Source: Promethearchaeia archaeon
Lineage (GTDB): Archaea > Asgardarchaeota > Lokiarchaeia > Sigyniarchaeales > SOKP01
Length of the DNA: 64,000 bases
Reading direction: 5' to 3'
Assembly: GCA_029856155.1 (NCBI GenBank)
Contig: JAHQWL010000096.1
Coordinates: forward strand, 1 to 64,000
The position numbers and the translations under genes are program-made. Below, in pieces: positions 1 to 64,000 of the stretch (the first letter of the stretch is position 1; the number at the start of each line of letters is the position of its first letter). Below the pieces are notes generated by a model, which saw nothing but the letters and a program-made list of their open reading frames with translations, was not told where the DNA came from and made no database searches.

Positions 1-79
1 GATACTGTAGGGGCTTTCTCTACAGCGTGAATCTTGGTTTGGGACCAAGGGGTCGGGGGTTCAAATCCCCCCTCTCCCA
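1..79 (+). tRNA. tRNA-Pro(TGG), 5' end outside the window, with an intron at about 4-31
   Basis: Anticodon arm CTTGG(33-37)-TTTGGGA-CCAAG(45-49), anticodon TGG at 40-42. T-arm GGGGG-TTCAAAT-CCCCC (55-71). Acceptor 3' strand CTCTCCC (72-78), discriminator A79. CCA is not encoded. Confidence 0.92.
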
Positions 80-113
80 CTCATTATTTTTTTAATCCCT
101 CTCAAAATAATAT

Positions 114-401
114 CTATATATCTATTAAATCTTCAATCTCTATTGAATCTTCTTTATCAAAGTAAACTTCAGGGATTAGTTCTTGAATTGATGAAAACAG
201 ATTCAAGATAATTGCTGGGTTTTCGGAGGTTACAATATGATATCTTAAAATTTTACTTAATTTAGATATATTAATATTGTCTTTAAAGAGTTTAAACAGT
301 TGAATAATATCATCTTTGAAGGTTGAATCTTTTTGTATCCAAGCAATAATTCTCTTCTCTTTTGATGGTTTATTTGGTTTAATCTTTAAAATTAACTTCA
401 T
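114..401 (-). CDS. Hypothetical protein (95 aa)
   Basis: Non-overlapping ORF with ATG start, co-oriented downstream of the polyferredoxin; no motif recognised. Confidence 0.7.
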   Translation of the reverse strand: MKLILKIKPNKPSKEKRIIAWIQKDSTFKDDIIQLFKLFKDNINISKLSKILRYHIVTSENPAIILNLFSSIQELIPEVYFDKEDSIEIEDLIDI

Positions 402-496
402 TTAACAATTACCAATATTGATTTTGATATTTACCTTAATTATATGACTACATATTTAAACAAGGATAATTTTAGAGAAAGAGATATTTAATTTCC

Positions 497-1576
497 TTAT
501 TTTTTCTTACTTAAGAATTTATTAAGTTCTTTTGTAATTTGCTGGGTTTTTTTGTCCTTTATCCAGTACCTGATTTTTGGAGATCTGAGGAAAGTTTGAA
601 TCTTCTGGTTTAATTCATCCAATTTTTTTCTATCTTCCATTGATAATTGCGGAATTTTTTCTTCAATTTTCTTATGTAATTTTTTAACTTCTTCTTCAAT
701 TTCGGGGATTTTTATTTGTACTTTTCCCCGAATCAACGCTTTTCTAAGAATTTCTTTTATACTATTTATCCAGCCCTGTATCCAGGGGTAATTTCCTCTC
801 TTTTTAGGATCAATGATTACAATATCCTTTCTATTAACAACTATCAAATCGTCAGGGCAAGAATTTTCGCAAGCTCCGCAATAAAAACACTCATCTTCAT
901 TACATGCAATTTTTCCATATTTTTTCACATCTTCCGCGCGTTCAGGAATAAAAAAAGACTCCGTTGGGCAGATATTGACACATGCTTTACACCCTTGAGG
1001 ATCGCATTTATGGAGCATATTTTTTTTGATAATAACTTCTCCTTTAATTGGAGAATCAATTGAAAAACATTGGAGGGGACACTCCTTTTGAATTTTAAAG
1101 TATTCCTTTATTTTGTTTCTATCTCTAACTTTTAAACATAGCTGGCATATTTCATTTTTAGAATCTTCATTACATTTTTTCATATCTATCTTGAAAAACT
1201 TTCCGATTGATGGGAATTCTTCAAGGTCTATTTGTTCTTCGGGAATAATATTTTCATGGAATGCATCATTTGGGCAGACTACTGCGCATAACATACAATA
1301 ACAGCATTTATCATAGTCTATCAATATTTTTGGATTACTATCATCTAATATTCCTTGAGCGATATCGGAAATTGGCCCAAGCTCGATCGCATCAACAGGA
1401 CATACAATTTTGCATAATGAACATCCTATACAACGTTTTATATCATATATAAGTTTTTTATCAACATTTTGAAACTTCCATTTAAGTACTAATTGGTCAG
1501 GCGAAATATCTATGTCTTTTTGGATAGATTCTTTTTCTCCATCAATAGATTCATCATCAGATAATGTTTGCGTAAT
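497..1576 (-). CDS. Polyferredoxin, FwdF-like 4Fe-4S protein (about 359 aa; probable ATT start upstream of the track start 1324)
   Basis: CxxCxxCxxxCP motifs (CCYCMLCAVVCP, CKACVNICP, CFYCGACENSCP). The frame stays open upstream of 1324 to a stop at 1604-1606 and encodes another motif, CIGCSLCKIVCP. Confidence 0.8.
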   Translation of the reverse strand: MTQTLSDDESIDGEKESIQKDIDISPDQLVLKWKFQNVDKKLIYDIKRCIGCSLCKIVCPVDAIELGPISDIAQGILDDSNPKILIDYDKCCYCMLCAVVCPNDAFHENIIPEEQIDLEEFPSIGKFFKIDMKKCNEDSKNEICQLCLKVRDRNKIKEYFKIQKECPLQCFSIDSPIKGEVIIKKNMLHKCDPQGCKACVNICPTESFFIPERAEDVKKYGKIACNEDECFYCGACENSCPDDLIVVNRKDIVIIDPKKRGNYPWIQGWINSIKEILRKALIRGKVQIKIPEIEEEVKKLHKKIEEKIPQLSMEDRKKLDELNQKIQTFLRSPKIRYWIKDKKTQQITKELNKFLSKKK

Positions 1577-1903
1577 TTTTATGCCCTCTTTTTTATTTGT
1601 ATATTATTATAGAATTTTTTTATATCATCCTTTATATAAGGGTAAAAGATAAAAGCTTATTTTCTAAGTTCTTGTAAAATTGAAGTACAAAAAAAATTTA
1701 CGGTAATAGTTTTGAAATACTTCTGATATTTATATTTTTATAATATAATCCAGAATTCAAGGTACTTATATTTAATGTCAAAGCATAAATACGATTACTT
1801 CTGTATTAGGTGTGTAAGATTGTTCAGCAAAAACTTCTATTTTAAATTTATCTAAAACAGAAGTTTTCTAAGTGGGATTGATCTCCTAAAAGGTGAATTA
1901 GGG

Positions 1904-2284
1904 ATAAAAACAATTTTTATTGCTGAAGATGATAGAGATCTTCAAAGACTATATGAACTTTTATTAGGAATGGCGGGCTTTCAAGTTTTAGGCATTGCTA
2001 ATAATGGAGAGGAGGCAATAAGAATGTTCAATTCATTTAGGATAAAACCTGACATAATAATTTTAGATTATAGAATGCCTATAAAAAATGGGATTGATGC
2101 TTTAAAGGAAATTCTACAAATTGATCATAATTCAAAAGTTATTTTTGCGAGTGCTGACAAGACTATTAAAGAAGAAGTATATGCTAATGGCGCAATGGGA
2201 TTCTTGGATAAACCTTTTACGCATCAAAAATTAATAACTACCCTTAATAAATGCTTGAATTCACATAAGCTATCTCATCAATGA
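1904..2284 (+). CDS. Single-domain response regulator (CheY-like receiver); probable ATA start
   Basis: IIILDYRMP (phospho-Asp), FAS, FLDKPF. The acidic pocket IFIAEDD lies upstream of ATG 1970 in frame. SD AGGTGA at 1891-1896. Confidence 0.88.
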   Translation: MKTIFIAEDDRDLQRLYELLLGMAGFQVLGIANNGEEAIRMFNSFRIKPDIIILDYRMPIKNGIDALKEILQIDHNSKVIFASADKTIKEEVYANGAMGFLDKPFTHQKLITTLNKCLNSHKLSHQ

Positions 2285-2331
2285 ATTTGAGAGATAACTT
2301 GTATTTTTCTATATACTATTTTATATTTTAA

Positions 2332-2829
2332 TTAAGAGATATAATCATAACTCTCTTGATCAAAATTATAGATATATTCAATTTGTACCTCAGGTTTAAG
2401 ATCTGGAGGAGCATAAATTAAAGGCAAATTAGGAAAAAAAGTAGCAATCCCATTTTTTGCAAGAATTATTGCGGGGTGGTTGCTTTCCTTGAAAATTTTT
2501 TCACTTATCCTAAGAGTGATATTTCTGCATAGTTGTTCATCAAGAACACCCAAAGAATGGATATATTCATGTAATAGAATATGATATGTATAAGCCCAGA
2601 CTATTTCAAAAGGTTGTTCTTTTAGAATGATTTTTAGGGGAGTTTTATTCATTACAATGTCTGTCCCTGGAGGAAAATGCATCCCGCCTATAAAACCACC
2701 CTTACATATACCCATTTCCACGAGTCCAAGACTTAACCCAGCTCGATGACGTCTATAAATTTTTCGTACGTCATTTTTAACCCGTTTAAATATATTAGGC
2801 ATTTGTTTTTTTAAATCTTGTAGATTCAT
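2332..2829 (-). CDS. Putative zincin-like metallopeptidase (HEXXH)
   Basis: LLHEYIHSLG motif; last gene of the hsp20-cdc48-regulator run. Confidence 0.7.
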   Translation of the reverse strand: MNLQDLKKQMPNIFKRVKNDVRKIYRRHRAGLSLGLVEMGICKGGFIGGMHFPPGTDIVMNKTPLKIILKEQPFEIVWAYTYHILLHEYIHSLGVLDEQLCRNITLRISEKIFKESNHPAIILAKNGIATFFPNLPLIYAPPDLKPEVQIEYIYNFDQESYDYIS

Positions 2830-2873
2830 GATTCAGTATCTAAAATTAGATAATATATTAAAAAAAAACTTTA

Positions 2874-3668
2874 TTAAATATCGAAAAACCAATCATCCTT
2901 ATCTTCACGAAAGACATCCATTAAATTGGACAAATCTCTGAGTAGATGCCTAATGGATACTTTATTTTGGTCTCTTCTAATCGGTCCCATTTCTGAAAAG
3001 AACATATCATCGAGTAATTTATCAATGTTTATTCTTTTGAAATATTTTATTGGATTGTAAAAAAGTGTATAAAAAATCTCTTTTTCTAAATTGGGTTGCT
3101 CTTTTGTATTAAGATAATCGTCATACTGGTTTTTTATTATGTTTTTTAATTCTATAATAAAGCACTCTTTATTATGTAACAATATAGTTCTCTCCTGTTC
3201 CAAATTTCCTATACTTTGTTCAATTTCCTTAATTTTTTCCCCTAAAAATCTGAGTTTTTTATCAGGGGTTCTTATTTTTTGATAATCTATATGACATCCA
3301 GTATCTTTAAGTTCTAAATTGTCTCGAGTGTTATCAAGTTTAACTACATTAAAATTTATATTAAAATAATCTGGAGTGATATCAATTCTTAAAGTTAGAT
3401 TACTATTAATACGATATTTAATACTTCTTGGATCTTCACCGTGGCTTTGAATTATCCCATAATCTATAAGCATTTTAAGTTGGCTATGAATCGCTTGTCG
3501 TGATATCTTTTTCCCAAATGAAGCTGCCAATTCCGAAGCTCCTAACGGAACCTTTGCTAACTTTGATAAAATCATTCTTCTTGTAGGATTTCCTAATATT
3601 TCAAACAAGTTGTCAATACTAAGAAAAATATCTCTTCCATCAGGTTCCTCTAATTCCATATTAATCAT
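2874..3668 (-). CDS. ArsR-type wHTH transcriptional regulator with coiled coil, Phr/HSR1-like heat-shock regulator
   Basis: LGNPTRRMIL..L...SELA...ISRQAIHSQLKML HTH followed by a coiled coil; located next to hsp20 and cdc48. Start may be ATG 3659. Confidence 0.8.
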   Translation of the reverse strand: MINMELEEPDGRDIFLSIDNLFEILGNPTRRMILSKLAKVPLGASELAASFGKKISRQAIHSQLKMLIDYGIIQSHGEDPRSIKYRINSNLTLRIDITPDYFNINFNVVKLDNTRDNLELKDTGCHIDYQKIRTPDKKLRFLGEKIKEIEQSIGNLEQERTILLHNKECFIIELKNIIKNQYDDYLNTKEQPNLEKEIFYTLFYNPIKYFKRINIDKLLDDMFFSEMGPIRRDQNKVSIRHLLRDLSNLMDVFREDKDDWFFDI

Positions 3669-3695
3669 TCCTTACTTTTTATTTTTTTTTATTTA

Positions 3696-5921
3696 TTATC
3701 GATATAATTCTTCTGAAGGTTCTTTTGAATATGTTTCATGGGATTTTTTAGCCTTATCGGCTGACTTTAATACCTTTTCTATTGATATTTCAAATTCAGC
3801 TTTAGAGATTTTTACTACTTTAACTGAATCTTCATTCTTTGTGTCGATTTTTATATCATTAATAGCCTTGCGAATAGTTAAAAGTGTTGCTTCTTCGCAG
3901 ATTGCTTGAATATCAGCACCAGTATATCCTTCTAAAGCTTCTGCTAGTTGATTAATAATTACATCTTTGTCTAATGGCTTGTTTTTAAGATGAATTTTAA
4001 ATATCTCAACACGCGTCTCCTTGTCCGGCAAGGGTATATCAATATGTCTTCCAAATCTACCCGAACGTAATAAAGCAGGATCAAGCATATCTGGTCGATT
4101 TGTAGCAGCAAGTAATATAACATCTTTTAATCCTTCTAATCCATCCATCTCTGTAAGTAGCTGAGAAACTACTTGTTCTGTCACCTGAGAGCTAGCAAAC
4201 CTACCCCTCATACCAGCTATAGCATCAACTTCATCGAAAAATATAATGCATGGAGCTGCTGCTCTTGCTTTTCGAAATGTTTCTCTTACTGCTTTTTCAC
4301 TTTCACCAACCCATTTAGAAAGAAACTCTGGTCCTTTTACTGAAATGAAATTAACTTCACTTTCATGAGCTAGTGCTTTTGCTAAAAGTGTTTTTCCAGT
4401 CCCAGGGGGTCCAAAGAGTAATATTCCATTTGGGGGTTTTGAATTTAAATGTCTGTATAATTCCGGATATTTTAATGGCCATTCAATTATTTCCATTAGC
4501 TGCTGTTTTGCTTCTTCTAAACCACCAATATCCTCCCATGTTTCAGTAGGTTGGCTAATTAATACCTCCCTTAAGGCTGAGGGCTCGATGCTATTTAAAG
4601 CCGTTTCAAAATTTTTCATCATAATTTGAAGATCAACTAAAATTTCAGGAGGTATTGGTTTATCTAAATCAATTTTTGGTAATAACTCTCTAATTGCTAA
4701 CATTGCAGCTTCTTTTGCTAATGCTTCTACATCCGCACCGACAAACCCATGAGTTTTTTCAGCCATAAGTCGCAGATCAACATCATCATATAAGGGCATT
4801 CCACGTGTATGAATTAATAATATTTCATATCTACCATCTGTATCTGGAACACCAATCTCGATTTCTCGGTCAAATCTTCCAGGACGCCTAAGTGCTGGAT
4901 CTATATCATTCACTCTATTTGTTGCCCCTATAACAATGGTTTCACCCCTCCCTTCTAAACCATCTAATAATGAAAGTAATTGAGCAACAACTCTCCTTTC
5001 TACTTCACCAGTGACTTCACCCCTTTTAGGAGCTATTGAATCCAATTCATCAATGAAGATTATCGAGGGTGCCATCTCCTTAGCTTCTTCAAATACTTTA
5101 CGAAGGTTTTCCTCACTTTGTCCATAGAACTTGCTCATAATTTCGGGTCCGCTGATTGTTATAAAATGAGCCTCAGTTTCATATGCAACAGCTCTCGCAA
5201 GCAAAGTCTTACCCGTCCCCGGAGGTCCATGCAGTAAAACCCCTTTAGGAGGGTCAATACCTATTCTTTTAAAAAGTTCGGGATGTCTTATTGGTAATTC
5301 AATCATTTCCCGGATCTTCTGGATCTCTTCTTCTAACCCTCCAATATCTTCATAAGTGACTCTCCTTGCCTCTAATTCTTCAAGTTCTTTATGGGTTTTT
5401 TCTGAAATTGAAATTTTAGTATCTAAATGAATCCTAACTGCCGCAGCCTTAGGATTAAAATCTATAACTATAAAATCAATCCTTCGACCCATAGCATTAA
5501 AACTGAGAATATCTCCTTTAGTAATAACACGATTTTCTAACATATGTACCAATTGATCAGATCTCCTAAGAATGACTGACTCTTCTAACCCTGCAAATGT
5601 AATCCTATCAGCTAAACTAGCGTCTATTTTTCGAATTTCTACTATATCATCTAGGGATGCACCAATATTCCTTCTTAATGAAGAATCTATTCTGATTGTA
5701 TTTGTACCTGCATCTTCTAGTTTTCCTGGATATAGTAAAGCAGCAGTTTTCTTACCTGCTACATTATGGGAGATTTCAATAACATCACCAGTTCTAAGGT
5801 TAAGTTTGTCAATTACTTTGGGATCTATTCTTATCCTTCCTCTACCAGCATCTCCTTTATAAGCATCTTTTATCCTTACTTTTATTCTATCTCCCTTATA
5901 CTCCCGAGTTATCCCACTCAT
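3696..5921 (-). CDS. cdc48: CDC48/VCP (VAT) family AAA+ ATPase
   Basis: N domain plus two AAA modules (GPPGTGKT twice, [18 protein letters not shown]), 741 aa. Confidence 0.97.
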
Positions 5922-5986
5922 TTTTTTATCACTTTATATTCATTTTTCTTTAATTTTTCATTTTTAATTTTTGTATAAAATAATTT

Positions 5987-6601
5987 TTAGCTCTCTGATT
6001 TCTTTATTAGAATAATAGCTAATCCGTTTTTTACTTCAACGTTATAGTCTTTAGTTGAAGCGATGAAAGGTAAATAAACATTTTTTATATATTTTCTATT
6101 TTCATTTTTAGCTTTAAAGATTAACTTATTTTCTTCTTCACTAATATCTATTATGACTTCCTCTTCACTTATTCCAGGAATTTCAAGAACAATTTCAGTA
6201 TAATCTTTGTAATCATTTATTTCCGTATGTGGCTCTATTTCATTTAAATTCTCATTATATTCATTTGATTCTAAAGAAAGCTCACTAACATCAATTTCTT
6301 CAATAGTTTTTGATTCGAGCAACTTTTTTAGGCTAGGATATTTCGCGATATCTATTCCCTCTAAATATTCTTGAATCTTCTTCTCATCGATATTTCCTTC
6401 AATTCGAATCTCAGGTTTTCCCATACCTGTTTCAAAATGATATGATATCTTTATCCCTTTTACTTTTTTATCATCGGGTTTTAATCTTGATTTATTTTCT
6501 GATTCTGGAATAAATAGAAAATCCACATCAAATTTGTCTGAATCTAATTTAAAATATTTTTTAATTTCATCAATAATATCATCGAATTCATCCTTAATCA
6601 T
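5987..6601 (-). CDS. hsp20: Small heat-shock protein (Hsp20/alpha-crystallin domain)
   Basis: C-terminal IVLEIPGISEEEV...KNGLAII.IKK; directly upstream of cdc48. Confidence 0.8.
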   Translation of the reverse strand: MIKDEFDDIIDEIKKYFKLDSDKFDVDFLFIPESENKSRLKPDDKKVKGIKISYHFETGMGKPEIRIEGNIDEKKIQEYLEGIDIAKYPSLKKLLESKTIEEIDVSELSLESNEYNENLNEIEPHTEINDYKDYTEIVLEIPGISEEEVIIDISEEENKLIFKAKNENRKYIKNVYLPFIASTKDYNVEVKNGLAIILIKKSES

Positions 6602-6624
6602 TTATCACCAAAATTTTATATCCC

Positions 6625-6641
6625 GTCAATTCATGATTGAC
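6625..6641. promoter_or_regulatory. Palindromic operator candidate upstream of the heat-shock operon
   Basis: GTCAAT-TCATG-ATTGAC, lying between the minus-strand TATA-like box (about 6677-6687) and the hsp20 start. Confidence 0.55.
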
Positions 6642-6734
6642 AACTTAGTTCTTACAAATAAAATATACTATAATAACTATAAAAACTTATCGATTCTGAA
6701 AAATAATGAAGAGAAGCTTGAAAGATAAGTTTAA

Positions 6735-8690
6735 CTAATGATTATAATATTCTTTTAATAATTTATTTATCATTTCTCCATCTAAATTAAAAAGTTGAAA
6801 AAAAAGTTGATCTAATACAGCTTTTATATTATCCCTGTCATGTTTTTTTAATGATCTAATTATCTTTTCTTTTAAATTGATATTTTTGGTATAGGTAAAG
6901 TAATTTGAAGTCTGCATCTTTTCAATAAGAATTTCAATATTTTTGTGAGATTTGTCATGAGAATTACCAATTAAGTAATAAGAAAATATTTTAATTAATT
7001 CTATTATACCTGCACACTCTTGATTTATGAAATTATTTAGATGAGGTATAGGTAATCCTTGTTCAAGCTTAGTTTTACTTCTCTTTATAGAAATATTTTT
7101 TGCGTAAAAAATGAAAGTGACTAATCTGGAATTCAGATAGGCAAGGATAAATGGATAATCAATCTCTTTATCAGTGTATTTTTGCCATAGGAAGTATGTA
7201 TCTGAGGTGGCATAGTAGGAGGCGTTTGTATATCCAAAATTATTTTCTTTTGAAATAAATTTAAAAAAGATCTTCTCCATGTTATCATATAATGGTTCAA
7301 GATCTGTTAATTCCTCTTTATTATTTCCTTCAAATTGGCGGATAAAAGAACCTCTTCTGGGAAAATAAAAATCGTAGGGATTTTCTTTAGCATTAATTAA
7401 AATATTTTTTAATTCTTTTTCATATTGTCTAATATATTTTGAAAGAAGAGGGTATTTCTTTTTAAGTAGCTCGTTTCGCTCAAGATTAGATTGTGATTTA
7501 AATTCATTTTTATTAAAATAAATCATGTATCCTATATAGTCCTCTTGATTATATCCAAAAGCTTTAATTGATTTGCTCTTGTATATTTTTTTTAATCTTG
7601 ATTTCTCTGCTTGAGAGAGTTTTAAAAATTCTCCATTTAAACGAATATAGAATATGTTATTCTTAATTTTTAAATCTTTACCTTCTTCCAATATGAAAAT
7701 AGAGTCTTTTATGAGGATTAACCCATTTCGTATTAAGAAATAATCTTTTAATAATGAAATTTTGCTATTAACTCTGCATTTGCTTTCAATTTTGTCTATT
7801 ACATATTTTACTTCATTAGGGTATATAAGATTCCAAATTTCATCTTTTTTTAGATCGTTATTACTTATTGCTGATATGAATCTCTTCACATTTGTTAAAG
7901 ACTTTCCAGAGCTTAAATAATTGAAAACTTCGGTATTTGAAGATTTAGAATTTTGAGCAATTCTTTTATTTTCAAAAATTTGAATTATTTCAATATTTTT
8001 ATTTTTTCTTTGAATTTTCTCTTGCTCTGTCTTTTTTTGTAATATAAAAATACAGTTAAGCTGTCCTTTTGCACTTTCGAATAGCTGTAGATGTGATAAA
8101 TCTATATATTGAAGTAAAAAACATTCTTCTATAACATGTGGTTTTAATAATTTTATACCAGTTTTCTTAGATTTTGTAATCCAATAATTTGTTGTGATAT
8201 AAGAAAGAAGTCCACCCGGTTTTAATTTTTCTATTCCTAAATGAATAAAAAAGTAGAATAAATCCATATTCCCTACAAAATATTTCTTACAAAATGGAAA
8301 TTTCTTAATGTATTTCTGAAAAATTTCAGCATTATAATTTTGCCCCAAATAAGGAGGATTGCCAATTATTATATCAAATTTTTCATTTGGATTTGAGCCT
8401 AAAAAATTGTCAAATTTAAAGTCTATATTAGGATAAGAATTCAAAAGGTTGTCTTTCAAATTATTATCCATTTCATAAGCAGTTATATCAGAAAAATTAT
8501 ATTTTAAGAGACTTTTTAAAAAAATCCCTTCTCCTACAGATGGCTCTAAGATTTTTAAATTTGAAGGATCTTTGCTTGATTTTGTGATGAATGAAATTAT
8601 GTTTCTAACCATAAAATCAGCAATATAACTTGGAGTAAAAATTTGTCCAATTCTATTATCTCTTTTGGAATTAATATTTTTTAATACCAT
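6735..8690 (-). CDS. N6-adenine DNA methyltransferase (gamma class, TaqI/Eco57I-like) with target-recognition domain; orphan
   Basis: GQIFTP, ILEPSVGEGIF (motif I), DIIIGNPPY (motif IV), DLFYFFI, LAYLNS; no endonuclease gene adjacent. Confidence 0.9.
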   Translation of the reverse strand: MVLKNINSKRDNRIGQIFTPSYIADFMVRNIISFITKSSKDPSNLKILEPSVGEGIFLKSLLKYNFSDITAYEMDNNLKDNLLNSYPNIDFKFDNFLGSNPNEKFDIIIGNPPYLGQNYNAEIFQKYIKKFPFCKKYFVGNMDLFYFFIHLGIEKLKPGGLLSYITTNYWITKSKKTGIKLLKPHVIEECFLLQYIDLSHLQLFESAKGQLNCIFILQKKTEQEKIQRKNKNIEIIQIFENKRIAQNSKSSNTEVFNYLSSGKSLTNVKRFISAISNNDLKKDEIWNLIYPNEVKYVIDKIESKCRVNSKISLLKDYFLIRNGLILIKDSIFILEEGKDLKIKNNIFYIRLNGEFLKLSQAEKSRLKKIYKSKSIKAFGYNQEDYIGYMIYFNKNEFKSQSNLERNELLKKKYPLLSKYIRQYEKELKNILINAKENPYDFYFPRRGSFIRQFEGNNKEELTDLEPLYDNMEKIFFKFISKENNFGYTNASYYATSDTYFLWQKYTDKEIDYPFILAYLNSRLVTFIFYAKNISIKRSKTKLEQGLPIPHLNNFINQECAGIIELIKIFSYYLIGNSHDKSHKNIEILIEKMQTSNYFTYTKNINLKEKIIRSLKKHDRDNIKAVLDQLFFQLFNLDGEMINKLLKEYYNH

Positions 8691-8849
8691 CTAATCTTTA
8701 TATTGGATTAAGAATCTAAAATAGTTGATTGTTGTTTCTATCAAAATTTGCAATGATTAGAAGACTCATCTATTTATAGGATAATAGTGGTTTTAGCAAA
8801 AATTAAAAAAAAATCTTATAAAAAAGTAAAGACGGTTAATATAATAATT

Positions 8850-10373
8850 TTAACCATAATGATGTTCGTGAGGGACCATTTTGATATTAACTGGTTTCAA
8901 ATTACCAATTGCCCACCCTGTTACTTCATTAAGGGAAGGGTGAATAACCATTGAATGGTATATTGGCATAAATGATCCCGCTTCTGGACAAGCTCTTTCT
9001 ATTTTAGGTAAGTCTTTATCATCTTTATACTCGGGTAATGTACATGTAAATCCTGAATTCATCAAATAAACAAATGGTTGTACTAAAAGAGCTGCATGAG
9101 GTCCGATTACATGTGCTCCTAAGATTTTATATGATTTATCAACGATCAATTTTACAAAACCATCATCATCTTGATTACTTTCATAACCCATAGCAAATCC
9201 TTTTGCAACGGTTGAATAGTTCTTCACAGCTACAAAAATCTCGTAACCCTTTTCAATAGCTTCTGCTTGTGTCATTCCAACGTGACCTATTTGAGGGTAG
9301 GTAAAGATTGCCCATGGAACTGCAGAATAATTAACAGATCTTTTTTGATCTTCAGGACCAAATATATTATTTGTACAAATTTCTGCTTCATAATTTGCCT
9401 TATGTCTAAATTGATAAAGACCATTGGCGTCTCCTATACACCAAATATTATTTTTATTGGTTTCTAAGTATTGGTTAGTTTTTATCCAGCCTCTCTCATC
9501 AGTTTCAACCCCTGTATTTTCTACCTTTAAAAAATCTGCATTTGAACGTCGACCTGCTGCAATAAGTATTTCTTCTGCCATTATTTCTTTTTCTTTACCA
9601 GTCTCCATATTTTTAATTAAAACTGCTTTTTGTTTTTTATTCCAATATGCTTTAATTGCTTTTTCATTTAATAACACTTTCATATGCTTACTGAGGCTTT
9701 TTTGTAATAAGTGACTGATTTCAGGTTCTTCAGTTACAACCAAGCGTGGAAACATCTCTACAATAGTCACGTCAGTGCCCATTGCTGAGAAAATATGAGC
9801 GAGCTCTGCTGCTATAACTCCACCACCTATAATTATAAGGCTCCTCCATGGTTTTTTTGGAAATTTATCTCCAAAGAAGTCTTCATTAGTAATAAAATCA
9901 ATATCTTCTATTCCTTGAATTGGAGGGATAAAAGATCTTGCACCGGATGCAATTACAAATCGTTCACTTTTAAAATGTCCTATCTCTTCACCGTTTTTAG
10001 TATTTTTAACTTTCATCTCATATTCTCCAATAAATTCTCCAATTCCCTTGTATAATTTCAAATTAGGTACAGTAGAAAGCCCTTGATCCATCATTTTACT
10101 TTCATCGATTTGAGACCACATTCTTTTTGCTATTAAATCCCAATCAATATTTTCTATGTTGAACTTAATTCCAACTTTTTTGGCATGCTGAGATTCTCGG
10201 ATTAAATCAGCCGGATAGACCAACACTTTTGAAGGAATACAACCTCGTGTTAAACAGGTGCCCCCTATTTTAGTATTTTCTACAAGAGCACAATTCATTC
10301 CTAATTGAAGTCCGACATTCAAAACACTTAATCCTACTCCGCTTCCAATAACTACTAAGTCATATGTTTCCAT
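8850..10373 (-). CDS. Pyridine nucleotide-disulfide oxidoreductase (dihydrolipoamide dehydrogenase/mycothione reductase family)
   Basis: GSGVG FAD motif, GGTCLTRGCIPSK redox disulfide, GGGVIAAE, C-terminal HPSLNE. Confidence 0.92.
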   Translation of the reverse strand: METYDLVVIGSGVGLSVLNVGLQLGMNCALVENTKIGGTCLTRGCIPSKVLVYPADLIRESQHAKKVGIKFNIENIDWDLIAKRMWSQIDESKMMDQGLSTVPNLKLYKGIGEFIGEYEMKVKNTKNGEEIGHFKSERFVIASGARSFIPPIQGIEDIDFITNEDFFGDKFPKKPWRSLIIIGGGVIAAELAHIFSAMGTDVTIVEMFPRLVVTEEPEISHLLQKSLSKHMKVLLNEKAIKAYWNKKQKAVLIKNMETGKEKEIMAEEILIAAGRRSNADFLKVENTGVETDERGWIKTNQYLETNKNNIWCIGDANGLYQFRHKANYEAEICTNNIFGPEDQKRSVNYSAVPWAIFTYPQIGHVGMTQAEAIEKGYEIFVAVKNYSTVAKGFAMGYESNQDDDGFVKLIVDKSYKILGAHVIGPHAALLVQPFVYLMNSGFTCTLPEYKDDKDLPKIERACPEAGSFMPIYHSMVIHPSLNEVTGWAIGNLKPVNIKMVPHEHHYG

Positions 10374-10492
10374 AATTTCATTTTTATCTATATTGCTTTT
10401 AAAGTTTATAGTAATAATTTAAAGGATAGAATTGTAAGAATGGTTAGAAATAAAGTCTAAAAGTAGTATGAGTAGAGAATTATTTTAAAAAA

Positions 10493-12568
10493 TTAAGAAT
10501 TAGTAGGAATTAAAACCACAAAAATACTGCCATGTGTATAGTCTCCTTTGACTCTCTCCTCAACCCAAATATCACCAAGATAAATCTCTATTATTTTTTT
10601 CACAAGAGATAATCCAAGCCCCATTCCTTTACTTTTTTGTGATTTTCGTGCTCCTCTTTCAAAAATAATTTGTTTACGATAATCAGATATACCTACACCG
10701 TTATCTTTAAATTCCATTTTAATATAATTTTTACCACCTTTTTCTTCTTTACTAATATCAATAGTGATCTCGATTTTGGATTTATTGTTATGTCTGACAG
10801 CATTGATCAAAAGGTTTTCAAATACATCTAATAAAAGGTTATTTGCATATACATAATTTCTTTTAGTGGGAGTATTAATTTGAATATTAATATTTCTTGT
10901 TTGAAAACTAGATTGTAAAAATTCAATTGCATTGTTCAATATTCTGTTTACATCCATTTTTTCTAAAATAATTTCAGCTTCGTCGAGTTCAGTTATTTTT
11001 CTTACATTTGATATTAATTTTTTTGCTCTATTAACTTGTTCATCTACTATATCATATAACTCCTTTATTGTATGGAGTTTATCAGGATCATTTAAATACA
11101 GAGAGCTAAGTTCAACTGAGGAACTAATATTCTGAAGGATATTGTTGATATCGTGAGCAAAAATGTCTCTATAGAGATTAGCTTGATAATAGGCTTTTCG
11201 ATATTTCTCCTCGGATTTTTTTACCTTTTGCTCAGCAGTTTTTTTCTCGGTGATATTTAGAGTAGATTCAACAACACCTATGATATTATTATCTTTATCT
11301 CTGACAGGAATCCCTGCTACATACCAAATTCTCCCATCTGGAGTAGTCATTTCATTAATTGCGGGTTGATTAGTTTTTAATGATAGTAATACTGGGCAAC
11401 CTTCGCATGGTTCTTCTCGATTATTCCAAACCTGATAACATTTGCGTCCAATCAATTGTTCTGGCATTAAATTTACAGAATCAGCAGCAGCTTTATTAAC
11501 ATATATTATTGTATTATCTATAGTTTGATAGACAATATGTTCTAAAAGGCTTTCTAAGATAGCAGTTTTTTCATTTTCAGATTCTTGTAATTTTCTTGTT
11601 CGTTCTCCTACTATGTTTTTTAAAGCTTTATTTAACTCTTCTAATTCTCGTTCTGTTTTTATACGTTTTAAAGCATTTCCTATGATTTCTGAAGAAATTT
11701 TAAGAAGGTTTAAATCATCTTCACTCCACCTCTCTTGAGCTCTCACGTTATCAAATCCAATAAAACCAGATATATTTTCTCCTATTTTTAAAGGTAAAAA
11801 GAGGAGAGATTTTATATCTTCCCTTAAGAACTCAGTTTTTTCTGCTGAAGCTTCAGGAAGTAGATCTTCAACATTTTCAATGTTTAAAATCTCACCTTTC
11901 TTTATTTTATTTATTGACCAAGGAAATGCATCGATTGGTACATCTTTGATTTCTTCAATTTGCGACTTAACATTCTCAGCGCACCATTCATGAGTATTGC
12001 TCATTGTTATGTTGTCATCGTTAAATAAAAATACATAGCTTCGACTTGCTTGGCTTAAGATTCCAATATCTTTAAGAGATAAATTTATAGCTTTATCTAT
12101 ATCATCAGGATTTACAAATCGGGACGAAATCGTAGCAATTGCCTTTTCAAATTCTACTTTCTTTTTGAAGTTTTCTTGTACTTCAACAAGTTTCGTTTGT
12201 GTTTTAAAAATAGTTACAACTTTCTCAGAAGGTAATTTATATATATACATCTCTATCCAGCCATAAACTCTATCATCTTGATACAATGCTGTTGGAAAGT
12301 GTTCTGGTTTACCCGTCTTCCAAACCCTTCGTAAAGAATCAATAACACCAAATTCGGCTACATTAGGGAATACTTTAATAAGATTTTTACCAATTATTTC
12401 TTCTCTCGAAACTTGACAATTAGCTAAACCTGCTTTGTTCATTTCGTTTATTTTAAATGTTTCGCCGTTATCAGTTGTTTCATATATTGCTACTCCACTA
12501 CTAATATTCTCAAGAAATTCCTTAAATATCTTCTCAGTCTGATATAATTCTGACTCAATCAATTTCAT
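10493..12568 (-). CDS. PAS-GAF-PAS sensor histidine kinase
   Basis: H-box AHDINNILQ, N-box NLLINAVRH, DNGVG, GMGLGL; GAF motif SNTHEWC. Confidence 0.93.
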   Translation of the reverse strand: MKLIESELYQTEKIFKEFLENISSGVAIYETTDNGETFKINEMNKAGLANCQVSREEIIGKNLIKVFPNVAEFGVIDSLRRVWKTGKPEHFPTALYQDDRVYGWIEMYIYKLPSEKVVTIFKTQTKLVEVQENFKKKVEFEKAIATISSRFVNPDDIDKAINLSLKDIGILSQASRSYVFLFNDDNITMSNTHEWCAENVKSQIEEIKDVPIDAFPWSINKIKKGEILNIENVEDLLPEASAEKTEFLREDIKSLLFLPLKIGENISGFIGFDNVRAQERWSEDDLNLLKISSEIIGNALKRIKTERELEELNKALKNIVGERTRKLQESENEKTAILESLLEHIVYQTIDNTIIYVNKAAADSVNLMPEQLIGRKCYQVWNNREEPCEGCPVLLSLKTNQPAINEMTTPDGRIWYVAGIPVRDKDNNIIGVVESTLNITEKKTAEQKVKKSEEKYRKAYYQANLYRDIFAHDINNILQNISSSVELSSLYLNDPDKLHTIKELYDIVDEQVNRAKKLISNVRKITELDEAEIILEKMDVNRILNNAIEFLQSSFQTRNINIQINTPTKRNYVYANNLLLDVFENLLINAVRHNNKSKIEITIDISKEEKGGKNYIKMEFKDNGVGISDYRKQIIFERGARKSQKSKGMGLGLSLVKKIIEIYLGDIWVEERVKGDYTHGSIFVVLIPTNS

Positions 12569-12801
12569 TCACTTTTAAAGATTTATATTATAAGATTAAA
12601 TACCTCTATTTTTAACAAAATATATCAAATTTTTCAATAATCCTTCCAATTGAATGATTAAAACACATATATAGTCTGGTTATTTTATTTAAAGTTATGT
12701 GTTAAAATGTCGATTCTTAGCATTTTTCTAAAGTTTAGGTAATTTTATATTTGAACCTTTGAATGTATTATTGGAAAAAATAAAAAAATTAATATAATTA
12801 T

Positions 12802-14286
12802 TTATAATAAAGAGGGTAAGATTCTTGCTAGGGGTACGGCCAATCCTCCTAGGAGGCTCCCAATAGAGCTAAGTTTTTTAAGATAATCTTTAATATTCTT
12901 TGTTACCTTTACTGCACGTGTCTTTCCTTCTATAATTGTTCCATCCTCAGAGAGTAAGAAAATTTGAATGGTCTGCTCCCCGGTTTCTCTAGGTTCTAGG
13001 GTTAACCATGTTGTATCTCCATTTTCTAACATTGTTGATAAAACCCCAGCAATATCTCTACCTTCTGATGAAATTAGCGGAATAGGAGTATTAGGGATCA
13101 TAAATGCACCTCTTCCTTCAACTTCGATATTGAGTTTTAATTTATTTGGTTCAAACCCGGGGGCATTAATCTTAATTATATATTTCTTAGCTTCAGGAGA
13201 GTTATTATATAAAAAGCAAAATATATTCAATTCTGTATTGAGATAAACAACTTCTTGGGCTGATGAGTCCATATATATTGGATCTTTTGATGTTCGTTCA
13301 ATATTGTCAGCTAGTTCTAATTGCAATCTGTCTATTATATCAAAAAATCCAGGGTTAAATTTTTTGACATAATTAAATAATTTATAGATATCATTCATAG
13401 AGAAATACCATCTTTCTTCCATAAATATGCCTTTTTCAACATCAAAATTATCTGAATTTACATTAAGTATTTCTCTTAACTCTTGAATTAGTTGATCTCC
13501 TGATAGAACTTCTTGAAATTTTAGATAATAAAGAAATAATAGTTTTTCAATGGCGAAGGTAATGGGTAATTCATCTGGTTCCTCCGTTTTTATTTTTTGA
13601 ATAAAATCAGGGGTTAAAATTTTGTTTAATTCGGCTAAATATTCATCCCATTTAAGGAATGTCACTGGATCTAAGTGATTTGAAAGAATTTCAGCGAAAA
13701 AGTTATCTAGGAAAATTTGATGAGTGGTTGGCTTATAGAAATCTTGGAGACCATTTACATCATGAATATTTAGGTTTAAACTGCGAATTAATATTGCTAA
13801 GCCAAATCCTACTAAGGAAAACCCTGCTGCAGCAAATCCCAAAATATCTTCAATCCCAAGTAACATTACCAAAAATAACACTAAAGCTATAAAACAAATG
13901 AGCGATATTATTTTTAATAAATTAGTAACTCTTTTTACATTGTTAGCTAGTAAATCAAAACCATCAAGACTATCTATTGGTCGTCCTCTCTTTCTTTCAA
14001 AATTTAAACGCATTTTAAGTGAAGATTCAGTTGAATTTGCTCCTAATAGTAGCATTATTGAATTAAAAAAATAGACTGATAAAATCACATAAAAGATAAT
14101 TTTTAATGTGATATCAAGAGTAGTGAATAATGTAAGTACAGTTATTACTACTAGCACTATAGGAAGTGTAAAAAGCAATAATTTTCCAACCTTGGACATA
14201 TAGCTTATCATATTTCCTTGAAACTTTTCTTTTTTGAGAATTTTAGCTAAATCTTCTTCCAAATGTCTTTCCATTTTATTTTTCAT
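12802..14286 (-). CDS. Membrane protein of unknown function (about 4 N-terminal TM helices, soluble C-terminal domain)
   Basis: 494-aa ORF with hydrophobic segments. Confidence 0.8.
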   Translation of the reverse strand: MKNKMERHLEEDLAKILKKEKFQGNMISYMSKVGKLLLFTLPIVLVVITVLTLFTTLDITLKIIFYVILSVYFFNSIMLLLGANSTESSLKMRLNFERKRGRPIDSLDGFDLLANNVKRVTNLLKIISLICFIALVLFLVMLLGIEDILGFAAAGFSLVGFGLAILIRSLNLNIHDVNGLQDFYKPTTHQIFLDNFFAEILSNHLDPVTFLKWDEYLAELNKILTPDFIQKIKTEEPDELPITFAIEKLLFLYYLKFQEVLSGDQLIQELREILNVNSDNFDVEKGIFMEERWYFSMNDIYKLFNYVKKFNPGFFDIIDRLQLELADNIERTSKDPIYMDSSAQEVVYLNTELNIFCFLYNNSPEAKKYIIKINAPGFEPNKLKLNIEVEGRGAFMIPNTPIPLISSEGRDIAGVLSTMLENGDTTWLTLEPRETGEQTIQIFLLSEDGTIIEGKTRAVKVTKNIKDYLKKLSSIGSLLGGLAVPLARILPSLL

Positions 14287-14476
14287 CTTTTTAATATGAT
14301 ATACATTTCAAAATTATGTAATTACAATAATAACACTAGTTATTTAAAATATTTTTGTATAACTGTTATAGCTTGAAGATACTATTAAATCATCATTTTC
14401 GATAATCTAGTACAAATATATATTCAAACTAGAATACACTTATTTATTGATAAAACAACAATAAATTGAAGATAAA

Positions 14477-14968
14477 ATGGTAGCGAATGTAGGATCAAAT
14501 GAGAAAAGGAAGAAGAAATTTGATATAGATGAAGATGAGATTTTTAAATCATTAAATCATCGAGTAAGGAGAGATATTATCAAATTTTTAGGAGAGAACC
14601 CTGTATCTTTTACAGAAATTAAAAATAATTTAGAAGTTGTTGATAGTCCAACTCTTTCTTATCATCTAAAAAGTATCCACCCTTTATTAATACAAAAAGA
14701 AAATAAATATGTACTTTCTGAGATTGGAGAAGCCGCATTTAATTTATTGAGTAAAACAGATGAGTCAGTTAGGATCTCACGGTATAAAAGGAAATTCTTA
14801 TATGCATATTATATTACAGTGATTTGCTGGATAAGCGCTTCAACTATTATTCCATTTATCATAGGTGCAGATCTTGGTTTTTGGACGACCACCTATATTA
14901 GTATCGTCATAGATATTATTTCGACTATAAATTATGTAATAATCTGGACTTTAAGAAAGAAATATTAA
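14477..14968 (+). CDS. Membrane-anchored winged-HTH transcriptional regulator
   Basis: IFKSLNHRVRRDII...SFTEI...SPTLSYHLK plus two C-terminal TM helices. Confidence 0.85.
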   Translation: MVANVGSNEKRKKKFDIDEDEIFKSLNHRVRRDIIKFLGENPVSFTEIKNNLEVVDSPTLSYHLKSIHPLLIQKENKYVLSEIGEAAFNLLSKTDESVRISRYKRKFLYAYYITVICWISASTIIPFIIGADLGFWTTTYISIVIDIISTINYVIIWTLRKKY

Positions 14969-15259
14969 AATTTATAATTTAAAGTTATCTATATTGTAAG
15001 TTTAGATTATTATTTTCTTTTAATCGATAACCTTATTATTTTCTTTAAAGTTAAATTAAGTAAAGAATATTTTACTAAAAATAATTCCACTTTTATATTA
15101 ATATTTCAAGATTATTATTAACTAATTGAACAAAATTGCGTTTAAAATTTTTCAAAATTGTCAAAGTTTGGACTCCTATTCTTATAAAATATTTTGTTCA
15201 ATCAATAAAGTAAGTATAATAAAAATTAAAAAATGAAAGTTTAATGTGAATATGAAAAT

Positions 15260-16231
15260 ATGAGTGTAAGTAAAGATTCTATCGCAATTGAAATTAAAGA
15301 TCTTAAGAAACATTTTAAAGAAGTTAAAGCCGTGGATGGAGTGTCCTTGAAAATTAAAAAAGGTGAATTATTTAGCATTCTTGGACCTAATGGTGCAGGA
15401 AAAACTACATTAGTACGTATGTTAACCACTGTTTTGACTCCTACTGCAGGTGATGCTAACGTTAATGGACATAGCATTTTAAGCGGAAAAAATGAAATTG
15501 TAAAGAAAATTGGTGTGTGTCCACAGGTTATAACAATTTATGATGTCTTGCGGGCTGAAGAAAATGTTGAGTTTGTAGCGGCTATGCATGGAATGCCTCG
15601 TAAAGAAGCAAAGGAGAAAACCAGAAAATTATTGGAAGATTTTGGTATAGCGGGAAGAAAAGACTGGTCTAAAAACTTCTCAGGTGGTATGCAAAGGCGT
15701 TTAAATCTCACAATGGCTTTAATATTTGAACCAGAGATTTTATTTCTTGATGAACCCACCGCAGGTCTTGATCCTCAAGCAAGACGTCTTGTATGGGACT
15801 TTATTCGAGATTTGAAAAATAAGGATATTACAATTATTCTTATGACACACGATATGGTTGAGGCTGATTCTTTAAGTGACCATGTAGCAATAATAGATCA
15901 TGGTAAGATCATTGCTCAAGGAACTCCAACTGAATTGAAAGAAAGATATGGGAGTGATAATGCATTAGAAATCTCCTTCCTTGAACAAGACGACCTTGAA
16001 GTAGTGAAAAGCAATATAAAAAACATTTCTTTTGTCGCAAATTGGAGTGAAATTCTCAGGAAAGATAGAAAAACACTGTTAATCGCTTTTAAAGGTGGTT
16101 TAAAAAATCTTGTGAAACTTTTACAACAAGGATTTATTAACAACATTGATGAGGTTGAAAATATGAAGTTTAGACAAAACTCATTAGAAGATGTATTTTT
16201 AAATTTAACTGGAAGGAGGTTGAGAGACTAA
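15260..16231 (+). CDS. ABC exporter ATP-binding protein (DrrA-like)
   Basis: GPNGAGKTT, FSGGMQRRL, LFLDEPTAGLD, THDM. Confidence 0.96.
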   Translation: MSVSKDSIAIEIKDLKKHFKEVKAVDGVSLKIKKGELFSILGPNGAGKTTLVRMLTTVLTPTAGDANVNGHSILSGKNEIVKKIGVCPQVITIYDVLRAEENVEFVAAMHGMPRKEAKEKTRKLLEDFGIAGRKDWSKNFSGGMQRRLNLTMALIFEPEILFLDEPTAGLDPQARRLVWDFIRDLKNKDITIILMTHDMVEADSLSDHVAIIDHGKIIAQGTPTELKERYGSDNALEISFLEQDDLEVVKSNIKNISFVANWSEILRKDRKTLLIAFKGGLKNLVKLLQQGFINNIDEVENMKFRQNSLEDVFLNLTGRRLRD

Positions 16232-16232
16232 A

Positions 16233-17033
16233 ATGAAAATTATAGAAAATAAAGCTGCACAAATAGCTATCAAAAATCTTAAAGATAAGCTGCGACACTG
16301 GCAATATTTATTTTTTGCACTTCTATTACCTATAATGTTTACCATTATGTTTTATTTTATGCTTGGCACTGAAAAAGATCCAACTGGTCGAAGTAATTTT
16401 GATTATGGCTTTCCAGGGATGATTATTTATGCAATAGGTATAGGAACTATGAATGCTGCTATTATGTTTGCTCAGGATAAAAAATCAGGCATGTTAACTC
16501 GCTTGGATACTATGCCAACGGGTAGAAAAAATTTATTTTTAGGAGCACTAATTTCTGAATCACTTTTCTTAATGCTTCAAATTGCCATTATGTTTGTTTT
16601 TGGCTACGTTATACTAGGTTTATATTTTGAAGGTCCATTAGAATTATTTTTTGGATTCTTAATAGCTGTTTTATTTGGGATCTCTGCAGTTGGTTTGGGG
16701 ATTATGATCGCAAGTATATCTAAAACTGTTGAAATAGCTAATGCTTTTTCATTATTAGTATTCATGCTACTAATTTTTCTCTCAGGGAGTTTAATGCCGT
16801 TTGAAAGTCCTATTGTATATTTCACCCCCCCTTTTTGGGCTAAACAAATATTTCTACAACTTACTGTACTAGGGCATGGATTAAATGATAGTTTATATAG
16901 CAGTTCATTAATTGGAGCAGGCGCTGAAGCACTTCCGATTACTCTACTGGGTGGACTATTAATTGTAGTTGCTTTTTCGATTGGTTTCACTTTATTAGGT
17001 ATTTTAATTTTCCAGAAAAAAACCAAATTTTAA
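16233..17033 (+). CDS. ABC-2 type permease
   Basis: Six TM segments, GMLTRLDTMP motif; abuts the ATPase gene. Confidence 0.92.
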   Translation: MKIIENKAAQIAIKNLKDKLRHWQYLFFALLLPIMFTIMFYFMLGTEKDPTGRSNFDYGFPGMIIYAIGIGTMNAAIMFAQDKKSGMLTRLDTMPTGRKNLFLGALISESLFLMLQIAIMFVFGYVILGLYFEGPLELFFGFLIAVLFGISAVGLGIMIASISKTVEIANAFSLLVFMLLIFLSGSLMPFESPIVYFTPPFWAKQIFLQLTVLGHGLNDSLYSSSLIGAGAEALPITLLGGLLIVVAFSIGFTLLGILIFQKKTKF

Positions 17034-17053
17034 TTTTTTTTTCTTTTTTTCTT
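17034..17053 (+). terminator. Oligo-T archaeal terminator
   Basis: T9-C-T7-CTT immediately after the permease stop codon. Confidence 0.6.
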
Positions 17054-17316
17054 AAAAGATTAAGTCTCTATAACATTATTTATTGACCAAGTAACGATAT
17101 TGGTTGGTTTGATATGCTTTTCCGAGAGTTTAATTAAATAAATCAATTCTGGCATTGTTTTCTAAAACACTAAATCAAATTACATGATTGAATATTAAAT
17201 TATTTGGGTTTAAAATTTGTAATTTTTTATCAAATCATTTCTGAATATTAGTATCGGAAAGTACTAAAATTCTTAAAATTTTATCTAGTAAAGTAAGAAT
17301 ATTAGATGAATTAACA

Positions 17317-18339
17317 TTGTCTAGTTCTAAATTTGAATTAACTCAAATTAATGGAGTATATCGAATAAAAATAGCCGTTCCTTTCCCTGTCAAATACGTA
17401 TGTGTTTATTTATTTAAACTTCAGGGAAAGAATATCCTTATAGATGCCGGTTTAAATATGGGCAATTGGAAAAAAAAATTATTCTCTGCTTTCGAAGATA
17501 TTAATCTTTCAATTCAAGATATTGATTATTGCTTCATTACGCATATTCACACAGATCATATGGGTTTAGTTAAAATTCTTAAACAGAAAAATCCTAGACT
17601 TAAAATCTTAATGCATGATATAACTCATGATCTATTGAAATGGGAAACTAATGATGAGCAATTACCTGAATTAGAACAAGAAGCTAGACTAACTGCAAAC
17701 CAATTGATAAATTATGGACTCAGTGAAGAACAAGGAAATAGAATTGTTCAGTTTTTTACATATTGGCCGAAATTTTTAGAGTATCAAAAACCTGATATTA
17801 TAGTACACGATGGAGATATACTATTTGAGAGATTAGAAATTATTTGGACTCCAGGCCATAGTTTTGGTCATATTTGTATTTTTGATAAGGAAAATAAGTA
17901 TCTTTTCTCGGGGGATCACATTTTGAGTCGAATTACACCTCACATAGGGAATTTCATAATTCCTACTGATATGGCAGAAAAATACAAGGATCACGATTTT
18001 AATAATATTTTAAAGCATTATTTAGCCTCATTAGATAAAATAGACATGTTAAATCCAAAAATAATTTTCCCCGGGCACCAAGAGATAATTTACAATCCCC
18101 ATGAACGAATTCAACAAATTAAAGAACATCATCAAAATAGATTAACAGAGATTTCAAGATTAATCAAAGATAATCCTATGACTGCTTTTAGAATATCTCA
18201 AATCCATTTTGGAGAAGATTTAGACGAAATGAATTCTTATATGGCACTAAGCGAAGTGTTAGGACATCTTTTTTATCTTGAGGCAGAAGATAAAGTAAAA
18301 AAAGTTGAAAGAAATGGAAAACTTTTATATTATTGCTAA
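17317..18339 (+). CDS. MBL-fold metallohydrolase
   Basis: THIHTDHMG, TPGHSFGH, SGDH, PGH. Confidence 0.92.
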   Translation: MSSSKFELTQINGVYRIKIAVPFPVKYVCVYLFKLQGKNILIDAGLNMGNWKKKLFSAFEDINLSIQDIDYCFITHIHTDHMGLVKILKQKNPRLKILMHDITHDLLKWETNDEQLPELEQEARLTANQLINYGLSEEQGNRIVQFFTYWPKFLEYQKPDIIVHDGDILFERLEIIWTPGHSFGHICIFDKENKYLFSGDHILSRITPHIGNFIIPTDMAEKYKDHDFNNILKHYLASLDKIDMLNPKIIFPGHQEIIYNPHERIQQIKEHHQNRLTEISRLIKDNPMTAFRISQIHFGEDLDEMNSYMALSEVLGHLFYLEAEDKVKKVERNGKLLYYC

Positions 18340-18353
18340 TTTTAGTGAATAAT

Positions 18354-18944
18354 ATGATAGAGTGGATTAATTTTTCAATCCTAATTATCTCAACTATACT
18401 AATGGCATTTTTCTATATTAGAAGTGTAGGTCCTGCAAAATTAGAAAAAAAAATAGGTGAAAAAGCCTATAGGAGATGTGGAAATTATCGAATTATTGCC
18501 AGTGTTTTTGAACTAATTACTGCTGTTAATTTTATTTTATATTTCTTTTTTCCTTTACCAATTTGTATACCTCAATATTTTTTTTGGGATTATTGGATCT
18601 CTGTTATTCTTAGTTTATTCATTCTAATTCCATGTTTATATATTATGCTTAAGGGAGTTAAAGATGCTGGAAGAGAGGCTCTTTTCCCAGATAAAAAACA
18701 TACTCTCTATGAAGGTATATACAACAAAATTCGACATCCTCAAGCACTTGGAGAAGTGTTTATTTGGTGGGTAATTGCATTAGTGTTAAACTCTCCCTTT
18801 CTTTTTCTATATTCTATTGTATGGTTTCCAATTTTTTATTGGTTTTGTAAAGCAGAAGAAAAAGATTTAGAAATACGATATGGAGAACCGTATATTAACT
18901 ATAAAAAGCAAACAGGAATGTTCTTTCCAAAGAAAAAAAGATAA
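18354..18944 (+). CDS. Isoprenylcysteine carboxylmethyltransferase/PEMT family membrane methyltransferase
   Basis: GIYNKIRHPQ, EEKDL..RYGEPY..YK...GMFFP; ATG 18354 follows GTGA. Confidence 0.85.
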   Translation: MIEWINFSILIISTILMAFFYIRSVGPAKLEKKIGEKAYRRCGNYRIIASVFELITAVNFILYFFFPLPICIPQYFFWDYWISVILSLFILIPCLYIMLKGVKDAGREALFPDKKHTLYEGIYNKIRHPQALGEVFIWWVIALVLNSPFLFLYSIVWFPIFYWFCKAEEKDLEIRYGEPYINYKKQTGMFFPKKKR

Positions 18945-18945
18945 T

Positions 18946-20733
18946 ATGATTTCAAATAATATGAAAGAAAGTAAAAATACTTCATGGAAACCCGTAGAAG
19001 GTCAGTTAATGACTCGATGGGTAAGTAAGATAGATCCTGAAAACCCACTTCCTAAGTATCCAAGACCGCAACTTAGACGGAAAGAATGGTTAAATTTGAA
19101 TGGACTGTGGGATTATGCTATTCGCCCAAAAGAGCAAAATTATATTGATAGCTTTGAAGGGAAGATCCTTGTTCCCTATCCTATAGAGTCCGCGTTATCT
19201 GGAGTAAAAAGAAAATTAGACCCTAAGCAAAAATTGTGGTATCATCAAACATTTACCATACCTGATTTATGGAATCAAAAGAAAATACTCTTACATTTTG
19301 GTGCTGTTGATTGGGAAACTACTATTTGGATTAATAAAAAGTTAGTAGGCATTCATAAAGGAGGATATACACCTTTTAATTTTGAAATTTCAGATTATCT
19401 GAATACCTCAAAAGTAAATGAAATAATTATATCTGTTTGGGATCCTACAGATAAAGGTTATCAAGAACGGGGTAAACAATCTTTAAATCCAAAAATAATA
19501 TCCTATACTGCGGTGTCAGGTATTTGGCAGACAGTTTGGCTTGAGCCAGTCTCAGATACCTTTATTGAAAATTTGAAAATGGTTCCAAATATCGATAAGG
19601 AGAGTTTAAAACTTTTAGTGGAAGTCAAAGATCTACAACCGAATGATGTAATACTTATAAGAATTTTTGAGAAGAATAGTCAAATTATAGCTGATCATGA
19701 AATCGTAGAAAAGGAAGTTGAGATTTATATTAAATCCCCTAAACTTTGGAGTCCAGAATCTCCTTATCTATATGATATAATAGTCGAGATAAAAAGAAAT
19801 GATATAATATTAGATAAAGTAGAAAGTTATTTCGGGATGAGAAAAATTTCACTTAGTGAAGATAGTAATGGTATTAAACGTTTAGAATTAAATAATAAAG
19901 AGTTTTTCCAATATGGAACTCTCGATCAAGGATATTGGCCTGATGGACTATATACAGCACCAACTGATGAGGCACTTCGATATGATATTAAGATTACTAA
20001 AGAACTTGGTTTTAATTTTATTCGAAAACATGTTAAGGTAGAACCTGCTCGGTGGTACTATTATTGTGATACAATAGAAATTTTAGTTTGGCAAGATATG
20101 CCCAATGGAGGATTTACTAAAATTACAGGGATCCCAAATAATGTAAATGAATATAAAGAAACAAGGAAAGATCCTGATAAAAAAAACTATTTGAATGAGT
20201 TAGATTCAATGATAAAATCATTAATCAATTCACCTTCAATTGTTACATGGGTTCCATTTAATGAAGGATGGGGTCAGTTTGATACAAATGGCGTTTGTGA
20301 GAAAATAAAAAAACTTGATCCCTCTCGTTTAGTAGATGCTGCAAGTGGATGGTATGATGTAGGGGTTGGAGATATATGTGATCGACATAGCTATCCAAAT
20401 CCTATAATGCCACTAAAAGATAAAATTAATTCTCGTGCTGCTGTAGTTGGTGAATTTGGGGGTTTAGGTTTAGAAATTATAGATCATATGTGGAAGTTTC
20501 AAAATAAATTTGTTTACCGAAATTTCCAAGATAAAGATGAATTAATTGAAAAATATGAAAAGTTAATCTCAAAGCTTAAAAGATTAATTCTAAAGGGATT
20601 GAGTGCTGCAATTTATACTCAAATCACTGATGTTGAACAGGAGATTAATGGTTTACTTACTTATGATCGTGAAATAATAAAGATGGATAAAAAGAAGATA
20701 TGTGAATTAAACTTGAGTTTATACAAAATTTAG
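18946..20733 (+). CDS. Glycoside hydrolase family 2 (beta-galactosidase/glucuronidase-like)
   Basis: YPRPQL, LHFGAVDW, SGIWQTVWLE, LDQGYWPDG, FNEGWGQ, GEFGG, YTQITDVE. Confidence 0.93.
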   Translation: MISNNMKESKNTSWKPVEGQLMTRWVSKIDPENPLPKYPRPQLRRKEWLNLNGLWDYAIRPKEQNYIDSFEGKILVPYPIESALSGVKRKLDPKQKLWYHQTFTIPDLWNQKKILLHFGAVDWETTIWINKKLVGIHKGGYTPFNFEISDYLNTSKVNEIIISVWDPTDKGYQERGKQSLNPKIISYTAVSGIWQTVWLEPVSDTFIENLKMVPNIDKESLKLLVEVKDLQPNDVILIRIFEKNSQIIADHEIVEKEVEIYIKSPKLWSPESPYLYDIIVEIKRNDIILDKVESYFGMRKISLSEDSNGIKRLELNNKEFFQYGTLDQGYWPDGLYTAPTDEALRYDIKITKELGFNFIRKHVKVEPARWYYYCDTIEILVWQDMPNGGFTKITGIPNNVNEYKETRKDPDKKNYLNELDSMIKSLINSPSIVTWVPFNEGWGQFDTNGVCEKIKKLDPSRLVDAASGWYDVGVGDICDRHSYPNPIMPLKDKINSRAAVVGEFGGLGLEIIDHMWKFQNKFVYRNFQDKDELIEKYEKLISKLKRLILKGLSAAIYTQITDVEQEINGLLTYDREIIKMDKKKICELNLSLYKI

Positions 20734-21006
20734 TAATTTTTAAAAAAGGGAGGACGTAAATATCTAAATAACTTAAATTCCAATTGGAAATTTTTTATAA
20801 TTATTTCCTTAAATATAGTGCCAAAGGGCATCCTTTTTTATGAATTACTCTCTATATAACAGCTTTTGATGTTTTAAGAACTATTAATTAGAGAATTGGA
20901 TGATTATGAACTGTATTTGTTTTTTTAAAAAAAAAACAATAATATAGCAAGTAATCTTTTAATTCCCAATTTATTTTAACTTAATTGATAATAATAAAAC
21001 AATAAA

Positions 21007-21573
21007 ATGTCAGCTATTATTGAAAACTTAAGAGAAGCAATTAACGGAGAAAGCAATGCGAAACGAAAATATGAAATTTATGCTGAAAGAGCAAGAGAAG
21101 AAAATCTTCCGGAGATTGCTCATTTATTTAAGGCTATATCAACTGCAGAAGCAATTCATATTAAAAATCATATTAGAGCACTTGAAGTGATAACTAATTC
21201 AAAGGTTAATGTAGAAGATTTCGTTGAGATTAATGAAGTTGTATTAGAGAATAATTCAAAAGATACTAAGTTAAATCTAATTGATGCTATAAATGGCGAA
21301 ACTTATGAAACGAAACATATGTACAAAAATTTTATAAAGAGTTCAAAAAAAGAGGGAAATGAAGTAGCAGAGTTATCTTTTTCATTAGCAAGAAAAGCAG
21401 AAAAAGTTCATGCAAAAATATTCAGTGATTACTTAAAAAAACTAGAAAAACATGAAATTATAGATACACAAAAAATTTTTGTATGTCAGATTTGTGGAAA
21501 TGTAGAATTCGGCATTCCTCCATCAGTATGTCCTATATGCGATCATACTGAGAAATTCTTTAAAGAAATTTAA
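21007..21573 (+). CDS. rbr: Rubrerythrin
   Basis: GES.A..KY, AEAIH, GETYE, AEKVH diiron ligands; C-terminal CQICG...CPIC rubredoxin domain. Confidence 0.93.
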   Translation: MSAIIENLREAINGESNAKRKYEIYAERAREENLPEIAHLFKAISTAEAIHIKNHIRALEVITNSKVNVEDFVEINEVVLENNSKDTKLNLIDAINGETYETKHMYKNFIKSSKKEGNEVAELSFSLARKAEKVHAKIFSDYLKKLEKHEIIDTQKIFVCQICGNVEFGIPPSVCPICDHTEKFFKEI

Positions 21574-21588
21574 GAAGTATTTTTCTTT

Positions 21589-22299
21589 TTAAACGGTAGT
21601 AATTAATTGTTCAAGCATAGTACCAATACCATATGATGCGATAAACGCGACAATCCCAATTATTATCATTTCTAATCCACTTTTTAGTGTACTTTCCCCT
21701 GTGATTTTAGTTTTTAAAGCACCAGCAATAAATAACATTGAGAAAGAGACTACTGAAGATATTATTAATGAAATAAAGCCTATATCAAAAAAGTAGGCAA
21801 ATAGAGTTAAAAACGATCCAGAAACAAATGATAGAAATGTAAATATAGCTCCTAATATAGGATTTTCTGGTTCCTCTAATCCTAACTCACTCTTTGTTAG
21901 AAAATCAAGCCAAACTTGTTTATTTGAAGTAATAGTGTGGACACACGAATTCAGCGTGTCGCCATCAAGTCCCATTTTTTCGAAAATCTCCCTAACCTCT
22001 TCTTTTTCTTCCTCGGGAAAAAGTTCAATTTCTGCTCTTTCCTTTTTTAATTCATTTTTGATATAATTATATTCAGATTTACTCGAAATATATTCTCCAA
22101 GTCCCATACTAATTGCCCCTGAAACCATAGCAGCAAATCCTGTCAATATAACTATAGAGTTACTACCTGTGGATGCGATTGTAGCTGCTGCAACTCCAAC
22201 TAATAGTGTAAAAGTTGAAATCAATCCATCATTTAATCCTAAGAGTATACTACGGATCTTTCCTCCGCCAACAATATGCTCCTCTTGCCTAGAACTCAA
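21589..22299 (-). CDS. VIT1/CCC1 family Fe/Mn transporter
   Basis: LGLNDGL, GAISMGLGEYIS, ELGL; SD GGTGA 6 nt before TTG. Confidence 0.93.
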   Translation of the reverse strand: MSSRQEEHIVGGGKIRSILLGLNDGLISTFTLLVGVAAATIASTGSNSIVILTGFAAMVSGAISMGLGEYISSKSEYNYIKNELKKERAEIELFPEEEKEEVREIFEKMGLDGDTLNSCVHTITSNKQVWLDFLTKSELGLEEPENPILGAIFTFLSFVSGSFLTLFAYFFDIGFISLIISSVVSFSMLFIAGALKTKITGESTLKSGLEMIIIGIVAFIASYGIGTMLEQLITTV

Positions 22300-22331
22300 T
22301 TTAAATCACCAAAAGTATTATATTTTTAATC

Positions 22332-22353
22332 TCATTTCAAGATCCTGAAATGA
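22332..22353. promoter_or_regulatory. 22-bp near-perfect palindrome, operator candidate
   Basis: TCATTTCA-AGATCC-TGAAATGA between the divergent VIT1 and radical SAM genes. Confidence 0.55.
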
Positions 22354-22441
22354 AAATATAGTAGTAATTATAATAAGATATAAAAAAAATTGATATTTGA
22401 AAAGAATTACTTAAATTATATAAATTTGAAAATAAATTAGA

Positions 22442-23509
22442 ATGACTTTTATGACGGAAAGAATTACGAATAAAGATATTAAACAGCAAAAAAGTAAATT
22501 ATTTGCCAAATTAGCAATCGCGGCAAAGCAAGCAAAAGACAGTGGAGGGAAACCATTTGTTTTCCATTTTCTTACGACATTACGATGTAACTGTAACTGT
22601 GACTCTTGTTTTTGGAAAGATAATTCAGTTAAAAATGAATTGACCTTAGAAGAAATTAAGCGTATATATTTGGAAGCTAAGAAAGAAGGTTTTTTTATCT
22701 CTATTCTTTGGGGAGGTGAACCTACCCTTCGTAAAGACATTACCGATATTATAAAATTTGCTAAACATGAAGCCAAATTTGCGTTTATAGGAATGGTCAC
22801 GAATGGATTTCTCATACCAAAACGTATCTCTGAATTTGGGGATGATATTGACCTTATTCTTCTGTCTCTAGATTCTCCTGTACGAGAAGAACATGATAAA
22901 ATTAGGTCATTGCCTGGATTATACGATAATATAATGAAATCGGTTGAAATAATTAAAAGGGATTATCCTCTCATTTCTTTACAATTTAGTTTTTCTATTA
23001 GTAAATTTAATATTCATCGTGTTGATGAAATGATTGCTCTCGGTGATAAACTAGAGATTCCCATAGCATTTAATGTAATAAATACCATACGCCACTATTC
23101 ATATGGTGATATGGATGAAAAAGGAGATCTTTCTGCAACGGACCAGGAAATAAGCGATGCTTTTTCAAGAATTTTAGAAGCAAAAAGGAATAACTCTCAT
23201 ATATTAAACTCAGAAATGTACTTGAAACATTTCATCGGAGGAAAGAAAACTTATCGATGCCATGCAAGGAAAGTCTTCATGTTTGTTAATTCTAATGGTG
23301 ATATCGAAGATTGTCTTCGATTAGATAGACCAATCGCAAATTTACGAGAAACTTCTGTTAAAGAAGTCATGAATTTAACACGATTTCAACAATATTTAAA
23401 AGAAGCAGAAAACTGCGACAGTTGTAATTCTCCTACTATGATAGATACTAGTTATGCTTGGGAAGATTGGAGCTTAATAACAAAATCAGGTGGAATTTCC
23501 TTTGGATAA
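22442..23509 (+). CDS. Radical SAM protein with Twitch/SPASM-like C-terminus
   Basis: CNCNCDSC (CxxxCxxC), GGEPTLR, TNG, SLD; C-terminal CHA...GDIEDC...CDSC. Confidence 0.9.
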   Translation: MTFMTERITNKDIKQQKSKLFAKLAIAAKQAKDSGGKPFVFHFLTTLRCNCNCDSCFWKDNSVKNELTLEEIKRIYLEAKKEGFFISILWGGEPTLRKDITDIIKFAKHEAKFAFIGMVTNGFLIPKRISEFGDDIDLILLSLDSPVREEHDKIRSLPGLYDNIMKSVEIIKRDYPLISLQFSFSISKFNIHRVDEMIALGDKLEIPIAFNVINTIRHYSYGDMDEKGDLSATDQEISDAFSRILEAKRNNSHILNSEMYLKHFIGGKKTYRCHARKVFMFVNSNGDIEDCLRLDRPIANLRETSVKEVMNLTRFQQYLKEAENCDSCNSPTMIDTSYAWEDWSLITKSGGISFG

Positions 23510-23598
23510 TAGTGTAAGCAGATTGAATAAAATAATAAGAAATAAATAAAATAGACAAAATATAATATTAGAATAAAGAATCAACTCTGGTTTTTAAA

Positions 23599-24690
23599 TT
23601 GAGTAGTATAGGTTTAGAAGAAATCAAGAAATTGCTAAAAGAATATCCTTTAATAAAGGATCGTGATATTATATCCAAAATTATAAATGGAGAGAAACTT
23701 TCTGAGTTTGAATTGACGCGAGCTTTTCAAATGTCACTTCCTCTATTCACTTTAATGGTATTGAACAAAAGATTTGAAAAGAATAAACAAATTATTGAGG
23801 ATAAGTGGTCAAGTACTAAATTTAACAAATTAGATGGTATGGGCACAGTTAAAAATTTGGAGATTATTCCTCTTATTGATTATCATGCTGAAAATAATCT
23901 CTTCACTGAAAATGGAGTTTCTTATTATATTAAAGCTGATGATATTGGTATTTTATATGATACAGGTTTAAATCCTAATAGAAAGCATCCATCTCCCCTT
24001 CTAAAGAATATGGAGGCTTTAGGTATCACTATAGATGACTTTAAATATATTTTCATTTCACACTTGCATGGTGATCATGTGGGAGGTTTAAAATGGGCTC
24101 AGAAAAATACATTTTCACTGTCAGAAACCCAACTTAACCTAAGTCATGTGAAAGCGTTTACTCCTGTTCCCATGACTCATCCTACTGCCACATTAAGCCA
24201 AGTAAAAGGTCCAGAGGTTATAGCAGATGGCATAGCTTCTATCGGTCCTATACATAATCCTTTGTTTTTTTTTAGAGATATTTACGAACAGGCCATGGCT
24301 ATCAATGTTGAAGGAAAAGGGATTGTAATTATTGTCGGTTGTGGACATCAAGGAATTAAAAAGATAATAGATCGTGTTGAAGCGTTGTTTGATACTCGGA
24401 TTTATGGAGTTATAGGAGGACTACATTTACCTATCCCAGAATTTCCCGGTAATGAAGATAATTGGTCAGGATTGCCTATACATAAATTTATCATGACAAA
24501 AAGACCACCATGGGAACCATGGGATAAAAAAGATCGAGATTTCGCTTTAGATTACCTAAAGGCTAGAAATCCTAAGTTAGTGGCACTTTCACCTCATGAT
24601 AGCAGCATAGAGAGCATTAATATTTTTAAAGAGACGTTTAAAGAGGCTTATTTTGATTTAAAAGTTGGTAAAGTTATCAAATTACCATAA
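23599..24690 (+). CDS. MBL-fold hydrolase (MJ0301/pterin-biosynthesis-associated-like family)
   Basis: ENGVSYYI, LYDTG, SHLHGDHVGGL, GCGH.GI, GGLHL. Confidence 0.82.
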   Translation: MSSIGLEEIKKLLKEYPLIKDRDIISKIINGEKLSEFELTRAFQMSLPLFTLMVLNKRFEKNKQIIEDKWSSTKFNKLDGMGTVKNLEIIPLIDYHAENNLFTENGVSYYIKADDIGILYDTGLNPNRKHPSPLLKNMEALGITIDDFKYIFISHLHGDHVGGLKWAQKNTFSLSETQLNLSHVKAFTPVPMTHPTATLSQVKGPEVIADGIASIGPIHNPLFFFRDIYEQAMAINVEGKGIVIIVGCGHQGIKKIIDRVEALFDTRIYGVIGGLHLPIPEFPGNEDNWSGLPIHKFIMTKRPPWEPWDKKDRDFALDYLKARNPKLVALSPHDSSIESINIFKETFKEAYFDLKVGKVIKLP

Positions 24691-24715
24691 TAAAAAAAAT
24701 AAAAAGAAATTAAAT

Positions 24716-25648
24716 TTAAGCTTGAATTACTTCCATCAATTTAGGAAATATTCGGGGATAATGAACAGCCATACAATGTACGCCAGCTAATAAGCCCTTT
24801 TTCTTTAGTTCGGAAATAAAGGGCTTGAAAAACTCATAGTTTGCTTGATCATACAATCTTTTCTGTTCCTTTTTATCATCCTTAAATTCTGTTTTAATAT
24901 TTTTCCATTTAGCCAAAATATCTTTAGGAACATCAACTCCAGGAACAAATGTATCAAAACCCTTGGCAATACCATAGCTCTTCATTGGAAAAATTCCAAG
25001 TAAAACTGGAACGTTATACCTTTTGATCTCACTTAAAAATTCAATGGTTCGATCCAAATCATATACAACTTGAGTCTGTATAAATTCACATCCAGCCTCG
25101 GCTTTCCTTCCAATTTTTAAAATTTCAGCCTCCATAGGATCGGAATTTGGATTTGCAGCCGCACCAACATGAAAAGTTGGAGCATGTTCAATTTCATGGC
25201 CATTTATGGAACCTTTATCAACCATCTCTCGTATTAATTTAACTAAAGTTGCAGAATCAAGATCAAATACAGGTTTAGATTCTGGCATATCTCCAAGGGC
25301 AGGATGATCACCAGTAAGAGATAACACATTTCTCAAACCCAATGCATGAGCTCCCATAATCATTCCAGCTATGCCTAATTTATTCACATCTCTTACTGTA
25401 AGTTGCCAAATCACTTCCAATCCAGCTTCTTTTTGGATAATATGAGAAGCAGCCATACTATTAATTGTTACTATCCCTAAAGGACTATCAGTGACATTGG
25501 CAGCAACTACGTAGGGAGCCATTTCTTTGGCTTCTTGAATAGTATGGGAGAGATCACACGTTTTTTCGGGCTCTAACTCACCAGTTAGTATAAAATCCCC
25601 ATTTGTTAACTTTTCACCTAATTTAGAATAAACTTTTTTTTCTGCCAT
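24716..25648 (-). CDS. metF: Methylenetetrahydrofolate reductase MetF (copy 1)
   Basis: GELEP, NVTD, QLTVRD.N, LTGDH, FDLDS, FIQTQ, GVHCMA. Confidence 0.92.
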   Translation of the reverse strand: MAEKKVYSKLGEKLTNGDFILTGELEPEKTCDLSHTIQEAKEMAPYVVAANVTDSPLGIVTINSMAASHIIQKEAGLEVIWQLTVRDVNKLGIAGMIMGAHALGLRNVLSLTGDHPALGDMPESKPVFDLDSATLVKLIREMVDKGSINGHEIEHAPTFHVGAAANPNSDPMEAEILKIGRKAEAGCEFIQTQVVYDLDRTIEFLSEIKRYNVPVLLGIFPMKSYGIAKGFDTFVPGVDVPKDILAKWKNIKTEFKDDKKEQKRLYDQANYEFFKPFISELKKKGLLAGVHCMAVHYPRIFPKLMEVIQA

Positions 25649-25655
25649 TTTAACT

Positions 25656-26327
25656 CTACCTCCATACTACTTCTCGTTGATGACCAGATTCGCTCCAATC
25701 CACTGGATCTCTCAATTTGGAGAATAAATCTAATCTCCCTATTTCTTTCAATCGATTATAAATTAAAACCCAGCCACAATCTTTCTCGTAATTGCCAACT
25801 TCACATTTACCATTAACCATTCCACCGCATGGCCCATTCATAAGCGATTTAGCACATGTGGTTATGGGACAAATACCTCCTGTTTCATTTAATAGACAAT
25901 CACCACACCCTCGACATCGCATATAAAATCTGCCAATTCTCTCCGTCATCCCCATAAATTCTGTATTATTTGTAACAAACACTCTCTTTTCTGGATATTT
26001 TTTAGATAGCACCTGAATTATTGATTGAACCCCAAGTCCGCAACTTAAAGTGACAATAGAATCAGCTTCTTGAACATCAGCATCATTTTTACGTACAACT
26101 TTAGCCATTTCCCTATTATCACAGACATCATCTACAACCATGCCATTAACTATTTCATATCCTTCTTTCTCTAAGATTTCTTTCCATTCCTCTAAACCTT
26201 TTTCACCACCTGTTTGACATAATGCTGAACAAACCCCACAACTTACAAGAAACAATTTTTTAGCATTATTATCTTTCAGAACATTAAGGACTTCCTCTAC
26301 CGGCTTTTTAGTAGTTATAACAACCAT
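25656..26327 (-). CDS. metV: MetV, Fe-S/Zn subunit of MTHFR (copy 1)
   Basis: CG.C..LCQTGG, SCGLGVQ, CRGCGDC.L..TGGICP.T.C.KSLMNGPCGG...CEV...C.W. Confidence 0.9.
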   Translation of the reverse strand: MVVITTKKPVEEVLNVLKDNNAKKLFLVSCGVCSALCQTGGEKGLEEWKEILEKEGYEIVNGMVVDDVCDNREMAKVVRKNDADVQEADSIVTLSCGLGVQSIIQVLSKKYPEKRVFVTNNTEFMGMTERIGRFYMRCRGCGDCLLNETGGICPITTCAKSLMNGPCGGMVNGKCEVGNYEKDCGWVLIYNRLKEIGRLDLFSKLRDPVDWSESGHQREVVWR

Positions 26328-26552
26328 TTTTTTCACAAATTTTTTTTTTTTTAAAAGGTATTTTTTAATCTTAAGTAGTGAAATTAATCAAGATATTTAT
26401 TATTTTGAGTTATGAAATGTAACGTTTCGAAAAGAAAAATATTAAAAATAAAAATTTATATGATAAAAAAGAAACTATTATACCTAAAAGAGTTAAATTT
26501 TAGACCCCTTTCACGTTCACAGTCCAATTAATAAAGAGTATAATCAAAGGTC

Positions 26553-27527
26553 ATGATATTCAATTCTTTACCACCAGAAGGATATCCCGAAGGATATCAC
26601 TTAGGACCATCTCTAGTTCTTTGGTTAATATTAATAGCCCTACAAATGTTCTATGGCACATTTTTACTACTTCAAGCATACAAATCACATTTGATCAATG
26701 AAAAAGAAATTTATAGGGGAACTGGCTTTCTTTGTGTTGGAGGAGGATTCCTTTTTTTATTAATGCAGATTGGAGTTTTTATGCCTGAGGATTATTTCTT
26801 ATACTATTTTGGCGGATGCATTGTTTTATTAGCTTTAGACACATTTTATTTCTATTATTGGGAAAAAAATTTAGTCAATTTGAAGAAAATACCCACATTA
26901 ATCATTTTAATTAATTTTTCAATATACATTATCACTTTTCTTATAATATTATTGTTTAGGGTCTCGCCAATTGTATTTATTTCTTTAATAGAGATGTTAA
27001 CTATATTTTCAGGTTTATTAGCTAATTGTTTCATAATTATTTTTGTATTCTTATTTACGAGAAGGGTAAAAGGAACACTTAGAAAAAAAGGTATATTGTT
27101 AATCATTGGAAGTAGTAGCTTTTTCTTAGGTCAATTTATCGACCATCCACCAGGGATGTTCTTATTTCCCAGCTTATTTATTCTTTTAAGCCCACTGGTT
27201 TTTATGATTAGTTTTAGCTTTATTTTTTTTGGTATCAAAGGGATCGCAGATAACGTGTCTTCGTACTATAACCAAGTACACATTTGCCTTGTTCACCGTG
27301 GAAAAATAACGGCGGAAAGATCCATCTATTATTGCCCTAAATGTTCCACGATTTACTGTCAAGATTGTTACGAGCAAGTTGTCAGGCATGATGGCTGCTG
27401 GAATTGCGGAGAACGTGGAAAGGACATGTCAAAAGTTAAATCAGAGGAACGATTAAAAGACGAAGAAATAATAGTGAAAGATGGAAGCAAAGAAACCCCT
27501 AAAAAGATTAATAATCACAAATTATAA
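26553..27527 (+). CDS. Polytopic (about 7 TM) membrane protein with C-terminal Cys/His zinc finger
   Basis: Hydrophobic N-terminal 230 aa, then CLVH...YYCPKCSTIYCQDC...CWNC. Confidence 0.8.
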   Translation: MIFNSLPPEGYPEGYHLGPSLVLWLILIALQMFYGTFLLLQAYKSHLINEKEIYRGTGFLCVGGGFLFLLMQIGVFMPEDYFLYYFGGCIVLLALDTFYFYYWEKNLVNLKKIPTLIILINFSIYIITFLIILLFRVSPIVFISLIEMLTIFSGLLANCFIIIFVFLFTRRVKGTLRKKGILLIIGSSSFFLGQFIDHPPGMFLFPSLFILLSPLVFMISFSFIFFGIKGIADNVSSYYNQVHICLVHRGKITAERSIYYCPKCSTIYCQDCYEQVVRHDGCWNCGERGKDMSKVKSEERLKDEEIIVKDGSKETPKKINNHKL

Positions 27528-27559
27528 TGCATAAAGCTTAAAAAAATAAAATATTGAAT

Positions 27560-28030
27560 TCATAATGGAAAGACTTCACTTGGAAATGAATAATAGTCTT
27601 GGCCATTCTTTTGAACTAACTGAATTTGCTGATCTGCAATCAATTCTGATAGAATCAATTCATATTTTTTCTTTATATACCTTTTAAAAGAAGAGGGATT
27701 TATTTTTTCATTTACATTCTTTAGTAGCGCATTAGCAGTATACGAATTCTTAGCATTTGTCTTTAAAAAATTAAAGATCTCTTTCTTAGAAGTTGTGTAA
27801 TAATCTTCGGTTTTTTTCTTGAAAGAAATTTTTCCTTTAATAAAGAGATAAACTAACAAAGAAATCACAAATGTCAAAATGTATGATAAAATTTGATATA
27901 ATAAATCATTATAAATTATCCCTATCATGATAAAAATGAAGTCTATTATACTAAGAGTAATAGAAAATAATGCAAACCCTAAATCCCACTCAGTATATTC
28001 TCTTCTAATTCGAGTCAACTCACCGGAAAT
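27560..28030 (-). CDS. Membrane protein (2 TM) with possible C-terminal wHTH; probable ATT start
   Basis: Two hydrophobic helices followed by IFNFL...SYTANAL...ILSELI; SD GGTGA 6 nt before ATT 28030. Confidence 0.7.
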   Translation of the reverse strand: MSGELTRIRREYTEWDLGFALFSITLSIIDFIFIMIGIIYNDLLYQILSYILTFVISLLVYLFIKGKISFKKKTEDYYTTSKKEIFNFLKTNAKNSYTANALLKNVNEKINPSSFKRYIKKKYELILSELIADQQIQLVQKNGQDYYSFPSEVFPL

Positions 28031-28346
28031 TTATCATCACCTTTAATGATTAGAAATGTTAAATAATTTGAATTTATTGTTATAATCTTTCCTTTCATGG
28101 TAAAAGTAAAATTTTGAGTATATAAATATTTACATGGAATAAAGAAATTACTCAGATAATCGGGAGACTTTGAAAAATTATACGCAATCTCTAAGGAATA
28201 AAAATAATAGGAATCTAGAAGAATTTTTGTATGTTTGAAATATTTAATGACTTTTATGTCGAAATGTCCATATTGTAATAATGAATATTAATAGGGAAAA
28301 TTAAGAATCTAATTCATAAAATAAGCTGAAATAAAATTTGAAAAAT

Positions 28347-28391
28347 TTATAAAGGAAACACTTTCTCGGCTTCTTTCTCATCAAATTTTAA
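28347..28391 (-). pseudogene. 3' remnant of the 89-aa gene family (LKFDEKEAEKVFPL*)
   Basis: Matches the C-terminus LEFDEKEAEQVFPL* of 29488..29757 at both DNA and protein level. Confidence 0.85.
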
Positions 28392-28407
28392 TCTCAACTA
28401 AAGCTTC

Positions 28408-29325
28408 TTACATTATTTCTCTGTTAAAGATCTCAAGTGAATCCTGTAGGTCAGGACTTTCTACTACTATAACCATTTTTTTAACACCCAAATTTTCAAC
28501 TTTCTGTATTTTTTCTTTAATATCCTCAGAAGTACCCATAAATAGGTATTTCATGTGGGATTCTAAGATTTCTCTTTCTCTTCTTAGACTTTCAAGACTT
28601 TCCTGACTGTCTACTATTGTAACATTAGAGAAAAGAGAGATCTCGAACTCCGAAGGATCACGGTTGTACTTCTTTAGTTTTTCTTTAATTGTAGAAATAC
28701 TATCTCTCAATACTTCTTGTTGTTGTACATCTAAATAGGGTAAGTTTATTCCATCTGCTTCTCTACAAGCAATATCAATCATTCTCTTTCCATTTGTTCC
28801 TATTACGATCTGCGGGTACGGTTTCTGAATGGATTTAGGAAAATTCCTATGTCTTTCCAGTTTCCAAAAATTACCCACAAAGTTAGTTTCATCTTCAGTA
28901 AATATCTTCTTATAGATGGTCAGTGATTCCTCTATCTCATCAACTCTTCTCTTTGGTGTGTGAAATGGGTAACCATACGCCATATATTCTTCAGCATACC
29001 ATCCTGCCCCTAACCATAATAAAACTCGCCCATTAGAAATATGATCTAAAGTCAGTATAACTTTAGCTAAATAAGCTGGATTACGAAAGGAGTTACACAA
29101 CACAATATGACCTAATTTGATTTTGTTAGTTTGCGTTGCTAAAGCTGCTAATAGTGTATTAGCCTCTAGAAAGGTTTCTTTTTTTTCTTGAGTGTCATCA
29201 AAACCTAATAAATGATCAGTAACATGAACAGATTCAAACTCTAATCCTTCAAGTCTCACCGTTAGATCCCTAATTTCAGGATAGGTACGATATGAAGGAT
29301 TTCTTACACAATACCCAAATCTCAT
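28408..29325 (-). CDS. LLM-class (luciferase-like) flavin/F420-dependent oxidoreductase
   Basis: VTDHL, LAALATQT..IKLG..V.CNSFRNPAYLAK...TLDHISNGR..L.LGAGW...EY. Confidence 0.92.
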   Translation of the reverse strand: MRFGYCVRNPSYRTYPEIRDLTVRLEGLEFESVHVTDHLLGFDDTQEKKETFLEANTLLAALATQTNKIKLGHIVLCNSFRNPAYLAKVILTLDHISNGRVLLWLGAGWYAEEYMAYGYPFHTPKRRVDEIEESLTIYKKIFTEDETNFVGNFWKLERHRNFPKSIQKPYPQIVIGTNGKRMIDIACREADGINLPYLDVQQQEVLRDSISTIKEKLKKYNRDPSEFEISLFSNVTIVDSQESLESLRREREILESHMKYLFMGTSEDIKEKIQKVENLGVKKMVIVVESPDLQDSLEIFNREIM

Positions 29326-29487
29326 AGGCTTAAAAAAAACCTAAAAATATTAAATCTTATTATTTTCGTCAAAACACGCAAATATAAACCCATTAGGCTG
29401 AAGTATTATATTTCAAATGATCTGTGAGATCATACAGTGAAAAATTATAGAGAATGCAAAAAACACTAAAAATAAAAGTTAGAAAGA

Positions 29488-29757
29488 TTATAAAGGAAAA
29501 ACTTGCTCGGCTTCTTTCTCGTCAAATTCTAACTCGCGCAATCGGATACGGATCTCACGGGGAGTAAAAGAAGTTTTTAACACTTCCAACACGTTATCAT
29601 GTAAGGCTTTCAAATTATCCATCGCTGCTTGATAATAGAAATTTTTCTCATTAAAGTTTATAGCAACAATGTCGTTTAAGCCAGCGAGCGCCTCCCGAAC
29701 ATTCCTATAATAAGCCATTACATCATCCAATTTTTCTTCTTTTTCTATATGTCCCAT
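29488..29757 (-). CDS. Small helical hypothetical protein (89 aa), multicopy family
   Basis: Intact ORF with SD-like GAGGG and TATA box TTTATATA (29817-29810); two degenerate paralogous copies in the window. Confidence 0.85.
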   Translation of the reverse strand: MGHIEKEEKLDDVMAYYRNVREALAGLNDIVAINFNEKNFYYQAAMDNLKALHDNVLEVLKTSFTPREIRIRLRELEFDEKEAEQVFPL

Positions 29758-29767
29758 TTTATTCCCT

Positions 29768-30292
29768 CAATCATTTACGTGTTTTACAATTATTGATAAT
29801 AAATTTCGATATATAAAGGTGTCGCTTTTCGATCATAACGTTGCGATGATACGATCAACCTTTTACATCAAACCGATCAGAATTTATGAATACAATCACA
29901 AATTTTAAGGATATGAAAAAAATATTTTGCATTATAATGCTGGTTTTTGGTTACGAAAAGTGTCGATTGTGATTGATTTAATCAATAAAACAAAAGTGAA
30001 TGTCGGATGTTGATCATTTTTTTGTCGTTGAATGACTGAAAGGTTACTTTGTTCAATATATTTTGCTTTTTCCAGTCAATTACATTCCGAAATTGTTTCT
30101 TACATTCTAAATAAAAAATATGAAAAATTCATTACAACCCAAAAAGATCCCACAAGAGAATATGATCATTTTTTCGTCATTTTGTACATTTTAAAAATAC
30201 AGAATGTTTTGTTTTGACAGATTCCGTACTTTTCATTGAGAATTATGACTGAAAACATTTAAATATGAGAGTGATAGTATAGTGATCAGTCA
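29768..30292. repeat. Array of TGAYYG hexamers and GATC sites in the divergent control region
   Basis: Ten TGAYYG hexamers, three phased 22 nt apart (CGATCA at 29830, 29852, 29874); two TGACTG...CAGTCA inverted pairs. Confidence 0.7.
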
Positions 30293-30349
30293 AAAAATAT
30301 TAAAAATAAAAATAAATAAATCAAAAATGTTAGGATGTGATAACGAAAA

Positions 30350-30691
30350 ATGGAACCATTATCAAAAATAGAAGAAAAAGTTTCTAGGCTAACAGATATC
30401 CAAAGGACTGATATTTATGAATATGCGAAAAGGGTGAGTAAGGAGACTCTGGAAGAAATATGTCCCGCGCTATTACGGTTGGCATTAGATTCTGAGCGGG
30501 GGATGCTCAAAAACCAGTTAGGTAATGTAATTTTTCATCTTCAGAAAAATGAAAGAATTAATACAGTAATTGGGCTTCAGAAGTTGCTTGATGCAGGTTT
30601 GATAGTTAATCCTGATGAGATGTTCAAGATTCTTGAGAGTTCTGAAGCGGATGCTCAGGAATTAGCCAAAAAAATTAAAGGGGTTTTGTAA
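30350..30691 (+). CDS. Small helical hypothetical protein (113 aa), partner of the 89-aa gene
   Basis: Intact ORF, TATA-like TTTAAATA at 30258-30265, T-tract after the stop; decayed copy at 34115-34171. Confidence 0.85.
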   Translation: MEPLSKIEEKVSRLTDIQRTDIYEYAKRVSKETLEEICPALLRLALDSERGMLKNQLGNVIFHLQKNERINTVIGLQKLLDAGLIVNPDEMFKILESSEADAQELAKKIKGVL

Positions 30692-30841
30692 ATTCTTTTT
30701 TTTTCAAGACCTTTAATAGATTATTTTTAATCTAGTTTTTATTATAGGTAAGAGGATAAATATTATTATTGAAAAATCTTACTTTAACATAAGACCTAAA
30801 TTTGGATTTTTTTTGTCAAATTCTTTTAGCTTTTATTAAAG

Positions 30842-32122
30842 ATGTCAGATTTCCTAAAAAAATTAGCAGATTTAAACACAAGAGATGCAAGATTAAATAA
30901 TATTATTGATGAGTGTAATAAGAAGCTTAAAGTAAATCCTAACTCAATTGAGTTATTAATTCAATTAGCAGAAGCTTATAATTTAACTGGCCAATATAAA
31001 AAAGCTGTACTATTATGTAAAGAAATTCTAAAATTAAAACGAGATTATAAACCTGCCTTGAATAACCTGTTCTTTGCATATGATCGGCTCGAGAGTTTTG
31101 ATCAAGCATTAAAGATTTTTAAAAGATATTTAGAAGAATTCAATTTAGAAAAAAAAGAAGAATTACAGAGACTTTCTTTCTCTATTTATCTCAAAAATTA
31201 TTTTAAAGATAATAAAGATGAACCATTTTTAGAAATTCACCTACCCCCCCATTACCCTTCAAAAGTAATAGATATAAATTTCAGTACTTCATTTCATTTC
31301 TCTAAAATTGGATGGTCCTCGCACAATTCTGATATTCTTAGAATTACATTAGAAAAGTATCCTCAAGATATTGAATTATGGAATTCTCTAGGATTTAGTT
31401 ATTTTTCTATGGAAAAATATGATGATGCTAAAAATGCATTTGATAAAGCTTTAGAGATTGATGACAAAAATATCATGACTCATTACCTTCTAGGTTCTTT
31501 TTATTTGAAAAATAAAGAACCTGAAAAAGCGAAAATAGAGTTTATTTCTGTTATTATCCATTTACCTGTATCATGGAATAGAGGTATTTCATTGATAGAA
31601 GAATCTTCTCAAAATCTTACTTTAAACATACAAGCATTGAATAAATTAGGAGAAGCTTATATTAAATGTGGAGAATATGAAGAAGCAATTAAAGATTTAT
31701 TAAAAGCTTTAACTTTGACTAAACTATCATTTCCTTCAATAACAACTCTTTTTGTAAGATCTTCAAAGAGTTTTGTCTTGTCATATATATATAAGAATTT
31801 AGGTATTGCTTATTATTCTTTAGATGATATTAAAAAGGCTCTAAAGATGTTTAAGAGAGCATTAAAACATGATCCTGAAAATGTTGAGATTTTAGAATGT
31901 TTAGGAGAGATATATTTTGACATGAAAAAGTATAAAAATGCATCTGAAGTTTTTCAACATGTTGCAGGAATCAAACCAGAAGATCCTCGGGGTTGGCATA
32001 TGCTATCTAAATCATATTATAACAGTAGTAGGACTGAAAATGCTAAAGAAGCAAATTTAAAATGTTTAGGACTTGATCCTAACTATAAACCAGCATTAGA
32101 ATTACGTAAGGAACTAATTTGA
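30842..32122 (+). CDS. Tetratricopeptide repeat protein
   Basis: Repeated LG..Y...G.Y.EA...F..AL...P patterns. Confidence 0.9.
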   Translation: MSDFLKKLADLNTRDARLNNIIDECNKKLKVNPNSIELLIQLAEAYNLTGQYKKAVLLCKEILKLKRDYKPALNNLFFAYDRLESFDQALKIFKRYLEEFNLEKKEELQRLSFSIYLKNYFKDNKDEPFLEIHLPPHYPSKVIDINFSTSFHFSKIGWSSHNSDILRITLEKYPQDIELWNSLGFSYFSMEKYDDAKNAFDKALEIDDKNIMTHYLLGSFYLKNKEPEKAKIEFISVIIHLPVSWNRGISLIEESSQNLTLNIQALNKLGEAYIKCGEYEEAIKDLLKALTLTKLSFPSITTLFVRSSKSFVLSYIYKNLGIAYYSLDDIKKALKMFKRALKHDPENVEILECLGEIYFDMKKYKNASEVFQHVAGIKPEDPRGWHMLSKSYYNSSRTENAKEANLKCLGLDPNYKPALELRKELI

Positions 32123-32189
32123 GTTTAGTCTGAATTCTTAAAGAAAGATACAAATGAAATTTAGAAGTAAGAATAATAAAAGTTGTATT

Positions 32190-33302
32190 TTAGTTCGCGT
32201 TGAGTTTAATAATTTCTTCTTTTGATAAAAGATATCCATGGTTTGATTTCCATACTAAAATGTAATTGAATAAGAAGCTGAGAATGTAAGGTAACTTGGT
32301 AAATGGTCCAAATTTGATAAATTCCTTTGAATTATATGATTTACAGATTTTAATAAAATCATAATTCTCTAATATATTTCTATGACTTGCAAGGGGACCT
32401 TTGCTAGATATAAAATTGAATGTAGTTTTTTTATTGAGTGCAATTTTACATAAAGTTTTTTGCTTTTTAAGCAGAAATTCATTTTCATTGAAAACTAATT
32501 GATTATTTTTATAAGATGTTCTTTTTACCATACTAAAAATTTGAACAACTACAACAATAGCATAGGCTACACCACAAGAATAAATTACTAATGGAACTAC
32601 TAAATTATTAACGAAAAGAGATATTATATAATTTAATAGATAACAGAAAATAGGAATTAAAATTAACACAACCGAGTATATTACCTTTAACTTTTTTAAT
32701 TGTTTTAATTTTACAACCGAAATTTCATACATTTGGGGAAATTGGAAATTAGTTTCATTACATATTTGTTTCAACCTTTCTTCAACCTTTCCATAGTAAA
32801 AATATATGGATTCGATAATATTTTGAAGTGTATGCATATTAGGGACATTTTTTATTGAAATTTTTTTGGGAATTAAATCATTAGTCACGAATTCAATTGT
32901 TCCAGAATCAAAATTTTTATCAAAAAACCTTTTACGAAAAACAATACCCCTAAAAGAATTTAAAGGGTAGGAATGTACATTTTTTAAAGGTAAAGGAGAT
33001 TTATCATAATGATACACATAGAGATTTATATTTGTTAAAAGAAAGTAACATATTTTTTTTTCATCTTTAATATTGAAACGAATTAGAGTTGGATTAATTA
33101 CTATAAGTGATACACTTATCGCAAGAATACTTATAAGTAAATCATCTAAAGCATATATAAGTAAGACTGAAAAAAAAACATCTAAACCTCCCACCATTAA
33201 AGATATAGAAAAAATCATTGCTTTTTTATTCACAATTTTTGGAGATTTATATAAAATAATTTCATCCTCATCGATTCTTTGCAATAGAATATCAGGGATA
33301 AT
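32190..33302 (-). CDS. Membrane protein with PH-like (bPH) domains; possible ATT start (track start 33284)
   Basis: Two TM pairs each followed by a beta-rich domain (YFLLTN...GTIEF...IKNVP); SD GGTGA at 33313-33309. Confidence 0.7.
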   Translation of the reverse strand: MIPDILLQRIDEDEIILYKSPKIVNKKAMIFSISLMVGGLDVFFSVLLIYALDDLLISILAISVSLIVINPTLIRFNIKDEKKICYFLLTNINLYVYHYDKSPLPLKNVHSYPLNSFRGIVFRKRFFDKNFDSGTIEFVTNDLIPKKISIKNVPNMHTLQNIIESIYFYYGKVEERLKQICNETNFQFPQMYEISVVKLKQLKKLKVIYSVVLILIPIFCYLLNYIISLFVNNLVVPLVIYSCGVAYAIVVVVQIFSMVKRTSYKNNQLVFNENEFLLKKQKTLCKIALNKKTTFNFISSKGPLASHRNILENYDFIKICKSYNSKEFIKFGPFTKLPYILSFLFNYILVWKSNHGYLLSKEEIIKLNAN

Positions 33303-33377
33303 GATTTCTCACCAAATTCTTTTGTTAAAAACTTAGAATTTTTTTAAAGTCTTTTTTGTTTATTATATTTAAATTTT

Positions 33378-33995
33378 TTATATATCTTGATTCTCAATAG
33401 ACTTCCCACATTTACTGCAAAAGCTCGCATTAAGGGAAATTTTTTTTCCACAAAAGGGACATATACTTTTGGGAGCGACTTCTGAAAGAGGAACAACATT
33501 TTGAGTTCTGCCTCTCCTTCCAGCTTCTGAATATGACAGAAAAGAACCCATTCCTATCGCTAGAGTTCCTCCCATAATCGGGCCAATAGCACCAAATCCT
33601 GGATTTAGAGAACTCCAAATGCCATATGGGAAGTTTCCATTATAAGTATAAAAATCTAATGATATTAATGACACTATTGTTCCACCTAAAATAAAACCAC
33701 CGCACCATATCCATAAATTCCCTATATTTTTATTTTCGAAGTACTTACGGTGGTATAAGTACCCAGTTAGTATTAATATCATTGAAAATGCCAATACCAC
33801 TATGGTTATGCTTATTCCAGTAATAAGAATTACTTTATCATTAATAAATTCAATTTGATTACTAGAACTTCTTTGAAAAACTAATCCCCACATCCAAATG
33901 CTAAAATATGTATAAAGAGTAGCAATTGGAGTTAATATTCCAACTAGGGCTAGTATTCCGCTAAAAAAGGGAAATAACCACCAATATTTTTTCAT
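33378..33995 (-). CDS. Membrane protein with C-terminal zinc ribbon
   Basis: Four TM helices, then CPFCG......FCSKCG. Confidence 0.85.
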   Translation of the reverse strand: MKKYWWLFPFFSGILALVGILTPIATLYTYFSIWMWGLVFQRSSSNQIEFINDKVILITGISITIVVLAFSMILILTGYLYHRKYFENKNIGNLWIWCGGFILGGTIVSLISLDFYTYNGNFPYGIWSSLNPGFGAIGPIMGGTLAIGMGSFLSYSEAGRRGRTQNVVPLSEVAPKSICPFCGKKISLNASFCSKCGKSIENQDI

Positions 33996-34114
33996 TTTAA
34001 CAACACTCTAATTATGATTACTGGATTTTTATAATTCAAAATAATTCAATTAATGTTTTTAATATAAAATTTTCTGTGATATATATATAAATTCTACTAT
34101 ATAAAGAAAAAATT

Positions 34115-34361
34115 GTCACTAGGGAGACTTAGAGGAAGCATATTAGTACGGTGATTGGGCTTCAAAAACTTGTCTGAAATTTTAAACATGTATTTTAACG
34201 AGAAGGACTTCTATCATCAAGCAGCGAGGGATAATTTGAAAGCTTTACATGATAATGTGTTAGAAGTGCTAAAAGCTTCTTTTACTCCTCGGGAGATTCG
34301 GATGCGATTGCGGGAGTTAGAGTTTGACGAGAAGGAAGCCGAGAAAGTGTTTCTTTTATAA
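34115..34361 (+). pseudogene. Chimeric pseudogene: fragments of the 113-aa gene fused to the 3' two-thirds of the 89-aa gene
   Basis: VTRET(L)EE and ISTVIGLQKL match the 113-aa protein; LSEILNMYFNEKDFYHQAARDNLKALHDNVLEVLK...EKVFLL* matches the 89-aa protein. Confidence 0.85.
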
Positions 34362-34641
34362 ATTGATTGCATTTTATCTTTAGCATATTTTTTGAACTTA
34401 CTCTTTTTATAGCTTAATTTTAATTATTTATCTCAAGAGTGGATTATCCTGTCCCGAACTTAGGTTGCCATAATTACAATCAGTATACCCGGCAAAATTT
34501 AGGATCCAGTTCAACTCAGTGGCTCAATAATAGATTGTTTGATTTAGGTTGTGTACACCGGCTTTTTTCTTTCCTCCAAGTTTAATAACTTAAATATTAT
34601 CGAAAATTACACTAGTTAAATCCAAATGTATATAGTAAAAG

Positions 34642-34881
34642 ATGTTTATGAAGGAAGAAGAAATCATTGAGGAATTAAAAAAATTAGGAGAAAAAGTTGG
34701 TAGTAATATAAGAATTAATCAAGATATTCGTACTATTCTTATGGTTATAATGATATCCCTTGTGCTTTTCATGGTTTTGTTGTTAATAAGTTTTCCTGAC
34801 CCTTTCATTGCCTCTTTTATACTCATAGTTCCTTTGTTTGTAGGAATATATGAAATATTGAGAAGAAGGGGTTGGATCTAA
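34642..34881 (+). CDS. Small 2-TM membrane protein
   Basis: 79-aa ORF with two hydrophobic helices. Confidence 0.7.
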   Translation: MFMKEEEIIEELKKLGEKVGSNIRINQDIRTILMVIMISLVLFMVLLLISFPDPFIASFILIVPLFVGIYEILRRRGWI

Positions 34882-35185
34882 ATGAAAAAGACTTGGTGTC
34901 TTATTTATTGTCAATCAATACCTATTCATTTTTCCTAATTTTATTTAATTATCCACAAGTGGGACATTCTGGATTTAAATCAGCCATAGTAATTCTAAAT
35001 GGAATGATTTAGCAGGAATTAATAGATTTAAAGCAATTTCTTTAAATATCAATATTAATTACTTGTAAAATTAATTAATTATGCTTTATTTGAATTTGAA
35101 AAAGTGTTTTAGATGAATAATGAAATGTTAAATAAAGCTAAAAAAGGGCATCTTGAGGCAATATATTTCCGAAATTTTCTATTAA

Positions 35186-35635
35186 TTATAGATAAGGCAA
35201 AAATTTCTCTAGAGTTATTTTCGCTCCTATTTTTGACGGGATTTCAACTGCTTTCTTTACTTCATCATAAGAGTAACCCTTGTTGTATAAATTTTCTATT
35301 GCGGGAGAGAATACCTTTTTATAGTATTTATCACCAATTTTATCAATAATTTTATCAAATTCTTTAGTAGTTATCCATTTCTCCTGCTTTCTATGAGTTA
35401 TTGATAAACCTTTTTCCTTTCCCTTTTGTTCTAATTTATATTTCTGAGTTTCTTTTCCTAAGCGTGTTTGATATCCAACGATAGCAATTACAATACCATG
35501 GATCTTTGCCTCTTCTTCATTATGTCCAGCTTTGAGCCAGTCAATACGATGATATTCAGAGATTATATCCCATTTACCTATTTTAATTAACTTTATCTCT
35601 TCTAATTCTTTTGAGTTAAAAGCTTTCGATACCAT
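35186..35635 (-). CDS. Hypothetical protein (149 aa)
   Basis: ATG start and genome-typical composition; no motif recognised. Confidence 0.75.
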   Translation of the reverse strand: MVSKAFNSKELEEIKLIKIGKWDIISEYHRIDWLKAGHNEEEAKIHGIVIAIVGYQTRLGKETQKYKLEQKGKEKGLSITHRKQEKWITTKEFDKIIDKIGDKYYKKVFSPAIENLYNKGYSYDEVKKAVEIPSKIGAKITLEKFLPYL

Positions 35636-35835
35636 TTAGTTTAATTATTATTTTTATTATGTATTTTTTAAAAATAAATAAGTAAATCACGATTTTATTT
35701 CTTTCAGTTATTTATTAGAATAAAATAGTGCTTACGCGATTAAATTGAATACTTAAAATTAAAATTCAAATATAATATCTAAGACTTAGGGTATTGTTTA
35801 AGTTTTGGAAAAATGAAATTTAGAAAGATTCCTAA

Positions 35836-36975
35836 TTAATGCCATACAAGTGGTCTATATTCCTTTAAAGGTAATTGTATGGTGCTTTGCGTACGTTGCG
35901 ATTCATATGAAGCTAAAACAATTTCCAAACCAGCTTTACCATCATATATAGTTGGGATCCATTCTTGAGGAAAACCAACATCCTCATTCGAGCGTCCTAA
36001 AATATTGTTTATAAAACTTCGTATCTCTCGAGCATAGCTAAGATTCCAACGATCCTTTGGAAATGTAGTTTCAACTTCCGAAATTTTACTAGTCTTATTT
36101 CTCCTAAAATGTTTTTTTAATGTCATTGGTTTTAAGGAGTACTCATGTGGAACATCAAAAAAATAAGTTCCCTTAGTTCCATGAATTCTACCTAATTCTT
36201 CCCCATAGACACTGCCAAAATAAGCTTCGGAACGCTCAAATATCGCTGTAATATCGCTTTTCTTAAATGATAATAAAACTGTAGAATGGTCTTCATAGGC
36301 TCTAGTCTTATGTACCCGCCTTATTTGAGCACTAACACTCTTTATTTCTCCAAACCACCATCTTAGTAAATCAAAATAGTGAGGTCCATGATCTATGAGA
36401 TCTCCGCCTCCACACTTTTCATCTGTCAACCTCCATAATCCAACTTCTTGTATTAGATCGTTTCTTGGATTCAATCCAAGATCCGGCATAGAATGATACC
36501 AATAAATTGAAGCTTGGATTATATCGCCAATTTCCTTTTTAAATATTTTTTCTTTTATAAATTGGAATCCTAAATCAAATCTTTTTTGAGTTGCCGTTTG
36601 GAAAATTACGTTATTTTTCTCGACAGCTTTAATCATTTTATTAACTTCTACTAAATTTAAACCAATAGGTTTTTCACATAAAATGTGTTTTCCATTCCTA
36701 GCAGCCCGGATAACTTGTTCAGCATGAGCCCAATGAGGAGAACATATGCTTACAGCTTCGATATTCGGGTCATCTAATAGATCTTCTGGTTTTTTATATG
36801 CTTTTGGAACATTATAAAGCTTCTGAGCTTGTTTAAGATGAGATTCGAGGGGATCAGAAACCGCTTCTATCTCTGTGAGTGAAGATTTATGATATATTGG
36901 TAAATGTCCAATGTTGGCTACAGTCCCACATCCTAATACTCCAATTTTTAACTTATTATTAGGCACTTTAATCAC
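35836..36975 (-). CDS. Gfo/Idh/MocA family oxidoreductase
   Basis: GVLGCG, HILCEKP, GGGDLIDHGPHYFD. Confidence 0.93.
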   Translation of the reverse strand: MIKVPNNKLKIGVLGCGTVANIGHLPIYHKSSLTEIEAVSDPLESHLKQAQKLYNVPKAYKKPEDLLDDPNIEAVSICSPHWAHAEQVIRAARNGKHILCEKPIGLNLVEVNKMIKAVEKNNVIFQTATQKRFDLGFQFIKEKIFKKEIGDIIQASIYWYHSMPDLGLNPRNDLIQEVGLWRLTDEKCGGGDLIDHGPHYFDLLRWWFGEIKSVSAQIRRVHKTRAYEDHSTVLLSFKKSDITAIFERSEAYFGSVYGEELGRIHGTKGTYFFDVPHEYSLKPMTLKKHFRRNKTSKISEVETTFPKDRWNLSYAREIRSFINNILGRSNEDVGFPQEWIPTIYDGKAGLEIVLASYESQRTQSTIQLPLKEYRPLVWH

Positions 36976-37154
36976 GCTTAAATTTATAATTATTATAGGA
37001 TGAATTAGGCATGAATTTCTTTAAAAATTTTAACATTTAGAGAATTCATTTTAGATCTCAACCTTTTTTTAATGATTAGGTACTTTTTAAACCTTATAAA
37101 GAGAGTTAAATTAATATTTAACAGAATAAAAATTGAATATTAAACCGCTTAAAT

Positions 37155-38315
37155 TTAGACAATAAGATGAGCATCGTGCTCTTTTAAAGAATCTGTAAGA
37201 ACCAAACATAGTTTCTCTAAAATTTTTACATCAATTTTGTCAATTGTATCATTAGGTGTATGCATATAAGCATATGATTCCACACCACCAATTCCAAATC
37301 CTTGAAGACCCCTATCTCCTAAAAAACCTCCATCGGAATGCGTACCTAGAACCCTTTCTTTAGGGTAATGATTAATGGGAAGATTTCTTTTGTTATTCAA
37401 AAGTTTATGATCAATATCTTTAGCATGATCTCCTTCATTTTCTCCAGGCCATAATAAAACATACTTAGCTATGGATTCAAAATTAAATATTAGCGATTTG
37501 CTGGGATCAAAATTTACCAAATTATTATAAAAATGTCTAATACCCATTGTTCCGCATTCCTCAGCTCCAGTAAAAAGAAACCATATATGATAGTTTTGTA
37601 ATCTGTTTTCAGGAATGCAATAATAGTTTACCAGTTCTAAGTTGCATGCTATGCCAGAAGCATTATCAATTGCACCATTAGAACTGTTGTCCGTAGTGTT
37701 AAGAAGCATCAATATCGAGGAAAAAATATTAATTATTAAAGGAAATAGCCCGATAATATAAAATATTAGTTCAAATCCAATAATTATCAAATTTTTAAGA
37801 ATTACAATGAATGTTAGAATAATTGATGAAGCGATCCAAAACTTAATTATTCTTATTCGGAATCCGACCTTGAATCTTTGTCCTTTAGAATCCACATGAC
37901 TCACGAACAATGCAATTCTGCCAATATTTTTTATTTCATTTGAAAAAGGTTTAATTTTTACTAGTAGATTTTGTGATTTGAATTTTGGTATGATTTGAAT
38001 ATTCTCTGGTTTTCTTGTAAAAATAATCGAAGTAATCACAATTCCAAATAATGTAAGGATTATTATCGTAGAGTAAATCATAGATGTGTTCAAATAAAGG
38101 AGTAATAATATTAGCGAAACGGATAAAAATGTGATTTTAGGATATATTCTCGAATAAAACGAACTGAAAGTAAAACCTTGGACTTCAAATTGCAAATTAA
38201 GGTTTTCAATTTCTTCTATTATTTTATTAAATGCTTCAAATTCAAATTTAGTTCCAGATAATCGAGGAAAAGCAAATTTTTTAAGATTTTTTTTAATTCG
38301 GGCTTCTTCAATCAT
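37155..38315 (-). CDS. Membrane-bound M28 family metallopeptidase
   Basis: SHVDS, GAIDNASG, TGAEECG, HTPNDT, with inserted TM helices. Confidence 0.88.
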   Translation of the reverse strand: MIEEARIKKNLKKFAFPRLSGTKFEFEAFNKIIEEIENLNLQFEVQGFTFSSFYSRIYPKITFLSVSLILLLLYLNTSMIYSTIIILTLFGIVITSIIFTRKPENIQIIPKFKSQNLLVKIKPFSNEIKNIGRIALFVSHVDSKGQRFKVGFRIRIIKFWIASSIILTFIVILKNLIIIGFELIFYIIGLFPLIINIFSSILMLLNTTDNSSNGAIDNASGIACNLELVNYYCIPENRLQNYHIWFLFTGAEECGTMGIRHFYNNLVNFDPSKSLIFNFESIAKYVLLWPGENEGDHAKDIDHKLLNNKRNLPINHYPKERVLGTHSDGGFLGDRGLQGFGIGGVESYAYMHTPNDTIDKIDVKILEKLCLVLTDSLKEHDAHLIV

Positions 38316-38558
38316 TTTAATCTTTTTCTATGGCTTCCAGCTTGTATTTTATTTAGAATATTTAAGTCCTAAATAACAGATGATATATACTCTACCCTTG
38401 ATTGTTAATATTTAAATTATATTAGTTTATCTTTGATCCGTAAGATCATTTATATAAAAATGTGGGCTCTAATTAATAACTGGACTCCATTTTATTAATT
38501 AATAATAATTTATATGCCTTATTTAAAGAAGATATAAGACAAATAAGGAGTTTTTAAA

Positions 38559-39023
38559 ATGAAAAAATTAGAATTAATGGATCTTATCAATACAGACCTT
38601 CCTAAAAATGAAATTTATCAAAGAATTATGGATTTTGTTAACCAATATCAAATTAAGATAAAAGAAATGAATAGCAAGGTAATAACGGGAATGTATGGCT
38701 CTAGGCTAAAAGCTCATACAAGAGGTATTCGTGCTGAGCCTTCAATTTTACCCGTTAAAATTTCAATTAAGTTGCATGATAGAGGGAACAGCACAGAATT
38801 ACATGTTCTTTTGAAAAAAGGTTATATTGGAATAACTCCCCTAGGTATGGATAAGAAATATCTGATGATGCTTGCACGGTTAATGAATAATTTAAAATTG
38901 CAATTTTATCGAGAAATGTATCCAAAAGAAGAAATAAGTAAATGTAATAATTGTGGTACGGTTATTATTTACGAGAACCAAAGATTTTGTGAATTTTGTG
39001 GTATTGAATTAATTGATAATTAA
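38559..39023 (+). CDS. Hypothetical protein with C-terminal zinc ribbon
   Basis: CNNCG.......FCEFCG. Confidence 0.8.
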   Translation: MKKLELMDLINTDLPKNEIYQRIMDFVNQYQIKIKEMNSKVITGMYGSRLKAHTRGIRAEPSILPVKISIKLHDRGNSTELHVLLKKGYIGITPLGMDKKYLMMLARLMNNLKLQFYREMYPKEEISKCNNCGTVIIYENQRFCEFCGIELIDN

Positions 39024-39129
39024 TATCGTATTAGTTGTTTTCTTTTTCTTTAAAGATGTATAAATGATTTATTAAACATTACAACGATTTCTAAAAAAAA
39101 TTGGCTTTTAAAAATGTAATTTTAGAATT

Positions 39130-39729
39130 ATGTTCATGATTATTGATCACTGTGACAAGACAATCAGTATAAAAATCGTGTATTTTGGGCCTGCTTATTC
39201 AGGTAAGACTACTTCTATTAAAGCTTTATTCTCTCACTTTGGTAAGGATGAAGCATTACAAAGTATCGAAAGTACAGTAAAAAGAACCTTATTTTTCGAT
39301 TATGGAACAGTTACATTTCAAAATGAAGAATGGAAGTTGAAACTCCATATTTATACTACAACTGGCCAGGATTTCTATTTGATTACCAGACCGATCACCT
39401 TAAGAGCAGTTGATGGAATCATTCTCGTGTTAGATTCTCAAGAAGAAGTATATGAACGTAATCTTATTTCTTGGAATGAACTTATGTCATATTTTAGAGA
39501 TAGTATTGATGATATTCCAATAATAATTGCATTTAACAAACAAGATCTACCAGAGAAATTCAGTCCTGGAGATTTCTTAAAGGAAATTGATTTTCACAAA
39601 TTTAAGAATATGGAATCAAAATATACTATTGCGGTTAGTGGAGAGGGAATACTTGATTGTTTTGAAGATGTACTGAGATTGATACTAAGGAAATTTTGTA
39701 AACATAGATTAGTTTCAGCTATAAATTGA
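39130..39729 (+). CDS. Small GTPase, MglA-like
   Basis: KIVYFGPAYSGKTT, RTLFFDY, YTTTGQ, NKQDL. Confidence 0.88.
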   Translation: MFMIIDHCDKTISIKIVYFGPAYSGKTTSIKALFSHFGKDEALQSIESTVKRTLFFDYGTVTFQNEEWKLKLHIYTTTGQDFYLITRPITLRAVDGIILVLDSQEEVYERNLISWNELMSYFRDSIDDIPIIIAFNKQDLPEKFSPGDFLKEIDFHKFKNMESKYTIAVSGEGILDCFEDVLRLILRKFCKHRLVSAIN

Positions 39730-39732
39730 CAC

Positions 39733-40644
39733 TTAATTTTCTGATCCAGAAGCTCGGTTAATGAAGTTTTTTATCCATTCAAATTTTGTAGGATTATGTT
39801 TCTTGGTTTCTTTAAGTAGTTTTTGAGCTTTTTCATTTTCAGGTTGAATTTCTAACAAGTAATTACAAAAATCTAATGTCATTTCATAGAACTCAAGCTC
39901 ATAAGATATCAATGCCAACTCAAGTAAAGCTTTAATATCGGATGGATTTTCTAATACAACAGTATTAAGATTTTTATTAAGTTCCATATACCCTTTAATA
40001 AATTTCAACACTTTTTCTGCCGGTTCTATAAGATCTTCATGCCCTTCACACGATATATCGATTTTTAACTCAAGTAATTTTTGCATTGATTTGAGATAAG
40101 CGTCTAAATTCCCTCCTTGAAAATTAATAGCTATTCCCGGCAGATCTCCACCAAAAAGAATCTTTTTACCACTTGTTTCTAAAAGATATGCTACAGATCC
40201 GGGAGTGTGTCCAGGAATGTGAATACATTTAAACTCATAATTCCCAAATTTCAAAATCTCGTTATCATTTTTTATAATTCTATTAATTTTAATAGGTTCA
40301 TATTTATAATCTGCATACATTTGAGCAATATTAGGATCTCTTATCTTTAGCTCATTATCTTCAGCATCTAGCTCGTGCGCATAAAATTTGATATCCTTGT
40401 TAAATTCTTTAAGTTTATTACAGACACCGTAATGGTCTATATGCCCGTGTGTTATAAGACAGTGCTTAATATCTTTTAGATCAAATCCATCTTCTTCTAT
40501 AACCCGCAGTAATTCAATGTCCATTCCTGCATCAATCAAGATTAAACCTTCATCACTTTTGGTGTCGACCATGTAAACACAGCACCCTGAACCATTAGGA
40601 TCATATGGATTAACTATATAAACATTATCTAAAATATTTCTCAT
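39733..40644 (-). CDS. MBL-fold hydrolase with C-terminal TPR-like segment
   Basis: THGHIDH, IPGHTPG, GGD, EGH; helical C-terminus. Confidence 0.88.
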   Translation of the reverse strand: MRNILDNVYIVNPYDPNGSGCCVYMVDTKSDEGLILIDAGMDIELLRVIEEDGFDLKDIKHCLITHGHIDHYGVCNKLKEFNKDIKFYAHELDAEDNELKIRDPNIAQMYADYKYEPIKINRIIKNDNEILKFGNYEFKCIHIPGHTPGSVAYLLETSGKKILFGGDLPGIAINFQGGNLDAYLKSMQKLLELKIDISCEGHEDLIEPAEKVLKFIKGYMELNKNLNTVVLENPSDIKALLELALISYELEFYEMTLDFCNYLLEIQPENEKAQKLLKETKKHNPTKFEWIKNFINRASGSEN

Positions 40645-40844
40645 TTCTATCACGAATAATATTGGAATATAAAGTGAATTTAAATATTTACTATTTTTAA
40701 AAATGTTTTGCTTAATGTAATTGTCATGTAGAAATATTTATGCTATTATATTTACAATTTCTAACATTTAAGTAGAATAAATCTTTCTTCGTTTTAATTT
40801 CAAACTACTAAAAATGATAGAAGTTTATTATAATAGTGGTTTTC

Positions 40845-40997
40845 GTGAAGTTTATTGAAGAACCTTGTGAGTGATCTAGAACTTGCCTTATAAAATGCCC
40901 TTATATAGAAATCTCAGCAGAAAAAGCTATACGTAAAGATAAAGTTATAGTTAAAAACGGGAAAATTCAACAAATACAATTTATCATTAGGGAGTAG
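40845..40997 (+). pseudogene. Decayed 5' fragment of an Fe-S protein gene
   Basis: GTG start, MKFIEEPCE*SRTCLIKCPYIEISAEKAI: a broken CxxCxxCxxxCP motif with an in-frame TGA at 40872. Confidence 0.55.
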
Positions 40998-41063
40998 GTT
41001 TTTATAAAAAATGTATTGTTTAACCAATTATTTATATTTATATTTAAAATTAAGTGATTAATT

Positions 41064-41654
41064 ATGAGTTTAAAATTAGAAGATGTTAAAAAAGAAGATA
41101 GAGGAATTCTTGCTCCATGTGGTATTGTCTGTTTAGGATGTGATACTTATACTGGAGAAGGGTTAGAAGCGGCAAAAAAACTTAAAAGTATTTGGGAAGG
41201 AGGAAATATGGTAGATACTAGTATGGCAATTGGATTAAATCCTGAAGAAATAAACGTTACCTTAGAGACAATAAATAAATTCATTAAAGTCAGTGATAAA
41301 GGAAAGTGTCCTGGATGTTATATCGGAGGGTTTGCATCACAATTTTGTGGTATTGCGAAATGTGTTAAAGCCAAAGGGTACTGGACATGTGCTGAATGTG
41401 ATGATTATGATCCCTCAGCAGAACCTCCTTGTCCAAATGAAGATCCTAATCCCGTACCAATGGCAAATAAAGCTCAAATGACTAATATGATTTGTATGAG
41501 ATATAGTAGAGATACATGTAATAATTTGAAAAGATGTCGTGATATTGGTTATGATGCCTTTATTAAGGAAGCTAGAAAAAAGGTTGAAAATGGTTGGAGA
41601 ACTTGGCAAGTCATCAGTGATGAGATGGTTTTTACAAAAGCATTCAAAAAATAG
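41064..41654 (+). CDS. Cys-rich DUF3795-like protein
   Basis: APCGIVC.GC, CPGC, CGIAKC...KG..TCAEC. Confidence 0.8.
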   Translation: MSLKLEDVKKEDRGILAPCGIVCLGCDTYTGEGLEAAKKLKSIWEGGNMVDTSMAIGLNPEEINVTLETINKFIKVSDKGKCPGCYIGGFASQFCGIAKCVKAKGYWTCAECDDYDPSAEPPCPNEDPNPVPMANKAQMTNMICMRYSRDTCNNLKRCRDIGYDAFIKEARKKVENGWRTWQVISDEMVFTKAFKK

Positions 41655-42125
41655 TTATAAAACTCGAACTTCCGATTGTTGTTGAAGGGTTTTTATTGGT
41701 CTTAAAACTACGCATACTCTCTCAACACTTTTTACATCTGCACGGGCACGAAATGATTCTATTAACGCATCTAGCTCAGTTATTTCAGGTACATTGACTT
41801 TTATTAAAACACCACATTCTCCCGCGAGAAAATAAACCTCCTCACATTGAGGTAGAATTTGGGCTTCTCTTAATAATTCTTTTGTCTCAGCTAAGCTCTT
41901 TGGAATAAGTGTGAGGAATACTATAATGCATCTCTCATCTTCGCGACAAATCTTTATAGTAAACTTTTCAATTACCCCTTCTTCTTGCAGTTTGATAACT
42001 CGTTTTCTTACAGTCGATTCAGATAATTGTATTTTTTCATCTGCTGCTATTTCGTGATATGGTCTTCTAGAATCCGCAAGAAGCATTTCAAGGATTCTTT
42101 TATCCTTATCATCTAAATTTTTCAT
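41655..42125 (-). CDS. Lrp/AsnC family transcriptional regulator
   Basis: LDDKDKRIL..L..DSR....EIA....LSESTVRKRV.KL...GVI; RAM domain. Confidence 0.93.
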   Translation of the reverse strand: MKNLDDKDKRILEMLLADSRRPYHEIAADEKIQLSESTVRKRVIKLQEEGVIEKFTIKICREDERCIIVFLTLIPKSLAETKELLREAQILPQCEEVYFLAGECGVLIKVNVPEITELDALIESFRARADVKSVERVCVVLRPIKTLQQQSEVRVL

Positions 42126-42221
42126 TTTTATTCATTCTTATATTTTTTTTTTACTAAATTCAAAAAAAATTATATTCTAAATTTAAAGAAAATTATAATT
42201 TTCTATTAAGTATTGTTGATA

Positions 42222-43154
42222 TCAAAAATCTTTGAGAAGTGGTCCAAATAACCTTTCGTAGTGGACTGCCATGCAATGAATACCTGCGGCTTTAGTAGTT
42301 TTCTTGATTTCTTTAATAAATGGTTCGTAAAATTCTAGATTAATTTTATCGATCGCAGCATATTTTTCTTGTTTATCTTTTATTTTTTTAGTTGCCTTTA
42401 GAGCATTTAAAAAATCTTTGGGAACAGAAACACCAGGAATATATTCATTAAAATACCACGCAATCCCATAGTTTTTTATTGGAAACAACCCAAGTAAAAT
42501 TGGAGTATTATATTTTTCTAATTCCTTTAGAAACTCCTTAGCATCATCAATATCAAATGAAGTTTGGGTTTGAATGAAATCTGCTCCTATTTCTACCTTT
42601 CTCCCAACTTTTAAAATTTCTGGCTCTCTTGGATTTGAATTTGGATTTGCAGCACAACCAACGTTTATTTGCGGTTTTCCTCCTACTATCTCATTTCCTT
42701 CTAAATCAGTTCCTTCATCAACCATTTTTGAAACGAGATCTATCAATTGAGTAGAATCTAGATCATATACAGGTCTAGCATTTTGGTGATCTCCAAGGGC
42801 AGAATGATCACCTGTTAATGCAAGTAGATTTTTAAGACCGAGAATTGCACCACCTAAAATATCACCAAATAGAGCAATTCTATTTCTATCTCGAACAGTC
42901 ATCTGCCAGATAGCTTCTAATCCGACTTTTTCTTGAACTAGATAGCAAGGAACCATGGAACATGTATAAGCATCTCCTTGAGGACCATCTGTAACATTAG
43001 CGGCAACGATTTTTCCAGTATTTTTCATTGCTTCTGCAGACTTCAGAACATGTGTTAAATCAAAATCTTTTTCAGGTTCTAATTCGCCAGTGAATACAAA
43101 TTTTCCTTCTTTAATATTCTTTACTAAATTACTATAAGCGGGTCTTTTTGGCAT
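42222..43154 (-). CDS. metF: Methylenetetrahydrofolate reductase MetF (copy 2, in the hdr operon)
   Basis: GELEP, NVTDG, QMTVRDRN, LTGDH, FIQTQ; ATG 43154 just after the metV stop, SD AGGAGG. Confidence 0.92.
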   Translation of the reverse strand: MPKRPAYSNLVKNIKEGKFVFTGELEPEKDFDLTHVLKSAEAMKNTGKIVAANVTDGPQGDAYTCSMVPCYLVQEKVGLEAIWQMTVRDRNRIALFGDILGGAILGLKNLLALTGDHSALGDHQNARPVYDLDSTQLIDLVSKMVDEGTDLEGNEIVGGKPQINVGCAANPNSNPREPEILKVGRKVEIGADFIQTQTSFDIDDAKEFLKELEKYNTPILLGLFPIKNYGIAWYFNEYIPGVSVPKDFLNALKATKKIKDKQEKYAAIDKINLEFYEPFIKEIKKTTKAAGIHCMAVHYERLFGPLLKDF

Positions 43155-43155
43155 T

Positions 43156-43854
43156 TTATACTTTCTCCTCCTTTTTCGGTTCTTCCACATTTGAACTTGG
43201 TTCATAAATATGTAAAAATCGTGGACTCGACCATATGCGGTAATTACGTGGTGGTCTATATGTTGTAAATAGATCTAATCTGTTAAATTTCTTCAGACGT
43301 TCCCACATTTTCACCCAAGCACAATCATATATATATCCTCCAACTTCACATTTACCATCGACTTGTCCTCCACAAGGACCGTTACTCAGGTTTTTAGCAC
43401 ACCCCGCCATCGGACAAATACCTCCTGTAACTCCAAGTAAACAATCCCCACATGTTTCGCAATATTCAGCAAAATAATTTTCTCCATTATTCTCTACACC
43501 TCCAAACATACTATTTTGTGCTGGAAAAGTGAGAATTGTAGGAATGATTCTATTTAACATTCCTACGCCTAAACCACATGCTAATGAAACAATTGCATCA
43601 TACTCTTCAATAAACGGTCTTAATGTTGTAGCAGCAATTCTGTCATCACATTGTCTTAAAACTGTGATGGCTTTCCATTTTAAATCTTTTCCATTACTCC
43701 TTGCTTTTAATTCTAACATTTGTGCTAATACTTTTGCTTCATTAATTGAACGTGGAGGTTGACAACATCCATCACAACCAGCCACTAGAATTTTTGAATA
43801 TGGTTTTATCATTTCATATATTTCTTCAATATCTTTTTGTTTAGTTATAATCAT
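43156..43854 (-). CDS. metV: MetV (copy 2)
   Basis: MIIT.QK, GCDGC, RQCD, ACGLGV, CETCGDC.L..TGGICP..GC.K.L.NGPCGG. Confidence 0.9.
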   Translation of the reverse strand: MIITKQKDIEEIYEMIKPYSKILVAGCDGCCQPPRSINEAKVLAQMLELKARSNGKDLKWKAITVLRQCDDRIAATTLRPFIEEYDAIVSLACGLGVGMLNRIIPTILTFPAQNSMFGGVENNGENYFAEYCETCGDCLLGVTGGICPMAGCAKNLSNGPCGGQVDGKCEVGGYIYDCAWVKMWERLKKFNRLDLFTTYRPPRNYRIWSSPRFLHIYEPSSNVEEPKKEEKV

Positions 43855-43892
43855 TTTAAAAAACTCTTAATTTTATTAATTTGATAATTAAA

Positions 43893-46800
43893 TCATTTTG
43901 TTATAAGAATTTCTTCTTTTTTATAGTCATTTTCAATAGGACCTAACTTTTTTAATTTTTCGGTCAACCCTGTAATGGTTTCAGCAAATAATTTCCCTTC
44001 ACTCGCAGAGATCCATTTTCGCATGAACCTTTCTGGATTGATTCCAAGAGATTCTAATATTTTTTCAATTTCATTAGTTCTTCTTAAAGCATCTTGATTT
44101 CCCGCGATGTAGTGGCAATCGCCGAGATGGCATCCACCAACAAAAACACCATCAGCACCTTCTAAAAATGCTTGCAATATGAAGCTCTTTGGAATACCAC
44201 CAGAACACATAACCCTTATTGTCCTTATATTTGGAGGATATTGATACCGACTTACTCCAGCTAAATCAGCACCGGCATAACTACACCAGTTACAGAGAAA
44301 AGCAACAATTCTTGGTCGTCCATCTGAAAGTGAAGTTTTTGCAGCTTCAGTTATCATTGGTTCAATTTGAATACGTCCGAAGTGACTCATTGTTATAGCT
44401 TCTGCGGGACATTCAGCAGCACAATCTCCACAACCTTTGCAAAGTAAAGGATTAACTTCAGAGATCATTAAACCTTCTTCATATTTTACACCAATTGCAC
44501 CATAATTACAAACTTCAGCACATCTATTACAACCAATACATAAAGCAGGATCAACCTTAGAAATGATACCTTCAGTTATTAAGATATCTTTAGATAAAAT
44601 TGTGGTGGCTCTAGAGGCGGCAGACATTGCTTGTGCTATACTTTCACTTATTGTTGCAGTTCCACGAGCAGTACCACATAAAAAGATACCATCAGTAGCG
44701 AAATCTGATGGTCGGAGCTTTACGTGAGCCTCTAAGAAAAAATTATCATCATTGATAGGAACCTTCAACATTTTTGCTATATTTTCGTTTATTTCGCCAT
44801 CAGCAACTATACCGGCGCTTAGAGCGACTAAATCCGCATTTATCTTGATATTTCCAATATCCGGTTTATCTATATAAATAGCTAATTTACCATTTTCTAG
44901 CTTTATTTCTGGAGGTTTATCATCTTTAAACCTAAGAAAAATTACTCCTTTTTCTCTTGCTAAATTATAATATTTTTCTTTAAAACCATAAGTTCTTATA
45001 TCTCTATATAGAACAGTGATATTAAGATTTGGATTAATTTCTTTTGCTTTTAATGCATTTTTAATGGCTTCACTACAGCATATTCTACTACAATAAGGAT
45101 GCTCTTCATTCCTTGATCCAACACACTGGATCATTACGACTGATTTTAGATCATTAATTTTTTCTTCTTCAGTAAAGAGAATTTTCTCAAGTTCTGATTG
45201 TAATATAACTCTATTATCATTATCAAAAAGAAATTCATTATTTTTAGGTTGATATTCCTGAGCTCCCGTAGCAACTATAATAATACCGTGCTGGAATTCT
45301 TTCTTTTGTTTCTCTTTACCATAAGTAATTTTGGTTGTAAAATTACAAACATATCCTCCTATTGAACTAATTTTAGCATTTAGAAATACATTAATGAGCT
45401 TATGATCGTTAACTTTCTTAATTAAATCTTCAAGAAATTCTTGAACGTCATAATTTTCTATAGTTTGATAAATATTATTAGAAAAACCCCCTAATTTTTC
45501 ACTTTTCTCTACGAGGAACACTTCAAATCCTTGATTTGCAAGGTTTAAAGCTGCTGACATCCCAGAAACACCTCCTCCAATTACCATTCCCTTGTGAATT
45601 ACTTCTACTTGTTGTTCTTGAAGAGGGACTAATTTTCGAGCTTTTGCAACAGCCATTCTCACTAAATCCTTTGCTTTTTCTGTTGCTTTCTCTGGTTCAT
45701 GCATATGTACCCATGAACATTGATCACGTATATTTGCTAAATCGAAGAGATATTTATTCAAACCTGCCTCTCTAATGGTTTCTTGAAATAATGGTTCATG
45801 AGTTCTTGGTGTACATGAAGCAACTATTACTCTATTTAAATTATACTCTTTGATTTTTTCTTTAATATTAGTTTGAGTATCAGCAGAGCATGTATATAAA
45901 TTTCTTTCTGCGTAAATTACATCATGTAATTGATTTGCATATTCGACAACTTCAGGAACATCTACAACTCCTCCAATATTAATGCCACAATGACATATAA
46001 AGACACCGATGCGAGGTGGTTCTCCACTTGTATCAATTTCTTTTGGTAATTCTTTTTCAGTGATTAATGTGTTCCTAACATCAGATAAAAGAATATTCAC
46101 TGCACCTGCGGCAGCACTCGCCTCCACAACTGTTTCTGGAATATCTTTAGGTTCTGAAATCATACCACATACATAAATTCCTTCTCTGGATGTCTCTACG
46201 GGGGAGAATGGTTTTGTCTTACAGAAATCATAATCATTCAATTCAATATTTAATTTTTTTGCTAACTCTTTTGTGCTATGATTTGGTAAAGCTCCTACTG
46301 CTAAAACAACTAAATTAAAAACCTCACTAACTACTTTTCCATCTTCATTTTCAAAATGAAGTAATAGATCTTTTGTTTCAGGTATTTCCTTAGTATCCGA
46401 AATTCTACTTCTAATATATCTTATACCATATTCATTTTGAGCACGTTCAATATATTTATCGAAATCTTTTCCAACAGCTCTCACATCCATTGAAAAAATC
46501 GTGGGTTCAATAATTTCCATATGTTCTTTCGCAATTACAGCTTCTTTAGCGGTATACATACAACAAACTGAAGAACAATATTCTGCACCATGTTTTTTAT
46601 CCCTAGACCCTACACATTGTAGGAATGCTACTTTTTTTGGAATTATTCCGTCTGACGGTCTGAGGATAAGCCCCGAATGAGGACCACTTGCGCTTAAAAT
46701 CCGTTCAAATTCAATACTAGTGACTACATTCAAATATTTACTGTATCCATATTGTTGGGTAAGACTAGGGTCATATTCATCAAACCCAAGTGCTAAAACA

Positions 46801-47354
46801 ATAGCTCCAACATTCAGAGTAGTAAATTTATCTTCAAGAGTGTAATCTATTGCTTTAGCTTTACAAACTCCTTTACAAAAACCACATCCTATACATATTT
46901 CTTGGTCTATCGAAAAAACCAATGGAACTGCTTGTGGAAATTTTACAGATATTGCTGCTCTATTTGATAATCCTTCATTAAAGAAATCGATTGCCTCTAC
47001 AGGACATTCTTGTGCGCACACCCCACAACCAGTACACTTCTCTTGATCTAATAACAACGTATTTTGTCGCAGATCTACAGAAAAATTTCCGGGATTTCCT
47101 TCAATTTTTTCTAAAGTGGTATTAATTAAAAGTGTAATATTTTCATGACGCCCCGCAGCAACTAATTTAGGAGCGAGGATACATATAGAACAATCATTCG
47201 TAGGAAAAGTTTTATCTAATTGAGACATAACACCTCCTATACTCATTGAAGATTCAATTAAATAAACTTTAAAGCCTGAGTCTGCCAAATCCATTGAAGC
47301 TTGGATACCTGCTATTCCTCCTCCTATTACTAGAACTGCACCAATTTTTTCCAT
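43893..47354 (-). CDS. hdrA: Large HdrA-family flavoprotein (two FAD modules) fused to a C-terminal MvhD domain
   Basis: GGGIAG and GGGVSG Rossmann motifs, [12 protein letters not shown], two QCVGSR/YCS..CC clusters, ferredoxin motifs, C-terminal [12 protein letters not shown]...RVMCSG...GCHLGDCHY. Confidence 0.95.
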
Positions 47355-47356
47355 CT

Positions 47357-48127
47357 TTAAACCTCTTTAATTGATATAAAAGTGGGAATTTCCTCATTTA
47401 TTTGATCAACATCAACTAAACCTCGAGCTCGAAGAGTTACAATATGTCGTAATACTTTGTGAGATTCAACACCAATTTCCTTTGCAATATCAGGGACAGA
47501 TTTACCTTCTTTCTTAATTTTTTCTAAAATTTTATGACGAATAATTTCATTTTCAATAGCATTATCAAGTATTTCCTCAAATTCTTCTATTGGTATTATT
47601 TCTCCATATACATTTCCATCTGTGGTTAATTCTCGTTGCCTAGCAACTAAAGCTCTTAACCTTGAATCACATAGGGCAAATTTAACAGCATTTAGATTAT
47701 CAATTATTTCTTTCTTTACATTATTATTTTTAACTGGAGATGGTCCCAATTTACGGATATGATCAGTAAAATCACTAACTATTTGAGCAAATCTATTTCC
47801 TTCTGCTGCAGAAACCCAATCAAGTCGAACTCGATCAGAGAAATCTATCATTGATAATGTTTTACTTAACATTTTCATTTTTATTTCTGCTTCATAATTA
47901 CCGCTTATATAATGACAATCTCCCAAATGGCATCCTAAAACAAGTACTCCATCAATCCCATTCATAAATGCTTCAGCTATAAATACGGGATCAACTCTTC
48001 CAGAACACATAACTCGAATAACTCTGACATTTGTTGGGTATTGGATTCGACTAACACCTGCTAAGTCTGCTCCAGCATAAGAGCACCAATTACATAAAAA
48101 ACCTAAAATTTTTGGTTCAAATACCAT
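47357..48127 (-). CDS. mvhD: MvhD [2Fe-2S] subunit with C-terminal wHTH-like extension
   Basis: [39 protein letters not shown]; extra about 125 aa ending [11 protein letters not shown]....VLRHI..LRARG. Confidence 0.93.
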
Positions 48128-49795
48128 TTATTCTCCACCTCCATAGGTTACAATTTCTGCAATAATTTGATCACTAGTAAAATGGTGTATGGTTATTGCA
48201 TTTTGCGGGCAACTAGCTCCACATAGTCCACACCCCTTACAAACAACTTTATTAACTACTACAGTATCTGTTTCCTCATCTTTAGATATTGCACTATAGG
48301 GACAAATTTTAATACACGCTTCACATCCCACACATAAATCTGTATTTACTTCGGCTGTAGAACCTTCTACTTCTAACATTTCTTTAGAAAGTATTGTACT
48401 TGCCCTAGAAGCTGCCGCATTTGATTGTGATATAGATTCTGAAATATCTGCTGGCCAATGAGCAGAACCACATACGAATATACCGTCTGTAGCAAAATCA
48501 ACAGGTCTTAATTTCACATGAGCTTCTAAAAAGAAGTGATTCTCTCCTAATGGTACTTTTAACATTTTAGCTAACTGCTCTGAATCTTCATTTGCAACAA
48601 GTGGCATTGATAATACAACAAGATCATAGGGAAATCCAATAACTTGATTCATAAATTCATTATAGACCTCAATACAATCTTTTTTAATTGTTGGAGGTTT
48701 TTCTGGTAAATATTTTATAAATAATATTCCCATTTCTCTTGCTCTTCTATAATATTCCTCATAGGTGACACCTTGAGTTTGAATATCTCTAAAAATTATA
48801 TTAACATTAGCATTTGGATTGTGTTCCTTGATTAAGATTGCATTTTTAAGAGCAGTCATACAGCATATATTAGAACAATATTTTCGTTCTTCATTTCTAC
48901 AACCAACACATTGAATCATAGTAGTATTATTGGTGCTGATTTTATTCTCTTTTAATATTCCTTCTAATTCTAATTGACTTATTATAGTCTTTCCATTATA
49001 ATTATAATATCCTTCTGGTGATAAAGCTTTTGCCCCCGTAGCTACAATAATAGCTCCTGCTTCAATTTCGATTGTTTTTTTATTTTGGAGAATAATTACT
49101 TTAAAATTCCCTACATATCCTTCAATTTTTTCTATTACAGCAGACTTATATACATCAATCTTTTTATGACTCTCTACTAAATTTCTTGTTTCTAATATAT
49201 TTGAAGCATCTTCATTAGTAGGATATACTTTATTTAGATGCCTAATTAAACCTCCTAGTTCAGCATCCCTCTCTATTAAACTTACTTTAAAATTTTGGTT
49301 TGCTAAATTTAATGCAGCATTCATTCCTGCGATCCCTCCTCCTATTACTATAGCAAAAGGAATTACACTAACTTGCGTTTTTTCTAATGATTCTAATAGG
49401 GCAGCCTTATAGACACCCATTCTAATGAGATCTTTAGCCTTTTCAGTTCCTTTTTCTGGTTCTTTCATATGAACCCAGGAATCTTGATCTCGAATGTTTA
49501 CCATTTCAAATAAATAGGGATTCAAACCTGCTTCTTGACAAGTTGATCTAAATAAGGGTTCATGAGTTCGAGGAGAACACGATGCTACAATAACACGATT
49601 TAAATTATATTCCTTTATATTTTTTCTTATCTCACTTAATCCAACCTCTGAACATGTATAAAGATTTGCATCACTATATACTACGTTAGGTAAAGTTTTG
49701 GTATATTCTGTTAACTCAGAAATATCTAAAACACCACCTATATTAGTACCACAATGACAAATAAAAACTCCAATTCTAATATCATCATCCGTCAT
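48128..49795 (-). CDS. hdrA: HdrA-family subunit (module 2: N-terminal Fe-S domain, FAD domain, C-terminal ferredoxin)
   Basis: [43 protein letters not shown], two CxxCxxCxxxCP motifs. Confidence 0.93.
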   Translation of the reverse strand: MTDDDIRIGVFICHCGTNIGGVLDISELTEYTKTLPNVVYSDANLYTCSEVGLSEIRKNIKEYNLNRVIVASCSPRTHEPLFRSTCQEAGLNPYLFEMVNIRDQDSWVHMKEPEKGTEKAKDLIRMGVYKAALLESLEKTQVSVIPFAIVIGGGIAGMNAALNLANQNFKVSLIERDAELGGLIRHLNKVYPTNEDASNILETRNLVESHKKIDVYKSAVIEKIEGYVGNFKVIILQNKKTIEIEAGAIIVATGAKALSPEGYYNYNGKTIISQLELEGILKENKISTNNTTMIQCVGCRNEERKYCSNICCMTALKNAILIKEHNPNANVNIIFRDIQTQGVTYEEYYRRAREMGILFIKYLPEKPPTIKKDCIEVYNEFMNQVIGFPYDLVVLSMPLVANEDSEQLAKMLKVPLGENHFFLEAHVKLRPVDFATDGIFVCGSAHWPADISESISQSNAAASRASTILSKEMLEVEGSTAEVNTDLCVGCEACIKICPYSAISKDEETDTVVVNKVVCKGCGLCGASCPQNAITIHHFTSDQIIAEIVTYGGGE

Positions 49796-49799
49796 TTTT

Positions 49800-51098
49800 T
49801 TACCCCCTCATCACCATTTCAGCAGCTTTAGCTGCAGCTCCACTGGCATCAATTACTGAATTTGGAATATCCATTGGTTCCCTACAAGTACCACAGAGAA
49901 ATATACCTTCTTTAGAGGATTTTTGGGGTTGATAACTCTCTGCTTTGAAAAAATTAAAATCATTTATTTTAATTCCAAGGATTTTAGCTAATTCTCCAGC
50001 ATCTTTTTTAGGTATCATAGTAGAAGCTAAAATTACTAAGTCAAATTTAAGTTGTTTCACTTGCGAAGTATTAATATCTTCATATATAATTAGAGGATTT
50101 CTTTGATCATCTTCTAATATCTTCGCTACCTTTCCTTTAATGTATTTAATAGCGTATTCATCACATCCCCTTTGAATATATTCTCGAAAACCTTTACCAG
50201 CAGCTCTAAGATCAATATAAAATATTGAAGTATCTATTTCATTATCATGCTCATAAGCTATCATTGCTTCTTTAGTGGTATACATACAGCAACAAGATGA
50301 ACAATATGGATTGTTTTTTATATCCCTTGAACCTACACAATTAATAAAAGCCAGTTTTTTAGGCTCATTTTTATCTGATGGTCTCGTCAAATGTCCTCCC
50401 AAAGGTCCAGAAGCACTAATTAATCTTTCAAATTCTAGAGCGGTAACAACATTGGGATATCGACCATATCCTAAAGAATCAAGAGTTTTTGGATTAAATA
50501 TATCATAACCTGTCGCTACAATGACTGATCCCACATTTAATTCCATTTCTTCATCCTTTTGATCGAAATCGATTGCTTCTCTTTCACAAACTTTTTCACA
50601 AATCCTGCAAGCGTTCTTTGTGAAAAATAAACAGTTTTCTTTATCTATAGTCATTATTGAGGGAACACCTTGAACATAATCAATATAGATTGCTCTACGT
50701 TTTCTTAATTTCATATCAAATTCATCATCTACCCTCATTGGACATTTTTCTATACATTGTCCACAATTAATACATTCTTCTGCTTTTACATATCTTGCTT
50801 TCTTGAAGATTTTCACAATGAAATTCCCTGGTTGACCTGATAAATTTTTTACTTCTGAAAGTGTATGTAAAGTAATATTTGGATGTCGAAAACATTCTGC
50901 GAGTTTTGGAGCTAAAATACAGATAGAACAGTCATTAGTAGGAAACGTTTTATCAAGTTGTGCCATTCGTCCTCCGATACAGGCATTTTTCTCAACCAAT
51001 TCGACGTTTATACCTCTTTCAGCTAAATCTAAAGATGCTTGAATTCCTGCGATTCCCCCTCCAATAACCATAACTGTTTTTAAATTTTTACCCAACAT
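49800..51098 (-). CDS. hdrA: HdrA-family subunit (module 1: FAD domain with inserted ferredoxin)
   Basis: [26 protein letters not shown]...CP, CVGSRD...YCSSCCCMY. Confidence 0.93.
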   Translation of the reverse strand: MLGKNLKTVMVIGGGIAGIQASLDLAERGINVELVEKNACIGGRMAQLDKTFPTNDCSICILAPKLAECFRHPNITLHTLSEVKNLSGQPGNFIVKIFKKARYVKAEECINCGQCIEKCPMRVDDEFDMKLRKRRAIYIDYVQGVPSIMTIDKENCLFFTKNACRICEKVCEREAIDFDQKDEEMELNVGSVIVATGYDIFNPKTLDSLGYGRYPNVVTALEFERLISASGPLGGHLTRPSDKNEPKKLAFINCVGSRDIKNNPYCSSCCCMYTTKEAMIAYEHDNEIDTSIFYIDLRAAGKGFREYIQRGCDEYAIKYIKGKVAKILEDDQRNPLIIYEDINTSQVKQLKFDLVILASTMIPKKDAGELAKILGIKINDFNFFKAESYQPQKSSKEGIFLCGTCREPMDIPNSVIDASGAAAKAAEMVMRG

Positions 51099-51115
51099 AA
51101 TTCCTCTCCTTTATA

Positions 51116-51985
51116 TTAAGCAATTTTTTGTAAAATATCATTAACTTTAATCCTATGGAAGTTGAAACCTAATTTATCCATATCCATTCCTAGAGCTAAA
51201 GCAATTAGCTCGGTTATGTAAAAAACTGGAAAATTATAGTTTGTATTTTTAATTTTATTTATTTCTCTCTGGTTGAAATCAAATTGTTGATAACAAGCGG
51301 GGCAAACACATGCAATACAATCTGTTCCTGCTTCTTTCATACTTTTAAGCTTACTCTCCAACATACTTAGGGAAATATCCTTATCAGATTTTTCTACGGG
51401 ATTCCCACAACAATCATTCTTCAAACTGTATTCAACTGGATTTGCTCCAGTTGCTTCAATTAATTCATCTAATGTTTTAGGATTTAGTGGATCATCCCAA
51501 TTTATTATTTCAGATGGACGTAAATAATGGCATCCCGGGTGACCCGCAACTCTTAGATCTTTTAATGGTTTCTTGACCTTTTCCTTAATTTTTTCAATAT
51601 TTTCATATAACACTTCAGCAAAATGTTTTATATCAATATTTCCTTTATAAGCTTTTCCAATTACCTTTAATTTCAAATTAATTTCTTTTTTCTTCTCGTT
51701 ATCATTATCTAAAATGTGTTTAACTGTTTTAAGAGATTCTGTACATCCAGAACATAGACTTAATATATTCTTTTTACTTTCTTCGAAAAGACATATATTT
51801 CTTGCTCCTAAAGTTAAGAATGTTTCATGATCCAATTGAGCCGCACCAGTAGGATCTGGGCAACATGAACATTTAGCTTGATCTCCAACTTTCAAACCAA
51901 TTTTTTCGAATGTACTTCGCGCAGATGCTTCTAAAAATGGTAGTCTTCCAGGAATTACACAGCCTAAAAAGTAACTATAAGACAT
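51116..51985 (-). CDS. hdrB: Heterodisulfide reductase subunit B (CCG domains)
   Basis: FLGC, SCCPDP, CSGC, HPGCH.LRP, CCG, CPAC..QFD. Confidence 0.93.
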   Translation of the reverse strand: MSYSYFLGCVIPGRLPFLEASARSTFEKIGLKVGDQAKCSCCPDPTGAAQLDHETFLTLGARNICLFEESKKNILSLCSGCTESLKTVKHILDNDNEKKKEINLKLKVIGKAYKGNIDIKHFAEVLYENIEKIKEKVKKPLKDLRVAGHPGCHYLRPSEIINWDDPLNPKTLDELIEATGANPVEYSLKNDCCGNPVEKSDKDISLSMLESKLKSMKEAGTDCIACVCPACYQQFDFNQREINKIKNTNYNFPVFYITELIALALGMDMDKLGFNFHRIKVNDILQKIA

Positions 51986-51986
51986 T

Positions 51987-52493
51987 TTATTTATTTACCT
52001 CAAACAGTTTTATTTTTTTTTCAAAATCAGTAGCATCTAACAATTTTTTTAATTCTTTAATATTAGCAGTTTCTACATTCGGAAGTCCCAATTGATCTCT
52101 TCTACGAATGATTGGTTGTGTTAGGGGAATTGCTAATCCATGTTGTATTACACTTATTGCTTGCATTTTATAAGTCTCAGGGTAAGGTTCTCCTAATAAC
52201 ACAATCTTATTTTTAATTTTCTCAAAAATTTCCGTCAAAAAAACGTTTTGGGGGCATTCTTCTACACACATCTGGCATGTACAACATAACCATACATTAG
52301 GTTTTTGATCTTTTAATAACAAATCTTTTAGCCCTAATAGTGATTGTTCGATAATTTTTCGAGGATTATATTCACCATTAGTGATTAAAGCAACAGGACA
52401 TGTGCTGGAACAAGTTCCACATTGATAACAATAATTTAGTGAGAAAGCTCCTTTAATCAGTTCATTTCGAAATTCAAAATCAACCATTTGCAT
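51987..52493 (-). CDS. hdrC: Heterodisulfide reductase subunit C
   Basis: CYQCGTCSSTCP, NPRKII, WLCCTCQMCVEECPQ. Confidence 0.93.
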   Translation of the reverse strand: MQMVDFEFRNELIKGAFSLNYCYQCGTCSSTCPVALITNGEYNPRKIIEQSLLGLKDLLLKDQKPNVWLCCTCQMCVEECPQNVFLTEIFEKIKNKIVLLGEPYPETYKMQAISVIQHGLAIPLTQPIIRRRDQLGLPNVETANIKELKKLLDATDFEKKIKLFEVNK

Positions 52494-53001
52494 AATCTTT
52501 AACCTATATAGTAATTAGTATGATATATTTTAGAATCTAATTATCTATTTTATAAATATTGATATTTTTAATAATATATTTATTATATTTTTAAGGATTA
52601 CAATAGTTTTTTCCAATATAATAATTAAGATCGATCTTAGTATTTAAAGATTTTTTACCATTTCGGAAATATATAACTTTTTTTAAAGTTTCCAACATTT
52701 TCATTTATGATTTTGAAAAATAAGTAAGAAAAAAGTATTAATTTAAAAGCTTTTTAACTTTTTAAATTATCACATTTGAATATTAATTCAAAATATGATT
52801 AAAAACGCAATTTTTTACAAGAAAAATTCTTAATATAAAAATAATGAAATCGGGAAGTATAATTTAAATTCCTATATTTTTATAGTAAAAAATATACGAT
52901 TTAAGTCATTTTCATATGTTTTTATTAATAAAAATTATAATATTTGTAAGTATTATAAAAATATTAATTAATTTTTAGATAGAAAGAAAAGGTAAATTAG
53001 T

Positions 53002-54132
53002 ATGTCTGAAGAACCTACAGCTAAAATGAGTGATATCATGCCTAAATCTTTCGAAGACCTCATTAAAGATGTCCATGAAAAAGATATCTGTGGAGAATGT
53101 GGAGGTTGTGTAAGTTTTTGTACCGCAGCAGATATAGGAGCTATTGAAATGACTGAAAATGGGTCACCTCATTATTCTAATGAAGAAAATTGTTTACATT
53201 GTGGAATATGCTATTTAATATGTCCTGAAACTTTTGAATTGAGAAATGAATTAAACAATAAATACGATTTTAAACCTCCAATTGGAAGTTGGCTTAAAAT
53301 TGTATCAGCTCAAGCGAAAGATCCAAATATTCGGGAAATAGCTACTGATGGGGGAGTTGTAACAGCTATCTTAATTGCACTTTTAGATAATAATTTAATA
53401 AATGGAGCACTTATATCAAAAAGAATTAGTTCTTTTAAGAGAATACCTTTTTTTGCTAAAACGAAGGAAGAAATTCTTGAAGCTGCAGGTACTTATTATG
53501 ATTTAAAAGGCCCTGTACCGGAATTAGGGAAATATAATACTTTTGTTTCCACTATTTCTGAATTAAAAAAAATTACTGATTCCGATTATATGAAAATTGC
53601 TGTGGTCGGAGTACCCTGTCAGATTCACTCCATTAGAAAAATGCAAGAACTCAATATAATTCCTGCTCATATTGTTAAATATACGTTAGGATTATTTTGT
53701 TATGAGAATTTTAAATTTAATGATGTTGCCAGAGCGAAAATTGAAGAAAGATTCAAATTTTCTTTTGAGGATATTGAGAAGATGAATATAAAAGACAATT
53801 TAATAATTTATTTAAGAAATAAAGATAGTCCCCTAAAGGTAGAATTTTCTGACCTTAGAGATATTATGAGACATGCTTGTAGAGTATGTAAAAATTTTTC
53901 AAACTATTTTGCTGATATTTCTTTTGGAGGTTTAGGTTCTCAAACAGGTTATACAACGGTTATGGTTAGAACTAAAACAGGAGAAAAGATCTACAATCTC
54001 GCTCAAAATAAAGGTTATATTATTGAACCAACTGAATTAAATACGTCTGTAGAAAAATCAAAATTATTAGCGCAAATCATTAGTTTTAGTAAAAGAAAGA
54101 TAAGAAGAGCTGAAGATTTTGAAGTAATATAA
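53002..54132 (+). CDS. FrhB/FdhB-family F420-interacting flavoprotein with N-terminal ferredoxin (FpoF/FqoF-like)
   Basis: CGECGGCVSFC, CLHCGICYLICP, DGGVVTA, VGVPCQ, LGLFC.ENF, AC..C..F...ADISFGG.G. Confidence 0.9.
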   Translation: MSEEPTAKMSDIMPKSFEDLIKDVHEKDICGECGGCVSFCTAADIGAIEMTENGSPHYSNEENCLHCGICYLICPETFELRNELNNKYDFKPPIGSWLKIVSAQAKDPNIREIATDGGVVTAILIALLDNNLINGALISKRISSFKRIPFFAKTKEEILEAAGTYYDLKGPVPELGKYNTFVSTISELKKITDSDYMKIAVVGVPCQIHSIRKMQELNIIPAHIVKYTLGLFCYENFKFNDVARAKIEERFKFSFEDIEKMNIKDNLIIYLRNKDSPLKVEFSDLRDIMRHACRVCKNFSNYFADISFGGLGSQTGYTTVMVRTKTGEKIYNLAQNKGYIIEPTELNTSVEKSKLLAQIISFSKRKIRRAEDFEVI

Positions 54133-54447
54133 GCAATTTGATAGAATTAAGAGCTCATTTTATAATTATAAGTAAAAATATTCCAAATATTATTGGAAAG
54201 AAAATTGGAAAAAACTTATTTAAAATTTAAAGTATTGGGGAAAAATTGGTTTATTTAATTAGAAATTATTTTTCTTAGGGGGTTTATACGAAAACTTGAA
54301 ATGAATAATAAGATATTAATAATTAAACCACAAATTAACTATTTAATAAATAATAAAATATATTATCCAAATATACTATCCTTTTAAATATATGAATAAG
54401 GAAAGTAAATTCAAGTTTCAATTGCATCATTAAAAAATTGGTGAGTC

Positions 54448-55131
54448 TTGGTGAAGATACTAGTAAGTGGTCCGTTGCAATCTGGAAAATCAAGTTACAT
54501 AAAAGCATTAGATCCAAATGCTTTGAATGTAGAAGCAAAAGGAAAGGATGAGAAATTTTATACAGTCGGGATGGATCTTGGAAGCGTAAAGTTAAATGGA
54601 TTTGATTGTTACTTATTTGGTACTCCCGGTCTTTTAAGATTTTCAATAATGAGAAGTATTGTCACCACAGGTTCTGATGGGATAATTTTTATTTTTGATG
54701 CTGCTGCTCCAGAAAAAGATGATAGTGCAATTGTAATATTAAATTCTGTACGTAAGTTATTACCTCCTAACACTCCAATAACATTTGTGGCAAATAAGCA
54801 GGATATTGAAGGCGCACGACCACCAGAAGTGATCCGAACTCAAAATTATTTACCTGAAGATAGTAAAATCTTTCCTACAAGTACAAAAACAGGAATGAAC
54901 ATAAGAGAATCAGTTACTTATTTAGTAAATCATATTTATGAAGAATATTCATCATTACTTCAAACACTTCGGGCATATGAGAATGATATTGAAGGGTTAG
55001 CACAAGAATTAAAAAAAGATAAGATTCAAATGCGAGATTTATTAAATAATTTAGAGATTAAACGATTTATTGAAGTGGATAGAATTAAAAAGGAATTTAA
55101 AGTAAGAAGTGGGTTAAAATATTTAGTTTAA
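54448..55131 (+). CDS. Small GTPase with C-terminal winged-helix-like domain
   Basis: GPLQSGKSS, TVGMDLG, GTPG, NKQD; start may be GTG 54451. Confidence 0.88.
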   Translation: MVKILVSGPLQSGKSSYIKALDPNALNVEAKGKDEKFYTVGMDLGSVKLNGFDCYLFGTPGLLRFSIMRSIVTTGSDGIIFIFDAAAPEKDDSAIVILNSVRKLLPPNTPITFVANKQDIEGARPPEVIRTQNYLPEDSKIFPTSTKTGMNIRESVTYLVNHIYEEYSSLLQTLRAYENDIEGLAQELKKDKIQMRDLLNNLEIKRFIEVDRIKKEFKVRSGLKYLV

Positions 55132-55148
55132 ATATTTTTTAAGTAAGT

Positions 55149-57026
55149 CTATTTTTTTAATGATAGAGGAGAAATTTCTTCCGTATTATATTCTTTTAAC
55201 AAATTTCTTATATTTTTCCTCAGGCTTTTAAGTAAATTCCAGAAAAATTTAGGTACATCCTTTTCTTTTTTATACATTGTTTCTATACGATCTAATTTAC
55301 CGAGAAGCTTATTAGGTCTAATAGAAAATTGTTTAATATAATCTTCTTCTGTATATTCCTTCTGAAGATATTGTTTAAAGAGTACTTTTAAATCTAAGTA
55401 TATGGGGATATAACCAATAGGTGTCTCTATTGCCTCATAATCATTATGAACACGACCTTCTGCCCAAATAACCCAACACAACTTATCTAAAATACCGTTT
55501 AAATATTTTCCTTCTTTATTTTTAAGAAAATAATTAGTCGCAAACACTTTAGGGCAATGATCTAATTGATTTCCAAATTTTTGGTGGTTTCTTAAATATT
55601 TCCCTAAACTTAAGACTAAGAAATCAAGATTAGCCATAGGATTGGCTTGTCTAACACCTTCTGCTCCAAGGGTTGCTGAAGTAGTTTCTGATTCAATAGA
55701 AGCCCCTAAAAAAACTCCATGTTCCCAGTCAAGACTTTCAATTACGGGGGGCATTGTATCACTATCACGGCCTCCATAAAGTATGCCATGTACGGGTACT
55801 CCATCTGGATTATGGAGATTAGGATCCGCATTATTCAATTCTTCGATACGGATCGTGTATCGAGCATTTGGATGAGCGAGAGGTATTTCTCTCCCATCAA
55901 TATCTTTCTTTCCTTTATTCCAATTACCGGAAAAATTAAATCCTTCGTCTGGGATTTTTCTTCCATCTCCAATCCAATAAGGCTTTCCATCTTTAACAAA
56001 CACATTAGAAAAAATAGTTTCTCTAGGAGTTGTTAAAGCGTCAAATATCACAGGATCATCTTTAGCATTTACATCTTTGATAATTCCAAAGATACCTCTC
56101 TCAATGTTAACCGAATGAGCATATCCATCTTCCCAAACTCGAAGATAGGCTATATCATCTCCGACTATAGTTTGTCCTGGTAACATTGCGGTGCTAGTTT
56201 TGCCACAAGCAGAAGGAAATGCACCACAGAAATATGAAGTTCTACTTTTTCCTTTAGGATGAACTCCCATTATAAAGTAATGCTCTGTTAGCCAATTTTC
56301 ATTATTAGCTTTATATATTGCTAAACGCAAAGCGAGTTTTTTTAATCCAAGTGAATTTCCTGCATATTGATTATTAACTGAAAGCACACGTCCTTCTTTC
56401 AAATCTATATAAATCCTCCTTTTATCGAGATTTTTAGTAACTGGTGGATTACCAGTTAATTCTCCCGAAGAATGAATGAAATAGAAGAATTCATCGGATC
56501 CGTTTAATACTTTGAATTCCTCGTAGCCTGCTCTATAAAGAAGATCTTCTGAATGAGCAACATAAAACGAATCTGTTAATTGAAGTGCAAGTATTGAAAA
56601 TTTCGAATTTTTTGGCCCTAAGCAGAAAAACCGTATTACACATTCATGACCTTCCATGCAACCATTCATTATTTCCATAATTTCCATTAATCCTTTTTCT
56701 CTTTCCATGGTATTTATCCAAGGAAATAAATCTTTTTGTCCTTTAGGCACTAGCACTTGAGTATTCTCTTTGTCTCTAGCTTGATCATGATTAATCATCG
56801 TAAAAAACCCATCGTAATGTATTGTATGGCCTTCCAGATTTAATCTTGCTTCTTCACCAAGTTTGACAGCCCTATCTCTGACATAGTCAATATCTTCTTT
56901 TGAATCTGTTATAACTGTAACCTTAGAGGGTTTACATATTGTAACAAACTCAGCTACAACTTTTATAACGTGAGAGTTATTGAGAGCTTTTAATTTATCA
57001 AGGTTATTTTTATCGATAACTTCCAT
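55149..57026 (-). CDS. pckG: Phosphoenolpyruvate carboxykinase (GTP)
   Basis: YAGNSLGLKK.ALRL, EH, AFPSACGKTS.AM, VGDDIA, HPNARY, GGRD. Confidence 0.96.
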   Translation of the reverse strand: MEVIDKNNLDKLKALNNSHVIKVVAEFVTICKPSKVTVITDSKEDIDYVRDRAVKLGEEARLNLEGHTIHYDGFFTMINHDQARDKENTQVLVPKGQKDLFPWINTMEREKGLMEIMEIMNGCMEGHECVIRFFCLGPKNSKFSILALQLTDSFYVAHSEDLLYRAGYEEFKVLNGSDEFFYFIHSSGELTGNPPVTKNLDKRRIYIDLKEGRVLSVNNQYAGNSLGLKKLALRLAIYKANNENWLTEHYFIMGVHPKGKSRTSYFCGAFPSACGKTSTAMLPGQTIVGDDIAYLRVWEDGYAHSVNIERGIFGIIKDVNAKDDPVIFDALTTPRETIFSNVFVKDGKPYWIGDGRKIPDEGFNFSGNWNKGKKDIDGREIPLAHPNARYTIRIEELNNADPNLHNPDGVPVHGILYGGRDSDTMPPVIESLDWEHGVFLGASIESETTSATLGAEGVRQANPMANLDFLVLSLGKYLRNHQKFGNQLDHCPKVFATNYFLKNKEGKYLNGILDKLCWVIWAEGRVHNDYEAIETPIGYIPIYLDLKVLFKQYLQKEYTEEDYIKQFSIRPNKLLGKLDRIETMYKKEKDVPKFFWNLLKSLRKNIRNLLKEYNTEEISPLSLKK

Positions 57027-57248
57027 TTTAATTTTTTTATCTATTTTTATTATAAAATCAATTAATAATGATTATAGATGTGTTATAGGAAAAGTTCTGA
57101 GTTTTTTTAATTTTACTTTTTTTATATTTTCAGTTTTCCAAGCAGATATTTATAGTTTGAGAAGATTAAATCTTTAAAACTTTGAAAAACTTGAATAGAA
57201 TTTATTAAAATATAAAAAAAAAGAAATAAAGTAGAATTGTATTAATTA

Positions 57249-58838
57249 TTATAATCCTTCAGGTCTACTCCCTTTGGCACTTATGATTCTGTCTACTCTT
57301 AAGATAAGATTCGCTAGCTCACTACCAGATTTTATAATATGATTTATTAATTCGGCGGGTTCAACAATTCCCCTTTTATAATTATCTCCAATAGTATTTG
57401 TTATAGTATCGATTCCTACCCACTTATCATCATCAGTTTTATGTGCTGCTCTTAATTCAGTTAACTTTTCAATTTCTGCTAATCCGGCATTTTTGATTAA
57501 GGTTTTCGGGATTTCTTCTAGTGCTAAGGCAAACGCATTCACAGCTAGTTGTTCTTTTCCGCTAATTTCGTTCGCATAAGTTCTTATTCTTTTAGCAAGT
57601 TCGATATATATTGCACCTCCCCCTGCTACTACAGTCTTAGTATCTATTATTTTAGCTATAACTGACAATACATCGTTTAACGAGACTTCGGCGGTACTAA
57701 GAATCTTATCTAGACCCCCTTTTATCAAAATAGACACAGATTTAGGATTTTTACATCCTGTAAATAAGGTATATTCGTCATCTCCAAGTTTTTCAAAATG
57801 GATTCTTTCTGCAAATCCTAAATCATCTTCTGAAAGTGAGGTTAAATCATCAACAAGTTTTGCACCAACAGCCTTTAATATTGATTTATAATCACTTTCA
57901 CCGACGCTTTTTATAGCAGCAATCCCTTCTTTTGCTAAATAAGCACCAAATTTGTCAGAGATATCACTGCTGTTTACAACCATATTTACTCCTAAATCTT
58001 TAAAGATTTTTAAATAATCTAATAGAATTTTATCTTCTTGGTCAAGAAATTTTTGAATATCAGAAGGGCTAGAAATACGAACTTGAGCATCAAATTCAGT
58101 CTTTTTTACATCTAATTTTCTTCTAATAACAGCAATTCTAGCATCTTTTATAGACACAGGCATCATAGCATTTACTTTTTCTTTTTGAGTGTATACTCCG
58201 TTAATTAATTCGGTATCTTTTAGAGATTTTCCCGGTGCTTTAACGATTTTAACGTTGCTTACCTTTGCAAAATTATTGCCTTTCTCATCTGCTATCTGTT
58301 TTATTGCCTTTAAGGCTAAATCTGCAAAAAAATCCTTCAATGGAGCAATATCCTTAGAATTCATAGCTGTTTTTGCAGCATTTTTAAGAACTTCATCATC
58401 GTCACTTGAAATTTTTATTGATATTTCTTTAATAATTGAAAGTGCTTTATCGGCGGCTAACTTATATCCATGAGTAATAGGTCTCGGATGAATACCTTGC
58501 TCAACCAATTCTAAGGCGTTGTTTAGTAAAGCAGCAGAAAAAATTACAGCAGAAGTAGTGCCATCACCAATATCTTCATCAATCGATTTTGCTACATTAA
58601 CCATCATGTTTGCAGCTATATTTTCGATGTCTAAATTTTTAAGAATCTCTGCTCCGTCATTAGTAATTGTAACATCGCCAAGAGAATCAACAAGCATTTT
58701 TGACATTCCTTTAGGGCCTAGAGTGGATCGTACGGTTTCTGCGATCGCAACCATTGCTGTAATATTCTGTTTTCGAGCTTCTTTCTCACGTACTTCCTCT
58801 GTTCCTTCCTTAAGTATTATAATTGGTACATTTGACAT
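57249..58838 (-). CDS. ths: Thermosome (group II chaperonin) subunit
   Basis: STLGPKGMSKMLVD, ITNDGA, GDGTTS, AGGGA, ILRVD. Confidence 0.95.
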   Translation of the reverse strand: MSNVPIIILKEGTEEVREKEARKQNITAMVAIAETVRSTLGPKGMSKMLVDSLGDVTITNDGAEILKNLDIENIAANMMVNVAKSIDEDIGDGTTSAVIFSAALLNNALELVEQGIHPRPITHGYKLAADKALSIIKEISIKISSDDDEVLKNAAKTAMNSKDIAPLKDFFADLALKAIKQIADEKGNNFAKVSNVKIVKAPGKSLKDTELINGVYTQKEKVNAMMPVSIKDARIAVIRRKLDVKKTEFDAQVRISSPSDIQKFLDQEDKILLDYLKIFKDLGVNMVVNSSDISDKFGAYLAKEGIAAIKSVGESDYKSILKAVGAKLVDDLTSLSEDDLGFAERIHFEKLGDDEYTLFTGCKNPKSVSILIKGGLDKILSTAEVSLNDVLSVIAKIIDTKTVVAGGGAIYIELAKRIRTYANEISGKEQLAVNAFALALEEIPKTLIKNAGLAEIEKLTELRAAHKTDDDKWVGIDTITNTIGDNYKRGIVEPAELINHIIKSGSELANLILRVDRIISAKGSRPEGL

Positions 58839-58891
58839 TTTAATTACACTTTTTTTTATGAAATTTGAATTATTATTTATAAAGATCTCTA

Positions 58892-58923
58892 TGTCATAAA
58901 AATTTTATCAAATTTATATGACA
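58892..58923. promoter_or_regulatory. 14-bp inverted repeat upstream of the thermosome TATA box
   Basis: TGTCATAAAAATTT-TATC-AAATTTATATGACA (13/14 complementary). Confidence 0.5.
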
Positions 58924-59058
58924 ACTAATTTTATTTGATTTTAAATTAACTCCAGATGACATTAAAGGTTAATATTAGCCGATCTTGCTTTTATATTAGA
59001 AGAATTGTTCTTATATGCTTTTGGAGTCTCTATAGTTCGCATATCTGAGATTTGCTTA

Positions 59059-59517
59059 TCAGATTTCGATGAAACTCGTATTTTTGTATTCTTTTAAAAT
59101 CATATTTGAATTTGTACGGGTAACATAATTTTTTTTGTTTAATTCTCTAATGAAATTATGAACATCTTCAGATTCTTTAAATCTACAAATCAAGGCTGCT
59201 GATTGTTCCCCAGTCGTGTGAAAAACATTACAAACTTCAGGTTTTTTAGCAATATCCTTTAATATCTCCTCAGTAAATTTTCCGTCTACGTTGATTCTTA
59301 TCAAAAAGGTTAATTTATAACCGAGTTTTTCGTTATTGAGTCTGAGTGTATACCCTTCTATTACTCCACTCTTTTTTAATTTAGTAATTCGATTATGTAT
59401 AGTTCCAATTGAGATTCCTAATTTATCTTGAATTTCCCTATAAGAAGTTCTAGCATTTTCTTGAAGTATACGGATGATTTGTTTGTCAATTTCATCTAGA
59501 ACTTTCTCTTTCTTCAT
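59059..59517 (-). CDS. Lrp/AsnC family transcriptional regulator
   Basis: LDEIDKQII..LQENARTSYREI...LGISIGTIHNRI.KL...GVI.GY. Confidence 0.93.
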   Translation of the reverse strand: MKKEKVLDEIDKQIIRILQENARTSYREIQDKLGISIGTIHNRITKLKKSGVIEGYTLRLNNEKLGYKLTFLIRINVDGKFTEEILKDIAKKPEVCNVFHTTGEQSAALICRFKESEDVHNFIRELNKKNYVTRTNSNMILKEYKNTSFIEI

Positions 59518-59759
59518 TAAAAACCAATCCAAATAAAATTATGCGATTTATTAAGATCAATATATTTTATTATGAGAAATATATAAAATTTTATAAAAAT
59601 TTAAATTAAAATCTAATTTTCATTGAAAATTTTTTAAAAAACTCTGAATAATTATTTTTTGGATTATAGAATTTTTATATATTATGTTGATTTGTAATCA
59701 ATATTTATTATGCTAGATGTATTTGTATTATTATTAAACATTGACAGTAGTAGAAAAAT

Positions 59760-60860
59760 ATGACTGAGGATTTCAAAATAGACCCTTGGGGGGCATCTAC
59801 TCTTGAGGAAGAAGATTATGCTAGATTAATTAAAGAATTTGGGATTGAGGAAATATCTGAATCCCTTAGACAGAAAATGATTAATAACCGTTTTATTCGT
59901 AGAAAAATTATTTTTGGACATCGTGATTTAGGTCTTATTTATAAAGCTATAGATAAAAATCAGCCCTGGGCAGTAATGAGTGGCATTAAACCTTCTGGAC
60001 CGTTTCACTTAGGTACATCGACAACAGCATTAGAGATCGTGGAATTTCAGAAAATGGGAGGAATGGCTTATTATGGAATAGCAGATATTGAAAGTTGGGA
60101 AGATAATGGAATACCTTGGGAAGAAGCAGAAGAGACAGCTGTAGATAATATTGCTGACATATTAGCTCTTGGTTTGGATCCATCTCCAGAAAAAGCATAT
60201 ATTTGGAGACAATCAAAAGAGCCAAAAGTAAAGGATATTTGTTTCAAAGTTAGTAGGCTTGTCACCCAGAATATGCTAAACGCGATTTATGGTGAGCGTA
60301 CATTTGGACTTTATATGGCTTCATTAATACAAGTAGGAGATATCATACTCCCACAAGTTATAGAAGGCCCTCAACCAACAATAGTGCCTGTAGGGATAGA
60401 TCAGGATCCTCATTTACGTCTTACTAGAGATCTAACACGCAGAAACTATAAGAAGTTCTTTTTACCAGGAGCAACCTATCATTATTTATTAGCGGGAATT
60501 GATGGCTCAGAAAAGATGGCTAAGAGAAATCCCAATAGTTATTTTACATTCAATGAATCTCTTGAATCAATTGAAAAAAAAGTTAAAGGGTCTCTTACTG
60601 GTGGTAGAAGAAATTTGAAAGAGCAGAGGAAATTAGGTGGTGAACCTCAAAAATGCATGGTTTATAAAATGTTAATGTATCATTTTGAAGAAGACGATGA
60701 AAAATTAGCTAAAGACTTTGAAATGTGTGTTAAGGGCGAGTTAATGTGTGGAGATCATAAACAAGAATGTGTTGAGAAAGTTTTAAATTTCATAAGAAAC
60801 CATAGAAAGAAAAAAGAAAAACTAATAGATACGGCTCGAAGCCTTCTAAAAATTGATTAA
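59760..60860 (+). CDS. trpS: Tryptophanyl-tRNA synthetase (archaeal type)
   Basis: RRKIIFGHRD, SGIKPSG.FHLG, VPVGIDQDPH.RLTRD, KMAKR, TGGR, CGDHK. Confidence 0.93.
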   Translation: MTEDFKIDPWGASTLEEEDYARLIKEFGIEEISESLRQKMINNRFIRRKIIFGHRDLGLIYKAIDKNQPWAVMSGIKPSGPFHLGTSTTALEIVEFQKMGGMAYYGIADIESWEDNGIPWEEAEETAVDNIADILALGLDPSPEKAYIWRQSKEPKVKDICFKVSRLVTQNMLNAIYGERTFGLYMASLIQVGDIILPQVIEGPQPTIVPVGIDQDPHLRLTRDLTRRNYKKFFLPGATYHYLLAGIDGSEKMAKRNPNSYFTFNESLESIEKKVKGSLTGGRRNLKEQRKLGGEPQKCMVYKMLMYHFEEDDEKLAKDFEMCVKGELMCGDHKQECVEKVLNFIRNHRKKKEKLIDTARSLLKID

Positions 60861-60886
60861 AGTTATTTTCCTTGTTTTCATTGGCT

Positions 60887-61813
60887 TTAGATTAATTGTG
60901 CTAAAATCTTAATTACATCCTCAAGAAAATCAGGGAATCGCTCAAAAAAATTTTCTTTTTCTTGTTCTTTAAGTACTGCAGACACAAAAAACATGTCATT
61001 ATTTATTTTCTTTCTTAATAAATATGAAAAGAGCGGACCTTCAGTCGATGTAAAATCAAAATTTCCTTCATATTTTTCCTCATCCATCCGTTTAAGTAAG
61101 AAGAGATGTTCTTTGATAGATTCTAGCAACTCAACATATACTTCAGGGTTGATATCGCTATAATATTCAGAAATGATAATACCACTTCGATCAAATATAA
61201 TTAAAGCTTGACATTTAAAAATATCTAAATAGTATTCTAATAATTCTGAAAGTTGAAAAAACTTTTTATCAAATACAGAAAGCCCATATGAAACTAACTG
61301 GACGATAGAAATTATATCATAAATAGATGATTGCTGAAATAATATATTGAAATAAGGATATTCATTTAATATTTTTTCTCTTAATTTTTCAATATTTCCA
61401 AGGATTTTTTCATCAGCTTTTAACTCAGGATCGTATTTATGAAATGTTATTATTATCGGAACATTCATTTCACTCTTTTCAAAGAAGCTTAAAATTGAAT
61501 TTAAGTATTCAAGGGATTGATCAAATCTATCCGGATCCTGAATATCTATTACATAGATTAGTAAATCAGTAGAATCAAAGTAAACATCTTGATAATTGAT
61601 ATAAATCTCTCGATATGTTTCTTGACCTCCCATATCCCAGAATACCGTATTACTTCTTAAGAAATTCATCTTATGATACTCTATTCTAATGGTGGGTTTA
61701 AGTTGTACGATATCCTTCTCAAAATCATACTTTTTATCAAGTGCAGTTAAGATTGAGGTTTTACCGGCATTATCAAGCCCACTTACTACAATTTTTAAAA
61801 ATAAACCTTCCAA
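60887..61813 (-). CDS. Rag/Gtr-like small GTPase with C-terminal longin/roadblock-like domain
   Basis: GLDNAGKTS, PT, WDMGGQ, HKYD (Rag-type G4), SSIYD; C-terminal alpha/beta domain (IIFDRSGIIISEY). Confidence 0.88.
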   Translation of the reverse strand: MEGLFLKIVVSGLDNAGKTSILTALDKKYDFEKDIVQLKPTIRIEYHKMNFLRSNTVFWDMGGQETYREIYINYQDVYFDSTDLLIYVIDIQDPDRFDQSLEYLNSILSFFEKSEMNVPIIITFHKYDPELKADEKILGNIEKLREKILNEYPYFNILFQQSSIYDIISIVQLVSYGLSVFDKKFFQLSELLEYYLDIFKCQALIIFDRSGIIISEYYSDINPEVYVELLESIKEHLFLLKRMDEEKYEGNFDFTSTEGPLFSYLLRKKINNDMFFVSAVLKEQEKENFFERFPDFLEDVIKILAQLI

Positions 61814-62130
61814 ATATTTTCAGCTCATATTCGTTAAAGCAATTTATCGAAGTTAATAAAATAATAGAGTCATTTAAATTTAAATTTCTGCGAATGAGAA
61901 AAAGAGTGTTTCAATTTTAATCTTTGAATTATTAACTATATTGTTTGCTATAATATCGAGATCGTATCTAAATATTATTCCTATGCTTATAATTTCAATT
62001 TCTTGGGAGCATTTCTTAAAAGAATAGTGATTTCAGAGAAGTTTAGATGACATATAAATGATATTTATATTTTTTAAAGTAAATAATCTGATTTTACTCA
62101 ATGAATTAAGTCATAAAAGAGATGATGTGA

Positions 62131-62361
62131 TTGATAGAAGAACACAATAAATTTTTGGAAAATTTAGAATATCAGATCAGTTTAAAAGAAAATACTTATA
62201 AAACAATGAAAAAAATCCCTGTTTTTACTGAAAAAGTAAAGGAATTAGATAACTCGGTTATGGATCTTACAGAAAAATTCCAGAAAATTCGAATACGTGA
62301 CAAATACCAATTAATAATATCAGAATTGGATAATTTAATAAAAAACTCAAAACCTAAATAA
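62131..62361 (+). CDS. Small coiled-coil hypothetical protein
   Basis: 76-aa ORF in an intergenic gap, preceded by GATGTGA. Confidence 0.6.
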   Translation: MIEEHNKFLENLEYQISLKENTYKTMKKIPVFTEKVKELDNSVMDLTEKFQKIRIRDKYQLIISELDNLIKNSKPK

Positions 62362-62400
62362 ATATAATTTTATTTATTTTTTTAAATTCTATAAAAATAC

Positions 62401-62823
62401 TTAGTCGCCCACAATCATACAATATATTTTTCTTGATCTCGCTTTTTCATCGCATTCGATGAATATTATCTGTTGCCACGCTCCTAATATTAATTTTTGA
62501 TTTTTAAATGGAAATACCTGAGAAGTTTTTATTAGGAAACTTCTTAAATGTCCTGCTCCATTATAATCATGCCATGTTTCGTGATGGTTATAGTGTTCAT
62601 CATATGGAATTAGCTTTTCTAAGAGATTTTTGATATCATTTTTTACCAGACCTGGTTCATACTCTACAGTAGAAATAGCTCCTGTGGATCCTGCTACATG
62701 AACATTTACAATTCCGTTATTGATATTACTATTGTTAATACAATGTTGAACTTGCTCCGTAATATTAATTACGTCATAATATGCTTTTGTCTTTAAATCA
62801 AACGTTTTTAAAATTGCAGTCAT
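62401..62823 (-). CDS. yjbQ: YjbQ/UPF0047 family protein
   Basis: GSTGAI..VEYEPGL..D, Y.HH...D.NG.GHLRS, LG.WQQI...E.D. Confidence 0.9.
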   Translation of the reverse strand: MTAILKTFDLKTKAYYDVINITEQVQHCINNSNINNGIVNVHVAGSTGAISTVEYEPGLVKNDIKNLLEKLIPYDEHYNHHETWHDYNGAGHLRSFLIKTSQVFPFKNQKLILGAWQQIIFIECDEKARSRKIYCMIVGD

Positions 62824-62826
62824 TTT

Positions 62827-63870
62827 TCATTTCTTTAATCTTTCACATCTATTCAAATTTTTAATTTGCTTTAACACTGATTTAGGTAAATTTTTTTCAT
62901 TTCCTTCTTTTAAAGCAAGTATTTTAGTTATGATGAGAAGTTCACTTTGTTCAAACCCATCAATATTTGTCCAACCCTCTGATCCTCCCGCTTCAATACA
63001 AATAAAAAAAGGAGCCTTTTTGAATTTTAAACATTTATTATCCCGGCATTTTTCACATATTTTAGGATAATAATATACATTACCATTTTTAAGAAAAATT
63101 GAAAAGTTGCCCAATTCCTTATTTTTAACTCGAATCCAATTATCAGACTCAAATTGAACTTTCAAATTTAAGCTTAAAATATATTTTATCAATTGTTCTG
63201 TATTTATCGCTCGAATAACATTTGTATTACGTGTTTCAGGTTCATAATAGTCATTACATTCATCAGTGATGTCAGAATGATTGAAAAGGAGATTTAAAGG
63301 AATAAAGTCTATGATATAAACATTTTCCATTTCTTTATATTTATTTCTCTTTAAAAATATTGAACAAATTTGATCCAGAATGTCTAATGGCTCAGATATT
63401 TCATTAATATACACATTATTTGATTTTATAATTGAATCAAAATCTCTATTTTTTAAATGGCTGTTAATAATATCTTCTCTAGTAAAGTGTTCAAGGATTA
63501 TGCAAAAAATTATAGTAATTGATGGTATTCGTGTTTGGATTTCATTAAAATAGTACAAAATTTGATCCACTTTTCTCTCAGAAATGAAAATTATTATAGC
63601 TTCTGCCCCATTATAAAAAATAGTTCGCAAATAAGCCCTCTGTTGTCTACAATCAATATTCCATAAAAGAAATTCAAATTTTTCATATTGTTTAAATGAA
63701 AAATCAATTTTGCTAATATTTACGCCAATATTTTGTTTATTTTCTATAGGTAAGGAATTTGAACTCAATTTTTTTTGAAACTCATCCTTATAATTTTCAG
63801 TCCCTCCTAAGATACAAATCTTCTTTTTTATTAGGGGATTTCTTAAGAGTGGAGTTTCTAAAGAGTTCAT
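62827..63870 (-). CDS. Degenerate Rab/Ras-like (pseudo)GTPase with C-terminal Cys-rich domain
   Basis: KKICILGG, NIGVNI, FLLWNI, FYNGAEA.IIF scaffold with degenerate G1/G3/G4; CEKC....C......FIC. Confidence 0.72.
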   Translation of the reverse strand: MNSLETPLLRNPLIKKKICILGGTENYKDEFQKKLSSNSLPIENKQNIGVNISKIDFSFKQYEKFEFLLWNIDCRQQRAYLRTIFYNGAEAIIIFISERKVDQILYYFNEIQTRIPSITIIFCIILEHFTREDIINSHLKNRDFDSIIKSNNVYINEISEPLDILDQICSIFLKRNKYKEMENVYIIDFIPLNLLFNHSDITDECNDYYEPETRNTNVIRAINTEQLIKYILSLNLKVQFESDNWIRVKNKELGNFSIFLKNGNVYYYPKICEKCRDNKCLKFKKAPFFICIEAGGSEGWTNIDGFEQSELLIITKILALKEGNEKNLPKSVLKQIKNLNRCERLKK

Positions 63871-64000
63871 TTTACTATCGACTAAATAATAATGAATTTA
63901 GGCTAAATCTATTAAATAATAAATTTATTTATGAATTTTAATTTATCTATCTAGTTTTCAACTATTCAAACTTTTTGAATCAATTATGAGTAAGAGATTA

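Follow-up and report, generated by a model that had tools for sequence, protein, structure and literature searches.

Hdr-linked and F420-linked systems described previously

Mock et al. 2014 is reportedly the source study for MetFV-HdrCBA-MvhD of Moorella thermoacetica, and the FlxABCD-HdrABC NADH dehydrogenase/heterodisulfide reductase of Desulfovibrio is said to go back to Ramos et al. 2015. The M. thermoacetica enzyme, a type IV MTHFR, was enriched as a complex of MetVF with HdrCBA and MvhD, in which HdrA serves as the donor site and MetF binds methylene-THF, while a third partner is still being sought (PMC8760232, PMC13040438). In the Elp-Hdr complex of Methanothermobacter marburgensis (ElpABC-HdrABC, 8RVU), an FrhB-family subunit passes electrons from F420H2 via an MvhD homologue to the bifurcating HdrA (PMC12350162). 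FwdI and ACDS zeta of Ca. Ethanoperedens thermophilum are plug-in subunits whose F420 reduction was demonstrated experimentally (PMC11493965). Clusters of metFV-hdrA-mvhD occur in Ca. Syntrophoarchaeum (PMC9012536), and clusters of frhB-hdrA-mvhD, with a proposed F420/ferredoxin coupling, occur in Korarchaeia (PMC10667645). The MetF type of uncultured archaea, including Asgard archaea, has been proposed to replace Mer in ANME-1 and Syntrophoarchaeum (PMC9012536).

We analysed a 64,000-nucleotide stretch of DNA from a Promethearchaeia archaeon, hereafter the window. Its minus-strand operon and divergent FrhB-type gene (Table 1) unite at one locus, with a duplicated HdrA core, two associations that are separate in the earlier reports: MetVF adjoins HdrA/MvhD in an archaeon without Mer, as in Syntrophoarchaeum and ANME-1, and FrhB adjoins HdrA/MvhD, as in Korarchaeia. 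A Mer-less Lokiarchaeon carries a bacterial-style MetVF in one operon with a double, putatively electron-splitting Hdr module. With middling confidence, we read the operon as an archaeal Hdr-type ("type IV") MetVF methylene-pterin reductase with an accessory FrhB F420 port.

As in Moorella, metV and metF are encoded together with a two-FAD-domain (type II) HdrA, MvhD and HdrB/HdrC, and Cys197 and the N-terminal domain are lost complementarily in the two halves of HdrA (PMC9012536). The locus differs from that of Moorella in having two copies of the HdrA-HdrA-MvhD unit, one of them split and the other fused, a winged-helix tail on one MvhD, an FrhB-type gene beside the core and an Lrp gene at the end of the cluster. 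Its host, moreover, is archaeal and has both F420 and a pathway of the H4MPT type. The wiring that we propose, from the FrhB-like protein through MvhD to HdrA, resembles that of Elp-Hdr and of FdhAB-MvhD-HdrABC (Methanospirillum hungatei, 7BKB). However, an ElpA/FdhA-like subunit is missing from the window, the FrhB-like protein has an N-terminal ferredoxin domain of its own, unlike ElpB, and the acceptor branch would be MetVF instead of CoM-S-S-CoB via HdrBC.

Table 1 Features of the hdr-metVF locus and the divergent FrhB-like gene.
Feature	Position	Strand	Description and evidence
lrp/asnC-family regulator	41655..42125	-	Pfam HTH_AsnC 6.7e-11 and AsnC_trans_reg
metF	42222..43205	-	327 aa as longest ORF; Pfam MTHFR 1.9e-30; methylene-pterin reductase catalytic subunit
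metV	43156..43854	-	232 aa; Fe-S subunit of MetVF; Pfam DUF5981/MTHFR_C 2e-29
hdrAA::mvhD	43893..47354	-	1153 aa; two Pyr_redox_2 stretches, Fer4, FlpD 1.6e-51
long mvhD	47357..48127	-	256 aa; FlpD 7.6e-53, weak HTH_20 (Pfam)
hdrA''	48128..49795	-	555 aa; Pfam and four-way HdrA alignment
hdrA'	49800..51098	-	432 aa; Pfam and four-way HdrA alignment
hdrB	51116..51985	-	289 aa; Pfam CCG 1.3e-25 over two stretches
hdrC	51987..52493	-	168 aa; 4Fe-4S dicluster; Pfam Fer4_8 2.7e-11
divergent control region	52494..53001	.	508 bp, 14.8% GC
palindrome TAAGATCGATCTTA	52626-52639		conserved block of spacer; alignment of 13 orthologous spacers
inverted repeat TGAATATTAATTCA	52777-52790		conserved block of spacer; alignment of 13 orthologous spacers
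FrhB-like	53002..54132	+	376 aa; FrhB_FdhB_C 3e-38, FrhB_FdhB_N 1e-17, N-terminal Fer4

Organization of the operon

An earlier note on this DNA had described the gene order, gaps of 0-38 nt and a 508-bp AT-rich spacer, and the ORF list and Pfam searches reproduced its placement of every gene as well as both spacings. The gaps from hdrC to metV were, in order, 1, 17, 4, 0, 2 and 38 nt. The longest metF ORF overlaps metV by 50 nt; the true start is probably Met18 at 43154, which gives a protein of 310 aa and leaves the two genes ~1 nt apart, and alignments of orthologues begin at residues 9-14. A gap of 96 nt separates metF from lrp, the conserved closing gene of the cluster, which followed metF in all double-HdrA (type-D) and nearly all single-HdrA (type-S) loci long enough to show it. 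The FrhB-like gene, on the opposite strand, is a separate transcript. The statement that the cluster contains no MvhAG or Fdh genes also held: no hydrogenase or Fdh gene lies in the cluster, its neighbours included no molybdopterin or Fdh gene, and no NiFe-hydrogenase large subunit was found on the window's contig, the matches in the genome being confined to contigs C33, C22 and C16. An identical gene order was found again in at least 20 species-level genomes, so the arrangement is not due to chance. A further metVF pair lies within the window, apart from that of the cluster.

HdrC has two CX2CX2CX3C [4Fe-4S] motifs, at residues 22 and 70, and shares 55-56% identity with HdrC of a paralogous cluster that this genome carries on contig C4. 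A motif check bore out that HdrB keeps both CCG ligand sets; both CX31CCX35CX2C-type motifs, beginning at C9 and C152, are intact.

HdrA and MvhD modules

HdrA' consists of an FAD/thioredoxin-reductase-like domain with an inserted ferredoxin domain and a PTNDCSIC motif (Cys194/Cys197), without the N-terminal and C-terminal HdrA domains; in the 1153-aa fusion, residues 1-440 share 46% identity with it. HdrA'' has the HdrA N-terminal domain, an FAD domain and a C-terminal ferredoxin domain; its FAD domain has neither the inserted ferredoxin domain nor Cys197. By domain content, the two are complementary halves. They do not result from read-through of one gene, since hdrA'' has its own ATG 4 nt past the hdrA' stop, in a different frame.

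HdrAA::MvhD is, judging from its alignment, the fused counterpart of HdrA', HdrA'' and MvhD, i.e., a "type II" HdrA with a C-terminal MvhD. Compared with 5ODC, its residues 7-370, 445-598 and 858-1000 correspond to HdrA 146-510, 2-155 and 503-645, respectively, and residues 1013-1142 to MvhD. The equivalents of Glu356 and Lys409 are invariant across all four FAD domains. The genes thus predict a core of two pseudo-dimeric HdrA units together with HdrBC; the first unit is split (A'+A'', accompanied by the long MvhD) and the second is fused (AA::MvhD). The long MvhD combines the MvhD [2Fe-2S] domain with a C-terminal three-helix/winged-helix extension that is conserved in an alignment across archaeal phyla. 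In its AF2 model (pLDDT 87.5), residues 1-135 matched MvhD 5ODC_D (Foldseek, 1e-12), and the tail gave only weak Foldseek matches to ArsR-type winged helices (NolR, HlyU; E about 0.02-0.07).

The FrhB-like protein and its linkage to the Hdr core

The FrhB-like protein has an N-terminal 2x[4Fe-4S] ferredoxin domain followed by an FrhB-type FAD/[4Fe-4S] domain, with cysteine sets at 30/33/36/40, 64/67/70/74 and 206/233/293/296. Its best solved relatives, over the full length, were 8RJA_E (FwdI, 7.7e-45) and 8RIU_B (ACDS zeta, 6.5e-42), whereas ElpB was only distant (E 2e-10), and it scored under the NCBIfam cut-offs for FrhB and FpoF. FwdI and ACDS zeta share its layout, a docking 2x[4Fe-4S] ferredoxin domain plus an FrhB domain with FAD and one [4Fe-4S], and the modular logic of a soluble F420 port added to an Fe-S wire, but they dock on Fwd and CODH and not on Hdr/MvhD. 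These similarities make it a candidate plug-in F420:Fe-S oxidoreductase. About 14 FrhB-family genes were found in the host genome, of which 8-9 adjoin HdrA/MvhD genes.

Among informative loci with relatives of the window's FrhB, 38 of 39 adjoin a double-HdrA core, which carries either MetVF or an Flx-like NAD(P)-FAD module. The association of FrhB is with the Hdr core and not with MetVF, because its clade also ends Flx-like clusters without MetVF. In the paralogous C4 cluster, an Fe-S protein, a Fer4_22 protein and a PyrK-like NAD(P)/FAD protein take the place of MetVF beside MvhD and Hdr; the closest FrhB paralogue (58%) is the last gene of the operon, and a second FrhB gene lies inside it. 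The module of this paralogue, and not the window's cluster, resembles Flx of Desulfovibrio, from which it differs by the two added FrhB-type genes.

The divergent FrhB gene was present in 20 of 26 informative orthologous double-HdrA/MetVF clusters, including seven that had lost hdrCB. In the other six, which kept hdr-metVF-lrp, its slot was empty (four) or held an alpha/beta hydrolase (two); a quick tree did not recover these loci as monophyletic, which implies at least three losses of FrhB. The single-HdrA operon (hdrAA::mvhD-hdrCB-metVF-lrp), the commoner and more widespread form, lies at the corresponding syntenic site and was without FrhB in 16 of the 17 loci. In another genus (locus L168), a single-HdrA hdr-metVF operon starts with a co-directional gene of a different FrhB lineage, and genomes without the cluster FrhB still encode a 55-61% paralogue. 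The linkage, which the earlier note proposed to test across Asgard genomes, is conserved only within one Lokiarchaeial family and is not universal even there. It is real but not obligatory, and the FrhB gene is a likely, though dispensable, electron inlet. The earlier proposal that F420H2 feeds the Hdr-MetVF system is partly supported: it gains from F420 synthesis in the host and from the FrhB-Hdr linkage and is weakened by the dispensability of FrhB.

This pattern also bears on a rather unlikely alternative, a self-contained type IV reductase with a donor other than F420 (reduced ferredoxin, NAD(P)H at an HdrA flavin, or H2 via Mvh encoded elsewhere), with FrhB merely a neighbour of MetVF that serves the double-HdrA core, e.g., in F420:ferredoxin or F420:disulfide exchange via HdrA'A''-MvhD-HdrBC. 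Such a donor would fit the loci without FrhB, the presence of FrhB in Flx-like clusters, its divergent transcription, the canonical Mvh-type hydrogenase genes that adjoin other hdr genes on C33 and C22, and the NADH site in Moorella HdrA itself (PMC8760232). However, the seven species without hdrCB kept FrhB, four HdrA modules and MetVF, which leaves MetVF as the only encoded high-potential outlet beside FrhB. Furthermore, the second FrhB lineage was recruited to an hdr-metVF operon in the same direction, and the paralogue in genomes without the cluster FrhB could act in trans.

MetVF and the methyl branch

MetV has 13 cysteines, and in the relatives its gene always lies immediately after hdrAA::mvhD or hdrB. 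The association of MetVF with Hdr assumed in the earlier note is upheld at the level of the gene cluster, a tight operon in every relative, and the Moorella precedent suggests that it may extend to a physical complex. MetF scored under the NCBIfam cut-offs for NAD(P)H-MetF. The host genome encodes Mch, F420-dependent Mtd and CdhC, and also cofG, cofH, cofD and cofE; the host thus makes F420, as the earlier note had wished to see confirmed. A search of the host genome for Fhs found none, so there is no complete H4F methyl branch. No true Mer was found in the host (best score 168 bits, cut-off 349) or in the other 134 genomes of the family, and MetVF is therefore the probable Mer stand-in. The label methylene-THF reductase is probably too narrow, since an H4MPT-type methyl branch is encoded without Mer.

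Less probable still is an anabolic, H4F-specific MetVF that supplies methyl groups for methionine or other C1 needs under Lrp control, with the Mer step left to LLM oxidoreductases encoded on contig C88. FolD is encoded, the closing gene is an Lrp/AsnC regulator, the window has its further metVF pair, and three Mer-like F420-dependent LLM paralogues on C88 have TIGR03555 as top NCBIfam match (135-174 bits). However, the scores of these proteins lie below half of the Mer cut-offs (349 and 276 bits) and are almost matched by their scores with other LLM subfamilies. The lack of Mer in all 135 genomes, the incomplete H4F branch and the MetF type proposed to replace Mer (PMC9012536) also argue against this role, which would give an enzyme little reason to have four HdrA flavin modules.

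A redox sensor of the Hdr system, or a non-F420 flavo-Fe-S protein exchanging with ferredoxin only, is a very improbable identity for the FrhB-like protein. In favour of it, bacterial relatives (41-45% identity, 95% of length) carry fused HisKA/HATPase histidine-kinase domains, a search for CofD came up empty in a bacterium whose Hdr-Flx cluster includes a 47% relative, the F420-proximal lysine loop, IGKGK in FrhB, reads IKDNL in the window's protein, and family members without F420 chemistry exist, such as the weakly matching 7-hydroxymethyl chlorophyll a reductase 5DQR. Against it, the closest solved relatives are proven F420 reductases (PMC11493965), of which FwdI departs from IGKGK to a similar degree (VKKEGL), the host makes F420, the C4 gene is an operon member among catalytic subunits, and the protein has no output domain.

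Proposed electron flow

From the observed gene content, cofactor motifs, operon structure, conservation and gain/loss pattern, together with the F420 biosynthesis genes and the lack of Mer, we infer that the FrhB-assisted Hdr-MetVF reductase forms a physical complex that most likely performs the methylene-to-methyl step of a Mer-less H4MPT-type Wood-Ljungdahl methyl branch. MetF would be the catalytic flavoprotein and MetV the Fe-S adaptor, connected via an MvhD [2Fe-2S] domain to the HdrA flavins. The FrhB-like protein would act as an accessory plug-in module whose FAD swaps hydride with F420, its presumed substrate, and whose three [4Fe-4S] clusters hand single electrons to an HdrA flavin, probably through the second MvhD. 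HdrBC may serve as an extra or alternative high-potential branch. If electrons are bifurcated with ferredoxin as partner, the net reaction, reversible in direction, would be 2 F420H2 + methylene-pterin + oxidised ferredoxin <-> 2 F420 + methyl-pterin + reduced ferredoxin.

The potentials are -340 mV for F420, about -310 mV for methylene/methyl-H4MPT and about -200 mV for methylene/methyl-H4F. With these values, bifurcation from F420H2 to ferredoxin pays only with an H4F-like pterin couple. If the pterin is H4MPT, the reaction would run as confurcation, or the HdrBC branch would be required.

Divergent control region

We scored the TAAGATCGATCTTA palindrome in 18 type-D loci with hdrCB (17 from genus g1 and one from g11). 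It sits 133-147 nt upstream of hdrC in 16 of them, whether FrhB is there or not, and is therefore an element of the hdr side of the spacer.

Gene content of the Hdr-MetVF cluster

The window corresponds to contig C97 of a Loki-type genome (4.1 Mb, 97% complete) that is rich in small GTPases and occurs in marine-sediment and salt-marsh samples. ORF listing and Pfam confirmed the placement of every gene of the hdr-metVF-lrp cluster and of the divergent FrhB-family gene in the earlier note, and its description of the locus held in other respects as well. The genes from hdrC to metV are tightly packed (gaps of 0-38 nt), and HdrB keeps both CCG ligand sets. As claimed, the cluster has no MvhAG, the NiFe-hydrogenase large subunit being absent from the whole contig, and no Fdh genes, with no molybdopterin/FdhA-like ORF in or beside the cluster (Pfam, neighbours).

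Table. Features of the Hdr-MetVF cluster, its divergent spacer and the paralogous cluster of the same genome; window genes from ORF listing and Pfam.
Feature	Position	Strand	Details
hdrC	51987-52493	-	both cubane motifs kept
hdrB	51116-51985	-	two CCG domains; both cysteine motifs kept
hdrA'	49800-51098	-	432 aa
hdrA''	48128-49795	-	555 aa
mvhD (long)	47357-48127	-	256 aa
hdrA-hdrA-mvhD fusion	43893-47354	-	1153 aa
metV	43156-43854	-	
metF	42222-43205	-	longest ORF
Lrp/AsnC regulator	41655-42125	-	
FrhB-family gene	53002-54132	+	376 aa; beyond a spacer of 508 bp, 14.8% GC
Palindrome TAAGATCGATCTTA	52626-52639		in spacer; conserved in alignment of orthologous spacers
Inverted repeat	52777-52790		in spacer; conserved in alignment of orthologous spacers
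Paralogous cluster (L023)	C4:35730-49606		hdrC-hdrB-frhB-hdrA'-hdrA''-mvhD(long)-hdrAA-mvhD-Fe-S protein-Fer4_22 protein-PyrK-like NAD(P)/FAD protein-frhB

The metV and metF genes are adjacent and encoded together with hdrA, mvhD, hdrB and hdrC, in the same order in at least 20 species. The first 17 residues of the longest metF ORF are rich in Lys and Arg and unaligned in orthologues. Judged from the sequence, the true start is probably Met18 (43154), since this fits the length of the second MetF of the window and the point where orthologue alignments begin; the 50-nt metV/metF overlap then vanishes. No solved relative of MetV was found by sequence search.

A second metV-metF pair is present in the window (24716-26336, minus strand), without adjoining Hdr genes and with a metallo-beta-lactamase-fold gene on the metF side. 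Its MetF and MetV are 50% and 37% identical, respectively, to those of the Hdr-linked pair. The distance between the two pairs is 7-27 kb in relatives; in one genus (loci L168 and L169) they are divergent.

A duplicated HdrA core

The fusion protein was compared with the solved HdrA (5ODC), and all four FAD domains of the cluster were aligned. The FAD domain of HdrA' and of the fusion's first half includes the PTNDCSIC motif (Cys194/Cys197) and an inserted ferredoxin domain; both the N-terminal and the C-terminal domain of HdrA are missing there. In HdrA'' and the fusion's second half the N-terminal domain and the C-terminal ferredoxin domain are present, and the FAD domain lacks both the insert and Cys197. 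All four FAD domains share invariant equivalents of Glu356 and Lys409. Because of this complementary domain content, each pair mimics the HdrA homodimer in one unit; two such units are encoded, one fused and one as two genes, each with its own MvhD. The pair corresponds to the 'type II' HdrA of PMC12054007, reported there to be without any biochemical investigation to date, and matches the Moorella-like HdrA in PMC9012536.

The split between hdrA' and hdrA'' is kept in many species. It cannot be read as a selenocysteine or read-through site, as hdrA'' lies in another frame with its own ATG 4 nt past the hdrA' TAA.

In an AlphaFold2 model of the long MvhD (pLDDT 87.5), three helices and then a winged helix extend from an ordinary MvhD domain. 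This tail, the C-terminal 120 aa (47360-47725, minus strand), weakly resembles ArsR-type winged helices (NolR, HlyU) and is kept in double-HdrA clusters of Bathyarchaeia, Methanomassiliicoccales and Heimdall-type archaea; it may serve in docking or in DNA binding. The MvhD homologue of an Eiseniibacteriota bacterium (L047:11680-12426) is probably a selenocysteine MvhD, since an in-frame TGA sits exactly at the second CNWC cysteine.

The FrhB-like protein

Two ferredoxin motifs near the N-terminus of the FrhB-like protein supply eight cysteines (30/33/36/40 and 64/67/70/74), and cysteines 206/233/293/296 of the protein align with the FrhB cluster ligands (motifs from PMC3591093 and PMC11493965). 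The FAD helix DGG(I/V)VT is present as DGGVVT (residues 116-121). Among solved structures, its closest full-length relatives are FwdI (8RJA_E) and ACDS zeta (8RIU_B) of Ca. Ethanoperedens, plug-in F420 reductases with measured activity; in ACDS zeta at least, the ferredoxin domain anchors the subunit to its partner (PMC11493965). The IGKGK loop of FrhB, whose lysines are thought to touch F420, reads IKDNL in the FrhB-like protein, VKKEGL in FwdI and IGEGK in ACDS zeta; IKDNL is close to the loop of FwdI, a proven F420 reductase.

The protein is a member of the FrhB superfamily and neither FrhB proper nor FpoF, since it scores below both curated NCBIfam cut-offs (TIGR03289, 155 against 331.5 bits; NF040616, 112 against 475 bits). 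Bacterial proteins from Anaerolineae, Cloacimonadota and others contain a ferredoxin+FrhB module, 41-45% identical to the FrhB-like protein, fused to HisKA/HATPase histidine-kinase domains, and these fusions are possibly a family of flavin/Fe-S redox sensors. CofD was not found in a bacterium bearing a 47% identical relative in an Hdr-Flx cluster. The NCBIfam scores, the kinase-fused relatives, this CofD-less bacterium and, ambiguously, the loop weaken the predicted specificity for F420. In a Rosetta-stone search among longer proteins, none of 33 matches fused FrhB to MvhD or HdrA, a weak negative.

FrhB accompanies the double-HdrA core

The linkage was tested from three anchors: HdrA'', the FrhB-like protein and MetF. 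With HdrA'' as the anchor and one genome per species, a divergent FrhB was found at nine of the ten MetVF-type Promethearchaeota loci covering the upstream side. Strong matches to the FrhB-like protein in 400 genomes of the phylum were nearly confined to the family of the window (125/134 genomes), with identity tiers of ≥68%, 54-63% and 44-47%. Forty loci were fetched around the first two tiers, and 38 of the 39 informative ones adjoined a double-HdrA core.

In the top tier, FrhB is divergent from hdrC in 13 species, the window included, and directly from hdrA' in seven species of another genus, since hdrCB is absent there; metV-metF-lrp follow in all 15 top-tier loci where the contig reaches. 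In the second tier and at four loci of 68-70% identity, FrhB is the last gene of hdrCB-A'-A''-mvhD-AA-(mvhD)-X-Fer4_22-PyrK-like clusters, which have a Flx-like NAD(P)/FAD module in the place of MetVF. The paralogous cluster on contig C4 of the window's own genome likewise has the same Hdr chassis with the Flx-like module replacing MetVF, and an actin gene lies just downstream.

With MetF as the anchor, the commonest form in the family was the single-unit operon hdrAA::mvhD-hdrC-hdrB-metV-metF-lrp, which occupies the same syntenic position, flanked by Lrp2, thermosome, PEPCK and GTPase genes. Sixteen of the 17 informative single-unit loci are without FrhB; in one genus (locus L168), the single-unit operon starts with an FrhB of a different lineage. 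Of 26 orthologous double-unit clusters, 20 include FrhB. In six species it is missing from a full double-unit cluster, the slot being empty in four and occupied by an alpha/beta hydrolase in two, and as these six are not monophyletic in a quick ML tree built from the fusion protein (modest support), FrhB was lost at least three times. The linkage drawn in the earlier note is conserved in most double-unit clusters of this one family, but it has been lost repeatedly and is missing from most single-unit operons. FrhB accompanies the double-HdrA core rather than MetVF and is dispensable at this locus, where the 55-61% identical FrhB paralogue encoded in the Flx-type cluster may take over its role in trans.

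While the rest of the neighbourhood is fixed, the slot between the GTPase gene and hdrC varies. The alpha/beta hydrolase lies there at two loci (L179:3148-5680 and L180:13394-14482), with an OrfB_IS605/TnpB-type transposase gene in one. Reduced or decayed versions of the cluster were also seen (loci L117 (=L035), L175, L182 and L183): in one species a lone hybrid HdrAA separates hdrCB from metVF, and in three others hdrC/mvhD/hdrAA fragments adjoin an intact metVF.

MetVF as a probable substitute for Mer

Metabolic reconstructions of Loki-type Asgard archaea, which feed hypotheses on the origin of eukaryotes, presume a complete H4MPT Wood-Ljungdahl methyl branch. The genome encodes Mch, F420-dependent Mtd, CdhC and FolD; Fhs was not found in it. 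No true Mer was found in the genome either, the best LLM-family match scoring 168-174 bits against the TIGR03555 cut-off of 348.7. Since the Mer cut-off was reached by none of the 135 genomes of the family and a MetF of the cluster type is present in 128 of them, MetVF is the best candidate for the methylene-to-methyl step and the likely Mer substitute of this lineage. Such a replacement has been proposed for ANME-1 and Syntrophoarchaeum (PMC9012536). If the Mer step runs via Hdr-coupled MetVF, reduced ferredoxin could be made or used, in contrast to the plain F420H2 reaction, and the energy balance of the pathway changes.

Three LLM-family proteins on contig C88 score 135-174 bits to Mer (cut-offs 349 and 276). 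These tandem Mer-like F420-dependent oxidoreductases are separated by ~12 kb from an ORF of 625 aa that contains FrhB and is similar in length to Fsr (C88:26965-30386 and C88:14244-14702), and automatic pipelines could label such proteins 'Mer' in Asgard genomes.

The F420 synthesis genes on which an F420-linked reading depends were recovered: cofH (457 bits) with adjoining cofG, cofE (273 bits) and cofD (C99:7351-8253). Mvh-type hydrogenase genes adjoin other hdr genes elsewhere in the genome. Overall, the genome has ~14 FrhB-family and ~17 HdrA-like genes (contigs C4, C11, C21, C22, C30, C37 and C97), and 8-9 of the FrhB genes are directly beside HdrA/MvhD genes.

Proposed reaction and energetics

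In type IV (Hdr-type) methylene-THF reductases, NADH is oxidised at HdrA and methylene-THF reduced at MetF within one complex; from 2014 up to 2026, its third redox partner had not been identified (PMC8760232, PMC13040438). Syntrophoarchaeum has metFV-hdrA-mvhD clusters, with a MetF type common to ANME-1 and uncultured archaea including Asgard (PMC9012536), and Korarchaeia have frhB-hdrA-mvhD clusters (PMC10667645). A full-text search, in which the Asgard literature was incompletely covered, found no published description of the combined FrhB/Hdr/MetVF locus in Asgard archaea.

The cluster encodes an archaeal form of the Hdr-type MetVF reductase in which the HdrA core is duplicated; the FrhB module is an accessory to it and is probably F420-linked. 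The F420-linked, bifurcating archaeal MetVF proposed in the earlier note is partly supported, as to the enzyme type and the presence of F420 genes, but its FrhB link is not universal among double-unit clusters. In the Fdh-Hdr complex of methanogens, F420H2-dependent bifurcation has been reported, probably at FdhB. As Elp-Hdr shares this F420H2-dependent bifurcation, the proposed wiring has a direct precedent, and its new element is the outlet, MetVF. Like Elp-Hdr and Fdh-Hdr, the cluster encodes an FrhB-family subunit, an MvhD homologue and HdrABC together; unlike them, it has no ElpA/FdhA-like scaffold subunit in or beside it.

In the proposed wiring, the FrhB-fed Hdr core would deliver electrons to MetVF as the high-potential outlet. 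The best genomic argument that MetVF can serve as this outlet comes from the seven hdrCB-less clusters, which keep FrhB, four HdrA modules and MetVF. As outlets, MetVF and the Flx-like module seem to be exchangeable on a single Hdr chassis. We tentatively propose, while regarding it as rather doubtful, that the FrhB-like protein, the long MvhD, HdrA'A'', HdrAA::MvhD and MetVF, whether joined by HdrBC or not, assemble into a single supercomplex acting as an F420H2-dependent flavin-based electron-bifurcating (in reverse, confurcating) methylene-pterin reductase.

The midpoint potential is ~-200 mV for an H4F-like pterin couple and ~-310 mV for H4MPT. With an H4F-like couple, the transfer from 2 F420H2 to methylene-pterin and ferredoxin is near equilibrium and reversible; with H4MPT, the reaction would run as confurcation or with the HdrBC branch. 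Confidence in the term 'bifurcating' is limited because the energetics differ between the two couples.

If true, the supercomplex would have an enzyme activity that is new, would supply the missing third partner of archaeal Hdr-type methylene-THF reductases and would replace Mer in the Asgard Wood-Ljungdahl pathway, altering its ferredoxin and ATP balance. The locus offers a concrete candidate for the type IV third partner, namely F420 acting through a plug-in subunit of its own. Natural controls are available as well: FrhB is present in some sister species and absent from others, HdrBC likewise varies between species, the HdrA units number one or two, and in the paralogous core the Flx-like module replaces MetVF.

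The divergent spacer

Thirteen orthologous spacers align with conserved blocks. The palindrome lies 133-147 nt upstream of hdrC and is absent from the clusters of genus g12 and from single-HdrA and Flx-type clusters. As it is retained whether or not FrhB is present and is missing in these other cluster types, it belongs to the hdr promoter side, and we rejected it as a mark of co-regulation with FrhB. Its 12-mer occurs once in the genome, which equals the chance expectation. That Lrp binds the palindrome is a guess.
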